Source of the DNA: Escherichia coli
GTDB lineage: Bacteria; Pseudomonadota; Gammaproteobacteria; Enterobacterales; Enterobacteriaceae
Length of the DNA: 64,000 bases
Strand: one strand, 5' to 3'
Assembly: GCF_013122565.1 (NCBI RefSeq)
Contig: NZ_CP053258.1
Shown here: positions 1 through 64,000 of the stretch, piece by piece
Numbering within the stretch: the first letter of the stretch is position 1
Layout of the letters: the number at the start of each line of letters is the position of its first letter
Program-made: the position numbers and the translations under genes
The notes under the pieces: generated by a model
The model's database searches: none
Told to the model about the DNA's origin: nothing
What the model saw: only the letters and a program-made list of their open reading frames with translations

Positions 1-1
1 G

Positions 2-478
2 GTGGCGCAGGCCGGTTCATTCAACATGACCGACATCGTCAACAGCCAGGCGCATGTGTGGAACGTCATCCCGCAATTCTTTGGTTTTATTACCTTTGCC
101 ATCGCGGGCGTGGCGGTGTGTCACCGTCACCCGTTTGACCAGCCGGAAGCCGAGCAGGAACTGGCGGATGGTTACCACATTGAATATTCCGGCATGAAGT
201 TCGGTCTGTTCTTCGTGGGCGAATACATCGGGATTGTGACCATCTCTGCACTGATGGTGACGCTGTTCTTCGGTGGCTGGCAAGGCCCGTTGTTACCGCC
301 ATTCATCTGGTTCGCGCTGAAAACCGCGTTCTTTATGATGATGTTCATTTTGATTCGTGCGTCGTTACCGCGTCCGCGTTATGACCAGGTAATGTCCTTC
401 GGCTGGAAAATCTGCCTGCCGCTGACGCTGATCAACTTGCTGGTAACGGCGGCTGTCATTCTCTGGCAGGCGCAATAA
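2..478 (+). CDS. nuoH: NADH-quinone oxidoreductase subunit H, C-terminal 158 aa (gene starts upstream of window)
   Basis: ORF open to the window edge; hydrophobic membrane-protein translation ending ...AVILWQAQ; directly followed by nuoI; nuo operon synteny. Confidence 0.9.
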
Positions 479-492
479 GGGGCAATAAGACC

Positions 493-1035
493 ATGACCTT
501 AAAAGAATTGTTAGTAGGTTTCGGCACCCAGGTTCGTAGTATCTGGATGATCGGCCTGCACGCGTTCGCCAAACGCGAAACGCGAATGTACCCGGAAGAG
601 CCGGTCTATCTGCCGCCCCGTTATCGTGGTCGTATCGTTCTGACCCGCGACCCGGACGGCGAAGAGCGTTGCGTAGCCTGTAACCTCTGTGCGGTAGCCT
701 GCCCGGTCGGCTGTATCTCGCTGCAAAAAGCAGAAACCAAAGACGGTCGCTGGTATCCGGAATTTTTCCGCATCAACTTCTCACGCTGCATTTTCTGTGG
801 TTTGTGCGAAGAAGCCTGTCCGACCACGGCGATTCAGTTAACCCCGGATTTCGAAATGGGGGAATACAAGCGCCAGGATCTGGTTTACGAGAAAGAGGAT
901 CTGCTGATCTCCGGTCCGGGCAAATACCCGGAGTATAACTTCTACCGGATGGCAGGTATGGCAATCGACGGCAAAGATAAGGGCGAAGCAGAGAACGAAG
1001 CCAAGCCTATCGACGTCAAGAGCCTGTTACCGTAA
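493..1035 (+). CDS. nuoI: NADH-quinone oxidoreductase subunit I (2x[4Fe-4S] ferredoxin-type)
   Basis: Two CxxCxxCxxxCP motifs ([24 protein letters not shown]); 180 aa; synteny. Confidence 0.96.
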
Positions 1036-1046
1036 GGAGAGGGGCA

Positions 1047-1601
1047 ATGGAGTTCGCTTTTTATATCTGTGGCCTGATAGCCATACTTGCGACCTTGCGA
1101 GTGATCACCCATACCAATCCGGTACACGCACTGCTGTACCTGATTATTTCGCTGCTGGCGATTTCCGGGGTGTTCTTCTCACTAGGCGCTTACTTCGCCG
1201 GTGCGCTGGAAATTATCGTCTACGCGGGTGCCATTATGGTGCTGTTCGTGTTCGTGGTGATGATGCTCAACCTGGGCGGTTCAGAAATCGAACAGGAACG
1301 CCAGTGGCTGAAACCGCAGGTGTGGATTGGTCCGGCAATTTTGTCGGCCATCATGCTGGTGGTGATTGTTTACGCCATCCTCGGTGTTAACGATCAGGGT
1401 ATCGACGGTACGCCAATCAGTGCTAAAGCAGTGGGTATTACGCTGTTCGGGCCTTACGTACTGGCGGTGGAACTGGCTTCTATGCTGCTGCTCGCGGGTC
1501 TGGTTGTGGCCTTCCACGTCGGTCGTGAAGAGCGTGCGGGTGAAGTGCTGAGCAATCGTAAAGACGACAGCGCGAAAAGAAAAACGGAGGAGCACGCATG
1601 A
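1047..1601 (+). CDS. nuoJ: NADH-quinone oxidoreductase subunit J
   Basis: 184-aa polytopic membrane protein; RBS GGAGAGGGG before ATG; synteny. Confidence 0.95.
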
Positions 1602-1900
1602 TCCCCTTACAACATGGACTGATCCTCGCGGCAATCTTATTCGTTCTTGGCTTAACCGGTCTGGTTATCCGTCGCAATCTGCTGTTTATGCTGATTGGTC
1701 TGGAAATCATGATTAACGCCTCCGCACTGGCCTTTGTGGTCGCCGGAAGCTACTGGGGTCAGACCGACGGTCAGGTGATGTACATTCTCGCCATCAGCCT
1801 CGCGGCGGCAGAAGCGAGTATCGGCCTTGCGCTGCTGCTGCAACTTCACCGTCGTCGCCAGAACCTGAACATCGATTCAGTAAGTGAGATGCGCGGATGA
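1598..1900 (+). CDS. nuoK: NADH-quinone oxidoreductase subunit K
   Basis: 100-aa, 3-TM protein; 4-nt overlap with nuoJ stop; synteny. Confidence 0.95.
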
Positions 1901-3738
1901 ACATGCTTGCCTTAACCATTATTTTGCCATTGATTGGCTTCGTCCTGCTGGCATTCTCCCGTGGGCGCTGGTCTGAAAACGTCTCGGCGATCGTCGGCGT
2001 AGGCTCTGTGGGCCTGGCGGCGCTGGTAACCGCCTTTATTGGCGTCGACTTCTTCGCTAACGGCGAGCAGGCTTACAGCCAGCCGCTGTGGACGTGGATG
2101 TCAGTAGGCGACTTTAACATCGGTTTTAACCTGGTGCTGGACGGCCTGTCGCTGACCATGCTCTCGGTGGTCACTGGTGTGGGTTTCCTGATCCACATGT
2201 ACGCCTCCTGGTACATGCGCGGTGAAGAGGGCTACTCTCGCTTCTTCGCCTACACCAACCTGTTCATCGCCAGCATGGTAGTTCTGGTGCTTGCCGACAA
2301 CCTGCTGCTGATGTACCTCGGCTGGGAAGGCGTGGGCCTGTGCTCCTATCTGCTGATCGGTTTCTATTACACCGATCCGAAGAATGGCGCAGCGGCAATG
2401 AAAGCGTTCGTCGTGACCCGTGTGGGTGACGTTTTCCTCGCTTTCGCACTGTTCATTCTTTACAACGAACTGGGCACCCTGAACTTCCGCGAAATGGTGG
2501 AACTGGCACCAGCGCACTTTGCTGACGGCAATAACATGCTGATGTGGGCGACGCTGATGCTGCTGGGCGGTGCGGTCGGTAAATCTGCGCAGTTGCCGTT
2601 GCAGACATGGCTTGCCGACGCGATGGCGGGCCCGACGCCTGTCTCCGCGCTGATCCACGCCGCAACGATGGTAACCGCGGGTGTCTACCTGATCGCCCGT
2701 ACCCACGGCCTGTTCCTGATGACGCCGGAAGTTCTGCATCTGGTGGGTATTGTCGGGGCGGTTACGCTGCTGCTGGCCGGTTTTGCCGCGCTGGTACAGA
2801 CCGACATCAAACGTGTTCTCGCTTACTCTACCATGAGCCAGATTGGCTACATGTTCCTCGCGCTTGGCGTGCAGGCATGGGATGCGGCGATTTTCCACTT
2901 GATGACTCACGCGTTCTTTAAAGCGCTGCTGTTCCTGGCATCCGGTTCCGTCATTCTGGCCTGCCATCACGAACAGAACATCTTCAAGATGGGCGGTCTG
3001 CGTAAATCTATTCCGCTGGTTTATCTCTGCTTCCTGGTGGGCGGCGCAGCCCTGTCGGCACTGCCGCTGGTCACTGCGGGCTTCTTCAGTAAGGATGAGA
3101 TCCTCGCGGGTGCGATGGCGAATGGTCATATCAATCTGATGGTGGCAGGTCTGGTCGGTGCGTTTATGACCTCGCTCTACACCTTCCGTATGATTTTCAT
3201 CGTCTTCCACGGAAAAGAACAAATTCACGCTCACGCCGTGAAAGGGATCACCCACAGCCTGCCGCTGATTGTGCTGCTGATCCTTTCCACCTTCGTTGGC
3301 GCACTGATTGTACCGCCGCTGCAGGGCGTGCTTCCGCAAACGACAGAGCTGGCGCACGGCAGCATGTTGACCCTGGAAATTACCTCTGGCGTGGTCGCGG
3401 TGGTCGGCATTCTGCTGGCTGCCTGGCTGTGGCTGGGTAAACGTACTCTGGTGACCTCCATCGCCAACAGTGCGCCGGGCCGTCTGCTGGGCACCTGGTG
3501 GTACAACGCCTGGGGCTTTGACTGGCTGTACGACAAAGTGTTCGTCAAGCCGTTCCTGGGTATTGCCTGGTTGCTGAAACGCGATCCGCTGAACTCAATG
3601 ATGAACATCCCGGCTGTCCTTTCCCGCTTTGCAGGTAAAGGTCTGCTGTTAAGCGAGAACGGCTATCTGCGCTGGTATGTGGCATCCATGAGCATCGGTG
3701 CGGTCGTGGTGCTGGCACTGTTGATGGTACTGCGTTGA
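1897..3738 (+). CDS. nuoL: NADH-quinone oxidoreductase subunit L (antiporter-like)
   Basis: 613-aa membrane protein; 4-nt overlap with nuoK; recognisable NuoL sequence. Confidence 0.96.
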
Positions 3739-3758
3739 GTTGTTGGCTGAGTGAATAT

Positions 3759-3777
3759 ACCCGGCGTTGCGCCGGGT
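3759..3777 (+). other. GC stem-loop in the nuoL-nuoM intergenic spacer
   Basis: aCCCGGCGttgCGCCGGGt perfect inverted repeat, 21 nt after the nuoL stop. Confidence 0.5.
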
Positions 3778-3968
3778 CTGTGAACTAAGAATAAATTTTA
3801 GGTAACTGTTCCTGAAGTACAGGTGTCATCGGCGAAGTCAGACCGGATACCGCCAGCGCACAGCAACCGGAGCGTACTTAAGTACGTGAGGATTGCGAGC
3901 ACTGCCGGGATTCGGGCTGGCGAGTGAGATAGCCTGAGCAGGAGTAAATATAAGGGACATACTTAGCT

Positions 3969-5498
3969 ATGTTATTACCCTGGTTAATACTAATCCCCTT
4001 TATCGGCGGCTTCCTGTGCTGGCAGACCGAACGCTTTGGCGTCAAGGTGCCGCGCTGGATCGCGCTGATCACCATGGGATTGACGCTGGCGCTGTCGCTG
4101 CAACTGTGGTTGCAGGGCGGTTATTCACTGACGCAATCCGCCGGAATTCCGCAGTGGCAGTCTGAATTCGACATGCCGTGGATCCCGCGTTTTGGTATCT
4201 CTATCCATCTCGCCATTGACGGGCTGTCGCTGCTGATGGTCGTGCTGACCGGTCTGCTCGGTGTGCTGGCGGTACTCTGTTCGTGGAAAGAGATCGAAAA
4301 ATATCAGGGCTTCTTCCACCTCAACCTGATGTGGATCCTGGGCGGCGTTATCGGCGTGTTCCTTGCCATCGACATGTTCCTGTTCTTCTTCTTCTGGGAA
4401 ATGATGCTGGTGCCGATGTACTTCCTGATCGCACTGTGGGGGCATAAAGCCTCTGACGGTAAAACGCGTATCACGGCGGCAACCAAGTTCTTCATTTACA
4501 CCCAGGCGAGTGGTCTGGTGATGTTGATCGCCATCCTGGCGCTGGTTTTTGTTCACTACAATGCGACCGGCGTCTGGACCTTCAACTATGAAGAGCTGCT
4601 GAATACGCCAATGTCCAGTGGTGTGGAATATCTGTTGATGCTGGGCTTCTTCATCGCATTTGCGGTGAAAATGCCGGTGGTTCCGCTGCATGGCTGGCTG
4701 CCGGATGCGCACTCACAGGCTCCGACTGCCGGTTCCGTTGACCTCGCGGGGATCTTGCTGAAAACCGCCGCTTACGGTCTGCTGCGTTTCTCCCTACCGC
4801 TGTTCCCGAACGCGTCGGCAGAGTTCGCGCCAATCGCTATGTGGCTGGGTGTTATCGGCATCTTCTACGGTGCGTGGATGGCCTTCGCCCAGACCGATAT
4901 CAAACGTCTGATCGCCTACACCTCGGTTTCCCACATGGGCTTCGTGCTGATAGCTATCTACACCGGCAGCCAGTTGGCCTACCAGGGCGCGGTAATTCAG
5001 ATGATTGCGCACGGCTTGTCGGCGGCGGGTCTGTTTATTCTTTGTGGTCAGCTTTATGAACGTATCCATACCCGCGACATGCGCATGATGGGCGGTCTGT
5101 GGAGCAAGATGAAATGGCTGCCAGCACTGTCGCTGTTCTTTGCGGTGGCAACGCTTGGGATGCCTGGCACCGGTAACTTCGTCGGCGAATTTATGATTCT
5201 GTTCGGCAGCTTCCAGGTTGTCCCGGTGATTACCGTTATCTCTACCTTTGGGCTGGTCTTTGCCTCTGTTTATTCGCTGGCGATGTTGCATCGTGCTTAC
5301 TTCGGTAAAGCGAAAAGCCAGATTGCCAGCCAGGAACTGCCTGGGATGTCGCTGCGTGAGCTGTTTATGATCCTGTTGCTGGTGGTGCTGCTGGTACTGC
5401 TGGGCTTCTATCCGCAGCCGATTCTGGATACCTCGCACTCCGCGATTGGCAATATCCAGCAGTGGTTTGTTAATTCCGTTACTACTACAAGGCCGTAA
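3969..5498 (+). CDS. nuoM: NADH-quinone oxidoreductase subunit M (antiporter-like)
   Basis: 509-aa membrane protein; follows a 230-bp gap after nuoL; synteny. Confidence 0.96.
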   Translation: MLLPWLILIPFIGGFLCWQTERFGVKVPRWIALITMGLTLALSLQLWLQGGYSLTQSAGIPQWQSEFDMPWIPRFGISIHLAIDGLSLLMVVLTGLLGVLAVLCSWKEIEKYQGFFHLNLMWILGGVIGVFLAIDMFLFFFFWEMMLVPMYFLIALWGHKASDGKTRITAATKFFIYTQASGLVMLIAILALVFVHYNATGVWTFNYEELLNTPMSSGVEYLLMLGFFIAFAVKMPVVPLHGWLPDAHSQAPTAGSVDLAGILLKTAAYGLLRFSLPLFPNASAEFAPIAMWLGVIGIFYGAWMAFAQTDIKRLIAYTSVSHMGFVLIAIYTGSQLAYQGAVIQMIAHGLSAAGLFILCGQLYERIHTRDMRMMGGLWSKMKWLPALSLFFAVATLGMPGTGNFVGEFMILFGSFQVVPVITVISTFGLVFASVYSLAMLHRAYFGKAKSQIASQELPGMSLRELFMILLLVVLLVLLGFYPQPILDTSHSAIGNIQQWFVNSVTTTRP

Positions 5499-5504
5499 AT
5501 CGCC

Positions 5505-6962
5505 ATGACAATAACTCCACAAAACCTGATCGCACTGCTACCGTTGCTGATCGTCGGCTTGACGGTGGTGGTTGTGATGCTCTCCATTGCGTGGCGACGC
5601 AATCATTTCCTCAACGCTACGCTCTCGGTTATTGGGCTTAACGCGGCGCTGGTTTCGCTCTGGTTTGTTGGCCAGGCGGGCGCTATGGACGTTACGCCGC
5701 TGATGCGCGTTGATGGTTTCGCCATGCTTTACACCGGGCTGGTATTGTTGGCGAGCCTCGCCACCTGTACTTTCGCCTACCCGTGGCTTGAAGGCTATAA
5801 CGACAACAAGGATGAGTTCTACCTGTTGGTGTTAATTGCCGCGCTGGGCGGGATCCTGCTGGCGAATGCCAACCATCTGGCGTCTCTGTTCCTCGGTATC
5901 GAACTGATCTCTTTGCCGCTGTTTGGCCTGGTCGGTTACGCTTTCCGCCAGAAACGTTCGCTGGAAGCCAGTATCAAATACACTATCCTTTCTGCCGCAG
6001 CGTCTTCTTTCCTGCTGTTCGGTATGGCGCTGGTGTATGCGCAGTCTGGCGACCTGTCGTTTGTCGCGCTGGGTAAAAACCTCGGCGACGGTATGCTCAA
6101 CGAGCCGCTGTTGCTGGCAGGTTTCGGCCTGATGATTGTTGGCCTTGGCTTCAAACTCTCTCTGGTGCCGTTCCACCTGTGGACGCCAGACGTATACCAG
6201 GGCGCGCCTGCGCCGGTTTCCACTTTCCTGGCGACGGCGAGCAAAATCGCTATCTTCGGCGTGGTGATGCGTCTGTTCCTTTACGCTCCGGTGGGTGACA
6301 GTGAAGCGATTCGCGTGGTGCTGGCGATTATCGCCTTTGCCTCTATCATCTTCGGTAACCTGATGGCACTGAGCCAGACCAACATCAAACGTCTGCTCGG
6401 TTACTCATCTATCTCTCACCTCGGCTATCTGCTGGTGGCGCTGATTGCGCTGCAAACGGGCGAGATGTCGATGGAAGCGGTAGGAGTTTACCTGGCCGGT
6501 TATCTGTTCAGCAGCCTCGGCGCGTTCGGCGTGGTCAGCCTGATGTCCAGCCCGTATCGTGGCCCGGATGCTGATTCCCTGTTCTCTTACCGCGGTCTGT
6601 TCTGGCATCGCCCGATCCTCGCGGCGGTGATGACGGTGATGATGCTGTCTCTGGCCGGTATCCCGATGACGCTGGGCTTTATCGGTAAGTTCTACGTGCT
6701 GGCGGTCGGTGTCCAGGCACACTTGTGGTGGCTGGTGGGTGCCGTGGTTGTCGGTTCGGCAATCGGCCTCTACTACTACCTGCGCGTGGCGGTGAGCCTG
6801 TATCTTCACGCCCCGGAACAACCGGGTCGCGATGCACCGTCAAACTGGCAGTACAGCGCGGGCGGTATCGTGGTGCTGATTTCTGCACTGTTGGTACTGG
6901 TGCTGGGTGTATGGCCACAACCGCTGATTAGTATTGTGCGTTTGGCAATGCCGCTGATGTAA
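5505..6962 (+). CDS. nuoN: NADH-quinone oxidoreductase subunit N (antiporter-like)
   Basis: 485-aa membrane protein; last gene of the nuo operon; followed by a hairpin plus T-run. Confidence 0.96.
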
Positions 6963-6983
6963 TCTGTTAGTTTGTAAGTCAGA

Positions 6984-7012
6984 AAGCCGCCGACATGTTC
7001 GGCGGTTTTTTT
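6984..7012. terminator. Rho-independent terminator after nuoN (A-run/hairpin/T7; plausibly bidirectional with convergent yfbM)
   Basis: aaagCCGCCGAcatgtTCGGCGGttttttt read directly; coordinates +/-2. Confidence 0.7.
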
Positions 7013-7027
7013 GGTGCCCTGACACCA

Positions 7028-7531
7028 TCACCCAACAATAACCGTCAGCGCATGATTCCCTTGTTGCAGCATACGTCTGTACGCACTAATCAGCTTTTCC
7101 ATATCGAGCATAATCGAGGCAAAGAGTTGCCCCTCTAACTCTTCTGAAAAGGTCACTCCCGGATAAATCTCCATTTCATTGAGTCGCTTAATGGAAAACT
7201 GTTTACGCAGCACATTCCGGTCAAGTGCCTCCAGACGGTCGATGGTGGCGGCTAACTCCTGATTCCATGTCAATCCCAGGAAACCATCTATGCCATCTTC
7301 GAGGCTGTGTTCACCAAGCACGGCACGACTCAGCGGATCATTCTTCGCGGGATCAAAAGCAGAGGTGCCTGTCAGCCCAAAGTGTAAAAAATCCCAGCGT
7401 TTATCAATATCCAGTCGGCGTAATCCTGAAAGCGTGTCATGTATATTATCCATCAAAGGTTTTTCAGTAGACTCAAGCAGTTGATTAATCTTTTCTGAGT
7501 CAATTTCTGCAAAATAGCCAATCATTCCCAT
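7028..7531 (-). CDS. yfbM: DUF1877-family protein YfbM
   Basis: 167-aa translation MGMIGYFAEIDSEKINQLLE... recognised as YfbM. Confidence 0.85.
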   Translation of the reverse strand: MGMIGYFAEIDSEKINQLLESTEKPLMDNIHDTLSGLRRLDIDKRWDFLHFGLTGTSAFDPAKNDPLSRAVLGEHSLEDGIDGFLGLTWNQELAATIDRLEALDRNVLRKQFSIKRLNEMEIYPGVTFSEELEGQLFASIMLDMEKLISAYRRMLQQGNHALTVIVG

Positions 7532-7633
7532 TTATTTTTCCTCCGTTGAATTTCATGTTTCACATCTTAAAACAGACGAGGGAAAATAAAATGTGCATGT
7601 TGCTTTTTCTGGACCCGCCTCGAGAAATTTTTA

Positions 7634-8605
7634 TTATTTACTGTTGTATAACAAAGTTATAACTCCATCCACTACCTGAGCCATTTTCTGATAATTCAAT
7701 CTGTCTGCGGTATCACCGGGCAAGTGGTATTGTTTATTACGATAAAAAGCGGTGTCAGTAATCATTACGGCGGGAATATCGTGTTGCCAATAATTAAGGT
7801 GATCAGAGAAATCAATACCGGGAATAAACCCTGGGGCATTCATAGAATAAACAGATAAATCCCGGGATGACAACAATGCCGCTTTTACCTGACGAACGGC
7901 GTTGATATCCTGCATTCTGCCGACCACGGCAATAAAGTCTCCCCGATCGGGATAAAGCCAGGACATTGCCGGGTAAGGGTAATTCTGGCTTCCAGGCGCA
8001 GAGTCGTAATAGCCAATCATCTCCAGTGCTATCATTAATTTGACTGGACGCTCAAGCGAAGCTGCATGCACCGCGCTCCCCATTTCATCGCTACGAAAGA
8101 AGGGCGGTTCTTCCGACGCATAGGCGACCAGCTGCACGCCTGTTTTCGGTACTTGCTGATGTAACAAACGTGCCAGTTCGAGTAATCCTGCCACACCGCT
8201 GGCGTTATCATCCGCGCCCGGCGTATAGGTCAATTGATCGTTTTCATAACTGCTGGCAGAGTCATAGTGCGCACCAATAATAATCAGCGGTCCATCGGTA
8301 GGACCATAATCAGCAACAATGTTTTTGTAGGGGCCACCCGTAATGGGGACGTCCAGCGAGGTAACTCTGGCACCGCTACTGACAAAGACCTCTTTTATAT
8401 ACTCTGCGGACCTATTCAGATTATCAATATTGTCGGCACTACGTGGATGCACAGTTTGTGTAAGATAACGAACTGTTTTTTCTAATTGCTCAGGACTTGC
8501 GTGTCGGGGCGTTGACGGTAATGCATTGACCCAAGGTTGGTAAAAAATAATCATAGGGAGTGAAAACACAAATAATACAATAAAAGCAAAGATTATTTTT
8601 TTCAT
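7634..8605 (-). CDS. yfbL: M28-family zinc aminopeptidase-like protein YfbL, N-terminal membrane anchor/signal
   Basis: M28 metal-ligand motifs (GAHYDS, GADDNASG, YASEEPPFF); start set at the ATG (MKKIIF...) two codons inside the track ORF, which begins with TTG. Confidence 0.85.
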   Translation of the reverse strand: MKKIIFAFIVLFVFSLPMIIFYQPWVNALPSTPRHASPEQLEKTVRYLTQTVHPRSADNIDNLNRSAEYIKEVFVSSGARVTSLDVPITGGPYKNIVADYGPTDGPLIIIGAHYDSASSYENDQLTYTPGADDNASGVAGLLELARLLHQQVPKTGVQLVAYASEEPPFFRSDEMGSAVHAASLERPVKLMIALEMIGYYDSAPGSQNYPYPAMSWLYPDRGDFIAVVGRMQDINAVRQVKAALLSSRDLSVYSMNAPGFIPGIDFSDHLNYWQHDIPAVMITDTAFYRNKQYHLPGDTADRLNYQKMAQVVDGVITLLYNSK

Positions 8606-8742
8606 ATGCAAATTATTAATGGGTTGCGTTGTTGAATCATTACTTGCTATGGGTTTCGATATTGTATTTTATTAAGATTAGCAGGATTATACAAAGAGTA
8701 TATTTTATGTCTGGTGCCTGAGTTTATTTAAAAGGATTTTAT

Positions 8743-10470
8743 ATGCGAAATAAAAATATAATCATGTTGCTTATGAGTAGTTTGATTTTGTCAGGATGTG
8801 GGCCGGAACCTGAGAATAAGGAAAGTCAGCAACAACAACCCAGTACTCCCACAGAGCAGCAAGTGCTTGCCGCGCAGCAAGCTGCAATAAAAGAGGCTGA
8901 GCAAAGCGCCGCCGCCGCGAAAGCCTTGGCCCAGCAAGAAGTGCAACAATATTCAGACAAACAGGCTTTACAGGGGCGATTGCAGGAAGCGCCAACATTT
9001 GCAAGAGCGGCTAAAGCAAAAGCTACACATATCGCAAATCCAGGAACCGCTCGCTACCAGCAGTTCGATGATAATCCGGTTAAGCAGGTAGCGCAAAATC
9101 CGTTGGCGACGTTTAGCCTTGACGTCGACACTGGCAGTTATGCGAATGTACGGCGTTTCCTCAATCAAGGGCTGTTACCTCCGCCAGACGCTGTGCGGGT
9201 GGAGGAGATAGTCAATTATTTCCCGTCTGACTGGGATATCAAAGACAAACAATCTATTCCGGCCACTAAGCCAATACCTTTCGCTATGCGCTACGAACTG
9301 GCACCTGCGCCGTGGAATGAACAGCGAACATTGCTGAAAGTTGATATCCTGGCGAAAGATCATAAAAGTGAAGAGTTACCAGCTTCTAATCTGGTCTTTC
9401 TTATCGACACTTCTGGTTCAATGATTTCTGATGAACGTTTGCCACTTATCCAGTCTTCGTTGAAATTATTGGTCAAAGAACTTCGTGAGCAGGATAACAT
9501 TGCCATCGTGACCTACGCTGGCGACACCCGTATTGCGTTGCCTTCTGTCTCCAGTAGTCACAAGGCGGAAATTAATGCCGCAATTGATTCGCTGGATGCC
9601 GAAGGCAGTACCAATGGCGGTGCCGGGCTGGAACTGGCTTATCAGCAGGCGGCGAAGGGGTTTATTAAGGGCGGTATCAATCGCATTTTATTGGCCACTG
9701 ACGGTGACTTTAACGTTGGTATTGACGATCCAAAATCGATTGAATCAATGGTCAAAAAACAGCGGGAGTCCGGTGTTACTCTGTCGACGTTTGGCGTGGG
9801 GGATGACAATTACAACGAGGCAATGATGGTGCGAATTGCCGATGTTGGCAACGGTAACTACAGCTACATTGATACCCTCTCTGAAGCGCAGAAAGTATTG
9901 AACAGTGAAATGCGGCAGACGTTGATTACCGTAGCAAAAGATGTCAAAGCGCAAATTGAGTTTAACCCCGCGTGGGTAACGGAATACCGTCAGATTGGTT
10001 ATGAAAAGCGCCAACTTCGGGCGGAAGATTTTAATAACGACAACGTTGATGCGGGGGATATTGGCGCAGGCAAACATATAACGTTGTTATTTGAATTAAC
10101 GCTGAACGGGCAAAAAGCATCAATTGATAAGTTACGCTATGCCCCGGATAACAAATCAGCGAAATCGGACAAAACGAAAGAACTGGCCTGGTTAAAAATT
10201 CGCTGGAAATACCCGCAGGGAAAAGAAAGTCAGTTAGTTGAACTCCCGCTGGGGCCAACAATAAACGCGCCCTCTGAAGATATGCGTTTTCGCGCAGCAG
10301 TAGCTGCATATGGGCAAAAGTTACGCGGTTCTGAATACCTGAACAATACCTCCTGGCAGCAAATCAAACAGTGGGCTGAGCAGGCAAAAGGGGATGATCC
10401 ACAGGGTTACAGGGCGGAATTTATTCGCTTGATTGAACTGGCGGATGGTGTGACTGACATCGGTCAGTGA
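8743..10470 (+). CDS. yfbK: von Willebrand factor A-domain lipoprotein YfbK
   Basis: Lipobox LSGC after signal peptide; Gln/Ala-rich linker; MIDAS motif DTSGS (LVFLIDTSGSM); 575 aa. Confidence 0.85.
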   Translation: MRNKNIIMLLMSSLILSGCGPEPENKESQQQQPSTPTEQQVLAAQQAAIKEAEQSAAAAKALAQQEVQQYSDKQALQGRLQEAPTFARAAKAKATHIANPGTARYQQFDDNPVKQVAQNPLATFSLDVDTGSYANVRRFLNQGLLPPPDAVRVEEIVNYFPSDWDIKDKQSIPATKPIPFAMRYELAPAPWNEQRTLLKVDILAKDHKSEELPASNLVFLIDTSGSMISDERLPLIQSSLKLLVKELREQDNIAIVTYAGDTRIALPSVSSSHKAEINAAIDSLDAEGSTNGGAGLELAYQQAAKGFIKGGINRILLATDGDFNVGIDDPKSIESMVKKQRESGVTLSTFGVGDDNYNEAMMVRIADVGNGNYSYIDTLSEAQKVLNSEMRQTLITVAKDVKAQIEFNPAWVTEYRQIGYEKRQLRAEDFNNDNVDAGDIGAGKHITLLFELTLNGQKASIDKLRYAPDNKSAKSDKTKELAWLKIRWKYPQGKESQLVELPLGPTINAPSEDMRFRAAVAAYGQKLRGSEYLNNTSWQQIKQWAEQAKGDDPQGYRAEFIRLIELADGVTDIGQ

Positions 10471-10490
10471 TGACTTTTTAGCAAACTATG

Positions 10491-10524
10491 TTCGACCAGT
10501 CAGCATATTTGCTGACTGGTCGAA
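10491..10524. terminator. Perfect 14-bp inverted repeat between convergent yfbK and elaD (bidirectional terminator candidate)
   Basis: TTCGACCAGTCAGCatatttGCTGACTGGTCGAA. Confidence 0.65.
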
Positions 10525-10587
10525 TTGACTAACAATGATGTTAACTTACTCTTTTTCCTGATGCTCTATTTTGGGGTTGTGAGTGTT

Positions 10588-21919: not shown

Positions 21920-23568
21920 TTGGGACGATACTGAATCAGCACCAGACGCTCCTGACGATCGATGGCATCTGCGGGCGGAATGGCGAGACTGTTGATATCT
22001 TCATCGCGTTCAACCGAAAGCACGAGTGTAATAATCCCCTCCTGACGGTGTTGATTAAGCCAGTTTGCGAACTCATCACCGCTGACAAATCTCCCTTTCG
22101 CATCCGGATAATTAAGGCCGTATTTCAACTCACCTGTCTGGCGATACATGATGATGTCATCGCGTTGCAGGCTCCATGCCAGACCTGCGGCAACACCGAC
22201 GCTATCAGTAAGAATATAGCGGCTTGGCTGAAGTGATTCTTGTGTCATCTCGACAAAAAATTGCGGATGTTTTCCTTCCATGACTCTGTCAGGAATTGAA
22301 AATCCTACCAGCAACGCCAGCCCCAGCGGGCAAAGCGCGGCAAAAGACCAGGTCTTTTCGACGTTTGTTAAGGTGTACCAGCCGAAAAATGCCCATAGCG
22401 AAAAAATCGACCAGGCACAAAAGACTTTATAGCTCTCGAAGGTTTGCCACACCGGCGTGTTCATTGGTCCCCAGGGGGAGACCACAAATGTGGCAATAAT
22501 GCCAGTGACGCCAAAAGCGATGTTAATCCAGCCATTAATCCGCAGCGCCAGAGGATTATTTTTTGCTGCCAGCAAAGCGTAATGCGCCAACAGCATTGCC
22601 AGAGGTGCAAAGCAAGAAAGAATATAGGTGGGCAATTTGCCTTTAGCGACGGAGAAAAACAGCAGCGGCATTATCGTCCAGCTCAACAAATAGACGGTTG
22701 CGGAATGCTTGCGGTTTTTCCAGCCTGTGTACAGTGCACCGGGGAGTAATCCCAGCCACGGCAGGCTACCGGCAATGATGACCGGCACGTAGTACCAGAA
22801 CGGAGCTCTATGTTGGGCATCATCCAGTGCAAAGCGTTGAATATGCTCAACCCAGAAAAAATAGTGCCAGAAGTCAGGCTCCCGCTGCGCTATAGCCAGT
22901 CCCCAGGGGAGAACCGTCAGTACGCAACTGATAACCGCCAGCCAGCCGTAAATAAAGAGATCTTTCCAGCGTTTTTGCGTCGCTACCCATGGCAGCACGC
23001 TTAATACCGGCACGGCAAGGGCGAGAAAACCTTTGGTCATCACCCCCATGCCGCAGGTGATTCCCAGCAGTAAAAATCCTGCGCTTTTGCCTTTCCACGT
23101 CTGTGCCTGCATTGCCAGCCAGAAGCTGCACATTCCCGCCACCAGCCAGAATGCAATAAACGGATCGAGCACGGCATAAGTGCCGATGGCATAGACAATA
23201 AACAATGAGAGATAAATTACTGTGGCGAGTAGAGCCAGACGTTTATCGCGCCATAAGCGCAGAGTAAACCAGGTCACCAGCGCGGCAGTTAACAGGGTCG
23301 CAAAGATAACGCCTGCCCGCACACCAAAGTTATTCGCGCCAAATAGCCATTGCCCAATGCTGTTAATCCAGTATCCGGCAATGGGTTTTTCGAAATAACG
23401 TAGCCCTAACAGATGGGGCACAATCCAGTCGCCGGATGCCAGCATTTCCCGACTGATTTCCGCATAACGCGTTTCATCGGGTTGCCAGAGCAGTCGCGTG
23501 CTGATCGGTAACAGGTAATAGCAGGCAATAAACGCGAAGAGGCCGATAAGGTAACGTACCGATTTCAT
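21916..23568 (-). CDS. arnT: Lipid A 4-amino-4-deoxy-L-arabinose transferase
   Basis: 550-aa polytopic glycosyltransferase (GT83-like); synteny. Confidence 0.93.
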
Positions 23569-24458
23569 CAGCGACTACCCGCAATTTGTTGGCAACCCAG
23601 CCAGCCTTCACGTCCGGCAATATTTCCGCGAACAACTTGTCCGAGCGGCAACGTCCCTGATAACAGTTCGCTTAAAGGGCAAAATGTCACGCCTTCCTGA
23701 GCTGCGCGTTTGAGGAGATCCACAAAATTATGCTGATAAGCGCAGCCTTCAACTTCGGCATGAATGGTATAAACCGGCGTGCCTTTATCTCGCAGGATGC
23801 GGTTGAGTAACCAACCGTTAAAATCTTCTGCTTTCACATCCCGACCAATCACTTCATCCCAGGTGGGTAAGGTCACCGGAATTTGCGCAGTGCCAGGGTT
23901 TCCTGATTCGAGCAGTGGACGGAACGGCATGGCCCCACGACAATCGCTGTTGTAGCGCAAATGGAACGCTTCTTTTGCTTCGATCACCTGCTGGTCGGCA
24001 CGCCAGCCCGCAGCGGCAGAACAGGTTACCGGTTGACCGATAATCTCTTCCAGAGTGCGAAGGCCGCGTGCAATATCGTCGATCATTGTTTGCCGATCCC
24101 AGTTACCGCTACGGGCTTGCCAGGCATGGTGATCCCAGGCGTGCAGGCCGACTTCGTGATGTTTAGCCGCTTCACGAATGATATCGGCATTGGCATGACC
24201 AATCTCTTTACCTGGCCAGGCCGTACCTGCCAGTAAAATATCCCAGCCATAAAGCGATGCCGCGTTTGAGCGCAGCATCTTCCACAAAAACTGTGGCTTC
24301 ACCAGTCGCCAGAGATGGCGGCCCATATTGTCCGGGCCGACGCTGAAAAAAATGCTGGCCTGAATATTATGCTTACTCAAGATTTCCAGCAGACGCGGCA
24401 CGCCTTCACGGGTGCCACGAAAGGTATCGACATCAATGCGTAAGCCTACTTTGGTCAT
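23568..24458 (-). CDS. arnD: Undecaprenyl-phosphate-Ara4FN deformylase
   Basis: 296 aa, polysaccharide-deacetylase-like; 1-nt overlap with arnT. Confidence 0.92.
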
Positions 24459-26436
24459 GATGGTTTATCCGTAAGATCAACGGTGCGCAGGAAGAAATCC
24501 AGCGTTTCGTCGATGGTTTCCTGCATATCAATTTTCGGCTCCCAGTCCAGGCAGCGGTGGGCATTGCGGATGCTCGGTTTACGATGCTCTACGTCCTGAT
24601 ATCCTTTTCCGTAGTAGCTGCTACTTTCGACAACGCGAAAGCCCGCAAACGGTGGGAAATGATGGCGCAGCGGATGTTTTTCGAAGCTCGCCAGCAGCAT
24701 CTCGCCCAGTTCCTCAATGCTCGCTTCGTTCTCAGGATTGCCAATGTTGATAATTTCGCCGTCGCAGCGATTTCCCGCATTTTCGATAATGCGGTATAAC
24801 GCCTCGATACCATCGCGAATATCAGTAAAGCAGCGTTTTTGTTTTCCGCCATCAATCAGCTTAATCGGTGAACCTTCTACCAGATTGAGAATGAGTTGCG
24901 TAATCGCGCGGGAGCTGCCAATTCGCGCTGCATTAAGGTTATCCAGTCGTGGTCCCATCCAGTTAAACGGGCGGAAGAGGGTGAACTGTAAACCCTCTTT
25001 TTCGCCATAGGCCCAGATAACCCGATCAAGTAATTGTTTTGACACCGAATAAATCCAGCGTGGTTTATTCACCGGGCCGACGATTAAATTAGAATGGTCC
25101 TCATCGAAGTATTTATCGCTACACATCCCATAAACTTCTGAAGTTGATGGGAAGATGATTCGCTTACGGTACTTCACGCAGTAGCGGATAATGCGCAGAT
25201 TCTCTTCAAAATCGAGTTCAAATACGCGCAGCGGGTTGCGGGTATATTCAATCGGCGTGGCTATCGCCACCAGCGGCAAGACGACATCACATTTTTTGAC
25301 GTGATACTCAATCCATTCGGAATGAATACTGATATCGCCTTCGACAAAGTGAAAATGCGGATGATTCAGAAAACGGCTTATCGCATCGCTGCCAATATCC
25401 AGACCGTAAACTTCATAATGATCTTCGCGCAGCAGGCGTTCTGTCAGATGGTTGCCAATAAAGCCATTTACCCCGAGGATGAGTACCCGGGTACGGCGTC
25501 GGGCGGCACAGGCAGGCTGGCTATTCAAGCGTGAACCTTGCACCAGGCCCAGCGTCTGCGCTAATTGCGAGCCCTGCATAGTAATGCCGTCGCCCGCCTG
25601 TCCGGTGACGATTTCCAGCGCGCCATCGCCACAGGCAATCAGCAGTGGCGCAACAGAAATCACGCTCCCCGGCTGCGCTGCGGATGTATGAGGATGTACG
25701 CGTGACGACCAGACGGTGAATTTCTGATTGCCAGCATAGCTGAAGGCACCCGGCCACGGATCGGCAACGGCGCGGACCATGTTATGCAATACGGCTGCCG
25801 GTTTGTGCCACTCGAGGAAGCTATCTTCTGGTGCTCTGCGACCAAAACAGGTGGCTTCGTTCTCGCGTTGGGCGATTTCCAGAATATTAACGTGTTTAAT
25901 GGCGGGTAATGTCTGTTCCAGTAGCTGGCGCGCGGCATGGCACAATTTATGATGCAGCGTAATAGCGATATCGTCTGGCGCAATGGCAATGCGCAGTTGC
26001 GCCACAATGGCCCCGGCATCGGCACGTGTCACCATTCGGTGCAATGTAACGCCCGTTTCCGTTTCACCGTTCACCAGCACCCAGTTCAGCGGCGCGCGAC
26101 CACGATATTTTGGTAACAGCGAACCATGCAGATTAAATGCACCTGCGGGAGCGAGCTGCAAAATTTCGTCGCAAATAAGATGGCGATAATAAAAAGAGAA
26201 AATCACATCTGGCGACAGTTGGGCAATGCGTTCCACCCACAGCGGATGATTAACGTCATCCGGCGCATAAACCGGAATGCCTCTTTCCGCCGCCAGACGA
26301 GCCACCGAACCATAAAAGGCTTTTTCACCGGGATTATCGGTATGGGTAAAAATGGCGCTAATTTCGTAACCGGCAGCCAGCAGGGCTTCAATACCGAGGC
26401 ATCCCATATCGTGGTAGGCAAAAACGACGGTTTTCA

Positions 26437-26437
<1 letters not shown>
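24455..26437 (-). CDS. arnA: Bifunctional UDP-glucuronate decarboxylase / UDP-Ara4N formyltransferase
   Basis: 660 aa; N-terminal formyltransferase and C-terminal Rossmann dehydrogenase ([10 protein letters not shown]). Confidence 0.95.
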
Positions 26438-27408
<971 letters not shown>

Positions 27409-28566
27409 TTATTGTCCTGCGAGTTGCTGAAGGGCTGTGATGACACGGTCGGCATCGGCGGTGGTCATATCCGGGAACAGCGGCAAAGAACAGATGCGTT
27501 CGCTATTCCATTCGGTATTCGGTAACGACAGCGTGGGAAAACGCTCGCGATAATATTTTTGTGTGTGAGCGGCGCGGAAATGTAACCCGGTACCAATGCC
27601 TCTTTCTTTTAACGCTTCCATCAACGCATTTCGACTGATACCACAACGTTGTTCATCGACACGAATAATAAACAGATGCCAGGCGTGAACGTGCGGCCAG
27701 GCGGGAAGGCTTAATGGCTGAAAGGGGAGAGCTGCCAGTGCTTGCTGATATTGCAGGGCAATTTCGCGCCGACGGGTGTTGAGGTACTCTAATTTGGCTA
27801 ACTGTGTCATGGCAATCGCGGCGTTAATATCGGTCAGATTGTACTTATAGCCCGGCGTTAAGACTTCAGCCTGCGGTGCACGGCCCCAGGTTTGTCTGTC
27901 ATAGGCATCGACACCCAGACCGTGAAATTTCAACATCCGTAGCTGGCGGGCAAGATTTTCATTATCAGTAACAATCAGGCCACCTTCCGCACAGGTAATA
28001 TTTTTGATGGCGTGAAACGAAAAAATAGCGGTACCTTTTGCTCCAATATGTCGCCCTTTGTAATACGTACCGACGGCATGGGCTGCATCTTCGATAACTG
28101 CGATGCCGTAACGTTCGCCAAGGGCGCGAATGGCGTCAATATCTGCTGGCGCACCGGCATAATGCACCGGAATGATGGCTTTAGTGCGTGGCGTAATGGC
28201 TGACTCGATAGCTTCAGGCGTGACCATCAGCGTATCGCGGTCGACATCCACCATTACCGGCGTTGCACCCAACAAGGAGATCATATTGAGAGTTGAAACC
28301 CAGGTCAGGGAAGGCGTAATCACTTCATCACCCTTGCCAATTTCCAACGCCATTAGCGTGATATGCATTCCGGCGGTGGCTGAACTGACCGCGATGGCAT
28401 GCTGATTTCCCGTCAACTGGCAAAAGGCTTGCTCAAGCGCCTGATTCTTCGGACCGGTTGTGATCCAACCGGATTCGAGAACCTCTTTAACTGCAGCGAG
28501 TTCCTCCACGCCCATTGCTGGTCGCGAAAAAGGCAAAAATTCTGACATTGCTTTTCCTTCCGCCAT
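27409..28566 (-). CDS. arnB: UDP-4-amino-4-deoxy-L-arabinose aminotransferase (PLP-dependent)
   Basis: DegT/ArnB-type aminotransferase; start placed at ATG (MAEGKAM...), 5 codons inside the GTG-initiated track ORF; alternative start MSEFLPF. Confidence 0.9.
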
Positions 28567-28646
28567 TGAATACCTGTCCACTTATATTTGCTATAAAGAG
28601 TGTTGTGTATATTTTGCCATTTGGAGCGAAATTTTAAGGATAGAAT

Positions 28647-28663
28647 ATTAACTTAACCTTAAG
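28647..28663 (-). promoter_or_regulatory. PmrA (BasR) box upstream of arnB
   Basis: Minus strand reads CTTAAG-gttaa-GTTAAT (two YTTAAK half-sites, 5-bp spacer) about 80 bp upstream of the arnB ATG; matches the known PmrA-box architecture. Confidence 0.7.
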
Positions 28664-28855
28664 AAACTAATATTAGACGTAAATATTGAAATTTTTATAT
28701 TTTTTCTTATTTAGGCTTTGCATTTGGCAAAATTTTGAGGCATTTTGCCGACATCGTAGGATTTTTAATATTACACCAACTGCTAATTATCGCCAGAAAT
28801 GTCGCTCAATTTCACGGTAATTGTCTGGTTGCGCTTGTCTATAGGTGGAGTTTAC

Positions 28856-29458
28856 GTGTTAGCTTTTTGCCGCTCATCATTGAAGTCAAAAAAATATTTC
28901 ATCATTTTACTGGCGCTCGCTGCAATTGCCGGACTGGGTACTCATGCCGCCTGGAGTAGCAATGGTTTGCCACGTATCGACAATAAAACATTGGCCAGAC
29001 TGGCACAGCAGCACCCGGTTGTCGTTTTGTTTCGCCATGCTGAACGTTGCGATCGTTCAACTAATCAATGCTTGTCAGATAAAACAGGTATTACGGTCAA
29101 AGGTACCCAGGATGCCCGTGAACTGGGCAACGCTTTTAGTGCTGATATCCCTGATTTCGATCTTTATTCCAGTAATACCGTCCGGACCATTCAGTCGGCG
29201 ACATGGTTTTCAGCGGGTAAAAAGCTGACGGTAGATAAACGACTTCTTCAGTGCGGTAATGAGATTTATAGTGCAATTAAGGACTTACAAAGCAAAGCGC
29301 CTGATAAAAATATCGTTATTTTCACCCATAATCATTGCCTGACATATATTGCTAAAGATAAGCGTGATGCGACATTTAAACCCGATTATCTGGATGGTTT
29401 AGTCATGCATGTGGAAAAAGGCAAAGTTTATCTGGATGGGGAATTCGTTAATCAATAA
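28856..29458 (+). CDS. ais: Ais / PmrG-like periplasmic histidine-phosphatase-family protein
   Basis: 200 aa from GTG (VLAFCRSSL...) with RBS GGTGGAG; signal peptide; divergent from arnB. Confidence 0.8.
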
Positions 29459-29468
29459 ATTTTCAATC

Positions 29469-29490
29469 TGACAGCCAGTAATGGCTGTCA
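29469..29490. terminator. Perfect 9-bp inverted repeat between convergent ais and nudI
   Basis: TGACAGCCAgtaaTGGCTGTCA. Confidence 0.6.
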
Positions 29491-29496
29491 TCATTG

Positions 29497-29922
29497 TTAC
29501 AGAAGACCTTTCAAACGTAACGTTTTTCGGGTGGCGACATTCAAATCATAGTGCGCCAGATCTTCAGGTTTTACCCACGCGTAGTCCTGAAACTCTTCGT
29601 TTATTTTCACTTCTCGGTTGGCAGAAACGCAGTCAAAAATCAGGTAAATCATATAAATCTCTTCCTTGCGACCATCTGCATACGTCTTGGTGCGAATATC
29701 ATCGCTGAAGGTCCACGGCGTGATTTCTGTCAAAAGCAGCTGTTCTCCCAGTTCTTCGCGAATTTCGCGGCGTAGTGCCTCTTCAATTCGTTCGCCAGGC
29801 TCCACGCCGCCACCCGAAAGCGCCCATTGACCGGGGAAAACGCCGCGATCGTCGGCCATTTTACACAGCAAATAAGCACCATCATTTTGAATCAAAGGGC
29901 ATACAATAGTCCGTTGTCGCAC
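29497..29922 (-). CDS. nudI: Nudix hydrolase NudI (nucleoside triphosphatase)
   Basis: 141 aa from GTG ([10 protein letters not shown]...); Nudix box [23 protein letters not shown]. Confidence 0.85.
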
Positions 29923-30200
29923 AGGGGTATTCCTTATAAATAAAAAGAAACCATGAGAATACGGTAACTCAGAAATATGTGAAAGTGACAGTAATCTCTT
30001 TTGCGATGATAACTGCACTTATTATTATTTTTGTGTGTATCGGTAAAGTGTGTTTATTTTTTCGGCGTTTAATTATTTAAGAAGTATTTAGTTACAATAA
30101 GTGACTAGATCCCTTTTTTCGCTCATTGAATCCTCTGTGCCAGGCAGTACAATCCCGCAGCTTTGGGAATTTTGATTAATTGCTTGTGGGAAAGGGGATA

Positions 30201-30743
30201 ATGAAAAAAATTGCGCTAGCAGGTCTGGTCGGAATGCTGTTGGTTTCTGCATCGGTCAATGCAATGAGCATCAGCGGTCAGGCGGGTAAAGAATACACCA
30301 ATATTGGTGTCGGTTTTGGGACTGAATCGACGGGTCTGGCGTTAAGCGGTAACTGGACACATAACGACGACGACGGTGACGTCGCGGGCGTGGGGCTGGG
30401 GTTGAATCTGCCTCTCGGGCCGTTAATGGCGACCGTTGGCGGAAAAGGCGTTTACACCAACCCGAATTACGGCGATGAAGGTTATGCCGCAGCGGTAGGA
30501 GGTGGTTTGCAGTGGAAAATTGGCAACAGCTTCCGTTTGTTTGGCGAGTATTACTACTCTCCGGATTCGCTCTCCAGCGGTATTCAAAGTTATGAGGAAG
30601 CGAATGCTGGCGCGCGTTACACCATTATGCGTCCAGTCAGTATTGAGGCGGGTTATCGCTACCTGAATCTGTCGGGTAAAGACGGTAACCGCGACAACGC
30701 AGTGGCTGACGGCCCGTATGTTGGGGTTAACGCCAGTTTCTGA
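30201..30743 (+). CDS. yfaZ: Small outer-membrane beta-barrel protein YfaZ
   Basis: 180 aa from MKKIALAG...; signal peptide ending SVNA; Gly/aromatic-rich barrel-like sequence ending in F. Confidence 0.8.
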   Translation: MKKIALAGLVGMLLVSASVNAMSISGQAGKEYTNIGVGFGTESTGLALSGNWTHNDDDGDVAGVGLGLNLPLGPLMATVGGKGVYTNPNYGDEGYAAAVGGGLQWKIGNSFRLFGEYYYSPDSLSSGIQSYEEANAGARYTIMRPVSIEAGYRYLNLSGKDGNRDNAVADGPYVGVNASF

Positions 30744-30842
30744 TCCCTTCCGGCGCGGCATTCTGTCGCGCCATTCAGTTTCTTACTACGCCTTATCTCC
30801 CTTTGCGTTATAGTGATTCGATAACAAAAGCAGGAGATAACC

Positions 30843-32045
30843 ATGTTAAAAGTGGAAATGTTATCCACCGGGGATGAAGTGTTACACGGGCAAATCGTTG
30901 ACACTAACGCTGCCTGGCTGGCCGATTTTTTCTTTCATCAGGGGTTGCCTTTAACTCGCCGCAATACGGTGGGGGATAACCTTGATGACTTAGTCACCAT
31001 TCTTCGCGAACGTAGTCAGCACGCCGATGTGCTGATCGTTAACGGCGGGCTGGGGCCGACCAGTGATGATTTAAGCGCACTCGCCGCTGCGACAGCAAAA
31101 GGTGAAGGCCTGGTGTTGCATGAAGCCTGGCTCAAAGAGATGGAACGCTATTTCCACGAACGTGGACGAGTAATGGCACCGAGCAACCGTAAACAAGCGG
31201 AGCTGCCTGCCAGTGCTGAATTTATCAATAATCCGGTAGGCACCGCCTGTGGTTTTGCCGTGCAGCTTAATCGTTGCCTGATGTTCTTTACCCCCGGCGT
31301 ACCGTCAGAATTTAAGGTGATGGTCGAGCACGAAATCCTGCCGCGTCTGCGCGAACGTTTTTCTTTACCACAGCCGCCGGTTTGTCTGCGTTTAACTACC
31401 TTTGGTCGTTCGGAAAGCGATCTGGCACAAAGCCTGGACACTCTACAACTGCCGCCGGGCGTAACAATGGGCTATCGCTCTTCAATGCCGATCATCGAAC
31501 TGAAACTCACCGGACCGGCAAGCGAGCAACAGGCGATGGAAAAACTGTGGCTGGACGTTAAACGTGTTGCCGGACAGAGCGTGATTTTCGAAGGTACCGA
31601 AGGATTGCCCGCGCAGATCAGCCGCGAATTGCAAAACCGCCAGTTTAGCCTGACGTTGAGCGAGCAATTCACCGGTGGTTTATTGGCTTTGCAACTTTCT
31701 CGCGCAGGTGCGCCGCTGCTGGCTTGCGAAGTCGTACCATCGCAAGAAGAGACACTGGCACAAACCGCCCACTGGATTACAGAACGGCGAGCCAACCATT
31801 TTGCCGGGTTGGCGCTGGCTGTTTCGGGTTTCGAGAACGAGCATCTCAACTTTGCGCTAGCCACGCCAGATGGCACTTTCGCTCTGCGTGTGCGTTTCAG
31901 CACTACACGCTATAGCCTGGCTATCCGTCAGGAAGTGTGCGCAATGATGGCACTGAATATGCTGCGCCGTTGGTTAAACGGCCAGGACATCGCCAGTGAG
32001 CATGGCTGGATTGAGGTTGTTGAGTCCATGACCTTATCCGTCTGA
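30843..32045 (+). CDS. yfaY: CinA-like protein YfaY (MoCF-biosynthesis-like N-domain)
   Basis: 400-aa translation MLKVEMLSTGDEVLHGQIVDTNAAWLA... typical of the CinA N-terminal domain. Confidence 0.85.
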   Translation: MLKVEMLSTGDEVLHGQIVDTNAAWLADFFFHQGLPLTRRNTVGDNLDDLVTILRERSQHADVLIVNGGLGPTSDDLSALAAATAKGEGLVLHEAWLKEMERYFHERGRVMAPSNRKQAELPASAEFINNPVGTACGFAVQLNRCLMFFTPGVPSEFKVMVEHEILPRLRERFSLPQPPVCLRLTTFGRSESDLAQSLDTLQLPPGVTMGYRSSMPIIELKLTGPASEQQAMEKLWLDVKRVAGQSVIFEGTEGLPAQISRELQNRQFSLTLSEQFTGGLLALQLSRAGAPLLACEVVPSQEETLAQTAHWITERRANHFAGLALAVSGFENEHLNFALATPDGTFALRVRFSTTRYSLAIRQEVCAMMALNMLRRWLNGQDIASEHGWIEVVESMTLSV

Positions 32046-32056
32046 TTCCGCCACTC

Positions 32057-32081
32057 TGTGCCGGTTTACTGCACCGGCACA
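32057..32081 (+). terminator. Perfect 9-bp hairpin after yfaY
   Basis: TGTGCCGGTttactgcACCGGCACA, 12 nt after the yfaY stop; no strong T-run. Confidence 0.5.
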
Positions 32082-32264
32082 TTCCCCCTCCGGCAAAATT
32101 TGTCCAACCTGTTGTACTCAATAAGAAAAAATCCGTGCGCTGATTCACAAATTTGTGCGTAATTTCTCCAGTCCGTTGGACGAGGAGCGGGATTTGATGC
32201 GCTTCACAATTTTACTCCCCCTGAGCAACGAGACTGATTCCAGTATCTAAGACTGGAGTCCAGT

Positions 32265-33047
32265 ATGTTGGAATCAAGCAAAGTTCCCGCCCTGACACGG
32301 GCTATTGATATTCTCAATTTGATTGCCCGCATTGGCCCCTGTAATGCTGCGACGATCATTGACACATTGGGGATCCCTAAAAGCACGACCTATTTGCTGC
32401 TTAATGAACTCAGGCGTCAGCGTTTTCTTAGCCTTGATCACCAGGAAAATTTTTGTTTGTGGACCAGGCTGGTGGAGCTTTCCGGTCATGCGTTAAGCAA
32501 GATGGATCTCCGGGAACTGGCTCGACCGCGTTTGACGCAACTGATGGATACCACCGGGCTGTTATGTCACCTGGGGATTATTGATAACGGCAGCGCTTAT
32601 TACATTTTAAAAGTGGAGTCATCAGCCACTATCAGCGTGCGTTCCCATGAAGGAAAAAGCCTTTCGCTTTATCGCTCCGGAATAGGTAAATGCCTGCTTG
32701 CCTGGCAACCTGCAGCGGTACAGCAAAGTATTATCGAAGGGCTGGTCTGGGAGCAGACGACACCCACAACGATTACTCATCCACAGCAACTTCACGAAGA
32801 ACTGGCGCGTATTCGCCGTCAGGGCTGGAGCTATGACAACGGCGAAGATTACGCCGATGTCCGTTGTGTCGCTGCGCCGGTGTTTAACGCCAATAACGAG
32901 CTTACCGCTGCGATCTCGGTGGTCGGTACCCGCTTACAAATCAATGAAGAATACCGTGATTATCTGGCGGGCAAGGCCATTGCCTGCGCCAGGGATATTT
33001 CACGTCTGTTGGGATGGAAAAGTCCCTTTGACTTACAAGCCTCATAA
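32265..33047 (+). CDS. rhmR: IclR-family transcriptional regulator of L-rhamnonate utilisation
   Basis: 260 aa; N-terminal wHTH, C-terminal IclR effector domain; heads the rhm cluster. Confidence 0.85.
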
Positions 33048-33061
33048 CAATGGAGAACATC

Positions 33062-34267
33062 ATGACCCTACCAAAAATTAAACAGGTTCGCGCCTGGTTT
33101 ACTGGCGGTGCGACAGCAGAAAAAGGCGCTGGCGGCGGTGATTATCACGACCAGGGGGCGAATCACTGGATAGACGATCATATTGCCACCCCGATGAGTA
33201 AATACCGCGATTACGAGCAGTCACGCCAGTCATTTGGCATTAACGTTCTTGGCACGTTGGTTGTTGAAGTCGAAGCAGAAAACGGCCAGACCGGATTCGC
33301 TGTTTCGACAGCCGGTGAAATGGGCTGTTTTATCGTCGAAAAACACCTTAACCGTTTCATTGAGGGTAAATGTGTCAGTGATATCAAACTGATCCACGAT
33401 CAAATGCTCAATGCCACCCTGTATTACTCCGGCTCTGGTGGCCTGGTGATGAATACGATTTCCTGTGTCGATCTGGCTCTGTGGGATCTGTTCGGCAAAG
33501 TGGTTGGGCTTCCGATTTATAAACTTTTAGGCGGCGCTGTTCGTGATGAGATTCAGTTCTACGCCACAGGTGCGCGTCCGGATCTGGCAAAAGAGATGGG
33601 CTTTATCGGTGGCAAAATGCCGACGCACTGGGGGCCACATGATGGCGATGCGGGGATCCGCAAAGATGCCGCTATGGTCGCGGATATGCGTGAAAAATGC
33701 GGTGAGGATTTCTGGTTAATGCTCGACTGCTGGATGAGTCAGGACGTGAACTATGCCACCAAACTGGCCCACGCTTGCGCGCCCTATAACCTGAAATGGA
33801 TCGAAGAGTGCCTGCCGCCACAGCAGTATGAAGGTTATCGCGAACTGAAACGCAACGCCCCAGCGGGGATGATGGTCACCAGTGGTGAGCACCACGGCAC
33901 ACTGCAATCTTTTCGTACGCTTTCAGAAACCGGTATCGACATCATGCAGCCGGATGTTGGCTGGTGCGGTGGCTTAACCACGCTGGTGGAAATTGCCGCA
34001 ATCGCCAAATCCAGGGGGCAACTGGTGGTGCCGCACGGTTCGTCTGTTTACTCCCACCATGCGGTGATCACCTTCACCAATACGCCATTCAGTGAATTCC
34101 TGATGACCAGCCCGGATTGTTCAACGATGCGTCCGCAATTTGATCCGATTCTGCTTAATGAGCCGGTTCCGGTGAATGGTCGTATTCATAAATCAGTGCT
34201 TGATAAGCCCGGTTTCGGCGTCGAACTCAATCGTGACTGCAATTTGAAACGCCCCTACAGCCACTAA
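33062..34267 (+). CDS. rhmD: L-rhamnonate dehydratase (enolase superfamily)
   Basis: 401 aa from [12 protein letters not shown]... with RBS GGAG. Confidence 0.9.
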
Positions 34268-34323
34268 TCACTCCGGGCGTTGCTGTGAGAACGGTAATGC
34301 CCACATATTCTAAGGAGCTTTTT

Positions 34324-35613
34324 ATGAGCACCGCTTTGCTTGACGCCGTGGTGAAGAAAAACCGTGCGCGTTTAATTCCGTTTATGTTGGCGCTGTATGT
34401 GCTGGCGTTTCTCGACCGTTCGAATATTGGTTTTGCCAAACAGACCTACCAGATTGATACCGGGCTGAGTAATGAAGCTTATGCGCTGGGAGCAGGCATT
34501 TTCTTTGTGGTATACGCGTTTCTGGGGGTTCCGGCGAATCTTTTGATGCGAAAACTGGGGGCCAGAACCTGGATTGGTACGACAACACTGCTGTGGGGAT
34601 TTCTTTCGGCAGCCATGGCATGGGCCGATACTGAAGCGAAATTTCTGATTGTTCGCACTCTGCTTGGTGCTGCGGAGGCTGGGTTTTTCCCTGGTATGAT
34701 TTATCTCACCTCGCAATGGTTTCCGCAGAGTAATCGCGCCAGCATTATGGGGCTGTTCTATATGGGCGCACCGCTGGCGTTAACACTGGGATCACCGCTT
34801 TCTGGCGCGCTGCTGGAGATGCATGGATTTATGGGGCATCCCGGCTGGTTCTGGATGTTTGTGATTGAAGGATTGTTGGCAGTCGGCGCTGGGGTATTCA
34901 CATTCTTTTGGCTTGATGACACACCGGAGCAGGCACGTTTTCTGAGTAAACAAGAAAAAAAGTTGCTTATCAATCAACTGGCAAGTGAAGAACAACAGAA
35001 AGTGACTTCCCGAATGAGCGATGCGCTGCGTAATGGGCGAGTCTGGCAACTGGCGATTATCTACCTGACCATTCAGGTGGCGGTTTACGGATTAATTTTC
35101 TTCTTGCCGACCCAGGTTGCTGCATTGCTGGGGACAAAAGTGGGCTTTACGGCGTCGGTGGTCACCGCCATTCCGTGGGTTGCTGCCTTATTTGGGACCT
35201 GGCTTATTCCGCGCTATTCCGATAAAACCGGCGAACGGCGTAATGTCGCAGCGCTGACATTACTGGCGGCGGGCATTGGTATTGGTCTGTCCGGGCTGCT
35301 TTCTCCAGTAATGGCGATCGTAGCGCTGTGTGTTGCAGCCATCGGGTTTATTGCCGTGCAGCCGGTGTTCTGGACGATGCCGACACAACTGCTTTCCGGT
35401 ACGGCGCTGGCTGCGGGGATTGGTTTTGTAAACCTGTTTGGTGCAGTGGGCGGGTTTATTGCCCCGATCCTGCGCGTGAAAGCAGAAACGTTATTTGCCA
35501 GCGATGCGGCGGGATTACTGACGCTGGCAGCGGTGGCGGTCATCGGTTCGCTGATTATTTTCACTCTGCGTGTATATCGTACTGTTGCGCAGACCGATGT
35601 GGCACATCATTAA
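34324..35613 (+). CDS. rhmT: MFS L-rhamnonate transporter
   Basis: 429 aa from [10 protein letters not shown]... with RBS AAGGAG; 12-TM MFS. Confidence 0.87.
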
Positions 35614-35630
35614 ATAGGTTAAGGAACACG

Positions 35631-36434
35631 ATGAACGCATTATTAACCAATCCCTTTAAAGAACGTTTACGCAAGGGCGAAGTGCAAATTGGTCTGTGGT
35701 TAAGCTCAACAACTGCCTATATGGCAGAAATTGCCGCCACTTCCGGTTATGACTGGTTGCTGATTGACGGGGAGCACGCGCCAAACACCATTCAGGATCT
35801 TTATCACCAGCTACAGGCGGTAGCGCCCTATGCCAGCCAACCCGTGATCCGTCCGGTGGAAGGCAGTAAACCGCTGATTAAACAAGTCCTGGATATTGGC
35901 GCGCAAACTCTACTGATCCCGATGGTCGATACTGCCGATCAGGCACGTCAGGTGGTGTCTGCCACGCGCTATCCTCCCTACGGTGAGCGTGGTGTCGGGG
36001 CCAGTGTGGCACGGGCTGCGCGCTGGGGACGCATTGAGAATTACATGGCGCAAGTTAACGATTCACTTTGTCTGTTGGTGCAGGTGGAAAGTAAAACGGC
36101 ACTGGATAACCTGGACGAAATCCTCGACGTCGAAGGGATTGATGGCGTGTTTATTGGACCTGCGGATCTTTCTGCGTCGTTGGGCTACCCGGATAACGCC
36201 GGGCACCCGGAAGTGCAGCGAATTATTGAAACCAGTATTCGGCGGATCCGTGCTGCGGGTAAAGCGGCTGGTTTTCTGGCTGTGGCTCCTGATATGGCGC
36301 AGCAATGCCTGGCGTGGGGAGCGAACTTTGTCGCTGTTGGCGTTGACACGATGCTCTACAGCAATGCCCTGGATCAACGACTGGCGATGTTTAAATCAGG
36401 CAAAAATGGGCCACGCATAAAAGGTAGTTATTGA
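35631..36434 (+). CDS. rhmA: 2-keto-3-deoxy-L-rhamnonate aldolase (HpcH/HpaI family)
   Basis: 267 aa from [13 protein letters not shown]...; the longer track ORF (35328) is an out-of-context extension overlapping rhmT. Confidence 0.9.
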
Positions 36435-36440
36435 TATCAA

Positions 36441-36467
36441 AGGCCCATGGGGATCGGCTGTGGGCCT
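36441..36467. terminator. Hairpin between convergent rhmA and ypaA
   Basis: AGGCCCAtggggatcggctgTGGGCCT. Confidence 0.45.
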
Positions 36468-36474
36468 GTGTTAA

Positions 36475-36696
36475 TTAGTGGTTATTCGCTGCCAGATCGG
36501 CTTCGCTTAGCTGGGTGGCCGCGAGCACCAGGTCACGATCAATGCCCTGTTCCAGCATGCGCAAAGCAATTTTAATGGCTTGTTCATGCATACCTTCCTG
36601 CAAACCTTCTAATTTACCTTGCTGCAAACCTACTAATTTACCTTCTTGCCAGCCAATTTGATGTCCTTCCTGCCGTAGCCGTTCAGCAATAGTCAT
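36475..36696 (-). CDS. ypaA: Free-standing duplicate of the Rpn (YhgA-like) C-terminal tail domain, with expanded 8-aa repeats
   Basis: 73 aa from ATG ([51 protein letters not shown]...); AAGGAG RBS 8 nt upstream; near-identical to the YfaD C-terminus apart from a 48-nt insertion. Confidence 0.6.
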   Translation of the reverse strand: MTIAERLRQEGHQIGWQEGKLVGLQQGKLEGLQEGMHEQAIKIALRMLEQGIDRDLVLAATQLSEADLAANNH

Positions 36697-36708
36697 CAAT
36701 CTCTCCTT

Positions 36709-36879
36709 TTAATGACAGTTCGGAATATCAGCATCAGTGAGTTGGGTTGCCGCCAGCACAATCTCACGTTCAAAGCCCTGCTCCAGCATGCGCAAAGCAA
36801 TTTTAATGGCTTGTTCATGCATACCTTCCTGCCAGCCAATTTGATGTCCTTCCTGCCGTAGCCGTTCAGCAATAGTCAT
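36709..36879 (-). CDS. Putative intragenic small protein (in-frame C-terminal 56 aa of RpnE with its own RBS and ATG)
   Basis: Inside rpnE, AAGGAGAG is followed 4 nt later by an ATG ([11 protein letters not shown]...); the same RBS-ATG context is reproduced at ypaA. Confidence 0.45.
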
Positions 36880-37608
36880 CAATCTCTCCTTTTGTAGTGG
36901 TGAACGTTCGGCAATCTCCTCAATAAAACGGGTGAAACGGGAGGTATCGCCGCATTGCAGCAGATAATTAAACAGTGTTTGTAGCTGGCTGTCATTAGTG
37001 AAGCCTTTAACCAAAAGCGTGGTGATCCTGTCGACCATACCGATTAAATCGCGGTCGCGAATATGCTTTTGAATCAGTTCAAGCAGAGCTATACGCCGAT
37101 GTTGCATGATCTCATCGTCAGGTACGATGGTGATATCCACCAACGGAAAAGCTTCGGTGTACAACTGCCGGGCAAGTTGCGGATCGTCAAACTCATCCAG
37201 CCAGTTAAGTGAGTACGGGTAGGGCGAGGTTTCGCCATGATAAAACAGCAATGGCACCACCAGCGGAACTCTGTCATAGCCTTTATCCAGGTGACGCTGC
37301 ATGGCGGCAGTGGCATAGCGCATTAGCCGAAAAGCCATATTCTTTTCTGCAGAGCTTTGATGTTCAATCACGCAGTAGATATAACCGTCACCGTCGCTGG
37401 TTTCCACGGACCACAAAACATCCGAGTAGTAAGCGCGTAAACTTTTTTCAATAAAACTGGTGGGTTCCAGGCGTAAGGTTTGCAGGTTGCAAAGCTTGCG
37501 CAGCGGCTCTGGTAGATGTATTTCCAGAAAATCCCGTGCGGTTTCGGGTGTGAACATAAAGGTTTTAAACACCGCATCATGCGGGGAGGAGGTTGTTGAT
37601 TCGGTCAT
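36709..37608 (-). CDS. rpnE: Rpn-family (YhgA-like, transposase_31/PD-(D/E)xK) recombination-promoting nuclease
   Basis: 299 aa; N-terminal HDAVFK and ...[10 protein letters not shown]... motifs typical of YhgA-like nucleases; old name yfaD. Confidence 0.85.
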
Positions 37609-37759
37609 GGTTGTCCGTCACCTGATATTTATGATGACGCGACATTACGGTTATCCCAGGCCTTTGACATCTGCCAGTTTCAGCCTTTGCGAGACGTTTT
37701 CAGAGGAATTTTCACTGCGTTGCAACGCATACATTGGGCACGGAATCGTGTACGCAAAA

Positions 37760-37789
37760 ATGCCCGGTAACAACATGCTTACCGGGCAT
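37760..37789 (-). terminator. Rho-independent terminator of glpACB (perfect 11-bp stem, then U-run on the minus strand)
   Basis: ATGCCCGGTAAcaacatgcTTACCGGGCAT, flanked by an A5 run on plus. Confidence 0.7.
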
Positions 37790-37800
37790 CAGAAGGGAGT

Positions 37801-41865
<4,065 letters not shown>

Positions 41866-41917
41866 TGTTATCCCTCTGAAGTTCGTTTTTTACCATTTAG
41901 CCATAGTAAAAACATGA

Positions 41918-41995
41918 ATTGTTTGATTTCGCGCATATTCGCTCATAATTCGAAAATGAAACGTGATTTCATGCGTCATTTTGAACATTTTGTAA
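41918..41995. promoter_or_regulatory. glpACB/glpTQ divergent control region with helically phased TTCG/CGAA half-site-like repeats (putative tandem GlpR operators)
   Basis: tgatTTCGcgcatatTCGctcataaTTCGaaaatgaaacgtgatTTCAtg; assignment rests on known GlpR control of this region. Confidence 0.4.
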
Positions 41996-42008
41996 ATCTT
42001 ATTTAATA

Positions 42009-42030
42009 ATGTGTGCGGCAATTCACATTT
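42009..42030. promoter_or_regulatory. CRP binding site in the glpA-glpT intergenic region
   Basis: aatGTGTGCggcaatTCACAttt (TGTGN-N6-TCACA, one mismatch to consensus). Confidence 0.65.
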
Positions 42031-42137
42031 AATTTCTGAATGTTTTCTTAACATCGCGGCAACTCAAGAAACGGCTGGTTCTCCCACTGAATCAGGCTGT
42101 TAATCATAAATAAGACCACGGGCCACGGAGGCTTTCA

Positions 42138-43496
42138 ATGTTGAGTATTTTTAAACCGGCGCCACACAAAGCGCGCTTACCTGCTGCGGAGATCGATCCG
42201 ACTTATCGTCGATTGCGCTGGCAAATTTTCCTGGGGATATTCTTTGGCTATGCTGCTTACTATTTGGTTCGTAAGAACTTTGCGCTCGCTATGCCTTACC
42301 TGGTGGAGCAGGGATTCTCACGCGGTGATTTAGGTTTTGCGCTTTCTGGGATCTCGATCGCCTATGGATTTTCGAAATTCATCATGGGTTCGGTATCGGA
42401 TCGCTCGAATCCGCGCGTTTTCCTGCCCGCAGGTTTGATTCTGGCGGCGGCAGTGATGTTGTTTATGGGCTTTGTGCCATGGGCGACGTCGAGCATTGCG
42501 GTGATGTTTGTACTGTTGTTCCTCTGCGGCTGGTTCCAGGGAATGGGGTGGCCGCCGTGTGGTCGTACTATGGTGCACTGGTGGTCGCAGAAAGAACGTG
42601 GCGGCATTGTGTCAGTATGGAACTGTGCGCACAACGTCGGTGGTGGTATTCCGCCGCTGCTGTTCCTGCTGGGGATGGCCTGGTTCAATGACTGGCACGC
42701 GGCGCTCTATATGCCCGCTTTCTGCGCCATTCTGGTGGCACTATTCGCCTTTGCGATGATGCGCGATACCCCGCAATCCTGTGGTCTGCCGCCGATCGAA
42801 GAGTACAAAAATGATTATCCGGACGACTATAACGAAAAAGCGGAACAGGAGCTGACTGCGAAGCAAATCTTCATGCAGTACGTGCTGCCGAACAAATTGC
42901 TGTGGTACATCGCCATCGCCAACGTGTTCGTTTATCTGCTGCGTTACGGCATCCTCGACTGGTCACCAACTTATCTGAAAGAGGTTAAGCATTTCGCGCT
43001 GGATAAATCCTCCTGGGCCTACTTCCTTTATGAATATGCAGGAATTCCGGGCACCCTGCTGTGTGGATGGATGTCGGATAAAGTCTTCCGTGGCAACCGT
43101 GGGGCAACCGGCGTCTTCTTTATGACACTGGTGACCATCGCGACTATCGTTTACTGGATGAACCCAGCGGGCAATCCGAACGTCGATATGATTTGTATGA
43201 TTGTTATCGGCTTCCTGATTTACGGCCCTGTGATGCTGATCGGTCTGCATGCGCTGGAACTGGCACCGAAAAAAGCGGCAGGTACGGCAGCGGGCTTTAC
43301 CGGGCTGTTTGGTTACCTGGGCGGTTCGGTGGCGGCGAGCGCGATTGTTGGCTATACCGTGGACTTCTTTGGCTGGGATGGCGGCTTTATGGTAATGATT
43401 GGCGGCAGCATTCTGGCGGTTATCTTGTTGATTGTTGTGATGATTGGCGAAAAACGTCGCCATCAGGAATTACTGCAAAAACGCAACGGAGGCTAA
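42138..43496 (+). CDS. glpT: Glycerol-3-phosphate:phosphate antiporter (MFS)
   Basis: 452-aa MFS transporter; RBS GGAGG; synteny. Confidence 0.95.
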
Positions 43497-43500
43497 TGGC

Positions 43501-44577
43501 ATGAAATTGACGCTGAAAAACCTTAGCATGGCGATCATGATGAGTGGAATGATCATGGGAAGCAGTGCAATGGCGGCGGACAGCAACGAAAAAATAGTCA
43601 TCGCCCATCGCGGTGCCAGTGGATATTTGCCGGAGCATACGCTGCCAGCAAAAGCGATGGCGTATGCGCAGGGAGCGGATTATCTTGAACAGGATTTGGT
43701 GATGACCAAAGACGACCATCTGGTTGTTCTGCATGACCATTATCTCGATCGTGTTACTGATGTTGCCGATCGTTTCCCGGATCGGGCGCGCAAAGACGGT
43801 CGTTACTACGCGATAGATTTCACGCTGGATGAAATTAAGTCGCTGAAATTTACCGAAGGTTTCGATATTGAAAACGGTAAAAAAGTGCAGACTTATCCGG
43901 GGCGTTTCCCAATGGGTAAGTCCGACTTTCGGGTGCACACCTTTGAAGAAGAGATTGAATTTGTTCAGGGGTTAAATCACTCTACCGGGAAAAATATCGG
44001 TATCTATCCAGAAATCAAAGCGCCGTGGTTCCATCATCAGGAAGGGAAGGATATTGCGGCAAAAACGCTGGAAGTGCTGAAGAAATATGGTTACACCGGT
44101 AAGGACGATAAAGTTTATTTGCAATGTTTTGATGCTGATGAGCTGAAGCGTATTAAGAATGAGCTGGAACCTAAAATGGGCATGGATCTCAATCTGGTAC
44201 AGCTGATTGCCTATACCGACTGGAATGAAACGCAGCAGAAACAGCCGGATGGAAGCTGGGTTAATTACAACTACGACTGGATGTTTAATCCGGGTGCGAT
44301 GAAACAGGTGGCGGAATATGCTGATGGTATTGGTCCGGATTACCATATGTTGATTGAGGAGACATCGCAGCCGGGTAATATCAAACTCACTGGCATGGTG
44401 CAAGATGCTCAGCAGAATAAACTAGTAGTGCATCCTTATACCGTGCGGTCAGATAAACTGCCTGAATACACTACTGATGTGAATCAGTTATATGATGCTC
44501 TGTATAACAAAGCGGGTGTAAATGGGCTGTTTACTGATTTCCCTGACAAGGCAGTAAAATTTCTTAATAAAGAGTAA
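43501..44577 (+). CDS. glpQ: Periplasmic glycerophosphodiester phosphodiesterase
   Basis: 358 aa from MKLTLKNLSMAIMM... (signal peptide ...SSAMA/AD); GDPD catalytic motif HRGASGYLPEHT. Confidence 0.94.
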   Translation: MKLTLKNLSMAIMMSGMIMGSSAMAADSNEKIVIAHRGASGYLPEHTLPAKAMAYAQGADYLEQDLVMTKDDHLVVLHDHYLDRVTDVADRFPDRARKDGRYYAIDFTLDEIKSLKFTEGFDIENGKKVQTYPGRFPMGKSDFRVHTFEEEIEFVQGLNHSTGKNIGIYPEIKAPWFHHQEGKDIAAKTLEVLKKYGYTGKDDKVYLQCFDADELKRIKNELEPKMGMDLNLVQLIAYTDWNETQQKQPDGSWVNYNYDWMFNPGAMKQVAEYADGIGPDYHMLIEETSQPGNIKLTGMVQDAQQNKLVVHPYTVRSDKLPEYTTDVNQLYDALYNKAGVNGLFTDFPDKAVKFLNKE

Positions 44578-44585
44578 TGCTACTG

Positions 44586-44611
44586 CAGGATGGCGTTCAT
44601 GCGCCATCCTG
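44586..44611. terminator. Hairpin between convergent glpQ and the LysR regulator
   Basis: CAGGATGGCGttcatgCGCCATCCTG. Confidence 0.55.
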
Positions 44612-44618
44612 TCTCACA

Positions 44619-45497
44619 TCAAATTTTTCCACTCTCCACTAATTGTTCCGTGCACATTTGCAGTAAAAACAGTGGGCTGCCTTCTACCGGCTTTTCTTTA
44701 GCCAGCAACGAAATCTGTCGATAGAAGGTTGGTTCGAGAGGAACGGAACACAATTCACCTGCAATGGTTTTCAGAGTTAACTCTGGTAATAAGGCGATAC
44801 CTAATCCCTGTCGAATAAAACTGATCGCTGTATCCGGGTGATTAAATTCATATTTTATCTGCGGGGTAATATTCTTTTCTTTAAATAACGTCATAATGCT
44901 TAATTCATAGCGCCCTTTACTAATAATTAACGATTCACCCATTAGCTCTTCCACTGTAATAGTGCTGCTTTTTGCCAGAGCATGGTCGGGCGGTAACACT
45001 ACGGTGAATTTATCCTGATAAATGGGCACGGAGTACATTCCGCTTACCGGAAAATGAACAAAACCGGCATCAATGGATTCATTCTGAAGCGAATCAATAA
45101 TCGCTGTGCTATTTTCCTCAAAAGGAATAATTTTTATATTCGGATGATGAATTTCAAAGTAGCGAATCACAACCGGTAAGATACAGGCGCAGACGCTGGG
45201 GAAACAACCAAGTCGCAGCGTTCTTTGAGGGTTCTGCTTTTCCTGTTCGGCTATCTCTTTTACTGCGTTAACTTCCCGATTAATGGCGCGCAGATGATGC
45301 ACAATGCGGTGGCCTGCTGTGGTCAGTTGTATAGTTTTACGGCGATCGCGTAACAGTATATTCACGCCAAGTTCTTGTTCGAGGGCAGCAATTGCCTGGC
45401 TTACCGCCGACTGCGTCATGAACAATCGCTTGCTGGCTTCAGTAAAGCCACCGTAATCCAGCACGGCGAGTAAAGAATTTATTTGGGTAAGAGTCAT
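44619..45497 (-). CDS. yfaH: LysR-family transcriptional regulator (intact)
   Basis: 292 aa; N-terminal HTH (FTEASKRLFMTQSAVSQAIAALE) plus LysR substrate-binding domain; symbol from position (K-12 yfaH is a fragment). Confidence 0.75.
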   Translation of the reverse strand: MTLTQINSLLAVLDYGGFTEASKRLFMTQSAVSQAIAALEQELGVNILLRDRRKTIQLTTAGHRIVHHLRAINREVNAVKEIAEQEKQNPQRTLRLGCFPSVCACILPVVIRYFEIHHPNIKIIPFEENSTAIIDSLQNESIDAGFVHFPVSGMYSVPIYQDKFTVVLPPDHALAKSSTITVEELMGESLIISKGRYELSIMTLFKEKNITPQIKYEFNHPDTAISFIRQGLGIALLPELTLKTIAGELCSVPLEPTFYRQISLLAKEKPVEGSPLFLLQMCTEQLVESGKI

Positions 45498-45648
45498 TAG
45501 GGTGTACTAATCAATAATATTAAAACGATTAATTTCTCTAATAGCATGCCGCCATTTATACTTTTGTTCTGCAAAGTACATCACAATTTGACGCAACCGC
45601 AGTAACGGGAGTGTTGTCTGCGTGCGTCATCCTGATAGGCGGTAGGGT

Positions 45649-46839
45649 ATGAAAGAGAAGTTATGGACGAAGGATTTTTGGGCAATAACCATCATCAGCT
45701 TTATTATTTTCTTCGTCTTTTATGTTTTACTAACATTGTTGCCAATTTATATCTCTGACCGCTTACATGCCTCTCCTGATAAAGCCGGTTTGTTGGTGAC
45801 TTTATTTTTAATTGCCGCCATTGTTATTCGCCCCTTTGCCGGGCAATGGGTGGGTAAATATTCGAATAAAACTATTCTGGTGCTCTCTTCTCTGGCCTTT
45901 TTATTGGTCACAGCGTTGTATCCTTTTTGCCACTCAATTGAATCACTACTTTTTATTCGGGTGCTTCATGGTATTACCTTCGGGGTTATCACTACGGTAA
46001 AAGGAACGATTTCCGCGCGGCTGATCCCGGCCTCCCGACGTGGGGAGGGCATCAGTTTTTTCTCCCTGGCAATGGGGCTGGCAATGGTGGTCGGGCCGTG
46101 GATTGGTCTGAATATGGCGCGCTGGGAAGCCTTTAATCTGGCTTTCTGGCTATGCACGGGCGTGGCAGCGGTGGGGATTATCCTGTCGCTGATTATGACA
46201 GTGCCACCGGTTATCAGCCATGCTGATGGTTCAAAGCCGAAAGTGGGCTTCGCCGCCATGTTCGATCGCGCAGCGTTGCCATTTGCGATGGTCACCTTTT
46301 TTATGACCTTTTCGTATGCCGGGGTTTCTGCTTTTCTGGCGCTTTATGCTCGCGAACTTAACCTGATGTCGGCGGCCAGTAATTTCCTGCTTTGCTATGC
46401 CATCTTCCTGATGATCTGCCGTACCTTTACCGGCAATGTCTGCGACAAAAAAGGACCGAAATATGTGGTTTACCCTTGCCTTGTGTTCTTTACGGTAGGA
46501 CTGGTGGTTCTCGGCTACACCCAGGGAAGCATAATGATGGTTATTTCTGGCGCGTTGATTGGTATCGGGTATGGTTCTGTGACGCCAGTTTTTCAGACGC
46601 AGATTATCAGTTCAGTGGAGCCGCATAAAATCGGTGTCGCAAACTCTCTCTTCTTCAATGCGATGGATGCAGGCCTGGCGCTGGGAGCCTTTGTGATGGG
46701 GATGATGGTTGCACATACTGGCTATCGGATGATCTATCTGCTGGGCGCACTATTAGTGGTAGTGGCTGGTGGAGTCTATGCGCTGCAAATGAAGGGTAAA
46801 AGCCCTGTCGCGCTAGTAGTGGCAAAAGAAATTCATTAA
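45649..46839 (+). CDS. MFS transporter (12 TM), divergent from the LysR regulator
   Basis: 396-aa hydrophobic MFS-type translation; substrate not inferable. Confidence 0.8.
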   Translation: MKEKLWTKDFWAITIISFIIFFVFYVLLTLLPIYISDRLHASPDKAGLLVTLFLIAAIVIRPFAGQWVGKYSNKTILVLSSLAFLLVTALYPFCHSIESLLFIRVLHGITFGVITTVKGTISARLIPASRRGEGISFFSLAMGLAMVVGPWIGLNMARWEAFNLAFWLCTGVAAVGIILSLIMTVPPVISHADGSKPKVGFAAMFDRAALPFAMVTFFMTFSYAGVSAFLALYARELNLMSAASNFLLCYAIFLMICRTFTGNVCDKKGPKYVVYPCLVFFTVGLVVLGYTQGSIMMVISGALIGIGYGSVTPVFQTQIISSVEPHKIGVANSLFFNAMDAGLALGAFVMGMMVAHTGYRMIYLLGALLVVVAGGVYALQMKGKSPVALVVAKEIH

Positions 46840-46919
46840 TACGACACGTTTCATTAAGATTTTTCGCAGGTAACCACCTATAGTCATTGTCGTTAATAAA
46901 AAATGACAGGCGATAGGGT

Positions 46920-47570
46920 ATGGCAGTTTCAGCAAAGCACGACGAATTTAATCACTGGTGGGCAACAGAGGGCGACTGGGTTGAAGAGCCTAACTATCGC
47001 CGTAATGGTATGAGCGGGGTGCAATGCGTCGAGCGCAACGGCAAAAAGCTGTATGTAAAGCGCATGACGCATCATCTGTTTCATTCCGTACGTTATCCGT
47101 TCGGCCGACCAACGATTGTCCGTGAGGTTGCGGTAATTAAAGAACTGGAACGGGCCGGTGTCATCGTGCCGAAGATCGTTTTTGGTGAAGCGGTGAAAAT
47201 TGAGGGTGAATGGCGCGCGTTGCTGGTGACTGAAGATATGGCGGGGTTCATCAGCATTGCTGACTGGTATGCCCGGCATGCAGTAACGCCTTATTCTGAC
47301 GAAGTACGGCAAGCCATGTTGAAAGCAGTGGCGCTGGCGTTTAAGAAAATGCATAGCATTAATCGTCAGCATGGCTGTTGTTATGTTCGCCATATCTATG
47401 TGAAAACAGAAGGTAAGGCAGAAGCTGGTTTTCTTGACCTGGAGAAAAGTCGTCGCCGCTTGCGTCGCCATAAAGCGATCAATCATGACTTCCGCCAGCT
47501 GGAAAAATATCTGGAGCCAATTCCCAAAGCGGACTGGGAGCAGGTGAAAGCGTATTACTACGCTATGTAA
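46920..47570 (+). CDS. inaA: Kdo/lipopolysaccharide-kinase-family protein InaA
   Basis: 216-aa translation MAVSAKHDEFNHWWATEGDWVEEPNYRRNGMSG... recognised as InaA. Confidence 0.85.
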   Translation: MAVSAKHDEFNHWWATEGDWVEEPNYRRNGMSGVQCVERNGKKLYVKRMTHHLFHSVRYPFGRPTIVREVAVIKELERAGVIVPKIVFGEAVKIEGEWRALLVTEDMAGFISIADWYARHAVTPYSDEVRQAMLKAVALAFKKMHSINRQHGCCYVRHIYVKTEGKAEAGFLDLEKSRRRLRRHKAINHDFRQLEKYLEPIPKADWEQVKAYYYAM

Positions 47571-47575
47571 TCGTT

Positions 47576-47612
47576 GTAGGCCAGATAAAACGCATAAGCG
47601 CCGCATCTGGCA
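47576..47612. repeat. REP-like palindromic unit between inaA and yfaE
   Basis: GTAGGCCAGATAAaacgcataagcgCCGCATCTGGCA resembles the E. coli REP consensus. Confidence 0.6.
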
Positions 47613-47623
47613 CTACAACCAAT

Positions 47624-47878
47624 TCACATCTCGATTTCAATATCGCCTTTTGCCCGGCAACAACAGGGCAAAATTTCCCCCGGCTGAATAAAGGCTAACG
47701 GTTCGGCAATCCAGTCCACCTGACCTGCAACCAGGCGTGTGCGACAGGAGCCGCAGTAACCTTCGCGACACTGGTACTCAACCGCCACATTGTGGGATTC
47801 CAGCGCCGCCAGAAGAGAAGGGTGTTCATCCTGGCACAGCAGTTGTGTGCCAGTGATGCGCAGGGTAACGCGGGCCAT
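47624..47878 (-). CDS. yfaE: 2Fe-2S ferredoxin YfaE (NrdB cofactor maintenance)
   Basis: 84 aa with four Cys in plant-ferredoxin spacing (CREGYCGSC...C); start overlaps nrdB stop. Confidence 0.9.
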   Translation of the reverse strand: MARVTLRITGTQLLCQDEHPSLLAALESHNVAVEYQCREGYCGSCRTRLVAGQVDWIAEPLAFIQPGEILPCCCRAKGDIEIEM

Positions 47879-49008
47879 CAGAGCTGGAAGTTACTCAAAT
47901 CGTCGGTGTCCACTTCCGCGTCAATCTGCCCGACCAGATAAGAACTGACTTCCACTTCCTGCGGAGCAACCTGCACGTTATCGGACACCAGCCAGGTGTT
48001 GATCCACGGGATCGGGTTGGAGCGAGTCTGGAACGGCAGATCCAAACCGACCGCCTGCATACGGATATTGGTGATGTACTCAACGTACTGGCAGAGAATG
48101 TCTTTATTCAGACCAATCATCGAACCGTCGCGGAACAGATAATCCGCCCAGTCTTTCTCCTGTTGAGCTGCCTGAACAAACAGGTCATAGCACTCCTGCT
48201 TACACTCTTCGGCAATTTCCGCCATCTCCGGATCATCTGCGCCGCTGCGCAGCAGATTCAGCATATGCTGAGTACCGGTCAGGTGCAGGGCTTCGTCGCG
48301 GGCAATCAGGCGAATAATTTTGGCGTTGCCTTCCATCAGTTCGCGTTCTGCAAAGGCAAAGGAGCAAGCAAAGCTGACGTAGAAACGAATCGCTTCCAGC
48401 GCGTTAACGCTCATCAGGCAGAGATACAGTTTTTTCTTCAGCTCGCGCAGGCTAACGGTTACGGTTTTACCGTTAACGGTGTGGGTGCCTTCGCCCAGAA
48501 GGTGCCAGTAGCTGGTCATTTCGATCAGTTCATCGTAATAGCTGGAGATCCCTTCCGCACGTTTCTGGATCTGCTCGTTGGTGACGATATCGTCAAACAC
48601 AACAGACGGATCGTTAATGATATTACGAATGATATGAGTATAGGAGCGGGAATGAATCGTTTCTGAGAACGCCCAGGTTTCGACCCAGGTTTCCAGTTCC
48701 GGGATCGAGATCAGCGGCAGCAGTGCCACGTTCGGGCTACGACCCTGAATGGAGTCCAGCAGCGTCTGATATTTCAGGTTGCTGATAAAGATGTGTTTTT
48801 CGTGTTCAGGCAGTGCCTGGTAATCGATACGGTCGCGAGAAACGTCAACTTCTTCCGGACGCCAGAAGAAAGAGAGCTGCTTTTCGATCAGCTTTTCGAA
48901 GATGTCATATTTTTGCTGATCGTAGCGAGCCACGTTGACCGGCTGACCAAAAAACATCGGTTCTTTAAGCTGATCATTTTTCGTCTGTGAAAAAGTGGTA
49001 TATGCCAT
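47878..49008 (-). CDS. nrdB: Class Ia ribonucleotide reductase beta subunit
   Basis: 376 aa; di-iron ligand contexts and C-terminal ...DDLSNFQL tail. Confidence 0.97.
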
Positions 49009-49044
49009 GAGTGTGTCCTGTGGTTTTATTACCCCTCACCCTAA

Positions 49045-49066
49045 CCCTCTCCCGCAAGGGGAGAGG
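49045..49066. other. GC-rich palindromic hairpin in the transcribed nrdA-nrdB spacer
   Basis: CCCTCTCCCgcaaGGGAGAGGG preceded by cccctcaccctaa. Confidence 0.55.
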
Positions 49067-49096
49067 GGACGGTTTGGTGCAAAGGCTGGGGGATTA

Positions 49097-64000: not shown

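Follow-up and report, generated by a model that had tools for sequence, protein, structure and literature searches.

A composite, strain-variable spacer between nuoL and nuoM of Escherichia coli contains a conserved long palindromic hairpin

The 230-bp sequence that separates nuoL from nuoM in the window (the whole 64,000-nucleotide stretch of Escherichia coli DNA that was analyzed) is a composite and strain-variable piece of non-coding 'operon furniture'. It belongs to a known class, in which operon spacers hold REP-like hairpins or palindromic repeats, and it is not a new regulator. What is noteworthy about it is that the junction is dimorphic within E. coli, that the spacer lies in a tract nearly identical to that of a Salmonella, and that most of it is occupied by a covarying, positionally conserved hairpin whose strand bias is a property of the element itself. 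A literature search on the nuoL-nuoM junction itself found nothing relevant.

The spacer and its alleles in E. coli

An earlier note on this DNA had singled out the spacer as a wide gap in an otherwise tightly packed operon, beginning with a perfect GC-rich stem-loop and containing no open reading frame. The gap is exact, and the remaining nuo junctions are either short, with 14 nt between nuoH and nuoI, 11 nt between nuoI and nuoJ and 6 nt between nuoM and nuoN, or are 4-nt overlaps (nuoJ/nuoK and nuoK/nuoL). The stem-loop is likewise present in the form described (Table 1); it has a folding energy of -15.6 kcal/mol, or of -19.6 kcal/mol if extended to 3750-3786, and stems as good as this one (perfect, 7 bp or longer, at least 6 G/C) arose in only 18 of 5000 shuffled spacers. 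In its entirety the spacer folds with -87.5 kcal/mol (z = -4.0 versus shuffles), far better than shuffled sequence because it contains an imperfect palindrome of ~140 nt. The statement that it lacks open reading frames is essentially right, although unconserved ones of 34-40 aa exist. For one of these (+ strand, 3823-3927, 34 aa) the GTG start codon is owed to a substitution private to the window, T3824, and its orthologs are broken by frameshifts or stops in many cases; we therefore rejected a small protein encoded in the spacer. The same substitution turns a conserved C-G pair in the basal helix of the long hairpin into U.G.

Table 1. Features at and around the nuoL-nuoM junction, in positions of the window
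Feature	Position	Strand	Basis or remark
nuoK	1598-1900	+	ORF listing and NCBIfam
nuoL	1897-3738	+	ORF listing and NCBIfam
nuoL-nuoM intergenic spacer ('230-bp allele')	3739-3968	+	between NCBIfam-confirmed nuoL and nuoM
Salmonella-like recombination tract: spacer and first ~80 nt of nuoM	3739 to ~4052	+	block-wise comparison
GC hairpin CCCGGCG-TTG-CGCCGGG	3760-3776	+	7-bp stem, 3-nt loop; 21 nt past nuoL stop
A+U-rich single-stranded linker	3777-3806	+	73% A+T; candidate RNase E entry site, from a loose motif
Long imperfect-palindrome hairpin, ~140 nt	3807-3946	+	centre 3879/3880; family-profile match 3813-3943
Window-private SNP	3824	+	T here; C in all other 230-type genomes and orthologs
Probable nuoM Shine-Dalgarno sequence, AAGGGA	3952-3957	+	11 nt before ATG at 3969; 6 nt past base of long hairpin
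nuoM	3969-5498	+	ORF listing and NCBIfam
nuoN	5505-6962	+	ORF listing and NCBIfam

E. coli has two alleles of this spacer, which is not, as the earlier note had implied, a fixed feature of the nuo operon. Among 5,426 complete E. coli genomes, 723 carry the 230-bp allele, all with at least 99% identity, and 4,699 carry a 163-bp spacer of the K-12 type (for example K-12 MG1655); both hairpins of the window are missing from 87% of E. coli genomes, K-12 included. The two spacers are unrelated from 5 nt past the nuoL stop up to the nuoM start, and the K-12-type spacer carries a REP-like unit and, at the spot of the long hairpin, a mini-hairpin of 4-5 bp. Hosts of the 230-bp allele include O157:H7, O55:H7, E. 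coli B (BL21(DE3), ATCC 11303 and NEBExpress), an APEC of type O78:H4, and ETEC, together with many human and animal isolates, and the genomes closest to the window are those of O157:H7 (99.5-99.6% identity). By its scatter across lineages this minority allele (13%) is polyphyletic within E. coli. For this reason, and because orthologs of the element occur in 26 species, we rejected a recent MITE insertion confined to the O157 lineage.

A single tract of ~315 bp, foreign to the K-12-type background, underlies the 230-bp allele and has since spread among lineages. Over this tract the window shares 99.6% identity with Salmonella enterica subsp. arizonae L112, whose spacer matches that of the window at 229 of 230 positions, GC hairpin included. 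The nuoI-nuoN genes of the window, by comparison, are 88-92% identical to those of S. arizonae and 98-99.6% identical to those of K-12. Block-wise comparison with S. arizonae revealed differences of 1-2 nt inside the tract and of 6-24% per 50-nt block outside, and beyond the limits of the tract the window is K-12-like. BL21(DE3) and the O78:H4 strain carry the same Salmonella-type variants as the window at 3975, 3984, 3990, 3995, 4004 and 4052, at all of which K-12 differs. Because the tract is so much closer to S. arizonae than are the flanking genes, its near-identity indicates import by recombination. Selection alone was rejected as the cause of the 99.6% identity, which enters nuoM codons that differ in K-12 and stops abruptly near 4052. 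Since the nuoM codons within the tract are ~6% divergent from K-12 and the nearest spacers are those of Salmonella, Citrobacter and Intestinirhabdus, we infer that the transfer went from a Salmonella-like donor into E. coli, or the allele may merely be shared; the Salmonella side of this comparison is S. arizonae.

The long hairpin and its repeat family

To compare the junction across species, a degenerate pattern for the N-terminus of NuoM was run on species-representative genomes; this located 120 loci, from which 115 nuoL-nuoM spacers were extracted. They range in length from 18 to 295 bp, and spacers of 18-41 bp without both hairpins are found in many genera, for example Yersinia, Proteus and Providencia. 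In Enterobacteriaceae a common frame is seen, in which a variable 5′ part is followed by an AU-rich box (…GAATTCGTTGAAAATC), a hairpin, and the ribosome-binding region with the ATG. The variable part can be empty or can hold a hairpin, a single REP or a BIME of two REPs. The junction hairpin has the form GGUCC-UGAC-GGGAC (4-5 bp) in the K-12 type, is a stem of ~9 bp in a class of 76-bp spacers (E. cloacae, C. werkmanii and others), is represented by truncated intermediates in Franconibacter L093 and Kosakonia cowanii L038, and is the full element (~50 bp) in the window and 25 other species. A CCTGA direct repeat flanks the core of the long hairpin, inconsistently between spacer subtypes, and no clear target-site duplication was found when filled and empty junction sites were compared.

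Among the spacers compared, the exact GC hairpin recurs outside E. coli in the S. arizonae spacer only. The same slot is occupied by other stems and loops in Intestinirhabdus L103 and Siccibacter L122, and by bona fide REP/BIME units in Citrobacter youngae, L067, C. koseri and others. The GC hairpin is thus better viewed as marking a position for REP-like stem-loops than as a sequence that is itself conserved. It is similar to REP/BIME (PU) elements in that Citrobacter, Klebsiella and the K-12 allele have such units in the slot after the nuoL stop; however, with its 7-bp stem and 3-nt loop it is shorter than a REP, which is a GC-rich imperfect palindrome of ~35 nt.

The earlier note would have counted a lack of sequence conservation in the spacer as evidence against its reading, and here the outcome is split: the GC hairpin is not conserved in sequence beyond S. 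arizonae, but the long hairpin is strongly conserved and shows covariation. The long hairpin is the dominant feature of the spacer and had been overlooked in the first reading of the sequence. It has an apex of CGTACTT|AAGTACG at 3873-3886 and a folding energy of -59.7 to -59.9 kcal/mol, and an nhmmer search of the window with the family profile found this single copy (E = 8.5e-41). When a profile built from the E. coli paralogs was run on the 115 nuoL-nuoM spacers, the long hairpin was detected at the junction in 26 of the 115 Enterobacterales species, on the + strand in all of them (E = 1e-17 to 4e-36). These carriers span two families, Enterobacteriaceae and Erwiniaceae, and include Citrobacter youngae, C. 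sedlakii, Buttiauxella, Enterobacter, Kosakonia, Phytobacter, Siccibacter, Shimwellia, Pseudenterobacter, Entomohabitans, four Erwinia and one Pantoea. Their identity to the window is 77-95% in the long hairpin versus 76-91% in the adjacent 600 nt of nuoL and nuoM; by this measure the hairpin is conserved as well as its flanking genes.

Folding of a 27-sequence alignment of the orthologs with RNAalifold gave one long hairpin of 35 pairs, 11 of which show compensatory double changes. In this structure 97.7% of the alignment cells are paired, as compared with 19-35% after the partners were slid by 1-3 columns, and 65 cells carry double changes versus 16.5 +/- 4 in column shuffles (none of 500 shuffles reached the observed value). 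Furthermore, G-U outnumbers A-C by 92 to 6 on the + strand at the nuo junction, which argues that this is the strand under pairing constraint. Unpaired residues are also conserved: the blocks GGCGTyATCGGCG, AGCAACCG, GTGAGGATTGCGAGCAC and AAGATAGCC are invariant, and the invariant loops include AUCGGCGAAG and GAGUAAGAUAGCC. Together, these data show base pairs maintained by compensatory substitutions above controls, as in a conserved structured cis-RNA, but with a strand bias that is intrinsic to the element.

This last point is based on copies of the family at other loci. Counted on the element's own + strand, G-U and A-C stand at 11:3 in sense loci, 52:12 in antisense loci and 19:3 in convergent loci. 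Selection acting on the host mRNA would predict an excess of A-C in antisense copies, and none was seen. Because the bias follows the element strand even in antisense loci, the structural constraint cannot simply reflect selection on the host mRNA, and strand specificity belongs to the element rather than to the host transcript. Possible causes are inheritance from a founder copy, strand-specific recognition of single-stranded DNA, or a transcript of the element's own. At the nuo junction the favoured strand is the mRNA strand in all 26 species. A flip test of strand on the qse copy, a single copy, gave no clear signal.

By profile search and alignment, the long hairpin is identified as a copy of an old, dispersed, low-copy family of palindromic repeats. 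Each E. coli genome has about 4-6 relatives (~78% identity), with ~120-150 nt conserved in the paralogs; those located in E. coli lie at pheM-pheS, pyrH-frr and qseE-qseG. A metagenome scan with the shared core GTAYGTGARRATKKCGAGCAC retrieved 120 loci, 116 of which contain a total of 122 profile hits. Full-length copies were found in both orientations in the spacers dnaN/recF, nudB/yebC, dnaG/rpoD, dnaB/alr, queA/tgt, ffh/rpsP, ucpA/cysP, speB/loiP, cysE/trmL and others, where ten of the flanking proteins were identified with NCBIfam and the remainder were recognised by eye. The remaining ~70 hits lie on GC-richer contigs and are palindromes of 120-140 nt that have the common core and different outer arms. 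Such contigs sometimes hold several copies of the family.

Four of the GC-rich relatives score 44.2-49.3 bits against the Rfam family sX9 (RF02228), which has a gathering cut-off of 44. The same covariance model gives the qse paralog 30.8 bits and the window copy, on the minus strand, 16.0 bits (E = 3.4), both below the cut-off. The earlier note had also named a small RNA among its options; this finds an echo in the distant relatives that match sX9, but not in the score of the window copy itself. A known Rfam family at this locus was rejected, as an E-value scan of 3400-4300 and of three paralog loci brought up, apart from the Phe leader, only miRNA noise and sX9 hits below threshold. The element shares with sX9 the conserved core …AACCGGAaCGTAC-loop-GTACGTGAGGATTgCGAGCAC…, and the GC-rich relatives above the cut-off had been retrieved with the core pattern. 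In contrast, the outer arms differ from those of sX9, the enteric copies are low in number and positionally conserved, and the sX9 model lies on the opposite strand. sX9 is multi-copy and widespread, and a review that ranks it with the twenty most prevalent 'sRNAs' names no function for it (PMC9029176); such prevalence without a stated function would fit a repeat.

We also compared the element with ERIC/IRU (RU-1). Both are imperfect palindromes of ~127-140 nt that are intergenic, lie in or next to transcription units in either orientation, occur at low copy in E. coli, and vary between strains, with unrelated sequence in their place where they are absent. Their apices, too, are nearly equal (GGAGCgTACtTAAGTAcGTGA, 18/21 identities, z about 5). 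However, the arms cannot be aligned to the published ERIC consensus (PMC2759123, Table 1a), and the window element ends in TGTTCCTGAAGTACAGG...CCTGAGCAGGAGTA, lacking the TATAC...GTATA termini (criterion of PMC2229807, Table 1). Tested with the family profile, ERIC and SeRU-1 outrank 2,000 shuffles, but they score only 5.6-7.0 bits (E 0.85-2.3) and align at the apex only. Genuine ERICs are separate elements elsewhere in the contigs that bear family copies, and a canonical ERIC was rejected here, since only the 21-nt apex aligns to the consensus. According to the accounts of De Gregorio 2005 in PMC2229807 and PMC3184786, co-transcribed ERIC copies in Yersinia operons alter the stability of neighbouring transcripts in an orientation-dependent manner. 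Based on these comparisons the element is best regarded as a family of its own, which resembles ERIC at the apex and sX9 in the core and is formally a member of neither, although a distant relative of sX9. The long hairpin may correspond to the 'RSA' repeat of the K-12 inventory, which it would fit in copy number and length. RSA is ~152 bp long and has ~6 copies in E. coli K-12 (Blattner 1997; Bachellier 1996).

Possible roles of the spacer

The reading that we favor, with a probability of roughly one half, is that the spacer serves segmental stabilization or processing of the nuo mRNA, providing a modest and dispensable tuning of the nuoA-L versus the nuoMN messages with initiation at nuoM insulated. 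We propose the following sequence of events. The spacer would be transcribed as part of the nuo mRNA. The upstream GC hairpin would block 3′-exonucleases and so stabilize the nuoA-L segment of the message, and the AU-rich linker would be cut by an endonuclease such as RNase E. The long hairpin would then come to lie at the 5′ end of the nuoMN segment and protect it, and it would also keep the start site of nuoM structurally insulated. In this manner the spacer may tune the amounts of mRNA for proximal and distal subunits. Since both hairpins are absent from 87% of E. coli and from the genera with short spacers, any such effect is dispensable.

The layout is consistent with the RNA processing or stabilising site that the earlier note had listed among its possibilities: a GC hairpin is followed by an AU-rich linker and a stable hairpin before the Shine-Dalgarno sequence. 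REPs and BIMEs within operons act as 3′ stabilisers of upstream segments of polycistronic mRNA (PMC9023263). In papBA and several K-12 operons, RNase E cuts at RN|WUU upstream of a hairpin that then protects the 5′ end, and the distal genes are stabilized (PMC5927463). Motifs of the RN|WUU type, as defined in that study, occur in the linker at 3793-3799; the motif is loose, and chance occurrences are expected in any AU-rich stretch. As in the papBA-type module (Dar & Sorek 2018), an unstructured AU-rich site precedes a stable hairpin and a distal gene; however, cleavage and stabilization were demonstrated there, whereas the nuoL-nuoM arrangement is read from its sequence layout. The main text of PMC5927463 makes no mention of nuo. 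Also in favor of a stabilizer, a hairpin of variable length is always found, across Enterobacteriaceae, between the conserved AU-rich box and the nuoM Shine-Dalgarno sequence, and copies of the family lie in spacers of housekeeping operons, with sense orientation and covariation at nuo. The 32 nt from 3937 to 3968, which include the probable Shine-Dalgarno sequence, are 100% identical in spacers of Salmonella, Citrobacter, Intestinirhabdus and Siccibacter, and the K-12-type allele has AAGGAA at equal spacing as its counterpart.

An internal transcription signal, either an attenuator or terminator after nuoL or a promoter for nuoMN, had likewise been raised in the earlier note. A GC hairpin directly past a stop codon and between genes, in a gap unusually large for a tightly packed operon, would suit such a signal. 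However, a consensus scan of 3739-3968 found no terminator-like site, and neither hairpin is followed by a U-run (the next bases are TCTGTGAAC after the GC hairpin and TAAATATAAGG after the long one). Similarly, no sigma-70-like promoter (-35/-10 with a spacing of 16-18 nt) was found by consensus scan on the + strand of the spacer, what is conserved in the spacer has the form of a hairpin rather than of two promoter hexamers, and the hairpin-bearing allele is absent from most E. coli. We consider both forms of this explanation highly improbable. Because the + strand of the spacer has neither promoter nor terminator consensus, read-through transcription is expected. One promoter-like site on the minus strand (3975 to 3947) occurs at chance frequency (1 found, 0.4 expected).

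A different account would make the spacer a passenger, in which relics of selfish or duplicative palindromes occupy a permissive slot, the hairpin is harmless and the differences between alleles are neutral. The hypervariability of the junction, with its eighteen- to 295-bp range and its REPs, BIMEs and hairpins coming and going, speaks for such an account, and so does the predominance of a K-12-type allele without either feature. The truncated intermediates suggest decay by deletion, relatives in GC-rich genomes are multi-copy with several per contig, family copies lie in both orientations and between convergent genes, and sX9 is highly prevalent with no known function (PMC9029176). Against this stand the orthologous retention of the long hairpin at a fixed site and in a fixed orientation across 26 species of two families, an identity at least equal to that of the adjacent coding DNA, the invariant unpaired blocks and the compensatory changes. 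These point to purifying selection, which is not expected of a neutral relic, and we regard a pure passenger as somewhat unlikely.

The strand bias bears on a further possibility, namely that the element has a function of its own apart from the nuo mRNA, through strand-specific recognition as single-stranded DNA or as its own small RNA, and that nuo is merely a host site. REP or IS200-type hairpins are recognised as single-stranded DNA by HUH enzymes, and sX9 is reportedly expressed as a small RNA in Xanthomonas. The excess of G-U over A-C on one element strand in sense, antisense and convergent contexts, the high conservation of the unpaired internal-loop sequences and the sX9 gathering score attained by the GC-rich relatives are all in keeping with such a function, and an antisense transcript through the long hairpin could start from the promoter-like minus-strand site. 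That site is at chance level, however, and no + strand promoter consensus was found in or near the element; sX9 matches on the strand opposite to the G-U-favoured one, the enteric copies are low in number and positionally fixed without sign of recent mobility, and no transposase was linked to the family in this analysis. The bias itself may partly be inherited from a founder copy. This possibility is quite unlikely in our judgment. A related and more speculative idea, which we hold to be unlikely although worth stating, is that the hairpin of ~120-140 nt might be an unrecognised, anciently conserved structured element that a dedicated trans-acting partner recognises, either in the RNA or in single-stranded DNA. 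This is suggested by the fixed positions of copies in housekeeping operons across Enterobacterales (nuo, pheST, frr, rpoD, recF, rpsP, yebC and others), by the core shared with multi-copy sX9-type elements in distant proteobacteria, and by strand-specific pairing and invariant loops that are independent of the direction of host transcription.

Significance for complex I expression and for the repeat family

Between K-12 and B/BL21 (as well as O157), the nuoL-nuoM spacer and the translation-initiation region of nuoM are wholly replaced. This replacement could affect how stable the distal complex-I messages are or in what stoichiometry they occur, and it offers a cheap natural experiment, although its importance for nuo itself is modest. 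More broadly, the spacer of a core operon is exchangeable between Salmonella and E. coli on a tract of ~300 bp. For the repeat family, which Rfam knows only as the Xanthomonas 'sRNA' sX9, the present comparison adds enteric relatives that are long, positionally conserved and covarying. Their constraint on one element strand is explained neither by an mRNA stabilizer nor by a selfish MITE alone. If the element does have a dedicated partner, the nuoL-nuoM dimorphism between BL21 or O157 and K-12 would amount to a natural knockout of one copy.

Folding of the spacer and flanking signals

When the whole nuoL-nuoM spacer is folded to its free-energy minimum, GGCUGAGUG (3745-3753), among the first nucleotides past nuoL, pairs with ACUUAGCU (3960-3968), the nine nucleotides directly upstream of the nuoM AUG. 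This predicted pairing would enclose the entire spacer as one domain. Its 5′ segment, GTTTGTTGGCTG, is kept in the spacers of Citrobacter, Intestinirhabdus and Siccibacter. Two signal-like sites lie nearby, each at the frequency expected by chance. The sigma-70-like site (0.4 expected) overlaps the nuoM start and is directed antisense into the long hairpin; the sX9-type matches share its orientation. The other is a terminator-like stem (0.6 expected).

Features located in the window and in loci extracted from other genomes (L-numbers)
Feature	Locus	Position	Strand	Detail
Sigma-70-like site	window	3975->3947	minus	ATAACA, 17 nt, TATATT; 9/12 matches
Terminator-like stem	window	4177-4189	+	CGTGGATCCCGCG then TTTTGGTATC; inside nuoM coding sequence
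Canonical ERIC	L156	2195-2306
Canonical ERIC	L182	8729-8840
Canonical ERIC	L212	10823-10947
Canonical ERIC	L137	4427-4540
Canonical ERIC	L203	1942-2055
Antisense family copy	L009	1201-1303		qseE-qseG
Antisense family copy	L171/L176			dnaN-recF
Antisense family copy	L140 and related loci			ffh-rpsP
Three sX9-like palindromes	L197	310-636		within ~330 nt
Chimeric spacer	L005 (NZ_CP033605.1)	301-530		230 bp
K-12 spacer	L004 (NC_000913.3)	2393042-2393204		contains REP-like unit

Variation among spacers

The window carries a private SNP at 3824, where it has T and S. arizonae, the orthologs and all other 230-type genomes have C. In the basal helix the change replaces C-G, a conserved pair, with a weaker U.G, and a spurious ORF of 34 aa also owes its GTG start codon to it. 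A single genome, E. coli O157:H7 strain TR01, has a chimeric spacer, which is K-12-type over ~41 nt at its start and ~44 nt at its end and 230-type between, with a total length exactly equal to that of the 230-type spacer. It may be either a true recombinant or an artefact of reference-guided assembly or polishing. The REP-like unit of the K-12 spacer is GTAGGTCGGATAAGCCGCCTTCGCGGTGCATCCGACA, and no annotated repeat feature was returned at this spacer for the RefSeq record; the 3′ half of the K-12 spacer shares homology with the C. koseri and K. oxytoca spacers, as well as with those of the 76-bp class. In Enterobacter sp. ENT03 (L056) and Trabulsiella (L085), the 41-bp spacers comprise the Salmonella-type ribosome-binding segment (…AGAATATAAGGGACATACGCAGCT) and little else, and contain no hairpins at all. 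Because these two have the Salmonella-type segment without hairpins, the two types of ribosome-binding region are distributed independently of the element.

Family copies at other loci

The copies at qseE-qseG, dnaN-recF and ffh-rpsP run antisense to the co-directional genes on either side, an orientation that is conserved, and in them the excess of G-U over A-C stays on the element's own strand. None of the explanations considered fully accounts for this retained bias. The five enteric contigs with canonical ERIC copies (76-85% identity to the published consensus) also hold family members, the ERIC copies occupying separate intergenic sites. In five GC-rich metagenome contigs, sX9-like palindromes occur two or three per contig: L197 has its three closely clustered, and L133, L157, L189 and L235 have pairs a few kb apart. 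In the organisms of these contigs, the superfamily behaves as a multi-copy repeat.

Follow-up and report, generated by a model that had tools for sequence, protein, structure and literature searches.

Direct adjacency of nuoN and yfbM as the common form of a multi-allelic junction in Escherichia coli

The closest described counterpart of the locus examined here is that of Escherichia coli K-12 MG1655, in which nuoN, yfbP, yfbO, yfbN, and yfbM, which we take to be b2276 to b2272, are neighbours. In the MG1655 record, yfbM is located at 2386937-2387440, yfbN at 2387713-2388429, yfbO at 2388638-2389060, yfbP at 2389119-2389967, and nuoN at 2390051-2391508. Read in the orientation used here, the order is nuoN, yfbP (-), yfbO (-), yfbN (+), and yfbM (-), with 2,610 bp between the stop codons of nuoN and yfbM. 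A second arrangement, the E. fergusonii-type cassette, occupies the same slot, from the nuoN terminator to the yfbM stop codon, and consists of a yfbN-like gene and a 191-aa SMI1/KNR4 (SUKH-1)-like gene, the latter being the intact form of a gene that persists in K-12 as a fragment. More generally, Touchon et al. in 2009 and Oliveira et al. in 2017 are said to have described hotspots of horizontal transfer that lie between conserved core genes and are devoid of mobile-element genes, and Ju, Li and Liu reportedly found in 2019, by full-length RNA profiling, bidirectional intrinsic terminators between convergent E. coli genes.

The window, that is, the whole 64-kb stretch of E. coli DNA that was analysed, contains nuoN, yfbM, yfbL, and yfbK in the same order and orientation as MG1655 and with a DNA identity of 98%, but the stop codons of nuoN and yfbM are only 65 bp apart (Table 1). 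The original prediction had described this direct adjacency and its 65-bp spacer, and both the coordinates and the two stop codons agree with it; it had also given the K-12 gene order and expected 2-3 kb at the corresponding place, and the MG1655 record has the same order and the distance given above. The adjacency is not present in MG1655. Where the window has 16 bp, megablast alignment showed that K-12 has 2,561 bp comprising three genes and a pseudogene fragment, which locates the proposed indel junction at 7011-7026. The absence of the K-12 genes yfbN, yfbO, and yfbP was likewise borne out, as tblastn and blastn detected no trace of any of them in the whole window; the E. fergusonii-type cassette is also absent from the window. 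That the window is not K-12 DNA can be concluded independently of the junction, because it is colinear with MG1655 throughout at 96.7-98.9% identity and carries three other indels. Among complete E. coli genomes, the best match to the window over 24 kb reached 98.5% identity, and the nearest DNA retrieved was 99.4% identical. A natural, sparsely sampled lineage of E. coli is the source of the window, which is neither K-12 nor an engineered strain.

Table 1. Coordinates of the features at the nuoN-yfbM junction, numbered from the first letter of the window.
Feature	Position	Strand	Description
nuoN	5505-6962	+	485-aa ORF, the last in the NADH dehydrogenase I (nuo) operon; TAA stop codon at 6960-6962
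65-bp spacer	6963-7027		Between the convergent stop codons of nuoN and yfbM; cassette-free ('short') allele; read directly
yfbM-side hairpins	6975-7027	-	Candidate weaker terminator; GC hairpin plus small hairpin TGGTG (7012-7016)/CACCA (7023-7027) right after the yfbM stop codon
Intrinsic-terminator-like element of the nuo transcript	6981-7012	+	AGAAA 6981-6985; stem GCCGCCGA 6986-6993; loop CATGT 6994-6998; arm TCGGCGG 6999-7005; T7 7006-7012
16 bp, TTGGTGCCCTGACACC	7011-7026		Occupies the place of the 2,561-bp yfbP-yfbO-yfbN cassette of K-12 (megablast against MG1655)
yfbM	7028-7531	-	167-aa ORF; Pfam DUF1877/YfbM, E=1.9e-34; stop codon TGA (+ strand TCA at 7028-7030)
yfbL (M28 metallopeptidase)	7634-8611	-	ORF; conserved right-hand neighbour; colinear gene annotated yfbL in K-12 and EcN
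yfbK (vWA-domain protein)	8743-10470	+	ORF; conserved right-hand neighbour; exact protein is WP_171460572.1 of E. coli

The identities of the two genes that flank the spacer were established by comparison with annotated genomes. The counterpart of the window's nuoN DNA is annotated as nuoN in 5,423 E. coli genomes (RefSeq annotation), and the window sequence is 98.2% identical to that of MG1655. DNA equivalent to the 167-aa ORF is annotated as yfbM in RefSeq genomes, and the exact protein is an E. coli sequence, WP_171460570.1, which shares 98.2% of its residues with K-12 YfbM and 96-98% with the YfbM of each Escherichia locus compared. A literature search on yfbM and DUF1877 returned only passing mentions or unrelated uses of the abbreviation.

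The frequency of each form of the junction was determined in a census set of 5,426 complete E. coli genomes. The two genes were contiguous in 4,309 of these (79%), including O157:H7, O103:H2, and EcN strains, and any match to the K-12 cassette was found in 1,015 (18.7%). All cassette copies in these 1,015 genomes are chromosomal, 985 of the genomes carry the cassette at an identity of at least 99%, and the 8-kb K-12 haplotype, extending from nuoM' to yfbK', was present at a coverage of at least 80% in 949. The 11 sampled carriers of this haplotype were 99.4-100% identical, and the flanks of sampled non-carriers were 94.9-97.3% identical to it; an E. coli B derivative is also without the cassette. 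The census shows that about 18% of complete genomes have the K-12 cassette and that the haplotype around it is nearly invariant. K-12 is the unusual genome at this junction, and direct adjacency is the majority state in E. coli. Because the short allele sits on diverse flanks and the K-12 cassette on essentially one, we infer, from the flank diversity of the sampled rows rather than from a tree, that the short allele is the older as well as the commoner one within E. coli and that the haplotype with the K-12 cassette arose recently in the species. The window very probably carries this common cassette-free allele of the nuoN-yfbM junction. A cassette-free junction is ordinary variation in accessory-gene presence or absence, of a kind that has been catalogued before.

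The spacer contains a hairpin that lies between the convergent genes nuoN (+) and yfbM (-) and folds on both strands. On the + strand, its stem begins 24 nt past the nuoN stop codon and is made up of seven GC-rich base pairs and one G·U pair, with a 5-nt loop, and is followed by seven T. The 37-nt + strand element had a folding energy of -18.6 kcal/mol compared with a mean of -7.1 for shuffled sequences (z=-5.4), none of the shuffles (0/200) being as stable, and the wider 81-nt region around the hairpin gave z=-3.9 when its folding was compared with that of shuffles. On the - strand, the two-hairpin fold reached -20 kcal/mol (z=-3.3), and the tail past the GC stem, CUUUCUGACUU, is an interrupted and poor U-tract with at most three consecutive U, compared with U7 on the + strand. 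A stem core of CCGCC/GGCGG and a T-run are kept after nuoN in every relative examined, such as E. fergusonii, Escherichia sp. E2748, a Klebsiella contig, and a Superficieibacter-like contig, and the loops vary. The hairpin of MG1655 is that of the window except for one loop base, with a T-run, TTTTTCTG, that is shorter than the window's. A consensus terminator scan made no call in the window spacer. Since the same scan also missed the hairpin in K-12, its silence was attributed to the method, and folding with shuffles was used instead; the scan probably extends the stem by pairing the A-run with the T-run, which uses up the T tail that it looks for next. A search of positions 6800-7200 against Rfam at E<=1 assigned no RNA family and gave only sub-threshold matches to families with a terminator hairpin (RNAI, sroD, and the Phe leader).

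Judged by its sequence and position, which fit a terminator, the spacer would be essentially one functional element, a hairpin with T7 that is expected to end the nuo transcript. The same hairpin, 20-40 nt past the yfbM stop codon, probably ends yfbM transcription too, less efficiently. A bidirectional terminator is therefore plausible, if weaker toward yfbM, and the 'clean bidirectional terminator' of the original prediction is half supported, the element being canonical on the + strand and having a poor U-tract on the - strand. Like the reported bidirectional intrinsic terminators, the element consists of a single GC-rich hairpin between convergent stop codons, with an A-rich run before it and a T-run after it. 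It differs from them in that the A-run is interrupted (AGAAA), which leaves only UUUCU past the stem in the reverse direction. As a separate observation, the hairpin element of E. fergusonii-type alleles is more symmetrical, for example A7-hairpin-T7 in strain WL297.

In Escherichia species, at least four alternative cassettes were found in the slot that starts after the nuoN terminator and ends at the yfbM stop codon, and each includes a YfbN-family gene. In about 24 genomes, a 1,681-bp cassette encodes a YfbO-like and a YfbN-like protein, the latter 79% identical to K-12 YfbN, without yfbP. Strain WL297 and about 14 E. coli genomes carry the form found in E. fergusonii, in which the yfbN-like gene and the 191-aa SMI1/KNR4-like gene are convergent. 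The cryptic Escherichia sp. MOD1-EC7003 has the 191-aa gene adjoining yfbM and has its right end in common with the E. fergusonii-type cassette, and Escherichia sp. E2748 has a 409-aa gene together with yfbO and yfbN. In addition, deletions mediated by IS5 or IS1 remove yfbM and its neighbours (yfbM to elaD). Short spacers homologous to that of the window were found in E. whittamii (68 bp) and in a divergent genome labelled E. coli (66 bp). Outside Escherichia, YfbN relatives of 46% identity are encoded directly after nuoN in two contigs, one of them Superficieibacter-like, with a NuoN identical to that of Superficieibacter sp. BNK-5, and the other from Klebsiella, its NuoN being a Klebsiella protein. 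The GC fraction is 0.40 in the K-12 cassette and 0.36-0.43 across all cassettes, and 0.54-0.61 in nuoM-nuoN. The locus of strain MLI104K2 was considered as an intermediate allele and rejected, as it is a frameshift-ridden, IS-disrupted locus of the K-12 type. The contig of the E. albertii representative extends only 11 bp beyond the stop codon of yfbM, which places the allele state of that species outside the comparison.

The boundaries of these cassettes were also compared. At the left junction, the terminator followed by TTTTTTTATGGT(G) is common to the short alleles and to all cassette alleles but that of K-12, which reads TTTTTCTGAAAAAG instead. At the right junction, similarity stops exactly at the yfbM stop codon in every allele, and all cassette types abut that codon. 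An 11-nt remnant in the short allele, CCCTGACACCA, matches CCCAGACATCA, a motif of the yfbO-yfbN cassettes located 7 nt from their right end, at 9/11 positions (permutation p ~0.018). This weak match is suggestive only, and even if real, the motif would be a flank in both an insertion and a deletion scenario and so would give no direction to the indel.

Homologous recombination in the conserved flanks, formed by nuoN with its terminator to the left and by yfbM to the right, may exchange the whole intergenic segment as one allele. This is proposed because two strains, the only two mosaics on which the proposal rests, have mosaic flanks. In WL297, a tract that resembles E. fergusonii runs from nuoM across the cassette as far as yfbM, and E. 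coli-like sequence resumes in yfbL; the left flank shares 97.4-99.6% identity with E. fergusonii compared with 94.6-98.4% with K-12, and the YfbM protein matches that of E. fergusonii at 100%. Strain EcN_Sk and K-12 differ in cassette state and have flanks without a mismatch in 3,563 bp up to the nuoN stop codon and in 1,105 bp rightward; the aligned left part has two mismatches in all, both in the nuoN 3' UTR. Identical flanks with a different cassette state, together with the WL297 mosaic, would make the intergenic segment the exchangeable unit. Against recombination, both crossovers of the EcN/K-12 case would have to lie no more than a few tens of bp from the junction, an unusual outcome for a single event. 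Internal deletion also erodes the cassettes. The 272 bp between yfbN and yfbM of K-12, annotated as intergenic, contain a broken copy of the 191-aa gene (aa 103-191, with stop codons and frameshifts) that is intact in the E. fergusonii-type cassette, which makes the K-12 cassette a degraded derivative of the E. fergusonii-type architecture to which yfbO and yfbP were added on the nuoN side. The locus resembles the integrase-free hotspots between core genes in that one interval holds differing low-GC accessory genes across strains and species, no integrase is seen, and the mosaic flanks suggest a double crossover in the flanks. Unlike those hotspots, the nuoN-yfbM slot is very small (0-3 kb) and all of its alternative contents include one gene family, YfbN, so that they resemble divergent forms of a single old cassette and not unrelated cargo.

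At the level of the genus, the evidence as to which state came first is divided between repeated import and an ancestral cassette followed by deletion. If the ancestor of Escherichia had a yfbN cassette after nuoN, the 65-bp spacer could be the scar of one deletion, from the terminator (…TTTTTTTATGGTG) to a short motif before the yfbM stop codon, that later became the majority form in E. coli. The presence of YfbN-family genes directly after the nuoN terminator in E. fergusonii, E2748, and the Superficieibacter-like and Klebsiella contigs could mean that the cassette is ancestral, and the terminator and TTTTTTTATGGT that short and cassette alleles have in common, the 9/11 motif match, and the deletion decay of the locus, visible in the K-12 SMI1/KNR4-like pseudogene and the IS-mediated losses of yfbM to elaD, are in keeping with such a scar. 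However, a GC content of 36-43% even in the cassette of Klebsiella, whose genome is GC-rich, argues against long residence, YfbN is rare in other genera (2-3 contigs each), and a homologous short allele is common to E. coli, E. whittamii, and the divergent lineage; the motif match, for the reasons given above, adds little. A deletion scar is possible on this evidence but is not the explanation we favour. It concerns only the deep history of the locus and does not conflict with an older short allele inside E. coli.

Two further explanations, by which the window would be an empty target or an artefact, were rejected. The low GC content, the several different cassettes held at the same site, and their sporadic distribution across genera would fit a mobile element, such as a transposon, an integrative islet, or a phage remnant, that inserted site-specifically after nuoN in K-12. 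Yet no direct or inverted terminal repeats and no target-site duplication were found at the K-12 cassette boundaries, where the junction alignment has 16 bp of the empty site replaced and not duplicated; no integrase, transposase, or recombinase is annotated in the K-12 cassette or the other cassettes examined, nor was such a domain detected in the cassette proteins with Pfam and NCBIfam. YfbN matched 0 of 50,697 phage records, and among plasmid records it was found in one 365-kb E. coli record and otherwise only as distant Hymenobacter sequences (32-33%). Together with the lack of a PADLOC defence-system match, the missing boundary repeats, mobility genes, and phage copies make a mobile element very improbable. 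Direct adjacency could also result from a collapsed assembly or, in a K-12 derivative with a reduced genome, from an engineered deletion; such strains exist, and the yfbN/yfbO/yfbP genes are mentioned in the genome report of one of them, DGF-298 (PMC10652928). This possibility is refuted almost beyond doubt by three observations: the 65-bp spacer recurs in thousands of independently finished genomes and is base-for-base the same in EcN_Sk; the window differs from MG1655 by 1.1-3.3% throughout; and a natural E. coli genome of 4.82 Mb encodes exactly the YfbM and YfbK of the window. We therefore retain the reading that the window carries a natural, cassette-free allele of the junction.

The proteins encoded in the cassettes were examined for clues to their function. 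YfbP gave only sub-threshold TPR matches in Pfam. YfbO had no match in the Pfam copy searched, and precomputed annotation lists PF27222 YfbO for it. YfbN scored 21.4 bits against UBA_4, for which the cut-off is 21.8. Its predicted structure (pLDDT 92) is small and all-helical, and the model matched UBA domains in its N-terminal part (TNK1 and the EF-Ts N-terminus, E 0.05-2) and, weakly, the DMP19 fold in its C-terminal part (TM 0.40/0.53). A profile search among 1.84 billion representatives recovered 236 YfbN-family clusters at E<=1e-3, and the distant members stand alone in unrelated neighbourhoods, with no conserved partner or system. SMI1/KNR4 is the NCBI name of the 191-aa protein, which reached 19.4 bits in Pfam, below the cut-off of 25.4. 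A defence-system reading is not supported, as PADLOC returned no match for YfbP, YfbO, YfbN, or YfbM at E<=0.01. Knock-outs of yfbO and yfbL have been reported to confer resistance to phage N4 in K-12 (preprint, bioRxiv 10.1101/2025.09.29.679331), and in a retron screen yfbO was chosen as a blocker through its genetic linkage with yfbN (10.1101/2020.06.22.160242).

More speculatively, and with a probability that we consider low, the post-nuoN slot could be an old fixed site for mutually exclusive YfbN cassettes, at which a polymorphism that predates E. coli has spread between species, and occasionally genera, through recombination in the highly conserved nuoN flank and has been kept variable by phage-linked selection. 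The partner of YfbN differs between the cassettes, being YfbO, YfbP, the 409-aa protein, or the SMI1/KNR4-like protein. If the slot is indeed that old, the empty site of the window would be one allele of a long-lived polymorphism and not a simple strain difference.

The practical value of the junction is small; it marks the window as non-K-12 and K-12 as atypical at the locus, and the multi-allelic YfbN slot and the K-12 pseudogene fragment are small additions to the known picture. Compact, free of mobile-element genes, and with several alleles, this accessory slot between core genes is a possible test case for exchange by flanking homology. For the biology of E. coli, yfbN, yfbO, and yfbP are accessory genes that are missing from about 80% of complete genomes, and K-12 phenotypes that involve them, such as the reported requirement of yfbO for infection by phage N4, therefore cannot be generalised to the species. 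In K-12, the hairpin that yfbM shares with nuoN in the window is no longer the downstream neighbour of yfbM. Because the cassette parts yfbM from this hairpin, 3'-end formation of the yfbM transcript is likely to differ between K-12 and most strains.

The stretch between yfbN and yfbM in K-12-type strains, annotated as intergenic, was found to hold a decayed fragment of an SMI1/KNR4-like gene, both in strain g62 (L001, the K-12-type locus) and in MG1655. The fragment covers residues 103–191 of a 191-aa gene and is broken by stop codons and frameshifts; the gene is intact in E. fergusonii, E. coli WL297, and Escherichia sp. MOD1-EC7003. For the neighboring cassette protein, YfbN, a high-confidence structure prediction gives an all-helical fold whose N-terminal domains are UBA-like. 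The deubiquitinase gene elaD is located three genes from the YfbN gene within the same variable region. In E. albertii NBRC 107761, the representative of its species, the contig ends 11 bp past the yfbM stop codon, and these 11 bp did not match any of the other junction alleles compared in this analysis.

To the right of the nuoN-yfbM junction, the yfbM-yfbL-yfbK-elaD stretch is unstable between E. coli strains, as judged from six E. coli loci that match this part of the window (L008, L010, L022, L025, L026, and L027). Among these loci, IS5 and IS1 insertions have removed DNA as far as elaD or rbn, some strains have lost yfbK, and others carry a frameshifted or interrupted elaD.

Comparison of the window with MG1655 revealed further differences (see table). 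Approximately 1.87 kb of the inaA-glpQ interval is missing from MG1655, where the only remnants are annotated pseudogene fragments; in the window, this interval carries a regulator gene and a 396-aa ORF on opposite strands, the latter presumably encoding an MFS-type transporter. Relative to the window, K-12 thus shows a second deletion here. The nuoL-nuoM spacer measures 224 bp in the window versus 157 bp in MG1655, and the two sequences are not alignable; a repeat-element difference is suspected. The nrdA-nrdB spacer is 73 bp long in the window and 218 bp in MG1655. Near the K-12 rpnE region, the window contains short repeated segments whose megablast pieces against MG1655 overlap and run out of order, suggesting small repeat-mediated differences.

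Coordinates of features discussed in the text
Feature	Sequence	Position	Strand
YfbN	L001	8185-8901	
Decayed SMI1/KNR4-like fragment, yfbN-yfbM gap	L001	8899-9155	-
nuoL-nuoM spacer	window	3742-3965	
Part matched by the six E. coli loci	window	7028 to ~12000	
Short repeated segments	window	36500-36900	
inaA-glpQ interval compared with MG1655	window	44619-46839	
LysR-family regulator, intact, 292 aa, between inaA and glpQ	window	44619-45497	-
396-aa ORF, between inaA and glpQ	window	45649-46839	+
nrdA-nrdB spacer	window	49022-49094	

The flanks of the junction appear mosaic in two strains. The cassette-free strain EcN_Sk, presumably derived from the probiotic Nissle 1917, is identical to the K-12-type locus in nuoL-nuoN and yfbM, with 0 mismatches over 3,563 bp on the left and 1,105 bp on the right. 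Such DNA identity is unexpected across different phylogroups, to which EcN_Sk and K-12 belong, and suggests that the two have a common imported tract at nuoL-nuoN/yfbM. In WL297, an E. fergusonii-like segment extends from nuoM to yfbM and includes the yfbN-like and 191-aa genes; by its sequence, this segment looks like an inter-species import.

Follow-up and report, generated by a model that had tools for sequence, protein, structure and literature searches.

Whether yfbK, yfbL and yfbM, which adjoin one another in a 64-kb stretch of Escherichia coli DNA (the window), make up one functional system or are merely neighbours is the question that this locus raises. It had been suggested from the letters of the window that a vWA lipoprotein and a divergently encoded peptidase may form a functional pair, or with a downstream DUF1877 gene a trio. 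The three predicted open reading frames are present in the ORF list and in the RefSeq annotation (Table 1), and RefSeq labels the matching stretch of E. coli genomes (identity up to 98.2%) as yfbK, yfbL and yfbM. The database matches of the three proteins are strong and they are no chance features. The description of the trio as poorly characterised also holds, as these are annotated Escherichia genes without an assigned function; the genes themselves, the ArnB/ITIH-like fold resemblance and the ECF link discussed below have all been published previously. The region is a low-GC variable island flanked by nuoN and rbn. A repeat search of the locus found the hairpin between the convergent yfbK and elaD genes and nothing further, and a search of positions 6500-12500 against Rfam at a permissive threshold gave chance-level matches only. 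The hairpin, which is probably a bidirectional terminator, is kept in the O104:H4 allele despite the deletion of yfbK.

Table 1. Features of the yfbM-yfbL-yfbK locus, with positions counted from the first letter of the window.
Feature	Position	Strand	Description	Basis
yfbM	7028..7531	-	167-aa cytoplasmic DUF1877 protein, without signal sequence	ORF, Pfam
yfbL	7634..8605	-	323-aa M28 di-zinc aminopeptidase-like protein	ORF, Pfam, motifs
YfbL predicted metal ligands	H113 8269-8267; D132 8212-8210; E166 (see next row); E195 8023-8021; H269 7801-7799	-		
YfbL predicted catalytic residue E165	E165/E166 8113-8108	-		
YfbL N-terminal hydrophobic segment / membrane anchor	8596-8540		residues 4-22	
Alternative yfbL start	8611		TTG, two codons upstream of the ATG	
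Divergent yfbL-yfbK spacer	8606..8742		137 bp, 28% GC; bounded by yfbL ATG at 8605 and yfbK ATG at 8743	sequence reading
Palindrome TATAC-N5-GTATA	8688-8702		overlaps the candidate yfbL promoter	
Candidate sigma-70-like yfbL promoter	-35 8713-8708; -10 8691-8686		10/12 positions	consensus match alone
yfbK	8743..10470	+	575-aa lipoprotein	ORF, Pfam, motifs
YfbK signal peptide and lipobox	8743-8799		lipobox L16-S-G-C19, Gly20 at +2	
YfbK tether	8800-9042		residues 20-100	
YfbK vWF_A N-domain (PF12450)	9046-9339		residues 102-199	Pfam
YfbK vWA domain	9388-9891	+	residues 216-383; MIDAS DTSGS at 9406-9420	Pfam
YfbK_C (PF12034)	9919-10446		residues 393-568	Pfam
Inverted repeat between yfbK and elaD	10491..10524		perfect 15 bp, 4-nt loop; probably a bidirectional terminator	

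The reading of YfbK as a lipoprotein with a Gln/Ala-rich linker and an intact MIDAS proved correct in every part. Its N-terminus, MRNKNIIMLLMSSLILSGC, begins with a positively charged n-region, continues into a hydrophobic core and reaches a lipobox (defined as [LVI][ASTVI][GAS]C inside the first ~40 residues) ending at Cys19; every allele from Escherichia and Superficieibacter keeps this lipobox. The protein would be exported and lipid-anchored at Cys19, and by the +2 rule Gly20 would direct it through the Lol pathway to the outer membrane, where it would sit in the inner leaflet. Next comes a tether roughly 80 residues long, in which Ala accounts for 19 and Gln for 16 of 81 residues, with a predicted 43-residue helix at residues 38-80, and the allelic length differences around the tether map to the AAAKAAAD(AK) part of this helix. 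The tether is expected to carry a compact core of three parts, in which the N-domain is followed by a vWA domain whose MIDAS is complete and by YfbK_C, a beta-sandwich/helical domain. PF12450 (E 7e-33, 112.9 bits, cut-off 25), VWA (E 1e-22, 81.4 bits, cut-off 23.8) and PF12034 (E 2e-67, 227.4 bits, cut-off 25) are all present in this order above their gathering scores, which places the protein in the YfbK family, and an AlphaFold2 model was obtained with a pLDDT of 87.1 and a pTM of 0.81. The MIDAS consists of D222-T-S-G-S226 with T290 and D320 from later loops. The original prediction had staked itself on conservation of these residues in orthologues, and D222, S224, S226, T290 and D320 are indeed invariant in an alignment of 60 sequences (41-85% identity), together with ~55 further positions of the core.

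A search with the YfbK protein returned only E. coli variants and was uninformative on distant context. The family defined by the YfbK core is very large, with 27,943 representative clusters at E<=1e-3 and 7,189 at E<=1e-30. Among the 150 nearest representatives listed, the core is C-terminal in nearly all, and what precedes it varies: an anti-sigma-like N-terminus in 77 (75 with a transmembrane helix), another cytoplasmic N-terminus followed by a transmembrane helix in 27, a lipobox in 18 and a signal peptide or anchor in 20. The anti-sigma-like N-termini were not recognised by Pfam at E<=0.001; the NCBIfam anti-sigma model NF052375 matches those of two relatives, P0140 (E 8.5e-12) and P0142 (E 1.7e-10), below its curated cut-off. 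An ECF sigma gene adjoins the yfbK-like gene in all six informative non-enteric loci (L015, L016, L017, L008, L024 and L025), a set that leaves out P0121 and P0122, whose contigs are too short to display neighbours. Two of these six are operons of the lipoprotein type, in which the yfbK-like gene is followed by the sigma gene and by a gene for a single-pass membrane protein of ~300 aa. The ECF289 anti-sigma factor has been described as a combination of DUF3520 and a vWF domain (Casas-Pastor et al. 2021, PMC7826278), and the arrangement seen among the relatives matches this published type. In most bacteria the core either makes up the extracytoplasmic portion of a membrane-bound anti-sigma factor or belongs to a lipoprotein whose operon also encodes an ECF sigma factor and a single-pass membrane protein.

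The YfbK of the window departs from the ECF289 type in that its N-terminus is a lipoprotein signal and no ECF sigma gene adjoins it. When 32 anti-sigma-like N-termini were combined into a profile, this gave no match on the protein, and tblastn and profile searches found no ECF sigma-like ORF anywhere within the window. Since a sigma/anti-sigma partner is absent nearby, YfbK of Escherichia appears to be an orphan binding module; it is most plausibly that sensor module in an orphan form, tethered to the outer membrane. Because the core occurs in anti-sigma and ECF-operon settings in most bacteria, it is most likely a metal-ion-dependent binding and sensing head for an envelope ligand, a role extrapolated from the gene neighbourhoods of six loci with relatives 45-55% identical.

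The M28 zinc-ligand motifs and the N-terminal anchor that had been noticed in YfbL are both there, the motifs as a full set. Peptidase_M28 matches the protein with E 2e-25 (90.1 bits, cut-off 21.3), and the motifs GAH113YD, GAD132DNASG, SE165E166, LE195MIG and SDH269 provide the complete co-catalytic ligand set and the catalytic Glu; each ligand is unchanged in 112-114 of the 114 homologues compared. The N-terminal hydrophobic segment recurs in 105 of these 114, and is followed by a QPxVxPxP motif in the sequences inspected. YfbL also aligns to the Vibrio leucyl aminopeptidase (1AMP/3B3T) and to 2EK8. It would be a di-zinc M28 aminopeptidase, anchored in the membrane in type II orientation and facing the periplasm, and its intact ligand set suggests that it trims the N-termini of envelope peptides or proteins. 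The most plausible reading is a periplasmic aminopeptidase that works independently of YfbK. In K-12, deletion of yfbL gives a complemented, N4-specific phage resistance; the main text of the same phage N4 screen names yfbL and yfbO, not yfbK (preprint 10.1101/2025.09.29.679331).

YfbM is covered by DUF1877 over its full length (E 2e-34, 119.6 bits, profile positions 1-162 of 163) and matches the solved structure 1RYL (E 7e-107), placing it in the DUF1877/YfbM family; a homologue search returned Escherichia and Shigella sequences only. Of 5426 E. coli genomes, 5355 carry an intact yfbM, and the gene is under strong constraint (dN/dS 0.02-0.07). YfbM is a cytoplasmic protein unrelated to YfbK and YfbL, and it behaves independently of their genes.

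Distribution speaks to the pairing of yfbK with yfbL. Among 5,426 complete E. coli genomes, yfbK is kept in 46% and yfbL in 61%; the two genes are dispensable and repeatedly lost in nature. The combinations seen are all three genes, yfbK and yfbL without yfbM, yfbK without functional yfbL, yfbL without yfbK, and yfbM without either. In one possible explanation, which we regard as unlikely though worth weighing, YfbK and YfbL work together as an envelope module: the outer-membrane vWA head captures a substrate or partner, the inner-membrane M28 peptidase processes the captive or YfbK itself, and the shared spacer expresses both. The AT-rich divergent spacer of 137 bp is real. It contains the yfbK ribosome-binding site (AAAAGGA), which is invariant in an alignment of eight lineages, and the palindrome, which is partly conserved there. 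From Escherichia out to Superficieibacter, where amino-acid identity is down to 62-66%, the two genes keep their divergent arrangement; both products are predicted to face the periplasm, and the YfbK tether could in principle, judging from the model, span it. Presence in E. coli is nested, with about 2516 genomes carrying both genes and about 0 carrying yfbK alone (the two-by-two table has 2516 genomes with yfbK and the yfbL catalytic core against 2513 with yfbK). One large lineage, with the O104:H4/O157/BL21-type allele, has lost both genes by two separate deletions, and the two are alike in dN/dS and GC content.

However, each gene is also found intact without the other. An intact yfbK accompanies a deleted yfbL in E. 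whittamii and a yfbL stopped by a nonsense codon (W216*) in the E. albertii type strain, and in one enterobacterium yfbK lies beside a yfbM remnant with no yfbL. Conversely, ~780-900 E. coli genomes have yfbL without yfbK, as does locus L012. Annotated, intact copies of yfbL accompany at least two distinct yfbK deletions. The association within E. coli reflects a handful of deletion events and therefore carries little statistical weight. The divergent arrangement was seen only in Escherichia and Superficieibacter, where the flanking genes are likewise syntenic; the neighbourhood scan with a single YfbK protein used exact peptide patterns and covered 10 loci, Salmonella, Citrobacter and Klebsiella lying outside it. 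Farther away, no M28 gene was found near any of six distant YfbK-family loci, and no vWA or DUF1877 neighbour at either of two distant YfbL-family loci. The absence of yfbK from the main text of the N4 screen also speaks against a module. In genomes that lack yfbK, the dN/dS of yfbL is raised in three from E. coli (0.34-0.42) and not in L012 (0.12), a mixed result that therefore provides no usable evidence of coupling.

The expected co-occurrence of yfbK and yfbL is thus largely contradicted, by separate losses and by the lack of pairing at six and two distant loci. Of the predicted trio, or vWA-protease pair, the adjacency stands, and the functional unit is not well supported: yfbK and yfbL have each been lost without the other in different Escherichia lineages, yfbM goes its own way, and the three genes are not kept and lost together or conserved beyond background synteny. 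The adjacency of yfbK, yfbL and yfbM is real and fairly ordinary, and they do not behave as one system. Some functional coupling is still compatible with the near-complete retention of yfbL with yfbK, the double inactivation and the pairing as deep as Superficieibacter. We favour, with a confidence somewhat above even, three real and separately acting genes: an orphan sensing YfbK, an independent aminopeptidase YfbL and an unrelated YfbM, with yfbK and yfbL dispensable.

Retention at the levels given above, several independent deletions, a nonsense codon, frameshifts, the recurrent pseudogenisation of yfbK in Salmonella and the absence here of the sigma/anti-sigma partners of the relatives could also be expected if yfbK and yfbL were functionless remnants of an older system now being lost from Escherichia. 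Their dN/dS (0.12-0.22) is above that of the neighbouring genes, as decay might produce, but it is far under 1 with dS up to 0.85. Every MIDAS residue and zinc ligand is retained, and so is the YfbK lipobox in all Escherichia alleles. Moreover, deletions have consequences in K-12: the complemented N4 resistance for yfbL and, for yfbK, a low conjugation yield and lost rifampin-induced persistence (both from screens only). We consider decay of functionless genes improbable.

The N4 phenotype, together with the variability and low GC content of the yfbK-yfbL locus, brings up a link with phages: the locus might be a defence system or a determinant of a phage-receptor pathway, and phage pressure would then account for its patchy distribution. 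However, loss of yfbL protects against phage, and yfbL is therefore a host factor and no defence gene; yfbK is missing from the main text of that screen. YfbK, YfbL and YfbM have no PADLOC match at E<=0.01, and their identity as a defence system was rejected. We give a phage-linked locus very little credence. A further conjecture, to which we assign a low probability, is that YfbK is an outer-membrane sensor freed from an ancestral ECF sigma pathway and rewired with YfbL on an envelope or surface feature required by N4, so that losses would be selected by phages or hosts and would not be neutral decay.

The YfbK core is among the larger uncharacterised extracytoplasmic modules of bacteria: it numbers thousands of clusters at 50% identity, its metal site is invariant, and it is tied to ECF sigma signalling. 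The E. coli copy is tractable, yet it is an orphan and often lost, and signalling is therefore better studied in a species that retains the lipoprotein gene in one operon with the sigma-factor and membrane-protein genes. As accessory genes, yfbK and yfbL are missing from the common laboratory and pathogenic lineages BL21/REL606, O157:H7 and O104:H4, to which K-12 phenotypes such as the N4 resistance of the yfbL deletion are not transferable.

Among known systems, the ECF289-type anti-sigma factors (PMC7826278) share with YfbK the core of PF12450, VWA and PF12034 at ~45-55% identity, including the invariant MIDAS, whereas YfbK starts with a lipoprotein signal and a Gln/Ala tether where those proteins have a cytoplasmic anti-sigma domain and a transmembrane helix, and its 64 kb contain no ECF sigma gene. 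The lipoprotein-type homologues P0126 (L017) and P0139 (L025) have the lipobox, low-complexity linker and core of YfbK at 51-52% identity; unlike them, yfbK of Escherichia lacks both downstream partners and converges on elaD (cheV in Superficieibacter). ITIH1, ArnB and the Sec23/24 core (vWA, beta-sandwich and helical region) have the fold in common with YfbK but not the family, with 13-18% sequence identity and other compartments and partners. The closest solved vWA domains by sequence are those of BatA/BatB from Bacteroides aerotolerance (4JDU, E 2.8e-7; 3IBS), which have a MIDAS like that of YfbK, although the Bat proteins are encoded in the bat operon and have neither PF12450 nor YfbK_C. 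YfbM and PDB 1RYL are essentially one protein with no notable difference. The catalytic core of YfbL aligns with the Vibrio proteolyticus leucyl aminopeptidase (AAP, 1AMP) and other M28 co-catalytic zinc aminopeptidases and keeps the His, Asp, Glu-Glu, acidic and His series, but its fourth ligand is Glu195 instead of Asp, and it has an N-terminal membrane anchor and the conserved QPxVxPxP motif and no pro-domain.

The three genes yfbM, yfbL and yfbK were found in the window where the original prediction had placed them (see the table), and the Pfam matches of all three proteins were strong. The genes are annotated in the E. coli chromosomes that match this stretch, and YfbM is essentially the protein of the solved structure 1RYL. 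According to the ORF list, they are flanked by nuoM and nuoN on one side and by elaD, rbn and elaA on the other. The GC content is 0.40-0.49 in the yfbKLM region and 0.34-0.38 in elaD, and is higher in the nuo genes (0.53-0.59). No close match to the window was found among the complete E. coli genomes: the best identities were 98.9% for nuoM-nuoN and 98.2% for yfbKLM, which is 90-95% identical in most of these genomes. These identities suggest that the window represents a divergent Escherichia lineage together with a fast-evolving island.

Positions of the genes and other features in the window and in related loci
Feature	Position	Strand	Assignment or remark
nuoM-nuoN	3969-6962		
nuoN to yfbM gap	6963-7027		65 nt
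yfbKLM region	7028-10470		
yfbM	7028-7531	-	ORF list; Pfam DUF1877
yfbL	7634-8605	-	ORF list; Pfam Peptidase_M28
Alternative yfbL start	8611		TTG, two codons upstream
Spacer palindrome	8688-8702		TATAC-AAAGA-GTATA
yfbK	8743-10470	+	ORF list; Pfam PF12450 N-domain, VWA, YfbK_C
elaD	10588-11763	-	Intact 391-codon ORF; ElaD/SseL-type deubiquitinase
E. albertii yfbL	L004 618-1589	-	Stop at codon 216
Non-enteric locus	L016 7460-11989		Gene of the M23 protein beside a YfbK relative
Non-enteric locus	L017 6001-9361		Lipoprotein/sigma/membrane protein
Non-enteric locus	L025 5001-8327		Lipoprotein/sigma/membrane protein

The K-12 genes yfbN, yfbO and yfbP are missing from the window between nuoN and yfbM; they were found in 948 of 5,426 complete E. 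coli genomes at an identity of at least 99%, and Superficieibacter has YfbP and YfbN homologues at the equivalent position. On the other flank, strains 33F4, O104:H4 and ETEC4077 have a frameshifted elaD, most of the gene is deleted in BH100N, and it is missing in E. albertii, E. whittamii and a locus with yfbL that lacks yfbK (L012). In Superficieibacter and L028, a cheV-like gene follows yfbK in its place.

The features that the original prediction had read from the proteins were recovered by reading the translations directly. YfbK has a lipobox (LSGC, Cys19), a segment rich in Ala and Gln (residues 20-100) and an intact MIDAS motif (DTSGS, residues 222-226). The Gly at +2 after the lipidated Cys predicts, by the established +2 rule, sorting to the outer membrane. 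In a confident AlphaFold2 model (pLDDT 87.1, pTM 0.81), computed from an alignment of 60 sequences, the chain is disordered behind the lipid anchor, the Gln/Ala-rich segment forms a long helix (38-80), and the residues from about 100 to 575 make up a compact core. Residues D222, S224, S226, T290 and D320 are invariant in 60 sequences of 41-85% identity, as are about 55 further positions in the same alignment; therefore, a lack of MIDAS conservation among orthologues, which would have counted against the proposal, was not seen. The expected M28 zinc ligands of YfbL (H113, D132, E165/E166, E195 and H269) are shared by 112-114 of 114 homologues, and the protein can be aligned to zinc aminopeptidases of the co-catalytic type, among them Vibrio AAP. 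The N-terminal hydrophobic segment, taken earlier for an anchor, is present in 105 of the 114 and is followed by a QPxVxPxP motif in the homologues inspected, suggesting an uncleaved membrane anchor with a periplasmic enzyme part.

The presence of each gene was counted in 5,426 complete E. coli genomes at a coverage of at least 80%, giving 5,355 genomes for yfbM, 3,292 for yfbL and 2,513 for yfbK. With a synthetic query in which part of the yfbL catalytic core was joined to a piece of yfbK, about 2,516 genomes had both, about 780-900 had only yfbL, practically none had only yfbK and about 2,000 had neither. This nested pattern resembles coupling, yet it comes down to few events. The O104:H4/O157/BL21-type allele has an internal deletion in yfbK, its yfbL has frameshifts and a distinct deletion of 326 bp, and at least two distinct yfbK deletions occur among the yfbL-only genomes. 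E. whittamii has kept yfbK and lost yfbL. The yfbL of the type strain of E. albertii (NBRC 107761) has a premature stop (AMSW to AMS*) beside intact yfbK and yfbM, which could be a real pseudogene or a draft-assembly error. One further enterobacterium has a frameshifted yfbK adjoining a yfbM remnant, without yfbL, and Superficieibacter retains the divergent yfbL-yfbK pair without yfbM. Published Salmonella comparisons list yfbK among the disrupted genes in several lineages. In genomes keeping both genes, dN/dS was 0.13-0.22 for yfbK and 0.12-0.22 for yfbL; it was 0.02-0.07 for yfbM and 0.01-0.05 for nuoN. Thus yfbK and yfbL are accessory genes, either of which can persist without the other, and yfbM is independent of both. 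Among the YfbM homologues P0429-P0449, Shigella flexneri has a shortened form of 107 aa that is widespread (more than 1000 contigs) and departs from the conservation of yfbM, which is strict elsewhere.

The original prediction is thus supported in part: it was correct in describing the genes, motifs and spacer, but not in grouping them functionally. That yfbK and yfbL work as a pair is unlikely in our judgement, since each is kept without the other and no M28 gene was found near YfbK relatives in six distant loci; the idea keeps a small weight because the divergent arrangement survives, the E. coli pattern is nested and both genes were lost in one lineage. YfbL homologues of 50-58% identity are widespread in Proteobacteria, and those in the Lysobacter and Taklimakanibacter loci have no vWA or DUF1877 neighbour. 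The spacer between the two genes is, as proposed, 137 bp long and AT-rich (28% GC). Its palindrome, which may be an operator, overlaps the predicted yfbL -10 hexamer, is kept in several Escherichia lineages and is degenerate in E. albertii and Superficieibacter.

The published phenotypes and observations given here come from screens or preprints throughout. Deletion of yfbL in K-12 gave resistance to phage N4, which was complemented, and deletion of yfbO, which is likewise reported as necessary for N4 infection, gave the same resistance (10.1101/2025.09.29.679331). Screens found a low conjugation yield and a loss of rifampin-induced persistence upon yfbK deletion, and an LldR genomic-SELEX peak lies inside yfbK. 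A study of how TolA/TonB evolved reports vWA proteins that are tethered to the inner membrane and resemble YfbK in fold. No PADLOC model matched YfbK, YfbL or YfbM.

The YfbK core (PF12450, VWA and YfbK_C) defines a very large family, with matches in 27,943 representative clusters at E<=1e-3, and forms the C-terminus of almost every one of the 150 nearest representatives (46-73% identity). The N-terminus is anti-sigma-like (…LTAYALGELD…ER…VE…) in 77 of these, 75 having a transmembrane helix near residue 90; it is another short cytoplasmic segment with a transmembrane helix in 27, a lipobox in 18, a signal peptide or anchor in 20, and other or partial in 8. An NCBIfam anti-sigma model matches the anti-sigma-like N-termini at E values of about 1e-10 to 1e-12, under its curated cut-off. 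In each of the six loci whose neighbouring genes could be read, an ECF sigma gene adjoins the YfbK relative; two of these relatives are of the lipoprotein type, with the order yfbK-like gene, sigma gene and gene for a single-pass membrane protein of about 300 aa. This third protein, a candidate anti-sigma factor, had no Pfam or NCBIfam match; its periplasmic linker is rich in Ala and Pro, and its C-terminal part carries a conserved motif some 40 residues long (WL..IR.LR..G.L..A...L..FRK.YPDY). In L016, an anti-sigma-type YfbK relative is followed by the gene of a 1,509-aa protein that combines a Peptidase_M23 domain with many Ig domains. No other protease-like neighbour of a YfbK-family gene was seen, and this one is not of the M28 type. 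No ECF sigma gene was found within the 64-kb window, nor an anti-sigma domain in its YfbK.

We infer that the ancestral task of the YfbK family was sensing for an ECF sigma pathway, of which the Escherichia YfbK would be an orphan, tethered to the outer membrane, whose MIDAS would bind an envelope ligand by an acidic group; YfbL would act independently, trimming N-termini in the periplasm. The three genes, the proteins related to them in fold and the connection to ECF sigma factors have already been published; in the ECF classification, the ECF289 anti-sigma factors consist of DUF3520 fused to a vWF domain (PMC7826278). To these, the present analysis adds a population picture of accessory genes lost independently, the probable orphan status of the Escherichia YfbK, and a recurrent lipoprotein/sigma factor/membrane protein operon among YfbK relatives.

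Follow-up and report, generated by a model that had tools for sequence, protein, structure and literature searches.

A single PmrA/BasR box between the divergent genes arnB and ais of Escherichia coli: a probable shared site, examined by comparison of orthologous regions

How can two divergent genes follow the same regulator when one recognisable binding site lies between them? This question is raised by the spacer between arnB and ais of Escherichia coli, the latter gene being named pmrG in Salmonella. BasR (PmrA) is an established regulator of this locus, and a BasR SELEX of the E. coli arnB-ais region has reportedly been published. In E. coli, pbgP (arnB), pmrC and pmrG (ais) are employed as reporter genes activated by PmrA (PMC3140997), and under iron selection ais, arnB, eptA, pmrR, ugd and basR were found to co-vary (PMC13405929). 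A PmrA motif for ais was found earlier in a motif study that scanned the spacer common to ais and yfbE (PMC1525208). Based on the arrangement and the scans described here, a single site is located between two divergent genes, the co-regulation of which is taken from this literature.

The window, by which we mean the whole 64-kb stretch of DNA that was analysed, is part of an E. coli chromosome; of 5426 complete E. coli genomes, 5418 contain a match to its positions 28400-29000, in every case chromosomal and with an identity of 95-100%. The arnB coding sequence was assigned to the minus strand at 27409..28548 from the list of open reading frames and the annotation of an identical record. The ais (pmrG) coding sequence, for an LPS core heptose(II)-phosphate phosphatase, was assigned to the plus strand at 28856..29458 from the open reading frames, the annotation and a protein search. 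The NCBI PGAP annotation starts arnB at the ATG at 28548, and the K-12 RefSeq start is 18 nt further upstream, at the ATG at 28566. With the PGAP start the spacer measures 307 bp (28549-28855); in K-12 it is annotated at 289 bp, identical to the interval 28567-28855 that an earlier, sequence-only reading of this DNA had used. The G+C content of the spacer core is 24-25%. According to that reading ais starts with GTG, and this was borne out by the annotation, by the coordinates (GTG at 28856-28858, plus strand), by a Shine-Dalgarno sequence GGTGGAG at 28844-28850 and by a conserved gtgGAg..GTG block in the alignment. A GTG start had been suggested for arnB as well. However, both annotated arnB starts are ATG, and the GTG at 28581 is merely the first start codon of the maximal open reading frame; its counterpart was missing from the one other Escherichia spacer that was read for GTG (L006).

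Based on a motif search, scanning with a position weight matrix (PWM) and conservation, we located a PmrA/BasR box, CTTAAG-GTTAA-GTTAAT (CTTAAGGTTAAGTTAAT), on the minus strand at 28647..28663. Its hexamers are 11 bp apart, a third TTAA is found inside the 5-bp spacer, and the CTTAAG half, which is a palindrome, is on the ais-proximal side. The sequence agrees exactly with the definition of the PmrA box by the Salmonella consensus, in which half 1, CTTAAG, is followed after 5 bp by half 2, xTTAAT (PMC3973317). The pattern CTTAAG-N5-GTTAAT, which had been proposed on the minus strand about 80 bp upstream of arnB, was the only match in the 64-kb window and was found 0 times in 100 dinucleotide-preserving shuffles. 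The distance of 80 nt applies to the K-12-style ATG at 28566, and with the PGAP ATG at 28548 it becomes 98 nt. The PWM was built on four sites only, namely the K-12 eptA, pmrR and waaH boxes and the verified Klebsiella pneumoniae pbgP box, with the arnB box excluded. It gave the arnB box 20.4 bits, rank 1 of the approximately 128,000 positions of the whole window, in line with the earlier claim of one clear box, on the arnB side. The second-best PWM match in the window, CTGAATGTTTTCTTAAC at 42036-42052 (plus strand, 16.6 bits), belongs to the control region between the divergent genes glpA and glpT and is situated roughly 50 nt upstream of glpT; since the PWM rests on four sites, this match is probably due to chance.

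Regions that code for Ais homologues in Escherichia, Citrobacter, Salmonella and Intestinirhabdus (n = 23, anchored on the box) were compared; they represent roughly ten independent lineages of one family. The box was found once and in the same orientation in 23 of 23 orthologous regions, with the CTTAAG half always nearest to ais, so that all four genera retain it, as expected of a conserved PmrA box. One region differed in size: in C. amalonaticus S646 (L007) the arnB-ais spacer measures 523 bp instead of the usual approximately 300 bp. The extra approximately 220 bp lie in the arnB leader, between arnB and its promoter, and contain a sequence (…CCCCTGGAGCGTACATGAGTACGTGACTGGGGTGAGCG…) that may be an ERIC/IRU-type repeat.

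A second box, oriented towards ais, was then sought in the spacer. With YTTAAK-N5-YTTAAK at up to 2 mismatches, the search of 28549-28855 returned only the same 17-mer, read on either strand. Across the window the same threshold gave 46 matches against 40.6 +/- 8 expected by chance, which is no excess. With the PWM, the best ais-oriented position in the spacer (28641-28657) reached 5.7 bits and arises when the same TTAA run is read with a shift of 6 bp, and the runner-up at 2.4 bits is the box read backwards; both best plus-strand positions thus overlap the main box. The PWM scan of 21-22 orthologous regions revealed no positionally conserved second site, and the best other matches in them either varied in position by species or were again shifted readings of the same TTAA run. 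A separate PmrA box dedicated to ais was rejected on these scores and for want of a conserved position. The consensus search and the PWM therefore agree with the earlier statement that no comparable second box faces ais, both in the window and in the 21-22 orthologous regions.

The orthologous region of Salmonella enterica, pbgP (pmrH/arnB)-pmrG (ais), has a single box, CTTAAT-GTTAA-TTTAAT, with location and orientation unchanged. PmrA was reportedly footprinted on the Salmonella pbgP-pmrG region by Wosten and Groisman in 1999. As in the window, a TAnnnT follows the box after 10 nt towards pbgP; towards pmrG, the Salmonella region has a TTGCTT-N17-CATTTT at 67 nt. The flanks of the half-sites differ, K being T in Salmonella rather than G, and Salmonella has a true TTAA extra half-site and a TATAAT or GATAAT 20 nt from the box, where the window has ACTAAT and TATTGA. 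As the E. coli orthologue of this Salmonella PmrA site and a standard BasR target, the arnB-ais box is already known. With the K-12 pmrR, waaH and eptA sites, arnB shares the 17-bp direct repeat with TTAA cores 11 bp apart, and eptA, like the Citrobacter and Salmonella arnB sites, has an additional CTTAAG with its core starting 8 bp upstream. Unlike these three K-12 sites, the arnB box has a second half-site that begins with G and a third TTAA in its spacer. It also lies between two regulated divergent genes, a position that is not known for the pmrR, waaH and eptA sites in the literature consulted. Footprinting and NMR have confirmed the K. pneumoniae pbgP box, CTTAAT-ATTAT-CCTAAG, on whose two half-sites the activated dimer sits head to tail (PMC3973317, PMC2565834). 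The Klebsiella pbgP promoter differs from the window in having an additional PhoP box and two start sites, and no Klebsiella ais homologue was found among the protein-search results.

On the arnB side, we predict a -10 element TAAAAT at 28631..28636 on the minus strand, 10 nt after the box and conserved. A TAnnnT at exactly 10 nt from the box on this side was present in 23 of 23 regions, against a background of 0.043 per position, and in K-12 a -10-like hexamer likewise follows the box after exactly 10 nt at pmrR (CATACT), waaH (TAAAAC) and arnB (TAAAAT). Because this layout is common to all 23 regions and to K-12 pmrR and waaH, transcription of arnB is expected to start near 28624, which would put the box at about -39 to -23. 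In this position the box would stand in for the -35 element of arnB, next to a predicted -10, which is the usual arrangement for an activator.

Whether ais also depends on the box can be approached from lineages in which arnB is gone. The arnBCADTEF operon has been lost, fully or partly, several times beside ais. In two Escherichia regions (L002, L003) the arn operon is deleted with approximately 60 nt of the arnB 5' end left. The menE gene directly adjoins the spacer in C. sedlakii (L018), the near-identical L029, L025 and C. rodentium (L026), and pmrD adjoins it in Intestinirhabdus alba (L015). In C. tructae (L028) only an arnT-like gene remains on the left, under an arnB-type promoter. Strains with such losses should not be able to modify lipid A with aminoarabinose. 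All arn-less or arn-reduced regions keep one box, in the same orientation, upstream of ais.

Beside the box, comparison of the regions revealed a degenerate extra half-site at 28666..28671, ATTAGT on the minus strand (ACTAAT on the plus strand). Relative to arnB, its core, TTAG rather than TTAA, begins 8 bp upstream of that of CTTAAG. A true TTAA core was found at this place in 11 of 23 regions, for example as CTTAAG-AA-CTTAAG in Citrobacter, and the Salmonella arnB region is among those that have it. All 11 regions carry arnB or lost it recently, and the TTAA core is missing in all deep arn-less lineages. The K-12 eptA box (L021) is preceded by the same CTTAAG-AA-CTTAAG arrangement. Because the extra half-site recurs at eptA and arnB and is absent from the deep arn-less lineages, its distribution suggests that it serves arnB-type promoters and not ais.

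The box itself behaved differently from this half-site. Together with the ais core promoter that is described below, it was kept in four deep arn-less lineages, in the near-identical L029 and in the two recent Escherichia deletions. In the four deep arn-less lineages measured, its identity to the window was 0.88 versus 0.19-0.40 for most of the surrounding spacer. We favour the explanation that ais needs the box, because the box was kept while its surroundings diverged and the extra half-site was lost. In part, the retention could reflect recent deletions, and the three arn-less Citrobacter lineages may derive from one event. It could also be argued that the box belongs to arnB alone, that ais is not directly controlled through the spacer and that the copies in arn-less regions are decaying remnants. 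The box is indeed arnB-oriented, nearer to arnB and an exact fit to the arnB architecture, and remnants do persist, as in C. rodentium, where a 12-nt remnant of the arnB start (ATGGCTGAAGGA) is found beside the box, fused to the leftward -10. However, the box of the arn-less lineages is far better kept than most of its surroundings, the loss of the extra half-site in them indicates that decay had time to act, and E. coli ais mRNA follows the PmrA regulon (PMC3140997, PMC13405929). We consider it extremely improbable that the box serves arnB alone. The sequence-only reading had left the choice between one box for both promoters and a degenerate ais site. The comparison favours the one box, which is kept upstream of ais after the loss of arnB; the degenerate overlapping reading at 28641-28657 is the less likely alternative.

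If ais needs the box, a promoter should be found on its side, and two candidates were considered. The first, P1, is a -10-like hexamer TATTGA on the plus strand at 28684..28689, 20 nt after the box. In the window it is a poor sigma-70 match that lacks the final T. On the ais side, 14 of 23 regions have a TAnnnT at a spacing of exactly 20 nt to the box. The motif reads TATAAT in Salmonella diarizonae/arizonae and I. alba, and it is absent from this window, C. tructae, the Citrobacter-like L030, C. sedlakii and others. In E. whittamii and four other Escherichia genomes (two labelled E. coli, two Escherichia sp.) the hexamer is TATTAT, and in the window and K-12 it is TATTGA; if P1 is a real promoter, it has been weakened in the lineage of the window and K-12.

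The second candidate, P2, is a core promoter on the plus strand at 28718..28746, composed of TTGCAT (28718-28723), 17 nt and CATTTT (28741-28746), and was found by its conservation. CATTTT was present in 23 of 23 regions, with TTGCnn exactly 17 nt upstream in 20 of 23. The 8-mer GGCATTTT (28739-28746) was invariant in all 23 although its flanks are saturated with change. Identity to the window was 1.00 for GGCATTTT and 0.83-0.86 for the -35 of P2, compared to 0.19-0.44 for most of the surrounding spacer. Such conservation of GGCATTTT exceeds the apparent need of a lone non-consensus -10 hexamer. Four E. coli strains sampled across the identity ranking (96.7-98.8% identity) showed zero polymorphism in the box, in either -10 candidate and in P2, and all differences among them sit between the box and the promoter elements. 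P2 matches the sigma-70 consensus at 6 of 12 positions, and because of this weak match the promoter scan was silent on it; such weakness is the look of an activator-dependent promoter. Transcription from P2 would start near 28753 and give ais a leader of approximately 103 nt.

Between the end of the box and the -10 of P2, 9 regions have 77 nt and 11 have 67 nt; the three others have 56, 64 and 69 nt. Of these distances, 77, 67 and 56 nt are about one helical turn apart. Since the 64 nt of C. tructae and the 69 nt of L030 are out of phase, a strictly helical phasing of box and P2 was rejected, and it can be described as a tendency only. In K-12 grown without inducer, Kim et al., 2012 (PMC3415461, Table S1) recorded no start sites in the spacer, which argues against P2 as a strong constitutive promoter and fits activator-dependent promoters on both sides. 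The same table holds a start site at K-12 position 2363241 (plus strand) that was assigned to arnB, 691 nt upstream. It corresponds to approximately 29257 on the minus strand of the window, where it is preceded by a TATAAA hexamer and marks a transcript that is antisense to ais and begins inside that gene.

Several other readings of this side of the spacer were discarded. The sole plus-strand match of the promoter scanner, TAGACG-N16-TATATT (28674-28701), lies in a stretch that is present in some Escherichia only. An Rfam search of the spacer for a known RNA element gave no match at E <= 1, and an RNA structure as the reason for the conservation of GGCATTTT was set aside, as the sequence 3' of the proposed ais start is unconserved across genera and varies from 27 to 126 nt in length. 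Other candidates at the GGCATTTT block were judged by eye. The window contains a hairpin, GGCAAAAT/ATTTTGCC, that Salmonella and several Citrobacter lack, a 4-codon leader reading frame starting from TTG is unconserved, and a sigma-28-like GCCGACAT is E. coli-specific. Also judged by eye was a -10 further downstream, TAGGAT or TAATGT located 17 nt past TTTAAG, which was seen in Escherichia only. An RNA polymerase SELEX peak listed under ais/arnB in the heat-shock sigma section of PMC5493296 turned out to lie inside the ais coding sequence, approximately 500 bp from the spacer.

The choice between P1 and P2 was guided by PhoP, a direct-repeat binder of the OmpR family. A reversed PhoP box was inactive at 12 and 23 nt from the -10 and active at 27, 37 and 48 nt, and reversed PhoP boxes in nature are found 30-58 nt upstream in the promoters of architecture V, namely ugtL, pagK, pgtE, mgtC, pagC as well as pipD (PMC3335776). 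Divergently overlapping promoters with PhoP are attributed to Yamamoto et al., 2002, as cited in PMC3335776. Since a reversed PhoP box is active at a distance, a box that faces away from ais is likelier to act on the more distant promoter. On this analogy P2 is our best candidate for the ais promoter, held tentatively and at somewhat less than even confidence, and P1 is the more doubtful of the two. The comparison has its differences: architecture V involves another regulator and another motif, the ais distances of 56-77 nt exceed the range tested for PhoP, and architecture V promoters usually have a second PhoP box, whereas no second PmrA box was found in the arnB-ais spacer.

Taken together, the sequence comparison makes it probable that one shared BasR (PmrA) site controls both arnB and ais. 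In the mechanism that we propose, phosphorylated BasR bound to the arnB-oriented direct repeat would replace the -35 element and recruit RNA polymerase directly to TAAAAT. The same bound dimer, reversed as seen from ais, would activate the weak and invariant TTGCAT-N17-CATTTT (28718-28746). For this it would have to act from 56-77 nt upstream of the P2 -10, over an intervening stretch that is very AT-rich and full of T-tracts. We infer both start sites, the choice of the ais promoter and the route of the activator to it from these arrangements. Several observations speak against the shared box acting in this way: its centre would be at about -77 to -98 on P2, beyond any reversed PhoP box in PMC3335776, the spacing is out of phase in C. 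tructae and L030, and P1, with TAnnnT at 20 nt, is positionally conserved in 14 of 23 regions.

The last of these leads to another reading, in which back-to-back promoters share a quasi-symmetric box and BasR directly activates an ais promoter with its -10 at 28684-28689. Binding in the flipped orientation (ATTAAC-N5-CTTAAG) is conceivable, as TTAA is palindromic and CTTAAG perfectly so, and BasR could also use the 6-bp shifted reading TAGAAT-ATTAA-CTTAAC (28641-28657). Flipped binding stays in play because these palindromes make the PmrA box far more symmetric than the PhoP box; read towards ais, the box has 2 mismatches to YTTAAK-N5-YTTAAK versus 1 towards arnB. Only offsets 4 and 23 come near the count of 14 of 23 for TAnnnT at +20, the hexamer is a TATAAT in the Salmonella and I. 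alba regions named above, and a directly oriented PhoP box works at approximately 23 nt from the -10 (PMC3335776). Two arn-less lineages, moreover, have ais-direction PWM scores of 15.7 and 10.7 bits versus at most 6.6 bits elsewhere. However, the ais-direction scores of the window are only 2.4-5.7 bits, and the arnB-direction score stays at 15.7-21.3 bits even without arnB. The P1 hexamer is lacking in C. tructae, L030 and C. sedlakii, and although E. coli ais is regarded as activated by PmrA, the window and K-12 have TATTGA, without the final T. Balanced in this way, direct activation at P1 by a box read in both directions appears unlikely to us, though it deserves some weight.

The shared site acting on P2 also leaves one matter on the arnB side. 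The leftward -10 was kept in arn-less lineages in which nothing but the 3' end of menE or pmrD is recognisable on the left, and its persistence without arnB is a remaining puzzle that is not accounted for by a box kept for ais. It suggests that leftward promoter activity matters in itself, unless the deletions are recent or the Citrobacter losses are one event. This would be explained if BasR drove the leftward promoter only and ais followed indirectly, through negative supercoiling that arises behind the leftward polymerase or through relief of H-NS-type silencing and opening of the AT-rich spacer; in a variant of this idea, a short transcript absent from the annotation would be made from the leftward promoter that was kept. 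Such coupling would agree with the leftward TAnnnT at 10 nt in 23 of 23 regions, including deep arn-less lineages without a recognisable leftward gene (chance 0.043), with the persistence of the arnB-type box orientation without arnB and with the missing ais-oriented box. The long and variable distance from the box to the ais promoter (56-77 nt) and the low G+C content of the spacer core, 24-25%, would fit as well. Against it, the losses of arn may be of recent date, a single event may account for the three arn-less Citrobacter lineages, and most distances between box and promoter differ by whole helical turns, which suggests a stereospecific contact over a diffuse effect. We regard indirect coupling as very unlikely, and a single BasR site that acts directly on both promoters remains our preferred explanation.

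Through arnBCADTEF and ais/pmrG lipopolysaccharide is remodelled, and both are a basis of the resistance to polymyxin/colistin and to iron. The box itself and the way in which the two genes are regulated are textbook knowledge, and the modest additions made here are comparative: the box, the invariant and weak ais core promoter and the leftward -10 outlast the loss of arn. One BasR site for both genes would affect how reporter fusions, promoter mutations in resistance and arn-deletion strains are read.

Follow-up and report, generated by a model that had tools for sequence, protein, structure and literature searches.

The spacer between yfaY and rhmR of Escherichia coli raises the question of whether a perfect palindrome within it is an operator, either of the IclR-type regulator RhmR acting on its own gene or of a global regulator, as a preliminary description had proposed. 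The question was addressed in a window of 64 kb (64,000 nucleotides, the whole stretch of DNA analysed, to which all coordinates refer). The window region is 99.8% identical to E. coli strain EC1515. The palindrome and the genes around it are as follows.

30843..32045, + strand: yfaY (CinA-family), the upstream gene, from the annotation.
32057..32081, + strand: hairpin TGTGCCGGT-ttactgc-ACCGGCACA, with a perfect 9-bp stem and no T-run.
32146..32157, no strand: perfect 12-bp palindrome CACAAATTTGTG, the major E. coli allele and not a conserved unit.
32265..33047, + strand: rhmR (yfaX), IclR-family regulator, first gene of rhmR-rhmD-rhmT-rhmA, from the annotation.
33062-34267, + strand: rhmD, from the annotation of the 99.8% identical NZ_CP021844.1.
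34324-35613, + strand: rhmT/yfaV, from the same annotation.
35631-36434, + strand: rhmA/yfaU, from the same annotation.

The genes served by the rhm regulatory region are rhmD, rhmT and rhmA (33062..36434). The upstream edge of this region is the hairpin, which lies 12 nt past the yfaY stop codon; the equivalent place in other genera holds unrelated GC-rich hairpins, some of them with T-runs.

The palindrome is real. CACAAATTTGTG lies inside the interval first noted (32140-32160), with its axis at 32151.5, and is a single copy in the window. It is contained in the 219-bp spacer and its last base is 107 nt from the ATG of rhmR, so that both its assignment to the yfaY-rhmR spacer and the distance given for it, about 110 bp upstream of rhmR, were right. 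It is also statistically ordinary in a window of 64 kb. Perfect 12-bp palindromes number 13 in the window, whereas base composition predicts 15.6 and shuffled windows contain 16.0 +/- 3.9. CACAAATTTGTG cannot be extended beyond 12 bp, being flanked by T and C, and of the other 12 palindromes nine reach 14 bp and one reaches 16 bp. The expectation for the 219-bp spacer alone is about 0.05, but the choice was made from 64 kb. Likewise, the perfect 6+6 inverted-repeat symmetry suits a helix-turn-helix dimer, but the frequency of such symmetry is at chance. As a separate observation, longer palindromes are mildly over-represented window-wide (nine extend to 14 bp, vs 3.9 palindromes of 14 bp expected, and one to 16 bp); an example is ACACCAATATTGGTGT at 30295-30310, inside yfaZ.

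Phylogenetic footprinting, the check proposed along with the preliminary description, went against the palindrome. We aligned the window with 20 orthologous rhmR loci (21 sequences), whose RhmR proteins are 70-97% identical to that of the window and which are non-independent samples. The loci came from E. coli, E. albertii, Citrobacter, Klebsiella, Kluyvera, Trabulsiella, Kosakonia, Phytobacter, Atlantibacter, Mixta, Cedecea, Pantoea and Prodigiosinella. The exact palindrome was found in none of the 20 orthologous loci. At the aligned position, all six base pairs form in the E. coli of the window and in K-12 MG1655. One base breaks the palindrome in another E. coli (…TTTGTA), and one in E. albertii (…TTTATG), so that pairing is 5/6 in both; in Citrobacter it is 1-3/6, and in the other genera the segment differs in both sequence and length. 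By column, C32146 and C32148 do not vary, whereas the bases opposite them in the palindrome, G32157 and G32155, have an information score of 0 on a scale of 0-9 (about 0 bits). Judged from this alignment, the sequence is not maintained as a palindrome and its left arm alone is conserved. Within the species, 3,977 complete E. coli genomes retain the region, and 3,686 of them have an identical 52-mer around the palindrome. The rhm spacer as a whole is 95-100% identical within E. coli; the identity of the 52-mer is therefore expected and is little evidence of selection.

These results bear directly on the proposal that the palindrome is an RhmR operator. RhmR has the Pfam domains HTH_IclR (residues 9-58) and IclR_C (residues 75-247), and its recognition helix, IPKST.YL.L.E, is nearly invariant across the 21 sequences. 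Therefore, an operator of RhmR should be conserved as well, and the palindrome is not. A genuine autoregulatory operator could have arisen in Escherichia only. Such an operator would agree with the perfect symmetry, the appropriate spacer and the status of major E. coli allele, and autoregulation is common in the IclR family, according to a review cited in PMC11778176. However, the palindrome is absent from all the orthologous loci despite the nearly invariant helix, and single-base changes break it as close by as another E. coli and E. albertii. It also lacks the GT.C...G.AC frame of the XynR operator, whereas three better conserved sites with this frame are found in the same spacer (O1-O3, described below). 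We therefore give an Escherichia-only operator next to no chance, even if conservation alone leaves room for a species-specific role of a sequence that is the major E. coli allele. The RhmR of the window itself differs from that of K-12 by S27N, A42T and A164T; residue 42 lies in the recognition helix of the HTH and is A in 18 of the 20 others, V in K. indica and L in Cedecea.

The conservation of the left arm has an explanation of its own: TCACA (32145-32149) forms the right half of a CRP-type box that is itself conserved.

32134..32149, no strand: distal CRP-type box (CRP1), CGTGC-gctgat-TCACA, centre 32141.5.

In E. coli, CRP1 has two mismatches to TGTGA-N6-TCACA (CGTGC for TGTGA) and is thus a weak match, with G4 and C13 present; these are the positions that matter most to CRP (Shimada et al., PMC3105977). 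A box with 0-3 mismatches to the CRP consensus occupies the aligned position in 21/21 sequences. It reads TGTGC-N6-TCACA in most species and is a perfect consensus in Prodigiosinella (TGTGA-agttgt-TCACA). The two halves of CRP1 carry 1.38 and 1.62 bits vs 0.24 bits for the 6-bp spacer between them, the whole rhm spacer averaging 1.10 bits. As far as an alignment can tell, this pattern of half, free spacer and half is the signature of a dimer site. CRP-like sites with <=2 mismatches are not in excess in the window (22 found vs 26 expected by chance), and therefore the case for CRP1 rests on its conservation. The same scan returned, as an internal positive control, a 1-mismatch box, TGTGCGGCAATTCACA at 42012-42027, which is the published CRP site of glpTQ/glpABC.

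We consider it probable that the palindrome is a by-product of this conserved CRP-type half-site, in a spacer whose conserved regulatory elements would be two CRP-type boxes, a putative weak -10 and the O-sites. The left arm would be the right half-site of the distal box, and the unconstrained A/T-rich flank would, in Escherichia, happen to read AAATTTGTG, which completes the 12-bp palindrome. The CRP1 block resembles a CRP box in its two 5-bp halves, free 6-bp spacer, G4/C13 and A/T-rich flank. In contrast, the palindrome reads TCACA...TGTG, with the order of the half-sites reversed. The idea of a global regulator thus held in part. The left arm CACA does fall within the TCACA of a conserved CRP-type box, and the spacer is a target of cAMP-CRP in vitro (Shimada et al. 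2011, PMC3105977). However, the box is centred at 32141.5, 10 bp further upstream than the axis of the palindrome, and the right arm, with G32155 and G32157, is unconserved; the palindrome itself is not the site.

Three other accounts of the same bases were weighed. First, the arms of the palindrome could be halves of two adjacent CRP-like sites, occupied by dimers side by side in E. coli. TGTGC at 32154-32158 is a good left half, and the resulting centre would be 20 bp from that of the distal box. However, the site so formed (TGTGC-gtaatt-TCTCC, 32154-32169) has three mismatches and is not among the hits with <=2 mismatches, its TGTG is unconserved, and its TCTCC is part of the conserved O2. 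We regard this arrangement as highly improbable. Second, the TGTGC-N6-TC(A/G)CA block could be bound by a different factor, or extend the RhmR sites, rather than be a CRP box; the palindrome would still be incidental. Several genera have TCGCA instead of TCACA, Kosakonia and Phytobacter have TGCGT on the left, and the block occupies the exact midpoint between O1 and O2, just after an unusually conserved A-tract, GAAAAAATC. Against this stand G4 and C13, kept in nearly all species, the perfect consensus of Prodigiosinella, and the in vitro binding of the spacer by CRP (PMC3105977), and a target for a factor other than CRP is, in our estimate, unlikely. Third, both the palindrome and the distal box could be non-functional sequence. 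Both are at chance by match count. However, a half/free spacer/half pattern set against an average of 1.10 bits and kept in 21 sequences, from Escherichia to Pantoea and Prodigiosinella, makes this quite improbable. The CRP-type half-site remains our preferred origin of the left arm.

Downstream of the distal box, the spacer contains a second CRP box and a putative promoter element.

32193..32208, no strand: proximal CRP box (CRP2), TTTGA-tgcgct-TCACA, centre 32200.5, one mismatch.
32230..32235, + strand: candidate -10 hexamer GAGACT (nAnACT), with A, A, C and T invariant in 21 sequences.

The TCACA of CRP2 and the GA of its left half are invariant in the 21 sequences. CRP2 is the reverse complement of TGTGAAGCGCATCAAA, which Shimada et al. 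2011 (PMC3105977, Table S4) give as the box of yfaXWVU; unlike CRP1, it is thus the published box. In the genomic SELEX of cAMP-CRP, the yfaXWVU-yfaY spacer was recovered as a clone and on the chip (PMC3105977). The boxes in that study were assigned by a motif search within 500 bp of the peak, and therefore the SELEX neither backs nor excludes CRP1. The centres of the two boxes are 59 bp apart, a non-integral number of helical turns. GAGACT may be a weak -10 with a start near 32242, which would place CRP2 at about -41.5, in a class II arrangement. Counted from this putative start, the approximate positions would be -68.5 for O2, -100.5 for the distal box and -132.5 for O1, with O4 and O3 covering +1 to +32. 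A consensus scan found no strong sigma-70 promoter (none at 9 of 12 matches), an absence to be expected of an activator-dependent promoter.

Several further readings of the spacer were tried and discarded. TTCACA (32144 or 32203) as a -35 has no usable -10 at 16-18 bp. CACAAT (32205-32210), taken as a -10 on the model of the yjhI layout, is CACAAA in most species; the essential final T is missing there, and the CRP reading of this block was therefore kept. The direct repeat TTCACAA(A/T)TTT (32144 and 32203) is not a separate element, as it corresponds to the right halves of the two CRP-type boxes. For Fis, IHF and Cra, inspection by eye against the consensus sequences gave nothing convincing, and the bases concerned are unconserved. 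At the RNA level, the spacer had no Rfam match at E <= 1, no fold of unusual stability compared with shuffles (z = 0.09) and no terminator-like site on the + strand. A peak (34%) in the SELEX of the RpoN holoenzyme maps to the rhm spacer (PMC8743547). No acceptable sigma-54 motif accounts for it: the best one, TTGGACAAATTTTGCC (- strand, 32107..32092), has three mismatches to TGGCAC-N5-TTGCA (GG-N10-GC) and a GG/GC spacing that is off by one, and the window contains 175 sigma-54-like sites as good.

The sites that would suit RhmR lie elsewhere in the spacer.

32102..32117, no strand: O1, candidate RhmR operator GTCCAAC-ct-GTTGTAC, a 7-2-7 inverted repeat with a mean of 1.68 bits.
32166..32181, no strand: O2, candidate RhmR operator CTCCAGT-cc-GTTGGAC, core TCCA-N6-TGGA.
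32238..32253, no strand: O4, a possible degenerate fourth site, TTCCAGT-at-CTAAGAC, weak and 20 bp upstream of O3.
32258..32273, no strand: O3, candidate RhmR operator GTCCAGT-at-GTTGGAA, which spans the rhmR start codon, with a mean of 1.81 bits.

O1, O2 and O3 share a plan of 16 bp, GTMCARY-NN-RYTGKAC. O1 is near-fixed at -162 to -164 from the ATG in 21/21 sequences and is perfect (GTACAAC-NN-GTTGTAC) in the three most distant species, Prodigiosinella, Cedecea and Pantoea. It is also kept in Mixta, Prodigiosinella and Cedecea, where the upstream gene is not yfaY, and therefore belongs to the rhm side. The strict core of O2 is found at -98 in 14/21 sequences; the site is degenerate in Trabulsiella and Atlantibacter, and missing from the three most distant species. 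The core of O3, TCCA-N6-TGGA, is at -6 in all of the 21 sequences, and Cedecea and Pantoea keep it despite an ATG that lies 3 nt further on; O3 shares bases with the Shine-Dalgarno sequence and the first codons, whose conservation also has other causes. O4 has an invariant TTCCA and, in its right arm, an invariant GA, yet only two to four of its seven positions pair. The core T[AC]CA-N6-TG[GT]A, found at -162/-164, -98 and -6, is nearly absent from the rest of the 6.8-kb loci. In the 64-kb window there are six matches vs 3.8 +/- 2.0 in shuffles, three of the six falling within 170 bp here; the pattern is post hoc, having been defined on the same alignment used to count it. With this reservation, O1-O3 are palindromic, conserved together with the regulator and repeated in the regulator's own promoter. 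From these features and from the related systems considered below, O1, O2, O3 and perhaps O4 are likely candidates for RhmR operators. A literature search for binding data or sites of RhmR/YfaX found none.

How these elements could work together can be outlined. CRP would occupy the distal box, and CRP at the proximal box would give activation of class II type. RhmR would bind O1-O3. At O2 it might be an activator, like YjhI at the yjhI promoter, and at O3/O4 a repressor, like XynR, which acts over a -10; the two roles could also be combined. O2, O4 and O3 lie 64, 136 and 156 bp from O1, roughly on one helix face, and between O1 and O2 stands CRP1, at the same distance (32 bp) from both. It may be speculated that a bend induced by CRP helps one RhmR tetramer to bridge O1 and O2. 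The combined proposal, that O1-O3 are a so far undescribed RhmR operator, that the GT.C...G.AC frame is common to the sugar-acid branch of the IclR family, and that a CRP bend assists bridging of O1/O2 by a tetramer, seems to us rather doubtful as a whole. If true, the bridging would couple catabolite control and inducer control in the architecture of the promoter, and the palindrome would be uninvolved.

Two further observations concern the locus. A deletion of 3,864 bp (window 32110-35973) is present in about 1,440 of 5,418 complete E. coli genomes, for example NZ_CP068591.1; the junction reads ...TTGTCCAAC|CCTCCCTACGG, with a microhomology of 1 bp. The deletion takes the O1 right arm, all of the regulatory region, rhmR, rhmD, rhmT and codons 1-114 of rhmA, and its left end coincides with the centre of O1. 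In addition, a LexA ChIP-chip signal has been reported at yfaX/yfaW, with a degenerate LexA-like site, ATATGATCGTCTATCCAGTG, proposed for it (PMC3542263). This sequence maps to 33164-33183 on the - strand, in the 5' part of rhmD.

The palindrome at 32146-32157 is one more chance palindrome and should not be annotated as an operator; binding assays with RhmR would be better aimed at O1-O3. As a by-product, the analysis maps, in testable form, a hitherto uncharacterised promoter of E. coli, which has a published and an unlisted CRP-type box and three to four candidate RhmR boxes.

A close parallel in layout is the mhp promoter, which, in work by Torres et al. in 2003, was reportedly found to be co-dependent on the IclR-type MhpR and CRP. 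It resembles the layout proposed for rhm in having the palindromic site of a local IclR-family regulator interleaved with CRP sites and a weak promoter downstream. It differs in that rhm would have two CRP-type boxes and three to four candidate regulator sites, one of them over the start codon, all recognised from sequence.

Among the paralogous systems, XynR (YagI) and YjhI offer the closest comparison. XynR is a repressor and YjhI an auto-induced activator, and their effector is 2-keto-3-deoxy-xylonate (PMC13279387). Since this effector is a 2-keto-3-deoxy intermediate, the ligand of RhmR may, by analogy, be 2-keto-3-deoxy-L-rhamnonate rather than L-rhamnonate. According to the same 2026 paper, XynR and YjhI still await characterisation of their consensus sites (PMC13279387). 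At the yagE promoter, the single SELEX target of XynR, we independently found GTTCTA-N5-TAGAAC over the -10. This palindrome is the XynR box of Shimada et al. 2017 as cited in PMC11778176. For XyrR of Serratia sp. ATCC 39006, EMSA demonstrated binding to a box of this kind (PMC11778176). O1-O3 share with the XynR box, and with the yjhI palindrome described below, the outer GT.C...G.AC frame and the design of a palindromic dimer site. They differ from the XynR box in length (16 bp, 7-2-7, vs 17 bp) and in the inner bases (GTCCA/GTACA vs GTTCT).

The K-12 yjhI operon has the regulator-first layout of rhm, and its promoter is likewise a published in vitro CRP target, with the box TGTGTACAAGATCACA (PMC3105977). 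Upstream of yjhI, about 70 bp before the ATG, we found a perfect 16-bp palindrome, GTTCAGC-at-GCTGAAC (at about 6867-6882, - strand, of the segment 4519000-4529000 of NC_000913.3), which is a candidate YjhI operator. It lies 34 bp downstream of the published CRP box, and the corresponding distance from CRP1 to O2 in rhm is 32 bp. In Phytobacter, O2 itself (GTCCAGC-at-GCTGGAT) comes near the yjhI palindrome. By their sequences, the half-sites GTTCTA (XynR), GTTCAG (candidate for YjhI) and GT[C/A]CA[A/G] (rhm) form a family, and the palindrome at 32146-32157 stands outside it, lacking the GT.C...G.AC frame seen both in the XynR box and upstream of yjhI.

Follow-up and report, generated by a model that had tools for sequence, protein, structure and literature searches.

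Why should a nuclease gene of Escherichia coli contain a second start site for its own tail, and why is the gene followed by a further, longer copy of that tail as a separate gene? These questions are raised by a locus on the minus strand of the window, as we call the whole 64,000-nt stretch of E. coli DNA analysed here. The gene rpnE (yfaD; 36709-37608, minus strand, open reading frame call of 299 aa) encodes the full-length protein RpnE_L including its C-terminal tail domain, and ypaA (also named rpnE_Ss; 36475-36696, minus strand, open reading frame call of 73 aa), whose stop codon ends at 36475, is a free-standing duplicate of that tail. The locus is located between glpC and yfaU/rhmA, in the same synteny as in K-12. 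Taken as a whole, it is very likely best explained as the published E. coli rpnE-ypaA locus, a gene-within-gene module of the toxin-antitoxin type belonging to the Rpn (YhgA-like) family. The system itself is already known, having been described in 2019 and 2023, and the window carries a new allele of it; the exact RpnE protein of the window was not found in the gene collection searched.

In-frame internal starts were detected in all E. coli rpn genes with retapamulin-arrested ribosomes (Ribo-RET) by Meydan 2019, where the likeness of the internal product of rpnE to the separate ypaA gene was also pointed out (10.1101/520783). Zhong 2023 (PNAS) described the RpnS tail proteins as intragenic antitoxins which bind and block the full-length RpnL nucleases, solved the crystal structure of RpnA-S and listed rpnE among five K-12 genes for which the small protein was detected (PMC10400941). 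Both RpnE_S and YpaA were seen in K-12, by immunoblots of SPA-tagged proteins and as Ribo-RET and Onc112 peaks, and ypaA was renamed rpnE_Ss as a gene derived from rpnE (PMC10400941). The preliminary description of this DNA had proposed that the internal start and ypaA give rise to separate small proteins, and for K-12 such translation is on record (PMC10400941, 10.1101/520783); the initiation profiling and the tagging that it suggested are likewise already published for K-12. The same study reported strain-to-strain differences in 4-residue repeats for every E. coli RpnS and RpnSs protein, noted that downstream RpnSs copies can disappear, either through deletion or by becoming fused to the N-terminal region of an rpn gene, and showed that RpnC is blocked by RpnS only when both have an equal number of tetrads, one extra tetrad being enough to abolish inhibition (PMC10400941). 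According to a commentary, partners that differ in repeat number do not form a complex (PMC10400984).

Read along the minus strand, the internal start of rpnE consists of the Shine-Dalgarno sequence AAGGAGAG (36884-36891, read from the sequence and running from 36891 to 36884), the spacer ATTG (36883-36880) and an ATG (36879-36877) which is in frame with rpnE. This ATG opens rpnE_S, an in-frame internal open reading frame (36709-36879, minus strand) for a tail protein of 56 aa. The preliminary description had claimed precisely this arrangement, with 4 nt between AAGGAGAG and the ATG and a product of 56 aa, and all of it is present on the minus strand, the one flaw being the end coordinate 36890 of the finding, which clips the first base of the internal Shine-Dalgarno (36891). 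The start of ypaA repeats the same order: the rpnE stop codon TAA (36711-36709) is directly abutted by a second AAGGAGAG (36701-36708, minus strand, again as read), followed by ATTG and by the ATG at 36696, which leaves a gap of 12 nt between stop and ATG. The claim that ypaA begins 12 nt past the rpnE stop in the same context of ribosome-binding site and ATG is hence correct, and the 23-nt start context is identical in both places; this sequence, AAGGAGAGATTGATGACTATTGC, is found exactly twice in the whole 64 kb, where shuffles give an expectation of 0.00. The reading frame is common to ypaA and rpnE (TAA AAG GAG AGA TTG ATG). Being a separate downstream open reading frame that is derived from the tail and has its own Shine-Dalgarno and ATG, ypaA has the features of a stand-alone RpnS copy.

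The duplication is visible as two direct repeats. The first, of 72 nt, spans the Shine-Dalgarno, the ATG and the first 19 codons, with its upstream copy at 36822-36893 and its downstream copy at 36639-36710, the two being 99% identical in a direct-repeat search. The second is a diverged repeat of 130 nt covering helices 2-3 and the C-terminus, in which 36496-36625 is 81% identical to 36727-36856. The first 19 codons of rpnE_S and ypaA, which had been called identical in their DNA, are so for all but one nucleotide (56/57 nt), the single difference being synonymous (CAG vs CAA in codon 17), and an equally good alignment which shifts the insertion in ypaA leaves zero mismatches in this start region. 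The last ~21 codons of ypaA and the rpnE tail have diverged, close to the ~20 codons that had been noticed. At the protein level, 47/56 aligned residues are common to RpnE_S and YpaA.

Between these two parts, ypaA contains an insertion of 48 nt relative to the rpnE tail. The tetrad-repeat region of RpnE (36823-36846, minus strand, by codon layout) reads HQIG WQEG, two tetrads with zero extra units, and the array of YpaA (36592-36663, minus strand, by Tandem Repeats Finder and codon layout) comprises six tetrads, four more than in RpnE. Tandem Repeats Finder reports at 36591-36649 a period of 24 with 2.5 copies and 88% matches. The units of 8 aa are, as the codon layout has it, pairs of 4-aa (xxxG) units, and because the array alternates two types of tetrad, the ypaA allele of the window looks as if it were built from 24-nt repeats. 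The insertion of 48 nt had thus been described correctly, and the unit that varies between strains is 12 nt or 4 aa, not 24 nt.

Downstream of ypaA, a G+C-rich hairpin at 36441-36467, found by consensus scan only, lies between the convergent yfaU (rhmA) and ypaA genes and is likely the shared terminator of both. The module is also bracketed by a 13-nt inverted repeat (36433-36445 and 37659-37671) with 12/13 bases matching; this repeat is conserved across other E. coli, five loci having it without a mismatch. A scan of 36380-37850 for the sigma-70 consensus returned 0 sites against 1.7 expected, with none inside or upstream of rpnE, and the evidence for an internal rpnE transcript comes solely from cited dRNA-seq data. 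No relevant RNA element was found by an Rfam scan of 34000-40000, the sole match being a chance microRNA (E = 0.59), and PADLOC v2 has no model matching RpnE or YpaA.

The preliminary description had placed the protein in the Rpn/YhgA family of PD-(D/E)xK nucleases, and profile searches bear this out. Residues 8-209 of RpnE (36982-37587, minus strand) match Pfam PF04754 (Transposase_31, YhgA-like) with E = 4.7e-88, and the protein scores 698.8 bits with the NCBIfam equivalog NF007418, where the cut-off is 583 bits, and 175.9 bits with TIGR01784. Residues D11, D63, E82, Q84 and R94 and the PDDE motif, which Kingston et al. reported to be needed for RpnA activity (PMC5350276), are present in RpnE at the RpnA-numbered positions, as judged by position and local motif and not by an explicit alignment to RpnA. 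YpaA aligns to positions 244-308 of the NF007418 profile and RpnE_S likewise to its last ~65 positions. A search of the installed Pfam-A reported no family for the tail; PF27070 (HTH_Rpn_C) was seen only in precomputed annotations, in which it matches the exact YpaA protein of the window and is also carried by RpnE_S.

An AlphaFold model of YpaA was built from an alignment of ten allelic tails. Its confidence is moderate, with a mean pLDDT of 75.6 and values of 63-67 across the repeats. The model predicts helices at residues 3-49, 54-61 and 65-70, and the length of the first (47 residues) reflects the six tetrads. A three-helix tail with a long first helix is thereby predicted for YpaA, on which it was judged, and RpnE_S has the same flanking sequence. 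The top Foldseek match of the model is E. coli RpnA-S (PDB 7TH0), with probability 1.00 and a TM score of 0.74 normalised to the target, and a sequence search of the PDB matches YpaA residues 33-71 to the same entry (E = 7.7e-4). The top PDB matches by sequence were designer pentatricopeptide-repeat proteins; their scores add up many weak matches to single repeats, whose individual E-values run into the hundreds, and they were rejected as spurious.

We compared the locus across E. coli. Of 5426 complete E. coli genomes, 5420 carry it, in every case on the chromosome and at the same site between glpC and yfaU. The best-matching complete E. coli genome shares 98.3% identity with the window across the locus and 97.8% across 20 kb. 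Repeat numbers were read in 88 E. coli loci, 21 of which were sampled evenly down the identity ranking and 67 reached by exact-protein look-ups. In these 88 loci the repeat number changes in steps of one tetrad (12 nt), with 0, 1, 2, 3, 5, 6 or 8 extra tetrads in rpnE and 0, 1, 2, 4 or 6 in ypaA, and the arrays alternate K-[LIV]-[EV]-G and [LW]-Q-[EQK]-G units. A comparison of repeat number across E. coli genomes had been suggested beforehand, and it shows that the number in ypaA does vary between strains, from 0 to 6 extra tetrads. The internal Shine-Dalgarno and ATG are conserved in all sampled E. coli loci.

The repeats of the two copies do not change in step. Repeat numbers of rpnE and ypaA are unequal in 15/16 distinct combinations, for example 0/4 extra tetrads (rpnE/ypaA) in the window, 0/1 in MG1655 and 8/6 in ST131; the sole equal pair is found in one locus (L070), with two extra tetrads in both copies (2/2). 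An obligate mismatch, in which selection would act against matching copies, held for the first 14 combinations and was refuted by L070. Among those 14, only ~0.6 equal pairs were expected by chance, so that the sample had no power on this point. The unequal numbers fit a random association of the two copies and give no evidence that matching is avoided; inequality is not obligatory. The 4-residue repeats in rpnE and in ypaA expand and contract independently.

Not all strains retain two copies. Among 60 evenly spaced E. coli genomes, classified by sequence in 21 and by span length and annotation in the others, 34 carry two copies and 25 (~42%) just one gene, while in the remaining one IS2 interrupts the locus. 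Every single-copy gene that was read (BL21, O157:H7 and three others) ends in the ypaA-type sequence ...DRD[QL]VLAATQLSEADLAANNH, which indicates that these genes are fusions and not an ancestral rpnE. When the N-terminal region of rpnE is placed on a neighbour-joining tree, the five fused loci occupy five separate positions, every one of them adjacent to two-copy relatives, and the tails of the fused genes match those of these neighbours. The fused tail of O157 is identical to YpaA of strain L26. In the fused tail of SW4848, an rpnE-type repeat array is followed by a ypaA-type end, which puts its crossover downstream of the repeats. The scattered positions of the fused loci, their matching tails and their differing crossover points together argue that fusion by unequal recombination has happened several times. 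The view that the 24-bp repeats and the direct repeat of ~180 bp are substrates for slippage or recombination is well supported by these data, as repeat numbers vary and fused genes arose repeatedly.

Where both copies are kept, ypaA appears to be under constraint. No frameshift or premature stop was seen in ypaA of the readable two-copy loci, and the Shine-Dalgarno and ATG are always kept. Over the last 38 codons pN/pS is ~0.3 for the ypaA type vs 0.38 for the rpnE type, values that come from only 12 and 7 polymorphic sites. From these sequence comparisons, small as the counts are, ypaA does not look like a decaying relic.

Together with the published work, these observations suggest how the locus may function. 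RpnE_L consists of a PD-(D/E)xK nuclease and, attached to it, a small helical domain as the tail, and ribosomes, as seen in K-12, also start at the internal Shine-Dalgarno and ATG and produce the tail alone, RpnE_S, of 56 aa. By analogy with RpnA, RpnB and RpnC, RpnE_S would pair with the identical tail of RpnE_L via the long first helix and keep the nuclease off. ypaA is an in-frame tandem duplicate of the segment from Shine-Dalgarno to stop codon, and since its Shine-Dalgarno abuts the stop codon common to RpnE_L and RpnE_S, we infer that it is co-transcribed and translationally coupled. The two copies recombine: an unequal crossover between them deletes the rpnE-type tail and fuses the nuclease domain to the ypaA-type tail, and such a fusion would change toxin and antitoxin together.

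The toxin-antidote model is an extrapolation for the RpnE paralogue, though its proposed catalytic residues are intact. Toxicity of RpnE, which the preliminary description had presumed, is not what Kingston et al. 2017 observed in their assays of recombination, viability and SOS: overexpression of RpnA-D led to more recombination, to the death of recA cells and to an SOS response, and it is for these four that toxicity is reported, whereas K-12 RpnE was inactive and had none of these effects (PMC5350276). The RpnE overexpression construct of that study retained the internal start (PMC5350276).

What YpaA would do in such a module depends on its first helix, which in the window is predicted to be 16 residues longer than that of RpnE (six tetrads vs two). 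By the rule published for RpnC, this difference makes YpaA probably a non-cognate inhibitor for the adjacent RpnE_L. The rule of equal numbers has been shown only for RpnC with one added tetrad, and its extension to YpaA is conditional; should the RpnC rule apply, YpaA would not provide another dose of the same antidote, since nearly all strains have a difference in helix-1 length between YpaA and RpnE. The two-copy antidote that had been proposed from the first reading of this DNA stands in so far as two tail proteins are translated in K-12, and is doubtful in that two against six tetrads would break the published matching rule. YpaA may instead be a duplicate that is neutral though still under constraint, may pair with something else or may donate alternative tails.

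The last of these roles can be worded more specifically. It is conceivable, though we would not expect it on present data, that ypaA is a stored alternative tail cassette and not a spare antidote dose, with the switching either selected or merely incidental. Recombination or gene conversion between the rpnE tail and the usually mismatched ypaA would then exchange helix length together with the last two helices in both partners at once, as a single tail sequence is common to toxin and antitoxin. Such a swap would reset the pairing specificity, much like cassette switching in type I restriction specificity genes. A cassette function would fit the common fused alleles with their differing crossovers, the 15/16 unequal combinations and the polymorphisms found across the copies. 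Concerning the latter, every one of the four possible pairings of the F/I site after EQG and the Q/L site is seen, both polymorphisms being common to the two copies. At the rpnE site, few of the sampled loci have the G three bases ahead of the ATG, which in the window makes both start contexts identical.

Could YpaA nevertheless be a second working dose of antidote, binding RpnE_L as RpnE_S does, with changes in repeat number serving to tune dosage? The identical start context and first 19 residues, the similarity of helices 2-3 and the production of both RpnE_S and YpaA in K-12 (PMC10400941) speak for it, as do the position of ypaA 12 nt past the common stop, by which its expression would probably follow that of RpnE_S, and the existence of the equal-repeat locus L070. 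We nonetheless judge it unlikely: repeat numbers differ in all the other combinations, with two against six tetrads in the window itself, a single extra tetrad abolished the inhibition of RpnC (PMC10400941) and a mismatch prevents the complex (PMC10400984), ~42% of the sampled genomes live without the second copy, and K-12 RpnE is non-toxic in published assays (PMC5350276).

An equally doubtful proposal is that ypaA is a functionless leftover of the tandem duplication, translated by virtue of its copied Shine-Dalgarno and ATG and heading for loss. It would explain why the NCBI pipeline labels ypaA as an incomplete pseudogene in many genomes and why fusion has removed ypaA from ~42% of those sampled, and it is in keeping with the inactivity of K-12 RpnE in assays (PMC5350276). 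The intact reading frames and start sites of ypaA in the readable two-copy loci argue against it, and so does a pN/pS close to that of the rpnE tail, within the small numbers of polymorphic sites given above. Moreover, the ypaA-type tail becomes the C-terminus of the full-length protein after fusion and so encodes a usable domain.

Finally, the locus is most improbably a mobile element encoding a transposase, as the product name 'ISNCY family transposase' that RefSeq and NCBIfam give it and the inverted repeat bracketing the module might suggest, for it occupies one fixed chromosomal site in nearly all complete E. coli genomes, has the fold of a PD-(D/E)xK nuclease and not of a known autonomous transposase, belongs to a group of genes for which Zhong 2023 report no terminal repeats or target duplications (PMC10400941), and carries an inverted repeat of a kind (12/13 bases within 1.3 kb) that is expected, by our estimate, ~0.5 times by chance.

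What matters here is the general principle, an antitoxin encoded inside the gene of its toxin with a hypervariable repeat determining which partners pair; it entered the literature in 2019-2023, where rpnE-ypaA figures among the examples. Added here are the variable unit of 12 nt, the fused single genes in ~42% of the sampled genomes and the 15/16 unequal combinations. The mostly unequal repeats and the frequent independent fusions sharpen, without settling, two questions, namely whether RpnE_L is a toxin and whether a mismatched YpaA acts on it.

Compared with the known RpnL/RpnS systems (rpnA, rpnB, rpnC and rpnP2), the locus of the window has the same N-terminal PF04754 nuclease and C-terminal three-helix tail, the same in-frame internal Shine-Dalgarno and ATG producing the tail alone and the same kind of hypervariable 4-residue repeats in the first helix. 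It differs in that toxicity, SOS induction, nuclease inhibition and phage defence have been reported for paralogues other than RpnE, with phage protection shown only for the plasmid-borne RpnP2 (PMC10400941). The tail resembles RpnA-S (PDB 7TH0), a bundle of three helices in which the long first helix mediates dimerisation, and is distinguished from it by the ~47 residues predicted for the first helix of YpaA. Closest of all is ypaA (rpnE_Ss) of K-12, and rpnC_Ss is a further case of this kind; the K-12 gene is the counterpart of the window's ypaA at an unchanged position, has its Shine-Dalgarno and ATG and likewise comes from the tail of the adjacent rpnE, but in MG1655 it encodes 61 aa with one extra tetrad as compared to 73 aa with four extra in the window. 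Outside the family, the TAEL repeats of the EcoR124I/EcoR124II specificity subunit, cited in Zhong 2023, offer a parallel in which the copy number of a 4-residue unit in a helix alters the specificity of an interaction. There the copy number sets the spacing of DNA recognition, whereas the Rpn tetrads are thought to set protein-protein pairing, and the parallel is one of resemblance only, with no homology.

The entire module formed by rpnE (yfaD; window 36709-37608, minus strand) and ypaA (36475-36696, minus strand), the downstream duplicate of the rpnE tail, is flanked by a 13-nt inverted repeat, GATATCAAAGGCC / GGCCTTTGACATC, whose arms match at 12 of 13 bases. One arm (36433-36445) is located at the stop and likely terminator of the convergent gene yfaU, and the other (37659-37671) precedes the start of rpnE by ~50 nt. 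This repeat is conserved in 65 of the 67 other E. coli loci checked, five of which carry it in the perfect form (13/13). By our own estimate, ~0.5 such inverted repeats are expected by chance per 1.3 kb. Published work describes rpn genes as being without terminal repeats (Zhong 2023, PMC10400941).

The in-frame internal ATG of rpnE (36879), from which the 56-aa tail protein rpnE_S would start, is preceded in the window by ATTG (36880-36883, minus strand). Each of the 20 E. coli loci in the initial sample contains ATTA rather than ATTG at this position, and just two of those sampled later have ATTG, a spacer found elsewhere mainly at the ypaA site. It is because of this ATTG that the start contexts of rpnE and ypaA in the window are identical over 23 nt. 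The spacer could be the result of a gene-conversion tract running from ypaA into rpnE, or of a single synonymous change.

The rpnE internal product and YpaA have earlier been described as 98% identical (Meydan et al. 2019 preprint, 10.1101/520783). Alignment of the MG1655 sequences of rpnE_S and YpaA gave 46 identical residues over 61 aligned positions (75%).

The RefSeq names of both genes trail the literature. Among the 20 sampled loci L001-L020, the RpnE product is named 'ISNCY family transposase' and ypaA is in most genomes listed as an incomplete pseudogene despite its intact ORF; contrary to this label, YpaA protein has been detected.

Comparison with 5,426 complete E. coli genomes showed that the closest is only 97.8% identical over the 20 kb of window 26000-46000, and at the rpnE locus the closest is 98.3% identical. 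The exact RpnE protein of the window was not found in the gene collection searched. The DNA comes from a lineage with sparse representation in the set of complete E. coli genomes, or from a close relative.

Disrupted forms of rpnE are present in two other genomes. In E. coli UTME-10 (locus L021, 261-2133), rpnE is interrupted near its 3' end by an IS2 copy and is annotated as missing its C-terminus, with a tail fragment located on the far side of the insertion. In GCA_014105675.1 (locus L036, 1-1500), rpnE is reduced to its last 124 nt, upstream of an intact ypaA, and the remainder is replaced by DNA coding for a large primase-type protein (Zn-ribbon/Toprim/D5_N), as is likewise carried by P4-like integrating elements.

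Follow-up and report, generated by a model that had tools for sequence, protein, structure and literature searches.

We showed that the divergent pair of genes between glpQ and inaA in the analysed DNA (a stretch of 64,000 nucleotides of Escherichia coli, hereafter the window) is a locus already published as O-island 97 (OI-97) of EHEC O157:H7 EDL933, with z3494 as the transporter gene and z3495 as the regulator gene (PMC10819331). Our results make it likely that this pair is an ancestral, vertically inherited enterobacterial unit which was deleted from K-12 and the majority of E. coli, and in which the regulator would control an exporter through a three-part operator. OI-97 had been called laterally acquired, and its independent acquisition had been inferred from the existence of two carrier clades (PMC10819331). 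Such lateral acquisition is contradicted by the data presented here.

The components of the locus and its flanks are as follows (positions are those of the window):

43444-44577, plus strand: glpQ, the left flank of the pair
44585-44612: GC-rich hairpin in the gap where glpQ (stop codon at 44577) and the LysR gene (stop codon at 44619) converge
44619-45497, minus strand: LysR-type regulator of 292 aa, with Pfam HTH_1 and LysR_substrate domains; ortholog of Z3495 of EHEC EDL933
45649-46839, plus strand: MFS transporter of 396 aa with 12 transmembrane helices and a full-length MFS_1 domain; ortholog of Z3494 of EHEC EDL933
46920-47570, plus strand: inaA, the right flank of the pair

A sequence-only reading of this DNA had described an intact divergent LysR/MFS pair with a shared control region of 151 bp. 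Both statements hold (the spacer between the two genes spans 45498-45648), and the genes had been placed correctly to within a few bases. The relationship with OI-97 (Wang et al. 2024, PMC10819331) is one of orthology: the proteins are 97-98% identical, and both the spacer and the inaA flank are shared. In comparison with the copies of O157:H7 strain FRIK944, the identity is 97.3% for the regulator and 98.0% for the transporter. Moreover, the published primers for deletion and complementation of z3494, z3495 and OI-97 match the window at both the start codons and the K-12 junction. The two loci differ in that O157:H7 has a 1.7-kb AT-rich islet between glpQ and the regulator gene, which is absent from the window. 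The 356-aa orphan ORF of this islet had no match in Pfam, NCBIfam or PADLOC.

The hairpin at 44585-44612 has a twelve-pair stem (dG -22.5 kcal/mol, z = -5.8), and none of 200 shuffled sequences was as stable. It is probably a bidirectional terminator, and the same hairpin is present in MG1655. Rfam yielded nothing, either in a permissive search of 44300-47100 or in a search of the whole window at gathering thresholds, which indicates that the spacer contains no known leader or riboswitch.

The regulator contains a LysR-type winged helix-turn-helix (HTH_1, residues 3-63, E=1.3e-17) and an LTTR substrate-binding domain (LysR_substrate, residues 88-267, E=2.8e-35), and can be aligned over its full length with the structures of CysB, BenM and OxyR. 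All of the named LTTR equivalogs (GltC, CidR, AlsR, CynR, HcaR, OxyR, CysB and others) scored below their NCBIfam cut-offs, the best of them being GltC, of the Gram-positive type, with 127 bits against a cut-off of 350. The NCBIfam model NF007272, which describes a 68-aa YfaH protein, matches residues 226-292 of the regulator (145.9 bits, cut-off 139).

It had been considered that the transporter might prove to be truncated on closer inspection. This is not so: MFS_1 is matched over positions 2-347 of 347 (E=1.7e-46), and a hydropathy scan identified 12 hydrophobic segments in a 6+6 arrangement, with motif-A-like loops in both halves of the protein. The fifth helix carries the motif GLAMVVGPWIG, which we take to be motif C of the antiporter type. 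The nearest solved structure by sequence is that of the efflux pump NorA (E=1e-12), although only residues 11-194, i.e. the N-terminal half, are matched. The resemblance to NorA/DHA1-type drug:H+ antiporters consists in the alignable N-terminal six helices and the GP-containing fifth-helix motif, and is limited to half of the transporter's length. Most of the best NCBIfam matches are exporter families (CntE, MxcK, Cmx/CmrA, EmrB-type and Tet), but the scores against all curated NCBIfam families, including TIGR00880 at the DHA1 family level (75.5 against 131), fall under the cut-offs. These similarities suggest that the transporter is probably a proton-coupled exporter.

Alternatively, the protein might be a proton symporter importing a nutrient or a signal, whose uptake the regulator would induce when the compound is available. 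LysR-controlled importers are common, and the C-terminal half of the transporter gives weak matches to importers (aromatic acid:H+ symport, sialate, MhpT and the lactate transporter SfMCT). However, catabolic enzymes linked to the pair were found in none of the genera examined, the fifth-helix motif is one typical of antiporters, and it is NorA and the exporter families that score best. We consider import unlikely, and export the more probable direction of transport.

The assignment of the transporter to a known subfamily was also examined. It has been called “MFS_YfcJ” (PMC10819331), and PRK05122 and PRK12382, aligned over the whole profile, are indeed its top named MFS subfamilies. The scores (112 and 84 bits) are nevertheless far under the respective cut-offs (374 and 364 bits), and BLASTP against MG1655 YfcJ gave only 25% identity over 119 residues (E=0.001), so that membership of the YfcJ/YhhS subfamily was rejected.

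The spacer contains a series of conserved elements, which could serve as the operator and the transporter promoter:

45497-45512: candidate operator site 1, ATTAG-N6-CTAAT, overlapping the regulator start codon
45519-45533: candidate operator site 2, the perfect palindrome ATTAAAACGATTAAT (ATTAA-N5-TTAAT)
45529-45543: candidate operator site 3, ATTAA-N5-CTAAT, sharing a half-site with site 2 at an offset of 10 bp
45557-45562, plus strand: TATACT, candidate -10 hexamer of the transporter promoter
45580-45585: ATCACA block, whose core TCACA is invariant in a 25-sequence alignment (A2)

The T-N11-A LysR box sought by the sequence-only reading is present: it is TTAAAACGATTAA at 45520-45532, within the palindrome of site 2, and it has the dyad symmetry expected of an LTTR site. 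An unaltered site 2 is present in 28 of the 30 orthologous loci, which range from Escherichia to Leminorella. In 22 of the 23 loci where our script placed the regulator start codon, the centre of the site is 29 bp away from that codon, the single exception being anchored on an adjacent dyad. The window of 64 kb contains the ATTAA-N5-TTAAT pattern two times, whereas 0.09 occurrences would be expected by chance. Site 1, the centre of which is 21.5 bp from that of site 2, is perfect in 21 and has one mismatch in 8 of the 30 loci; for site 3, an imperfect palindrome, these numbers are 24 and 5. With centres spaced by 21.5 and 10 bp, all three sites would lie on the same side of the helix.

A generic promoter and terminator scan of the spacer revealed no strong sigma-70 site. 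In a relaxed scan TATACT was the top plus-strand candidate (the candidates match only 8 of 12 positions), and the sequence at its -35 position (TTCTCT, 45534-45539) is poor. The assignment of the transporter promoter is a prediction from conservation: in 29 of the 30 loci a TAnnnT hexamer and the centre of site 2 are separated by 31-32 bp, and this spacing is fixed although the distance to the transporter ATG ranges from 123 to 190 bp (a spread of 67 bp). An exact ATCACA is located upstream of the transporter gene in 26 of the 30 loci. Its distance from the centre of site 2 is 54 bp in the window and differs from this by no more than a few bp in most other loci, but it is 110 bp in two Citrobacter genomes, which indicates that the block is not rigidly tied to the operator. 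Two readings of this block were tried. The invariant TGTGAT/ATCACA as a CRP half-site was rejected by eye, since alignment A2 shows no conservation of the second half-site, while its role as the -35 element of the regulator promoter is weakened by the 56-bp insertion before the operator in the two Citrobacter genomes.

On the basis of this arrangement we propose that a tetramer of the regulator would occupy the three-part operator, which would run from the regulator's own start codon to 14 bp before a transporter -10 hexamer with a poor -35. If transcription starts about 7 bp after this -10, near 45569, the centres of sites 1, 2 and 3 would be placed near -64, -43 and -33, i.e. in the usual layout of a LysR recognition site followed by two alternative activation sites. 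On binding of a small-molecule co-inducer, the distal dimer would leave site 3 for site 2, which would free the -35 region and activate transcription of the transporter gene; the regulator's own gene would be repressed when these sites are occupied. The transporter would then most likely export the co-inducer, or a related molecule, in exchange for protons. The most perfect palindrome lies at about -43, and not at the canonical -65, so that transcription may start elsewhere, or sites 1 and 2 may have other roles, than the model supposes. A LysR gene divergent from a single MFS gene, with an operator in the spacer, is presumably also the arrangement of PunR-PunC (YdhB-YdhC) and YnfL-YnfM of E. 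coli. The comparison made here is one of layout, and the ligands of these systems are uninformative in the present case.

A different role of the regulator has to be weighed against this model. Its main function may be global or virulence regulation, through rcsF and LEE, with the transporter not its target and the adjacency of the two genes merely historical. In EHEC, deletion of z3495 lowered LEE expression, adherence and colonisation, whereas deletion of z3494 had no phenotype in adherence, colonisation or LEE assays, and a fragment of the rcsF promoter was retarded by the regulator in a gel-shift experiment (PMC10819331). The phenotype of the z3495 deletion, together with the lack of one for z3494, indicates that the regulator has outputs besides the transporter. 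Its effects on rcsF and LEE expression have been reported in EHEC only (PMC10819331). Against such a role as the main one, the two genes are kept together, with the conserved operator fixed beside the transporter -10, in genera which have no LEE. The rcsF gel-shift fragment (derived from MG1655) contains no match to ATTAA-N5-TTAAT within two mismatches. Furthermore, the ChIP-seq enrichments amounted to only about 2.3-fold (log2 of about 1.2-1.8) (PMC10819331). The peaks are given in MG1655 coordinates (that of glpA, 2,352,683-2,353,187, falls inside MG1655 glpA), and the spacer is absent from K-12, so the regulator's own spacer could not be scored. We therefore regard a mainly global role as improbable, and retain the model in which the adjacent transporter gene is controlled from the spacer.

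The distribution of the locus was determined in 5,426 complete E. coli genomes, in which three allelic states were recognised at a single site. The interior of the pair is kept in 1,232 genomes (23%), while 3,132 (58%) carry the scar known from K-12 and 1,057 (19%) a different, complete deletion (the S88-type state). The locus is thus strain-variable, as the sequence-only reading had supposed; the other case that it had considered, an intact two-gene unit in K-12 and most E. coli, is not what we found. The lineage of the window itself differs by about 3% from all complete E. coli genomes. The K-12 deletion is defined as follows:

44863-46741: segment of 1,879 bp missing from K-12-type genomes, identified by BLAST against the locus of J53 (K-12), with the junction read directly

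A 7-bp microhomology, TATCTGC, is present at 44856-44862 and 46735-46741, and the deletion ends are equivalent anywhere within it. The ends of both genes are retained in K-12: a fragment of the regulator gene (yfaH) and a 3' stub of the transporter gene, of which about 100 bp remain. The yfaH pseudogene (b2238), the only feature annotated between inaA and glpQ in MG1655, corresponds to the last 68-81 codons (approximately) of the window's regulator gene; in J53 a LysR fragment and a second fragment, both devoid of the N-terminus, are annotated. K-12 therefore lacks the DNA-binding domain of the regulator, most of its effector domain and the whole spacer. The view that the window carries the undeleted form proved right. 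The K-12 map on which it was based was correct with regard to the yfaH pseudogene, but had omitted the remaining stub of the transporter gene. For the 103-bp spacer of the S88-type genomes, no similarity could be detected either with the pair or with the tested outgroup loci. We have shown, therefore, that E. coli lineages lost the pair by deletion at least twice (K-12-type and S88-type).

We have also shown that some carriers inactivated the pair through stop codons or IS1 insertion. The regulator is pseudogenised in 4 of 14 sampled E. coli carriers, both genes are broken in E. coli 042, and IS1 interrupts the locus in strain 755. In the EC1515-type genomes, an apparent allele replacement was noted. 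These cases raise the question of whether the copy in the window is likewise a decaying, non-functional remnant heading to loss. This is very unlikely, since both ORFs are complete and have retained their conserved starts together with all motifs of their families, the operator is intact, and dN/dS between the window and the E. coli alleles is 0.08-0.10. The two genes of the window are intact and under purifying selection.

The pair also occurs in other enterobacteria. Genes for proteins of 292 and 396 aa are located with the glp genes on one side and yfaE-nrdBA on the other in Salmonella, Klebsiella, Kluyvera, Citrobacter, Pseudocitrobacter, Superficieibacter and Pluralibacter, as well as in Escherichia sp. 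EC7003, E1V33 and E. whittamii. Phytobacter has synteny on the nrd side and a rearranged left flank, and in Leminorella the transporter gene alone could be aligned with the window. In the cryptic Escherichia lineages the DNA identity of the pair equals that of its flanks, within single collinear alignments, and all comparisons gave dN/dS values of 0.03-0.13 for the two genes. These observations concern Escherichia and outgroups other than E. albertii and E. fergusonii. Synteny in many genera, combined with divergence equal to that of the flanks, indicates that presence of the pair is ancestral and that its variation results from losses; the earlier description of it as an insert was wrong. Lateral acquisition, as an islet that entered certain E. 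coli lineages, could explain the patchy occurrence in this species, the lower G+C content of the pair (46.0% against 51.5% for the window) and the two carrier clades read as independent acquisition (PMC10819331), but it is hardly tenable in view of the K-12 remnants of both genes at a microhomology junction (a deletion signature), the occupation of the same site in Salmonella, Citrobacter, Kluyvera, Klebsiella and at least four further genera, the flank-like divergence in cryptic Escherichia, the dN/dS of about 0.05-0.1 across genera, and the absence of any integrase, transposase, tRNA or direct repeats from the borders of the pair.

Copies were also noted outside the enterobacteria. The Desulfosporosinus copy (55% identical) is accompanied by a divergent LysR gene too, but that regulator is only 24% identical; the neighbouring genes there (sulfatase maturase and hydrolase) are uninformative on the substrate. 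The copy in Bacillus sp. EB600 appears to be truncated. Nothing useful was found in the literature on yfaH or STM2280/STM2281.

To conclude, the analysis provides clean counts for the three allelic states of a single site across 5,426 genomes, and corrects an evolutionary claim: OI-97, presented as an acquired virulence regulator of EHEC, is an ancestral locus which was deleted in K-12. It should be borne in mind that “O-islands”, being defined against K-12, can be K-12 deletions. In addition, z3495 and z3494 gain a precise model of a conserved operator and a candidate promoter, which lay outside the reach of ChIP-seq in K-12 coordinates. The practical value of these results is modest, but the model offers a direct handle for finding the co-inducer.

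More tentatively, the pair may be dedicated to sensing one small molecule and pumping it out, a function which most Enterobacteriaceae would have retained for no less time than the family has existed. Repeated loss of the pair in E. coli (in the K-12-type majority, in the S88-type group and in several pseudogenised carriers) might then reflect relaxed selection on the handling of this compound, and the effect on rcsF and LEE in EHEC a secondary recruitment of an ancestral regulator rather than the acquisition of a foreign one, while the three-site operator, two sites of which overlap at an offset of 10 bp, could be a clean natural example of the sliding-dimer mechanism of LysR activation.

Both open reading frames of the divergent pair between glpQ and inaA were located as the sequence-only reading had described them, intact and 151 bp apart. 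The transporter is not truncated, since it carries a full-length MFS_1 domain and twelve hydrophobic segments, arranged 6+6 in a hydropathy scan. On the flanks, the last base of glpQ is 44577 and the first of inaA is 46920, and the borders of the pair contain neither mobility genes nor tRNA genes nor repeats.

Gene pair and adjacent hairpin
44619-45497, minus strand: LysR-type regulator, 292 aa (ORF with LysR helix-turn-helix and LysR substrate-binding domains)
45649-46839, plus strand: MFS transporter, 396 aa (ORF, full-length MFS_1)
44585-44612: strong hairpin in the gap between glpQ and the regulator gene, whose 3' ends converge (dG -22.5 kcal/mol, z = -5.8)

Salmonella, Klebsiella, Kluyvera and others have relatives of the transporter (83-92% identity, all named just "MFS transporter"). 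Salmonella enterica has the gene order glpT-glpQ-LysR-MFS-yfaE-nrdB-nrdA; Klebsiella and Kluyvera have glpCBA-LysR-MFS-yfaE-nrdB-nrdA. In a wider scan of one genome per species, the pair turned up in cryptic Escherichia (three lineages), Salmonella (two subspecies) and several Citrobacter, as well as in Kluyvera, Klebsiella, Pseudocitrobacter, Superficieibacter, Phytobacter, Pluralibacter and Leminorella. The nrd flank is as in the window at all scanned loci except that of Leminorella, where the transporter gene is the only part that aligns to the window; the glp side aligns in most of them, and the left flank of Phytobacter aligns to another part of the window. Each cryptic Escherichia locus aligns to the window as a single collinear stretch, with equal identity across the pair and its flanks. 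The 21 intact comparison loci all encode a regulator of 289-295 aa, and 21 of 22 encode a transporter of 396 aa, that of Leminorella having 393 aa; dN/dS values for the window genes against the comparison loci are 0.03-0.13. The shared site, the equal identity of the flanks, the conserved lengths, the low dN/dS and the clean borders demonstrate that presence of the pair is the ancestral state, and that the variation in E. coli arose by loss. The idea of a strain-variable insert must therefore be abandoned, since the same site is occupied in other genera and the K-12 state is a deletion scar. In other genera the transporter gene directly adjoins yfaE (except in one Pseudocitrobacter assembly); inaA is the Escherichia-restricted gene at the glp/nrd site.

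The strain variability itself was borne out by a census of 5,426 complete E. coli genomes, in which three states (adding up to 5,421) were distinguished: the K-12 junction in 3,132 genomes (58%), the S88-type spacer in 1,057 (19%) and the interior of the pair in 1,232 (23%). An intact pair is thus not the property of K-12 and most E. coli. Among 14 carriers inspected, both genes were intact in 10 (including O157:H7) and the regulator was broken in four. Both genes are broken in E. coli 042, and strain 755 contains IS1 within the locus.

The window does represent the undeleted form of the K-12 yfaH site, as had been proposed: the NCBIfam YfaH model (68 aa) matches regulator residues 226-292 above its cut-off, and alignment with the K-12 derivative J53 revealed a single 1,879-bp deletion (44863-46741), whose ends lie at the 7-bp repeat TATCTGC (44856-44862 and 46735-46741). 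The yfaH pseudogene is the sole annotation between inaA and glpQ in MG1655, in agreement with the earlier reading, which had K-12 retaining just this LysR fragment; that part did not hold, because deletion between the repeats left the 3' ends of both genes. RefSeq accordingly annotates two fragments in J53, one LysR and one other, each without its N-terminus. The survival of both 3' ends marks the site as a deletion scar, as opposed to an empty insertion site. In strain S88 a 103-bp sequence takes the place of the whole region from 44578 to 46820, and no similarity between it and the pair was detected. The E. coli polymorphism is the outcome of at least two independent deletions together with point inactivations.

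Many carriers contain an extra islet of 1.7 kb and 33.8% G+C, bounded by the glpQ terminator and the regulator stop codon, as in E. coli MLI106K1 (L003:1812-3523) and O157:H7 FRIK944 (L055:1001-2757); the window (about 44610) is devoid of it. Its content is one 356-aa orphan ORF without a match in Pfam, NCBIfam or PADLOC. O157:H7 has this ORF intact (WP_001301786.1), and 042, MLI106K1 and UTME-7 have frameshifted copies. Unlike the LysR-MFS pair, this islet looks like a true insertion. The annotation of FRIK944 gives glpQ (L055:2758-3834) as a pseudogene, interrupted by an internal stop. About 99 genomes fall within an 80-90% identity band, including E. coli EC1515, which has a mosaic allele: its regulator protein is only 82.9% identical to that of the window (dS 1.7) and its spacer is 13 bp longer, yet its transporter shares one accession with that of O157:H7 (WP_000660231.1), which suggests a recombination breakpoint within or near the spacer. 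The window itself shows an even 95.7-97.7% identity to E. coli GF43 across 40 kb (24311-64000); among complete E. coli genomes, identity to it reaches at most about 98% at the locus and 96.6% over nrdAB-yfaL, and the lineage is probably a divergent Escherichia near the species boundary. A 3.5-kb contig labelled "MAG: Collinsella sp." (JAIJJM010000334.1) is 96.9% identical to 44607-46232 and is therefore Escherichia DNA, almost certainly mis-binned in an actinobacterial metagenome-assembled genome.

When spacers from 25 genomes in more than ten genera were aligned, a near-invariant block emerged that adjoins the regulator start codon and resolves into three dyads.

Predicted operator and promoter elements of the spacer
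45497-45512: site 1, ATTAG-N6-CTAAT (30 orthologous loci: 21 perfect, 8 with one mismatch)
45519-45533: site 2, ATTAA-N5-TTAAT, a perfect palindrome (28 of 30 perfect, 2 with one mismatch)
45529-45543: site 3, ATTAA-N5-CTAAT (24 of 30 perfect, 5 with one mismatch)
45557-45562: TAnnnT hexamer, TATACT in the window (31-32 bp from the site 2 centre in 29 of 30 loci)
45580-45599: ATCACA (45580-45585), then TTTGACGCA, conserved from Escherichia to Leminorella (core TCACA invariant in the 25 aligned spacers)

The T-N11-A LysR box sought in the spacer is present at 45520-45532, inside site 2. The regulator ATG is 29 bp from the centre of site 2 in 22 of the 23 loci whose start codon was located by script (the exception is a locus anchored on a neighbouring dyad), and the transporter ATG is 123 to 190 bp from it. 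The centres are spaced by 21.5 bp (sites 1-2) and 10 bp (sites 2-3), which places all three on one helix face. Chance predicts 0.09 ATTAA-N5-TTAAT matches per window; the only other one, ATTAACGTGTTTAAT at 25886-25900, falls inside arnA (by collinearity with GF43) and is thus probably fortuitous. The fixed distance of the TAnnnT hexamer, the poor -35 match and the confinement of length variation to the part downstream are best read, from sequence comparison, as a -10 element of a candidate activator-dependent transporter promoter, followed by a variable 5' untranslated region. With the transporter start near 45569, sites 1, 2 and 3 would be centred near -64, -43 and -33. LysR regulators typically use one recognition site and two alternative activation sites, and the three dyads may correspond to these. 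The distance of ATCACA from the operator is not fixed: most correctly anchored loci have 51-54 bp, and two Citrobacter genomes have 110 bp. This block could be a 5'-UTR element, a site of a second regulator, or a piece of the regulator promoter.

The pair is O-island 97 (OI-97) of E. coli O157:H7 EDL933, already known and with published regulator work: a region of 2,006 bp that comprises z3494 (MFS) and z3495 (LTTR) (Wang et al., PMC10819331). The primers of that study identify the locus as the same: the window regulator gene begins with exactly the sequence of the complementation primer ATGACTCTTACCCAAATAAATTCT, and the deletion primers for z3495, z3494 and OI-97 match, respectively, sequence through the ATTAA-N5-TTAAT palindrome, 45609-45648 and the right-hand K-12 junction. 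Deletion of z3495, and not of z3494, reduces LEE expression, adherence and mouse colonisation, and the regulator shifts an rcsF promoter fragment (PMC10819331). When placed on MG1655 by the published primers, this fragment contains no ATTAA-N5-TTAAT match within two mismatches. The ChIP-seq peak coordinates (PMC10819331, Supplementary Table S4) fit MG1655, not EDL933: the glpA peak (2,352,683-2,353,187) falls within MG1655 glpA (2,352,647-2,354,275), and the glpB and glpC peaks are also at MG1655 positions. O157:H7-specific sequences could therefore not appear as peaks, and the regulator's own predicted operator could not be scored, since K-12 does not contain the spacer. The listed enrichments are all about 2.3- to 3.5-fold (PMC10819331); the peaks are mostly of low enrichment and in highly expressed genes. 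OI-97 was read as laterally acquired (PMC10819331), which the synteny and the K-12 scar contradict.

The transporter scored below every curated NCBIfam cut-off (best subfamilies: YfcJ-type, 112 bits against 374; YhhS-type, 84 against 364), and is 25% identical to MG1655 YfcJ over 119 residues. Among solved structures the transporter is closest in sequence to the efflux pump NorA (N-terminal half), its fifth helix contains GLAMVVGPWIG, which we take to be an antiporter-type motif, and exporters form the majority of its NCBIfam family matches; no catabolic genes linked to the pair were found in Salmonella, Klebsiella or Kluyvera. These features favour a proton-coupled exporter, with an importer as a real alternative. 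The regulator was below the cut-off for all named LysR equivalogs (NCBIfam), so its co-inducer could not be inferred. Firmicutes transporters from Desulfosporosinus sp. FKB (L033:2995-5212) and Bacillus sp. EB600 (L035) are 55% identical to that of the window, against 28-34% for the remaining Bacillota matches. The Desulfosporosinus gene also has a divergent LysR gene, of a different lineage (24% identity). These matches suggest that the transporter moved between phyla long ago.

To conclude, the core of the sequence-only reading, an undeleted form of the yfaH site, stands; its "insert" does not, and the pair itself had already been published as OI-97. What our analysis adds is the polarity of the change (ancestral presence and repeated loss), the three-state census and a model of a conserved predicted operator and promoter.

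Follow-up and report, generated by a model that had tools for sequence, protein, structure and literature searches.

The GC-rich palindrome lying between nrdA and nrdB belongs to a single copy of BoxC, whose hairpin it forms; BoxC is a GC-rich dispersed intergenic repeat of approximately 36-56 bp that occurs in Escherichia coli and other Enterobacteriaceae. The copy is very probably a known repeat without a locus-specific regulatory role, lying in a slot that is also filled by REP/BIME elements, and within this explanation the lack of a specific function is less secure than the family identity. As the copy sits where most strains carry REP, it is regarded as an ordinary repeat and not as an operon-specific regulator. 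The repeat family was described in the 1990s and characterized from 2000 to 2015.

The nrdA-nrdB Spacer and the Layout of the Repeat

The analyzed DNA is a 64-kb stretch of E. coli sequence, referred to as the window, in which nrdA and nrdB are both encoded on the minus strand and are separated by exactly 88 nt (49009-49096) according to the list of open reading frames (ORFs). The two genes are annotated as one operon, confirming the mid-operon position that had been assigned to the palindrome in an earlier note on this DNA. The gene names are backed by the E. coli annotation of near-identical DNA, including E. coli JNE141411, which has a spacer identical to that of the window and flanking genes annotated as nrdA and nrdB. 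The features of the locus are as follows:

47624-47878, minus strand: yfaE (ORF list)
47878-49008, minus strand: nrdB coding sequence, 376 aa (ORF list and E. coli annotation)
49009-49096, minus strand: nrdA-nrdB intercistronic spacer, BoxC allele, 88 nt (ORF list)
49016-49019, minus strand: nrdB Shine-Dalgarno sequence AGGA, 11 nt upstream of the ATG
49032-49067, minus strand: BoxC/PIT/TM_ECO core, type A, by consensus match; mRNA-sense CCCTCTCCC-CTTGC-GGGAGAGGG-TTA-GGGTGAGGG-G
49032-49041, minus strand: block 3, third G-rich block, GGGTGAGGGG; proposed Hoogsteen strand of a DNA triplex (PMC4666352)
49042-49044, minus strand: loop 2, TTA, defining type A; GAC instead in 571 E. coli genomes (consensus and junction search)
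49045-49053, minus strand: block 2, 3' hairpin arm, GGGAGAGGG on the mRNA strand (sequence and fold)
49054-49058, minus strand: loop 1, CTTGC on the mRNA strand (sequence)
49059-49067, minus strand: block 1, C-rich 5' hairpin arm, CCCTCTCCC on the mRNA strand (sequence)
49068-49083, minus strand: 5' flank of the repeat unit, TTTGCACCAAACCGTC (flank comparison)
49088-49092, minus strand: C5 run, 4 nt past the nrdA stop codon (fold)
49097-51382, minus strand: nrdA coding sequence, 761 aa (ORF list and E. coli annotation)

The mRNA-sense strand of the spacer reads TAATCCCCCAGCCTTTGCACCAAACCGTC-CCCTCTCCC-CTTGC-GGGAGAGGG-TTA-GGGTGAGGGG-TAATAAAACCACAGGACACACTC, followed by the nrdB ATG. On the plus strand the palindrome (49045-49067) consists of CCCTCTCCC (49045-49053), the loop gcaag (49054-49058), and GGGAGAGGG (49059-49067), preceded at 49032-49044 by cccctcaccc-taa. 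Its 9-bp arms are 100% complementary around the 5-nt loop, and no such palindrome arose in any of 100 dinucleotide-preserving shuffles of the window, even with two mismatches allowed. The GC-rich palindrome reported by the earlier note in this spacer is therefore real, and its letters were given correctly with the exception of gcaaGGGAGAGGG, which was written one G short. The nrdB Shine-Dalgarno sequence sits in the right flank ACAGGACACACTC that is common to all E. coli alleles.

Other features were observed around the spacer. A 625-aa ATG-initiated ORF (49595-51472, plus strand) runs antisense over most of nrdA and is probably a shadow ORF arising from the biased codon usage that accompanies high expression. 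In K-12, the 11-aa YoaM (b4779, MSVSCWEFNAG) is annotated antisense in the REP-type spacer, overlapping the nrdB ATG by 2 nt (451-486 of the extracted K-12 locus, minus strand). The corresponding ATG in the window opens a 44-aa ORF (49007-49141, plus strand) that passes antisense through BoxC into the 3' end of nrdA. The YoaM sequence is not conserved past residue 5 between the two common alleles, making a sequence-dependent function doubtful.

Assignment to the BoxC/PIT/TM_ECO Family

The consensus of the TM_ECO family is 5'-CCCTCNCCC N3-6 GGGNGAGGG N3 GGGNGAGGG[G/T/C/-]-3' (Holder et al., 2015; PMC4666352). Together with the adjoining cccctcaccctaa, the hairpin forms a three-block unit that matches this consensus without mismatch (49033-49067, minus strand, trailing G at 49032), and the full three-block motif was found in none of 100 shuffles of the window. 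The subtypes are defined by the second loop, TTA in type A and CCG in type B (PMC4666352), and the TTA of the window copy places it in type A. The family was initially named BoxC in the 1990s (Bergler, 1992; Bachellier), was renamed PIT for potential intrastrand triplex by Hoyne and Maher (Hoyne et al., 2000), and is also called TM_ECO (Holder et al., 2015; PMC4666352). BoxC is also listed among the known E. coli repeat families with a length of 56 bp and 32 copies (Petrillo et al., PMC2267715).

A search for the hairpin elsewhere in the genome, as had been suggested in the earlier note, was positive: the 73-nt element has a median of 17 and a maximum of 30 matching places per genome and is present in 5,409 of 5,426 complete E. 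coli genomes. The window itself contains one BoxC copy only, as expected from the genome density, and this copy is wholly intergenic, being contained in the 88-nt spacer. The K-12 copy upstream of fabI, the region in which BoxC was originally described, reads ACGGTC-CCCTCGCCC-CTCTG-GGGAGAGGG-TTA-GGGTGAGGGG and has the flank stretch TTTGCAC..A.AC.GTC in common with the window copy. Further K-12 copies between hrpB and mrcB, after tauD, and after adk possess the core and the 5' junction as in the window copy, the junction being ccGTC in the window versus cgGTC or caGTC in K-12 type-A copies. The K-12 copies inspected have the three-block architecture in common with it and not just low-complexity G/C runs. 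The window copy is absent from the list of 23 K-12 BoxC copies because K-12 has REP/BIME elements between nrdA and nrdB. The names nrdA, nrdB, and "ribonucleoside" were not found in the supplements of Holder et al. (2015) covering 62 TM_ECO loci, the tables of which apparently give coordinates only. The hrpB-mrcB region of K-12 (164400-164800) was observed to hold two BoxC copies, one of type B and one of type A, in inverted orientation with 16 nt between them.

The REP consensus (GCCKGATGCGRCGYN5RCGYCTTATCMGGCCTAC) had no match in the spacer at up to three mismatches, in keeping with the earlier description of the palindrome as not of REP type, but the element is still a member of another known dispersed family. 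An Rfam 15 search of 47500-52500 with a permissive E-value gave nothing credible in the spacer; the sole overlapping match, to Antizyme_FSE, scored 16.6 bits (gathering score 40, E = 9.5) and is noise. Elsewhere in the window, a perfect match to the REP consensus occurs at 55898-55934 (minus strand) and is the only match at up to three mismatches in the 64 kb. A degenerate REP-like palindrome, GTAGTGCCAGATGCGGCGCTTATGCGTTTTATCTGGCCTACAAC, lies just downstream of yfaE (47579-47646, minus strand) and has a weak, sub-threshold Rfam match to the REP-derived RNA naRNA4 (27.2 bits versus a gathering score of 59.5).

Spacer Polymorphism in Escherichia coli

A junction-specific search identified the BoxC allele in 1,683 of 5,426 complete E. 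coli genomes (31.0%), including 1,111 with 99% or higher identity to the window and 571 at approximately 95.3%, the identity of a variant with an altered second loop. A REP-type junction was present in 3,719 genomes (68.5%), and neither junction was found in about 24 (about 0.4%). At least eight spacer alleles were distinguished:

BoxC as in the window: 88 nt spacer
BoxC with the second loop changed from TTA to GAC: 88 nt spacer
Remnant with block 3 only: 46 nt spacer
REP/BIME arrays of 1-5 units: spacers of 64, 145, 226, 233 (K-12), and 241 nt

Across their range of 46-241 nt, the E. coli spacers share only TGATA at the left and ACAGGACACA(C/T)TC-ATG at the right. The nrdAB spacer is a clean natural case of two unrelated repeat families alternating between invariant coding flanks. 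In a set of 10 sequences, a number too small to settle the history of the alleles, the adjoining 200 nt of nrdA and nrdB did not segregate by allele class, as would be expected had the repeat been imported once together with its flanks.

In the GAC variant (e.g., E. coli Z247, 210-297 of the extracted locus), three adjacent bases of loop 2 are changed from TTA to GAC. All three changes are complementary to the 5' flank CCGTC and extend the stem from 9 to 14 perfect base pairs, and the resulting loop matches neither of the published types (A = TTA, B = CCG). From its sequence, the change looks like a textbook signature of quasipalindrome correction by template switching. The 46-nt allele of E. 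coli BS-04 (290-335 of the extracted locus), which begins TACCCCCCACCAGGGTGAGGGTAAAGTAAAACC, keeps only the third G-block and the C-run and appears to have arisen from the BoxC allele by deletion, akin to the degenerate TM_ECO sites of Holder et al.

The region around the operon was itself divergent, with approximately 96% identity between 44000-56000 and the best of the 5,426 complete E. coli genomes. Closer to the spacer, identity peaked at 99.0% over 501 nt, and the 106-nt junction (49000-49105) was 100% identical in many E. coli genomes. The divergence of 44000-56000 may reflect a divergent Escherichia lineage or a divergent yfaL allele.

The Spacer in Other Species

The 3' end of nrdA was searched for in single genomes representing each species, which yielded at least 120 loci, and the spacer could be delimited in 117. 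Outside E. coli, Enterobacteriaceae mostly carried REPs at this site, with BoxC in a small number of genera. Among the matches listed, REP-like units were present in the spacers of E. albertii (240 nt), Escherichia sp. E1V33 (61 nt), Salmonella enterica arizonae, several Citrobacter, Klebsiella oxytoca, Raoultella, and others. BoxC-type units were found in the spacers of Pluralibacter gergoviae, where a single hairpin has a third block on either side, and of Phytobacter massiliensis and Pseudocitrobacter, each with two copies in inverted orientation. The inverted-pair layout of K-12 hrpB-mrcB is thus also seen in the Pseudocitrobacter and Phytobacter nrdAB spacers. As BoxC occurs in either orientation among the genera, its orientation relative to transcription is not conserved. 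At the sequence level the hairpin is likewise not conserved in orthologous nrdAB spacers, its place being taken by REP/BIME elements in approximately 68.5% of E. coli and in E. albertii, Salmonella, Citrobacter, and Klebsiella. The Pseudocitrobacter copy is followed on its right by GGGGGCATTAAAACCACAGGACACATTC, a sequence that is near-identical to GGGGTAATAAAACCACAGGACACACTC of the window and that also resembles CCGGCATTAAAACCACAGGACACAGTC of the E1V33 REP allele; the exchanged cassette therefore ends at one point whichever repeat is inside.

The spacers of Kosakonia, Enterobacter spp., Cedecea, Buttiauxella, Rahnella, and Hafnia are 50-65 nt long and contain a unique GC-rich stem with a run of 5-8 T after it (e.g., AAGGGGCGGGGAAACCCGCCCTTTTTTTT). 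By their sequence, these hairpins resemble intrinsic terminators or attenuators placed between the two genes. Across the Enterobacteriaceae, the nrdA-nrdB gap tolerates and almost always contains a palindromic element.

RNA Folding and Signals of Gene Expression

The 23-nt RNA core is predicted to fold into a hairpin of -17.6 kcal/mol, in agreement with the stable RNA hairpin proposed in the earlier note. The whole 88-nt spacer has a z-score of only -1.51 relative to dinucleotide shuffles because any sequence this G+C-rich folds well, and the fold energy alone is therefore no proof of significance; the exact motif match is. In both the predicted minimum-energy and centroid folds, the C5 run at 49088-49092 (starting at +5) pairs with block 3, and in the centroid this pairing appears as an outer helix weaker than the main stem. 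Block 3 is predicted to have alternative partners in the RNA, block 1 or the C-run. Based on comparison with the Pluralibacter and Pseudocitrobacter spacers, the C5 run may be what is left of a second BoxC copy in inverted orientation.

The hairpin ends 26 nt and the third G-block 12 nt upstream of the nrdB Shine-Dalgarno sequence. The predicted unpaired probability between -20 and +10 was 0.55-0.62 for BoxC alleles versus 0.65-0.70 for REP alleles, so that in these models access to the nrdB ribosome-binding site shows no meaningful difference between the two classes and the Shine-Dalgarno sequence and AUG are predicted to be free. A promoter and terminator scan made no call within the nrdA-nrdB spacer. 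No U-run was found after the stem, which is followed by UUAGGGUGAGGGG and does not have the form of an intrinsic (Rho-independent) terminator. Published tests of the TM_ECO family detected neither promoter nor terminator activity and no influence on RNA polymerase (Hoyne and Maher, as summarized in PMC4666352); the family shows no correlation with the function of neighboring genes, and its loci are unusually variable from strain to strain (PMC4666352).

Weighing of Alternative Explanations

The earlier note suggested that the hairpin may affect nrdB translation; on such a reading it would be a locus-specific cis-regulatory RNA governing nrdB translation initiation. The transcribed spacer does contain a stable predicted hairpin 26 nt ahead of the nrdB Shine-Dalgarno sequence, but neither this sequence nor the AUG is sequestered, their predicted accessibility being as in the REP alleles, and the spacer has no U-run, terminator, or promoter. 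The dedicated nrdB regulator is further contradicted by the distribution of BoxC, a multi-copy repeat that is not unique to nrdAB, is missing at the locus from approximately 69% of E. coli (REP being present in approximately 68.5%) and from most related genera, and differs in orientation between genera. In addition, 13 of 23 K-12 copies are "type A mm" with a stem mismatch (PMC4666352), which argues against selection for pairing. On this evidence the regulatory reading is very improbable. An RNA G-quadruplex in the mRNA strand that hinders ribosomes or RNases is also very improbable. The transcribed sense strand does carry a canonical motif of four G3+ tracts with loops of 1-7 nt (GGG-AGA-GGG-UUA-GGG-UGA-GGGG), but a quadruplex-aware ViennaRNA fold kept the Watson-Crick hairpin structure as its minimum (-19.1 kcal/mol), NMR of the DNA oligonucleotide spoke against a quadruplex (PMC4666352), and the copies in other genera are oppositely oriented.

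Two broader explanations bear on the locus as a whole. The spacer could require a stable stem-loop that sets the NrdA:NrdB ratio by shielding nrdA from exonucleases that attack the 3' end or by delaying the ribosome at termination, in which case REP, BoxC, and terminator-like stems would be interchangeable and BoxC would be functional only as a hairpin. Among the matches listed, 102 of the 114 sampled species' spacers fold at -15 kcal/mol or below, as do 79 of the 80 spacers of at least 60 nt, and a GC-rich stem of at least 6 bp is present in 92 of 114, mostly starting 0-9 nt past the nrdA stop; at least three unrelated sequence classes occupy the site. The median z-score of the nrdA-nrdB spacers was -3.5 compared to -2.0 in 59 other co-directional gaps (40-250 nt, same loci), a comparison that is a hint only given a small and mixed control set and whose p-value is inflated by the non-independence of orthologous spacers. 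Ribosome stalling has been reported for REPs located no more than 15 nt from a stop codon, with nrdAB mentioned among the transcripts of this kind (Liang et al., 2015, as cited in PMC12306157). However, the stem starts 10 nt past the nrdA TGA in the K-12 REP allele compared to 30 nt in BoxC and 25 nt in the GAC variant, and BoxC and REP would therefore not be equivalent under the 15-nt rule. Palindromic repeats also pile up in permissive intergenic gaps without selection, the E. coli 46-nt remnant has weak structure only, and the hairpin is absent from Photorhabdus (12 nt) and from the 28-nt spacers of mostly unclassified Proteobacteria assemblies (one named Advenella). The structured spacers across species suggest that selection may act on the presence of a hairpin here, so that BoxC could be a functional stand-in and not a passenger, and this explanation is possible although unlikely. 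Its extended form is decidedly doubtful, namely that the Enterobacterales spacer is selected for any stable hairpin, that REP, BoxC, and unique stems replace each other over time, and that the BoxC and REP alleles on either side of the 15-nt threshold are a natural variant in NrdA output or ribonucleotide reductase (RNR) subunit stoichiometry; if true, it would offer a tractable natural system for relating intercistronic hairpins to subunit stoichiometry in an essential operon. The remaining explanation is placed at the DNA level, where the three blocks would form an intrastrand triplex (H-DNA-like) or a single-stranded hairpin during replication or transcription, leading to stalling, template switching, and deletion, and would be the cause of the spacer hypervariability. 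The copy exactly fits a motif that forms a triplex in vitro by CD and NMR (PMC4666352; K-12 consensus oligonucleotides), strains differ by rearrangement more often at TM_ECO loci than at control loci (PMC4666352), and the locus itself provides the 46-nt deletion remnant with block 3 only and the GAC variant of 571 genomes, in which the 9-bp stem has become a perfect 14-bp palindrome with a template-switch signature. Against this, the triplex was undetected by in vivo DMS footprinting and the oligonucleotide returned to duplex on addition of its complement (PMC4666352). REP/BIME arrays vary in copy number at the locus without BoxC (64-241 nt), and the instability therefore does not depend on BoxC. 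BoxC as the cause of the hypervariability is rather unlikely.

Proposed Role of the BoxC Copy

Under the preferred explanation of a known repeat without a locus-specific role, the BoxC copy would be a passenger in a permissive slot that is transcribed passively in the nrdAB mRNA, with the G-rich strand as the RNA strand, and its RNA would fold into a 9-bp G:C-rich stem-loop. REP hairpins protect upstream mRNA. Any effect of the stem-loop would most likely be that of the REP hairpins it replaces, a generic barrier to 3'-to-5' exonucleolytic decay shielding the upstream nrdA segment and not a specific nrdB translation switch. Such a generic effect may extend to relative mRNA stability, as also raised in the earlier note. 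At the DNA level, BoxC would act as a structure-prone repeat, and its presence, variants, and remnants at the site would stem from local replication or recombination instability as opposed to selection for this exact sequence. The significance of the finding is small, as it is a correct sighting of a known family. Its value lies in annotation, where the spacer is to be labeled BoxC/TM_ECO and not as a novel regulatory hairpin.

Comparison With Known Systems

The REP/BIME elements fill the same slot from the nrdA stop to the nrdB ribosome-binding site and resemble BoxC in being GC-rich imperfect palindromes that are transcribed in operons and variable in copy number. However, the two sequences are unrelated, and the distance from the nrdA stop to the stem is 10 nt for REP versus 30 nt for BoxC. 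REP has known protein partners and its own transposase, whereas none is known for BoxC from the sources cited here. The terminator-like hairpins of Kosakonia, Cedecea, Buttiauxella, Rahnella, and Hafnia agree with the BoxC hairpin in position, GC-rich stem, and similar stability, but they are followed by 5-8 T whereas the BoxC hairpin continues into UUAGGGUGAGGGG without a U-run. The closest agreement is with the BoxC/PIT/TM_ECO family itself, with which the window copy shares the exact consensus, the TTA loop, the junction, the intergenic location, the multi-copy nature, and a strain-variable locus; it differs from most K-12 copies, which carry one mismatch, in that its hairpin is perfect.
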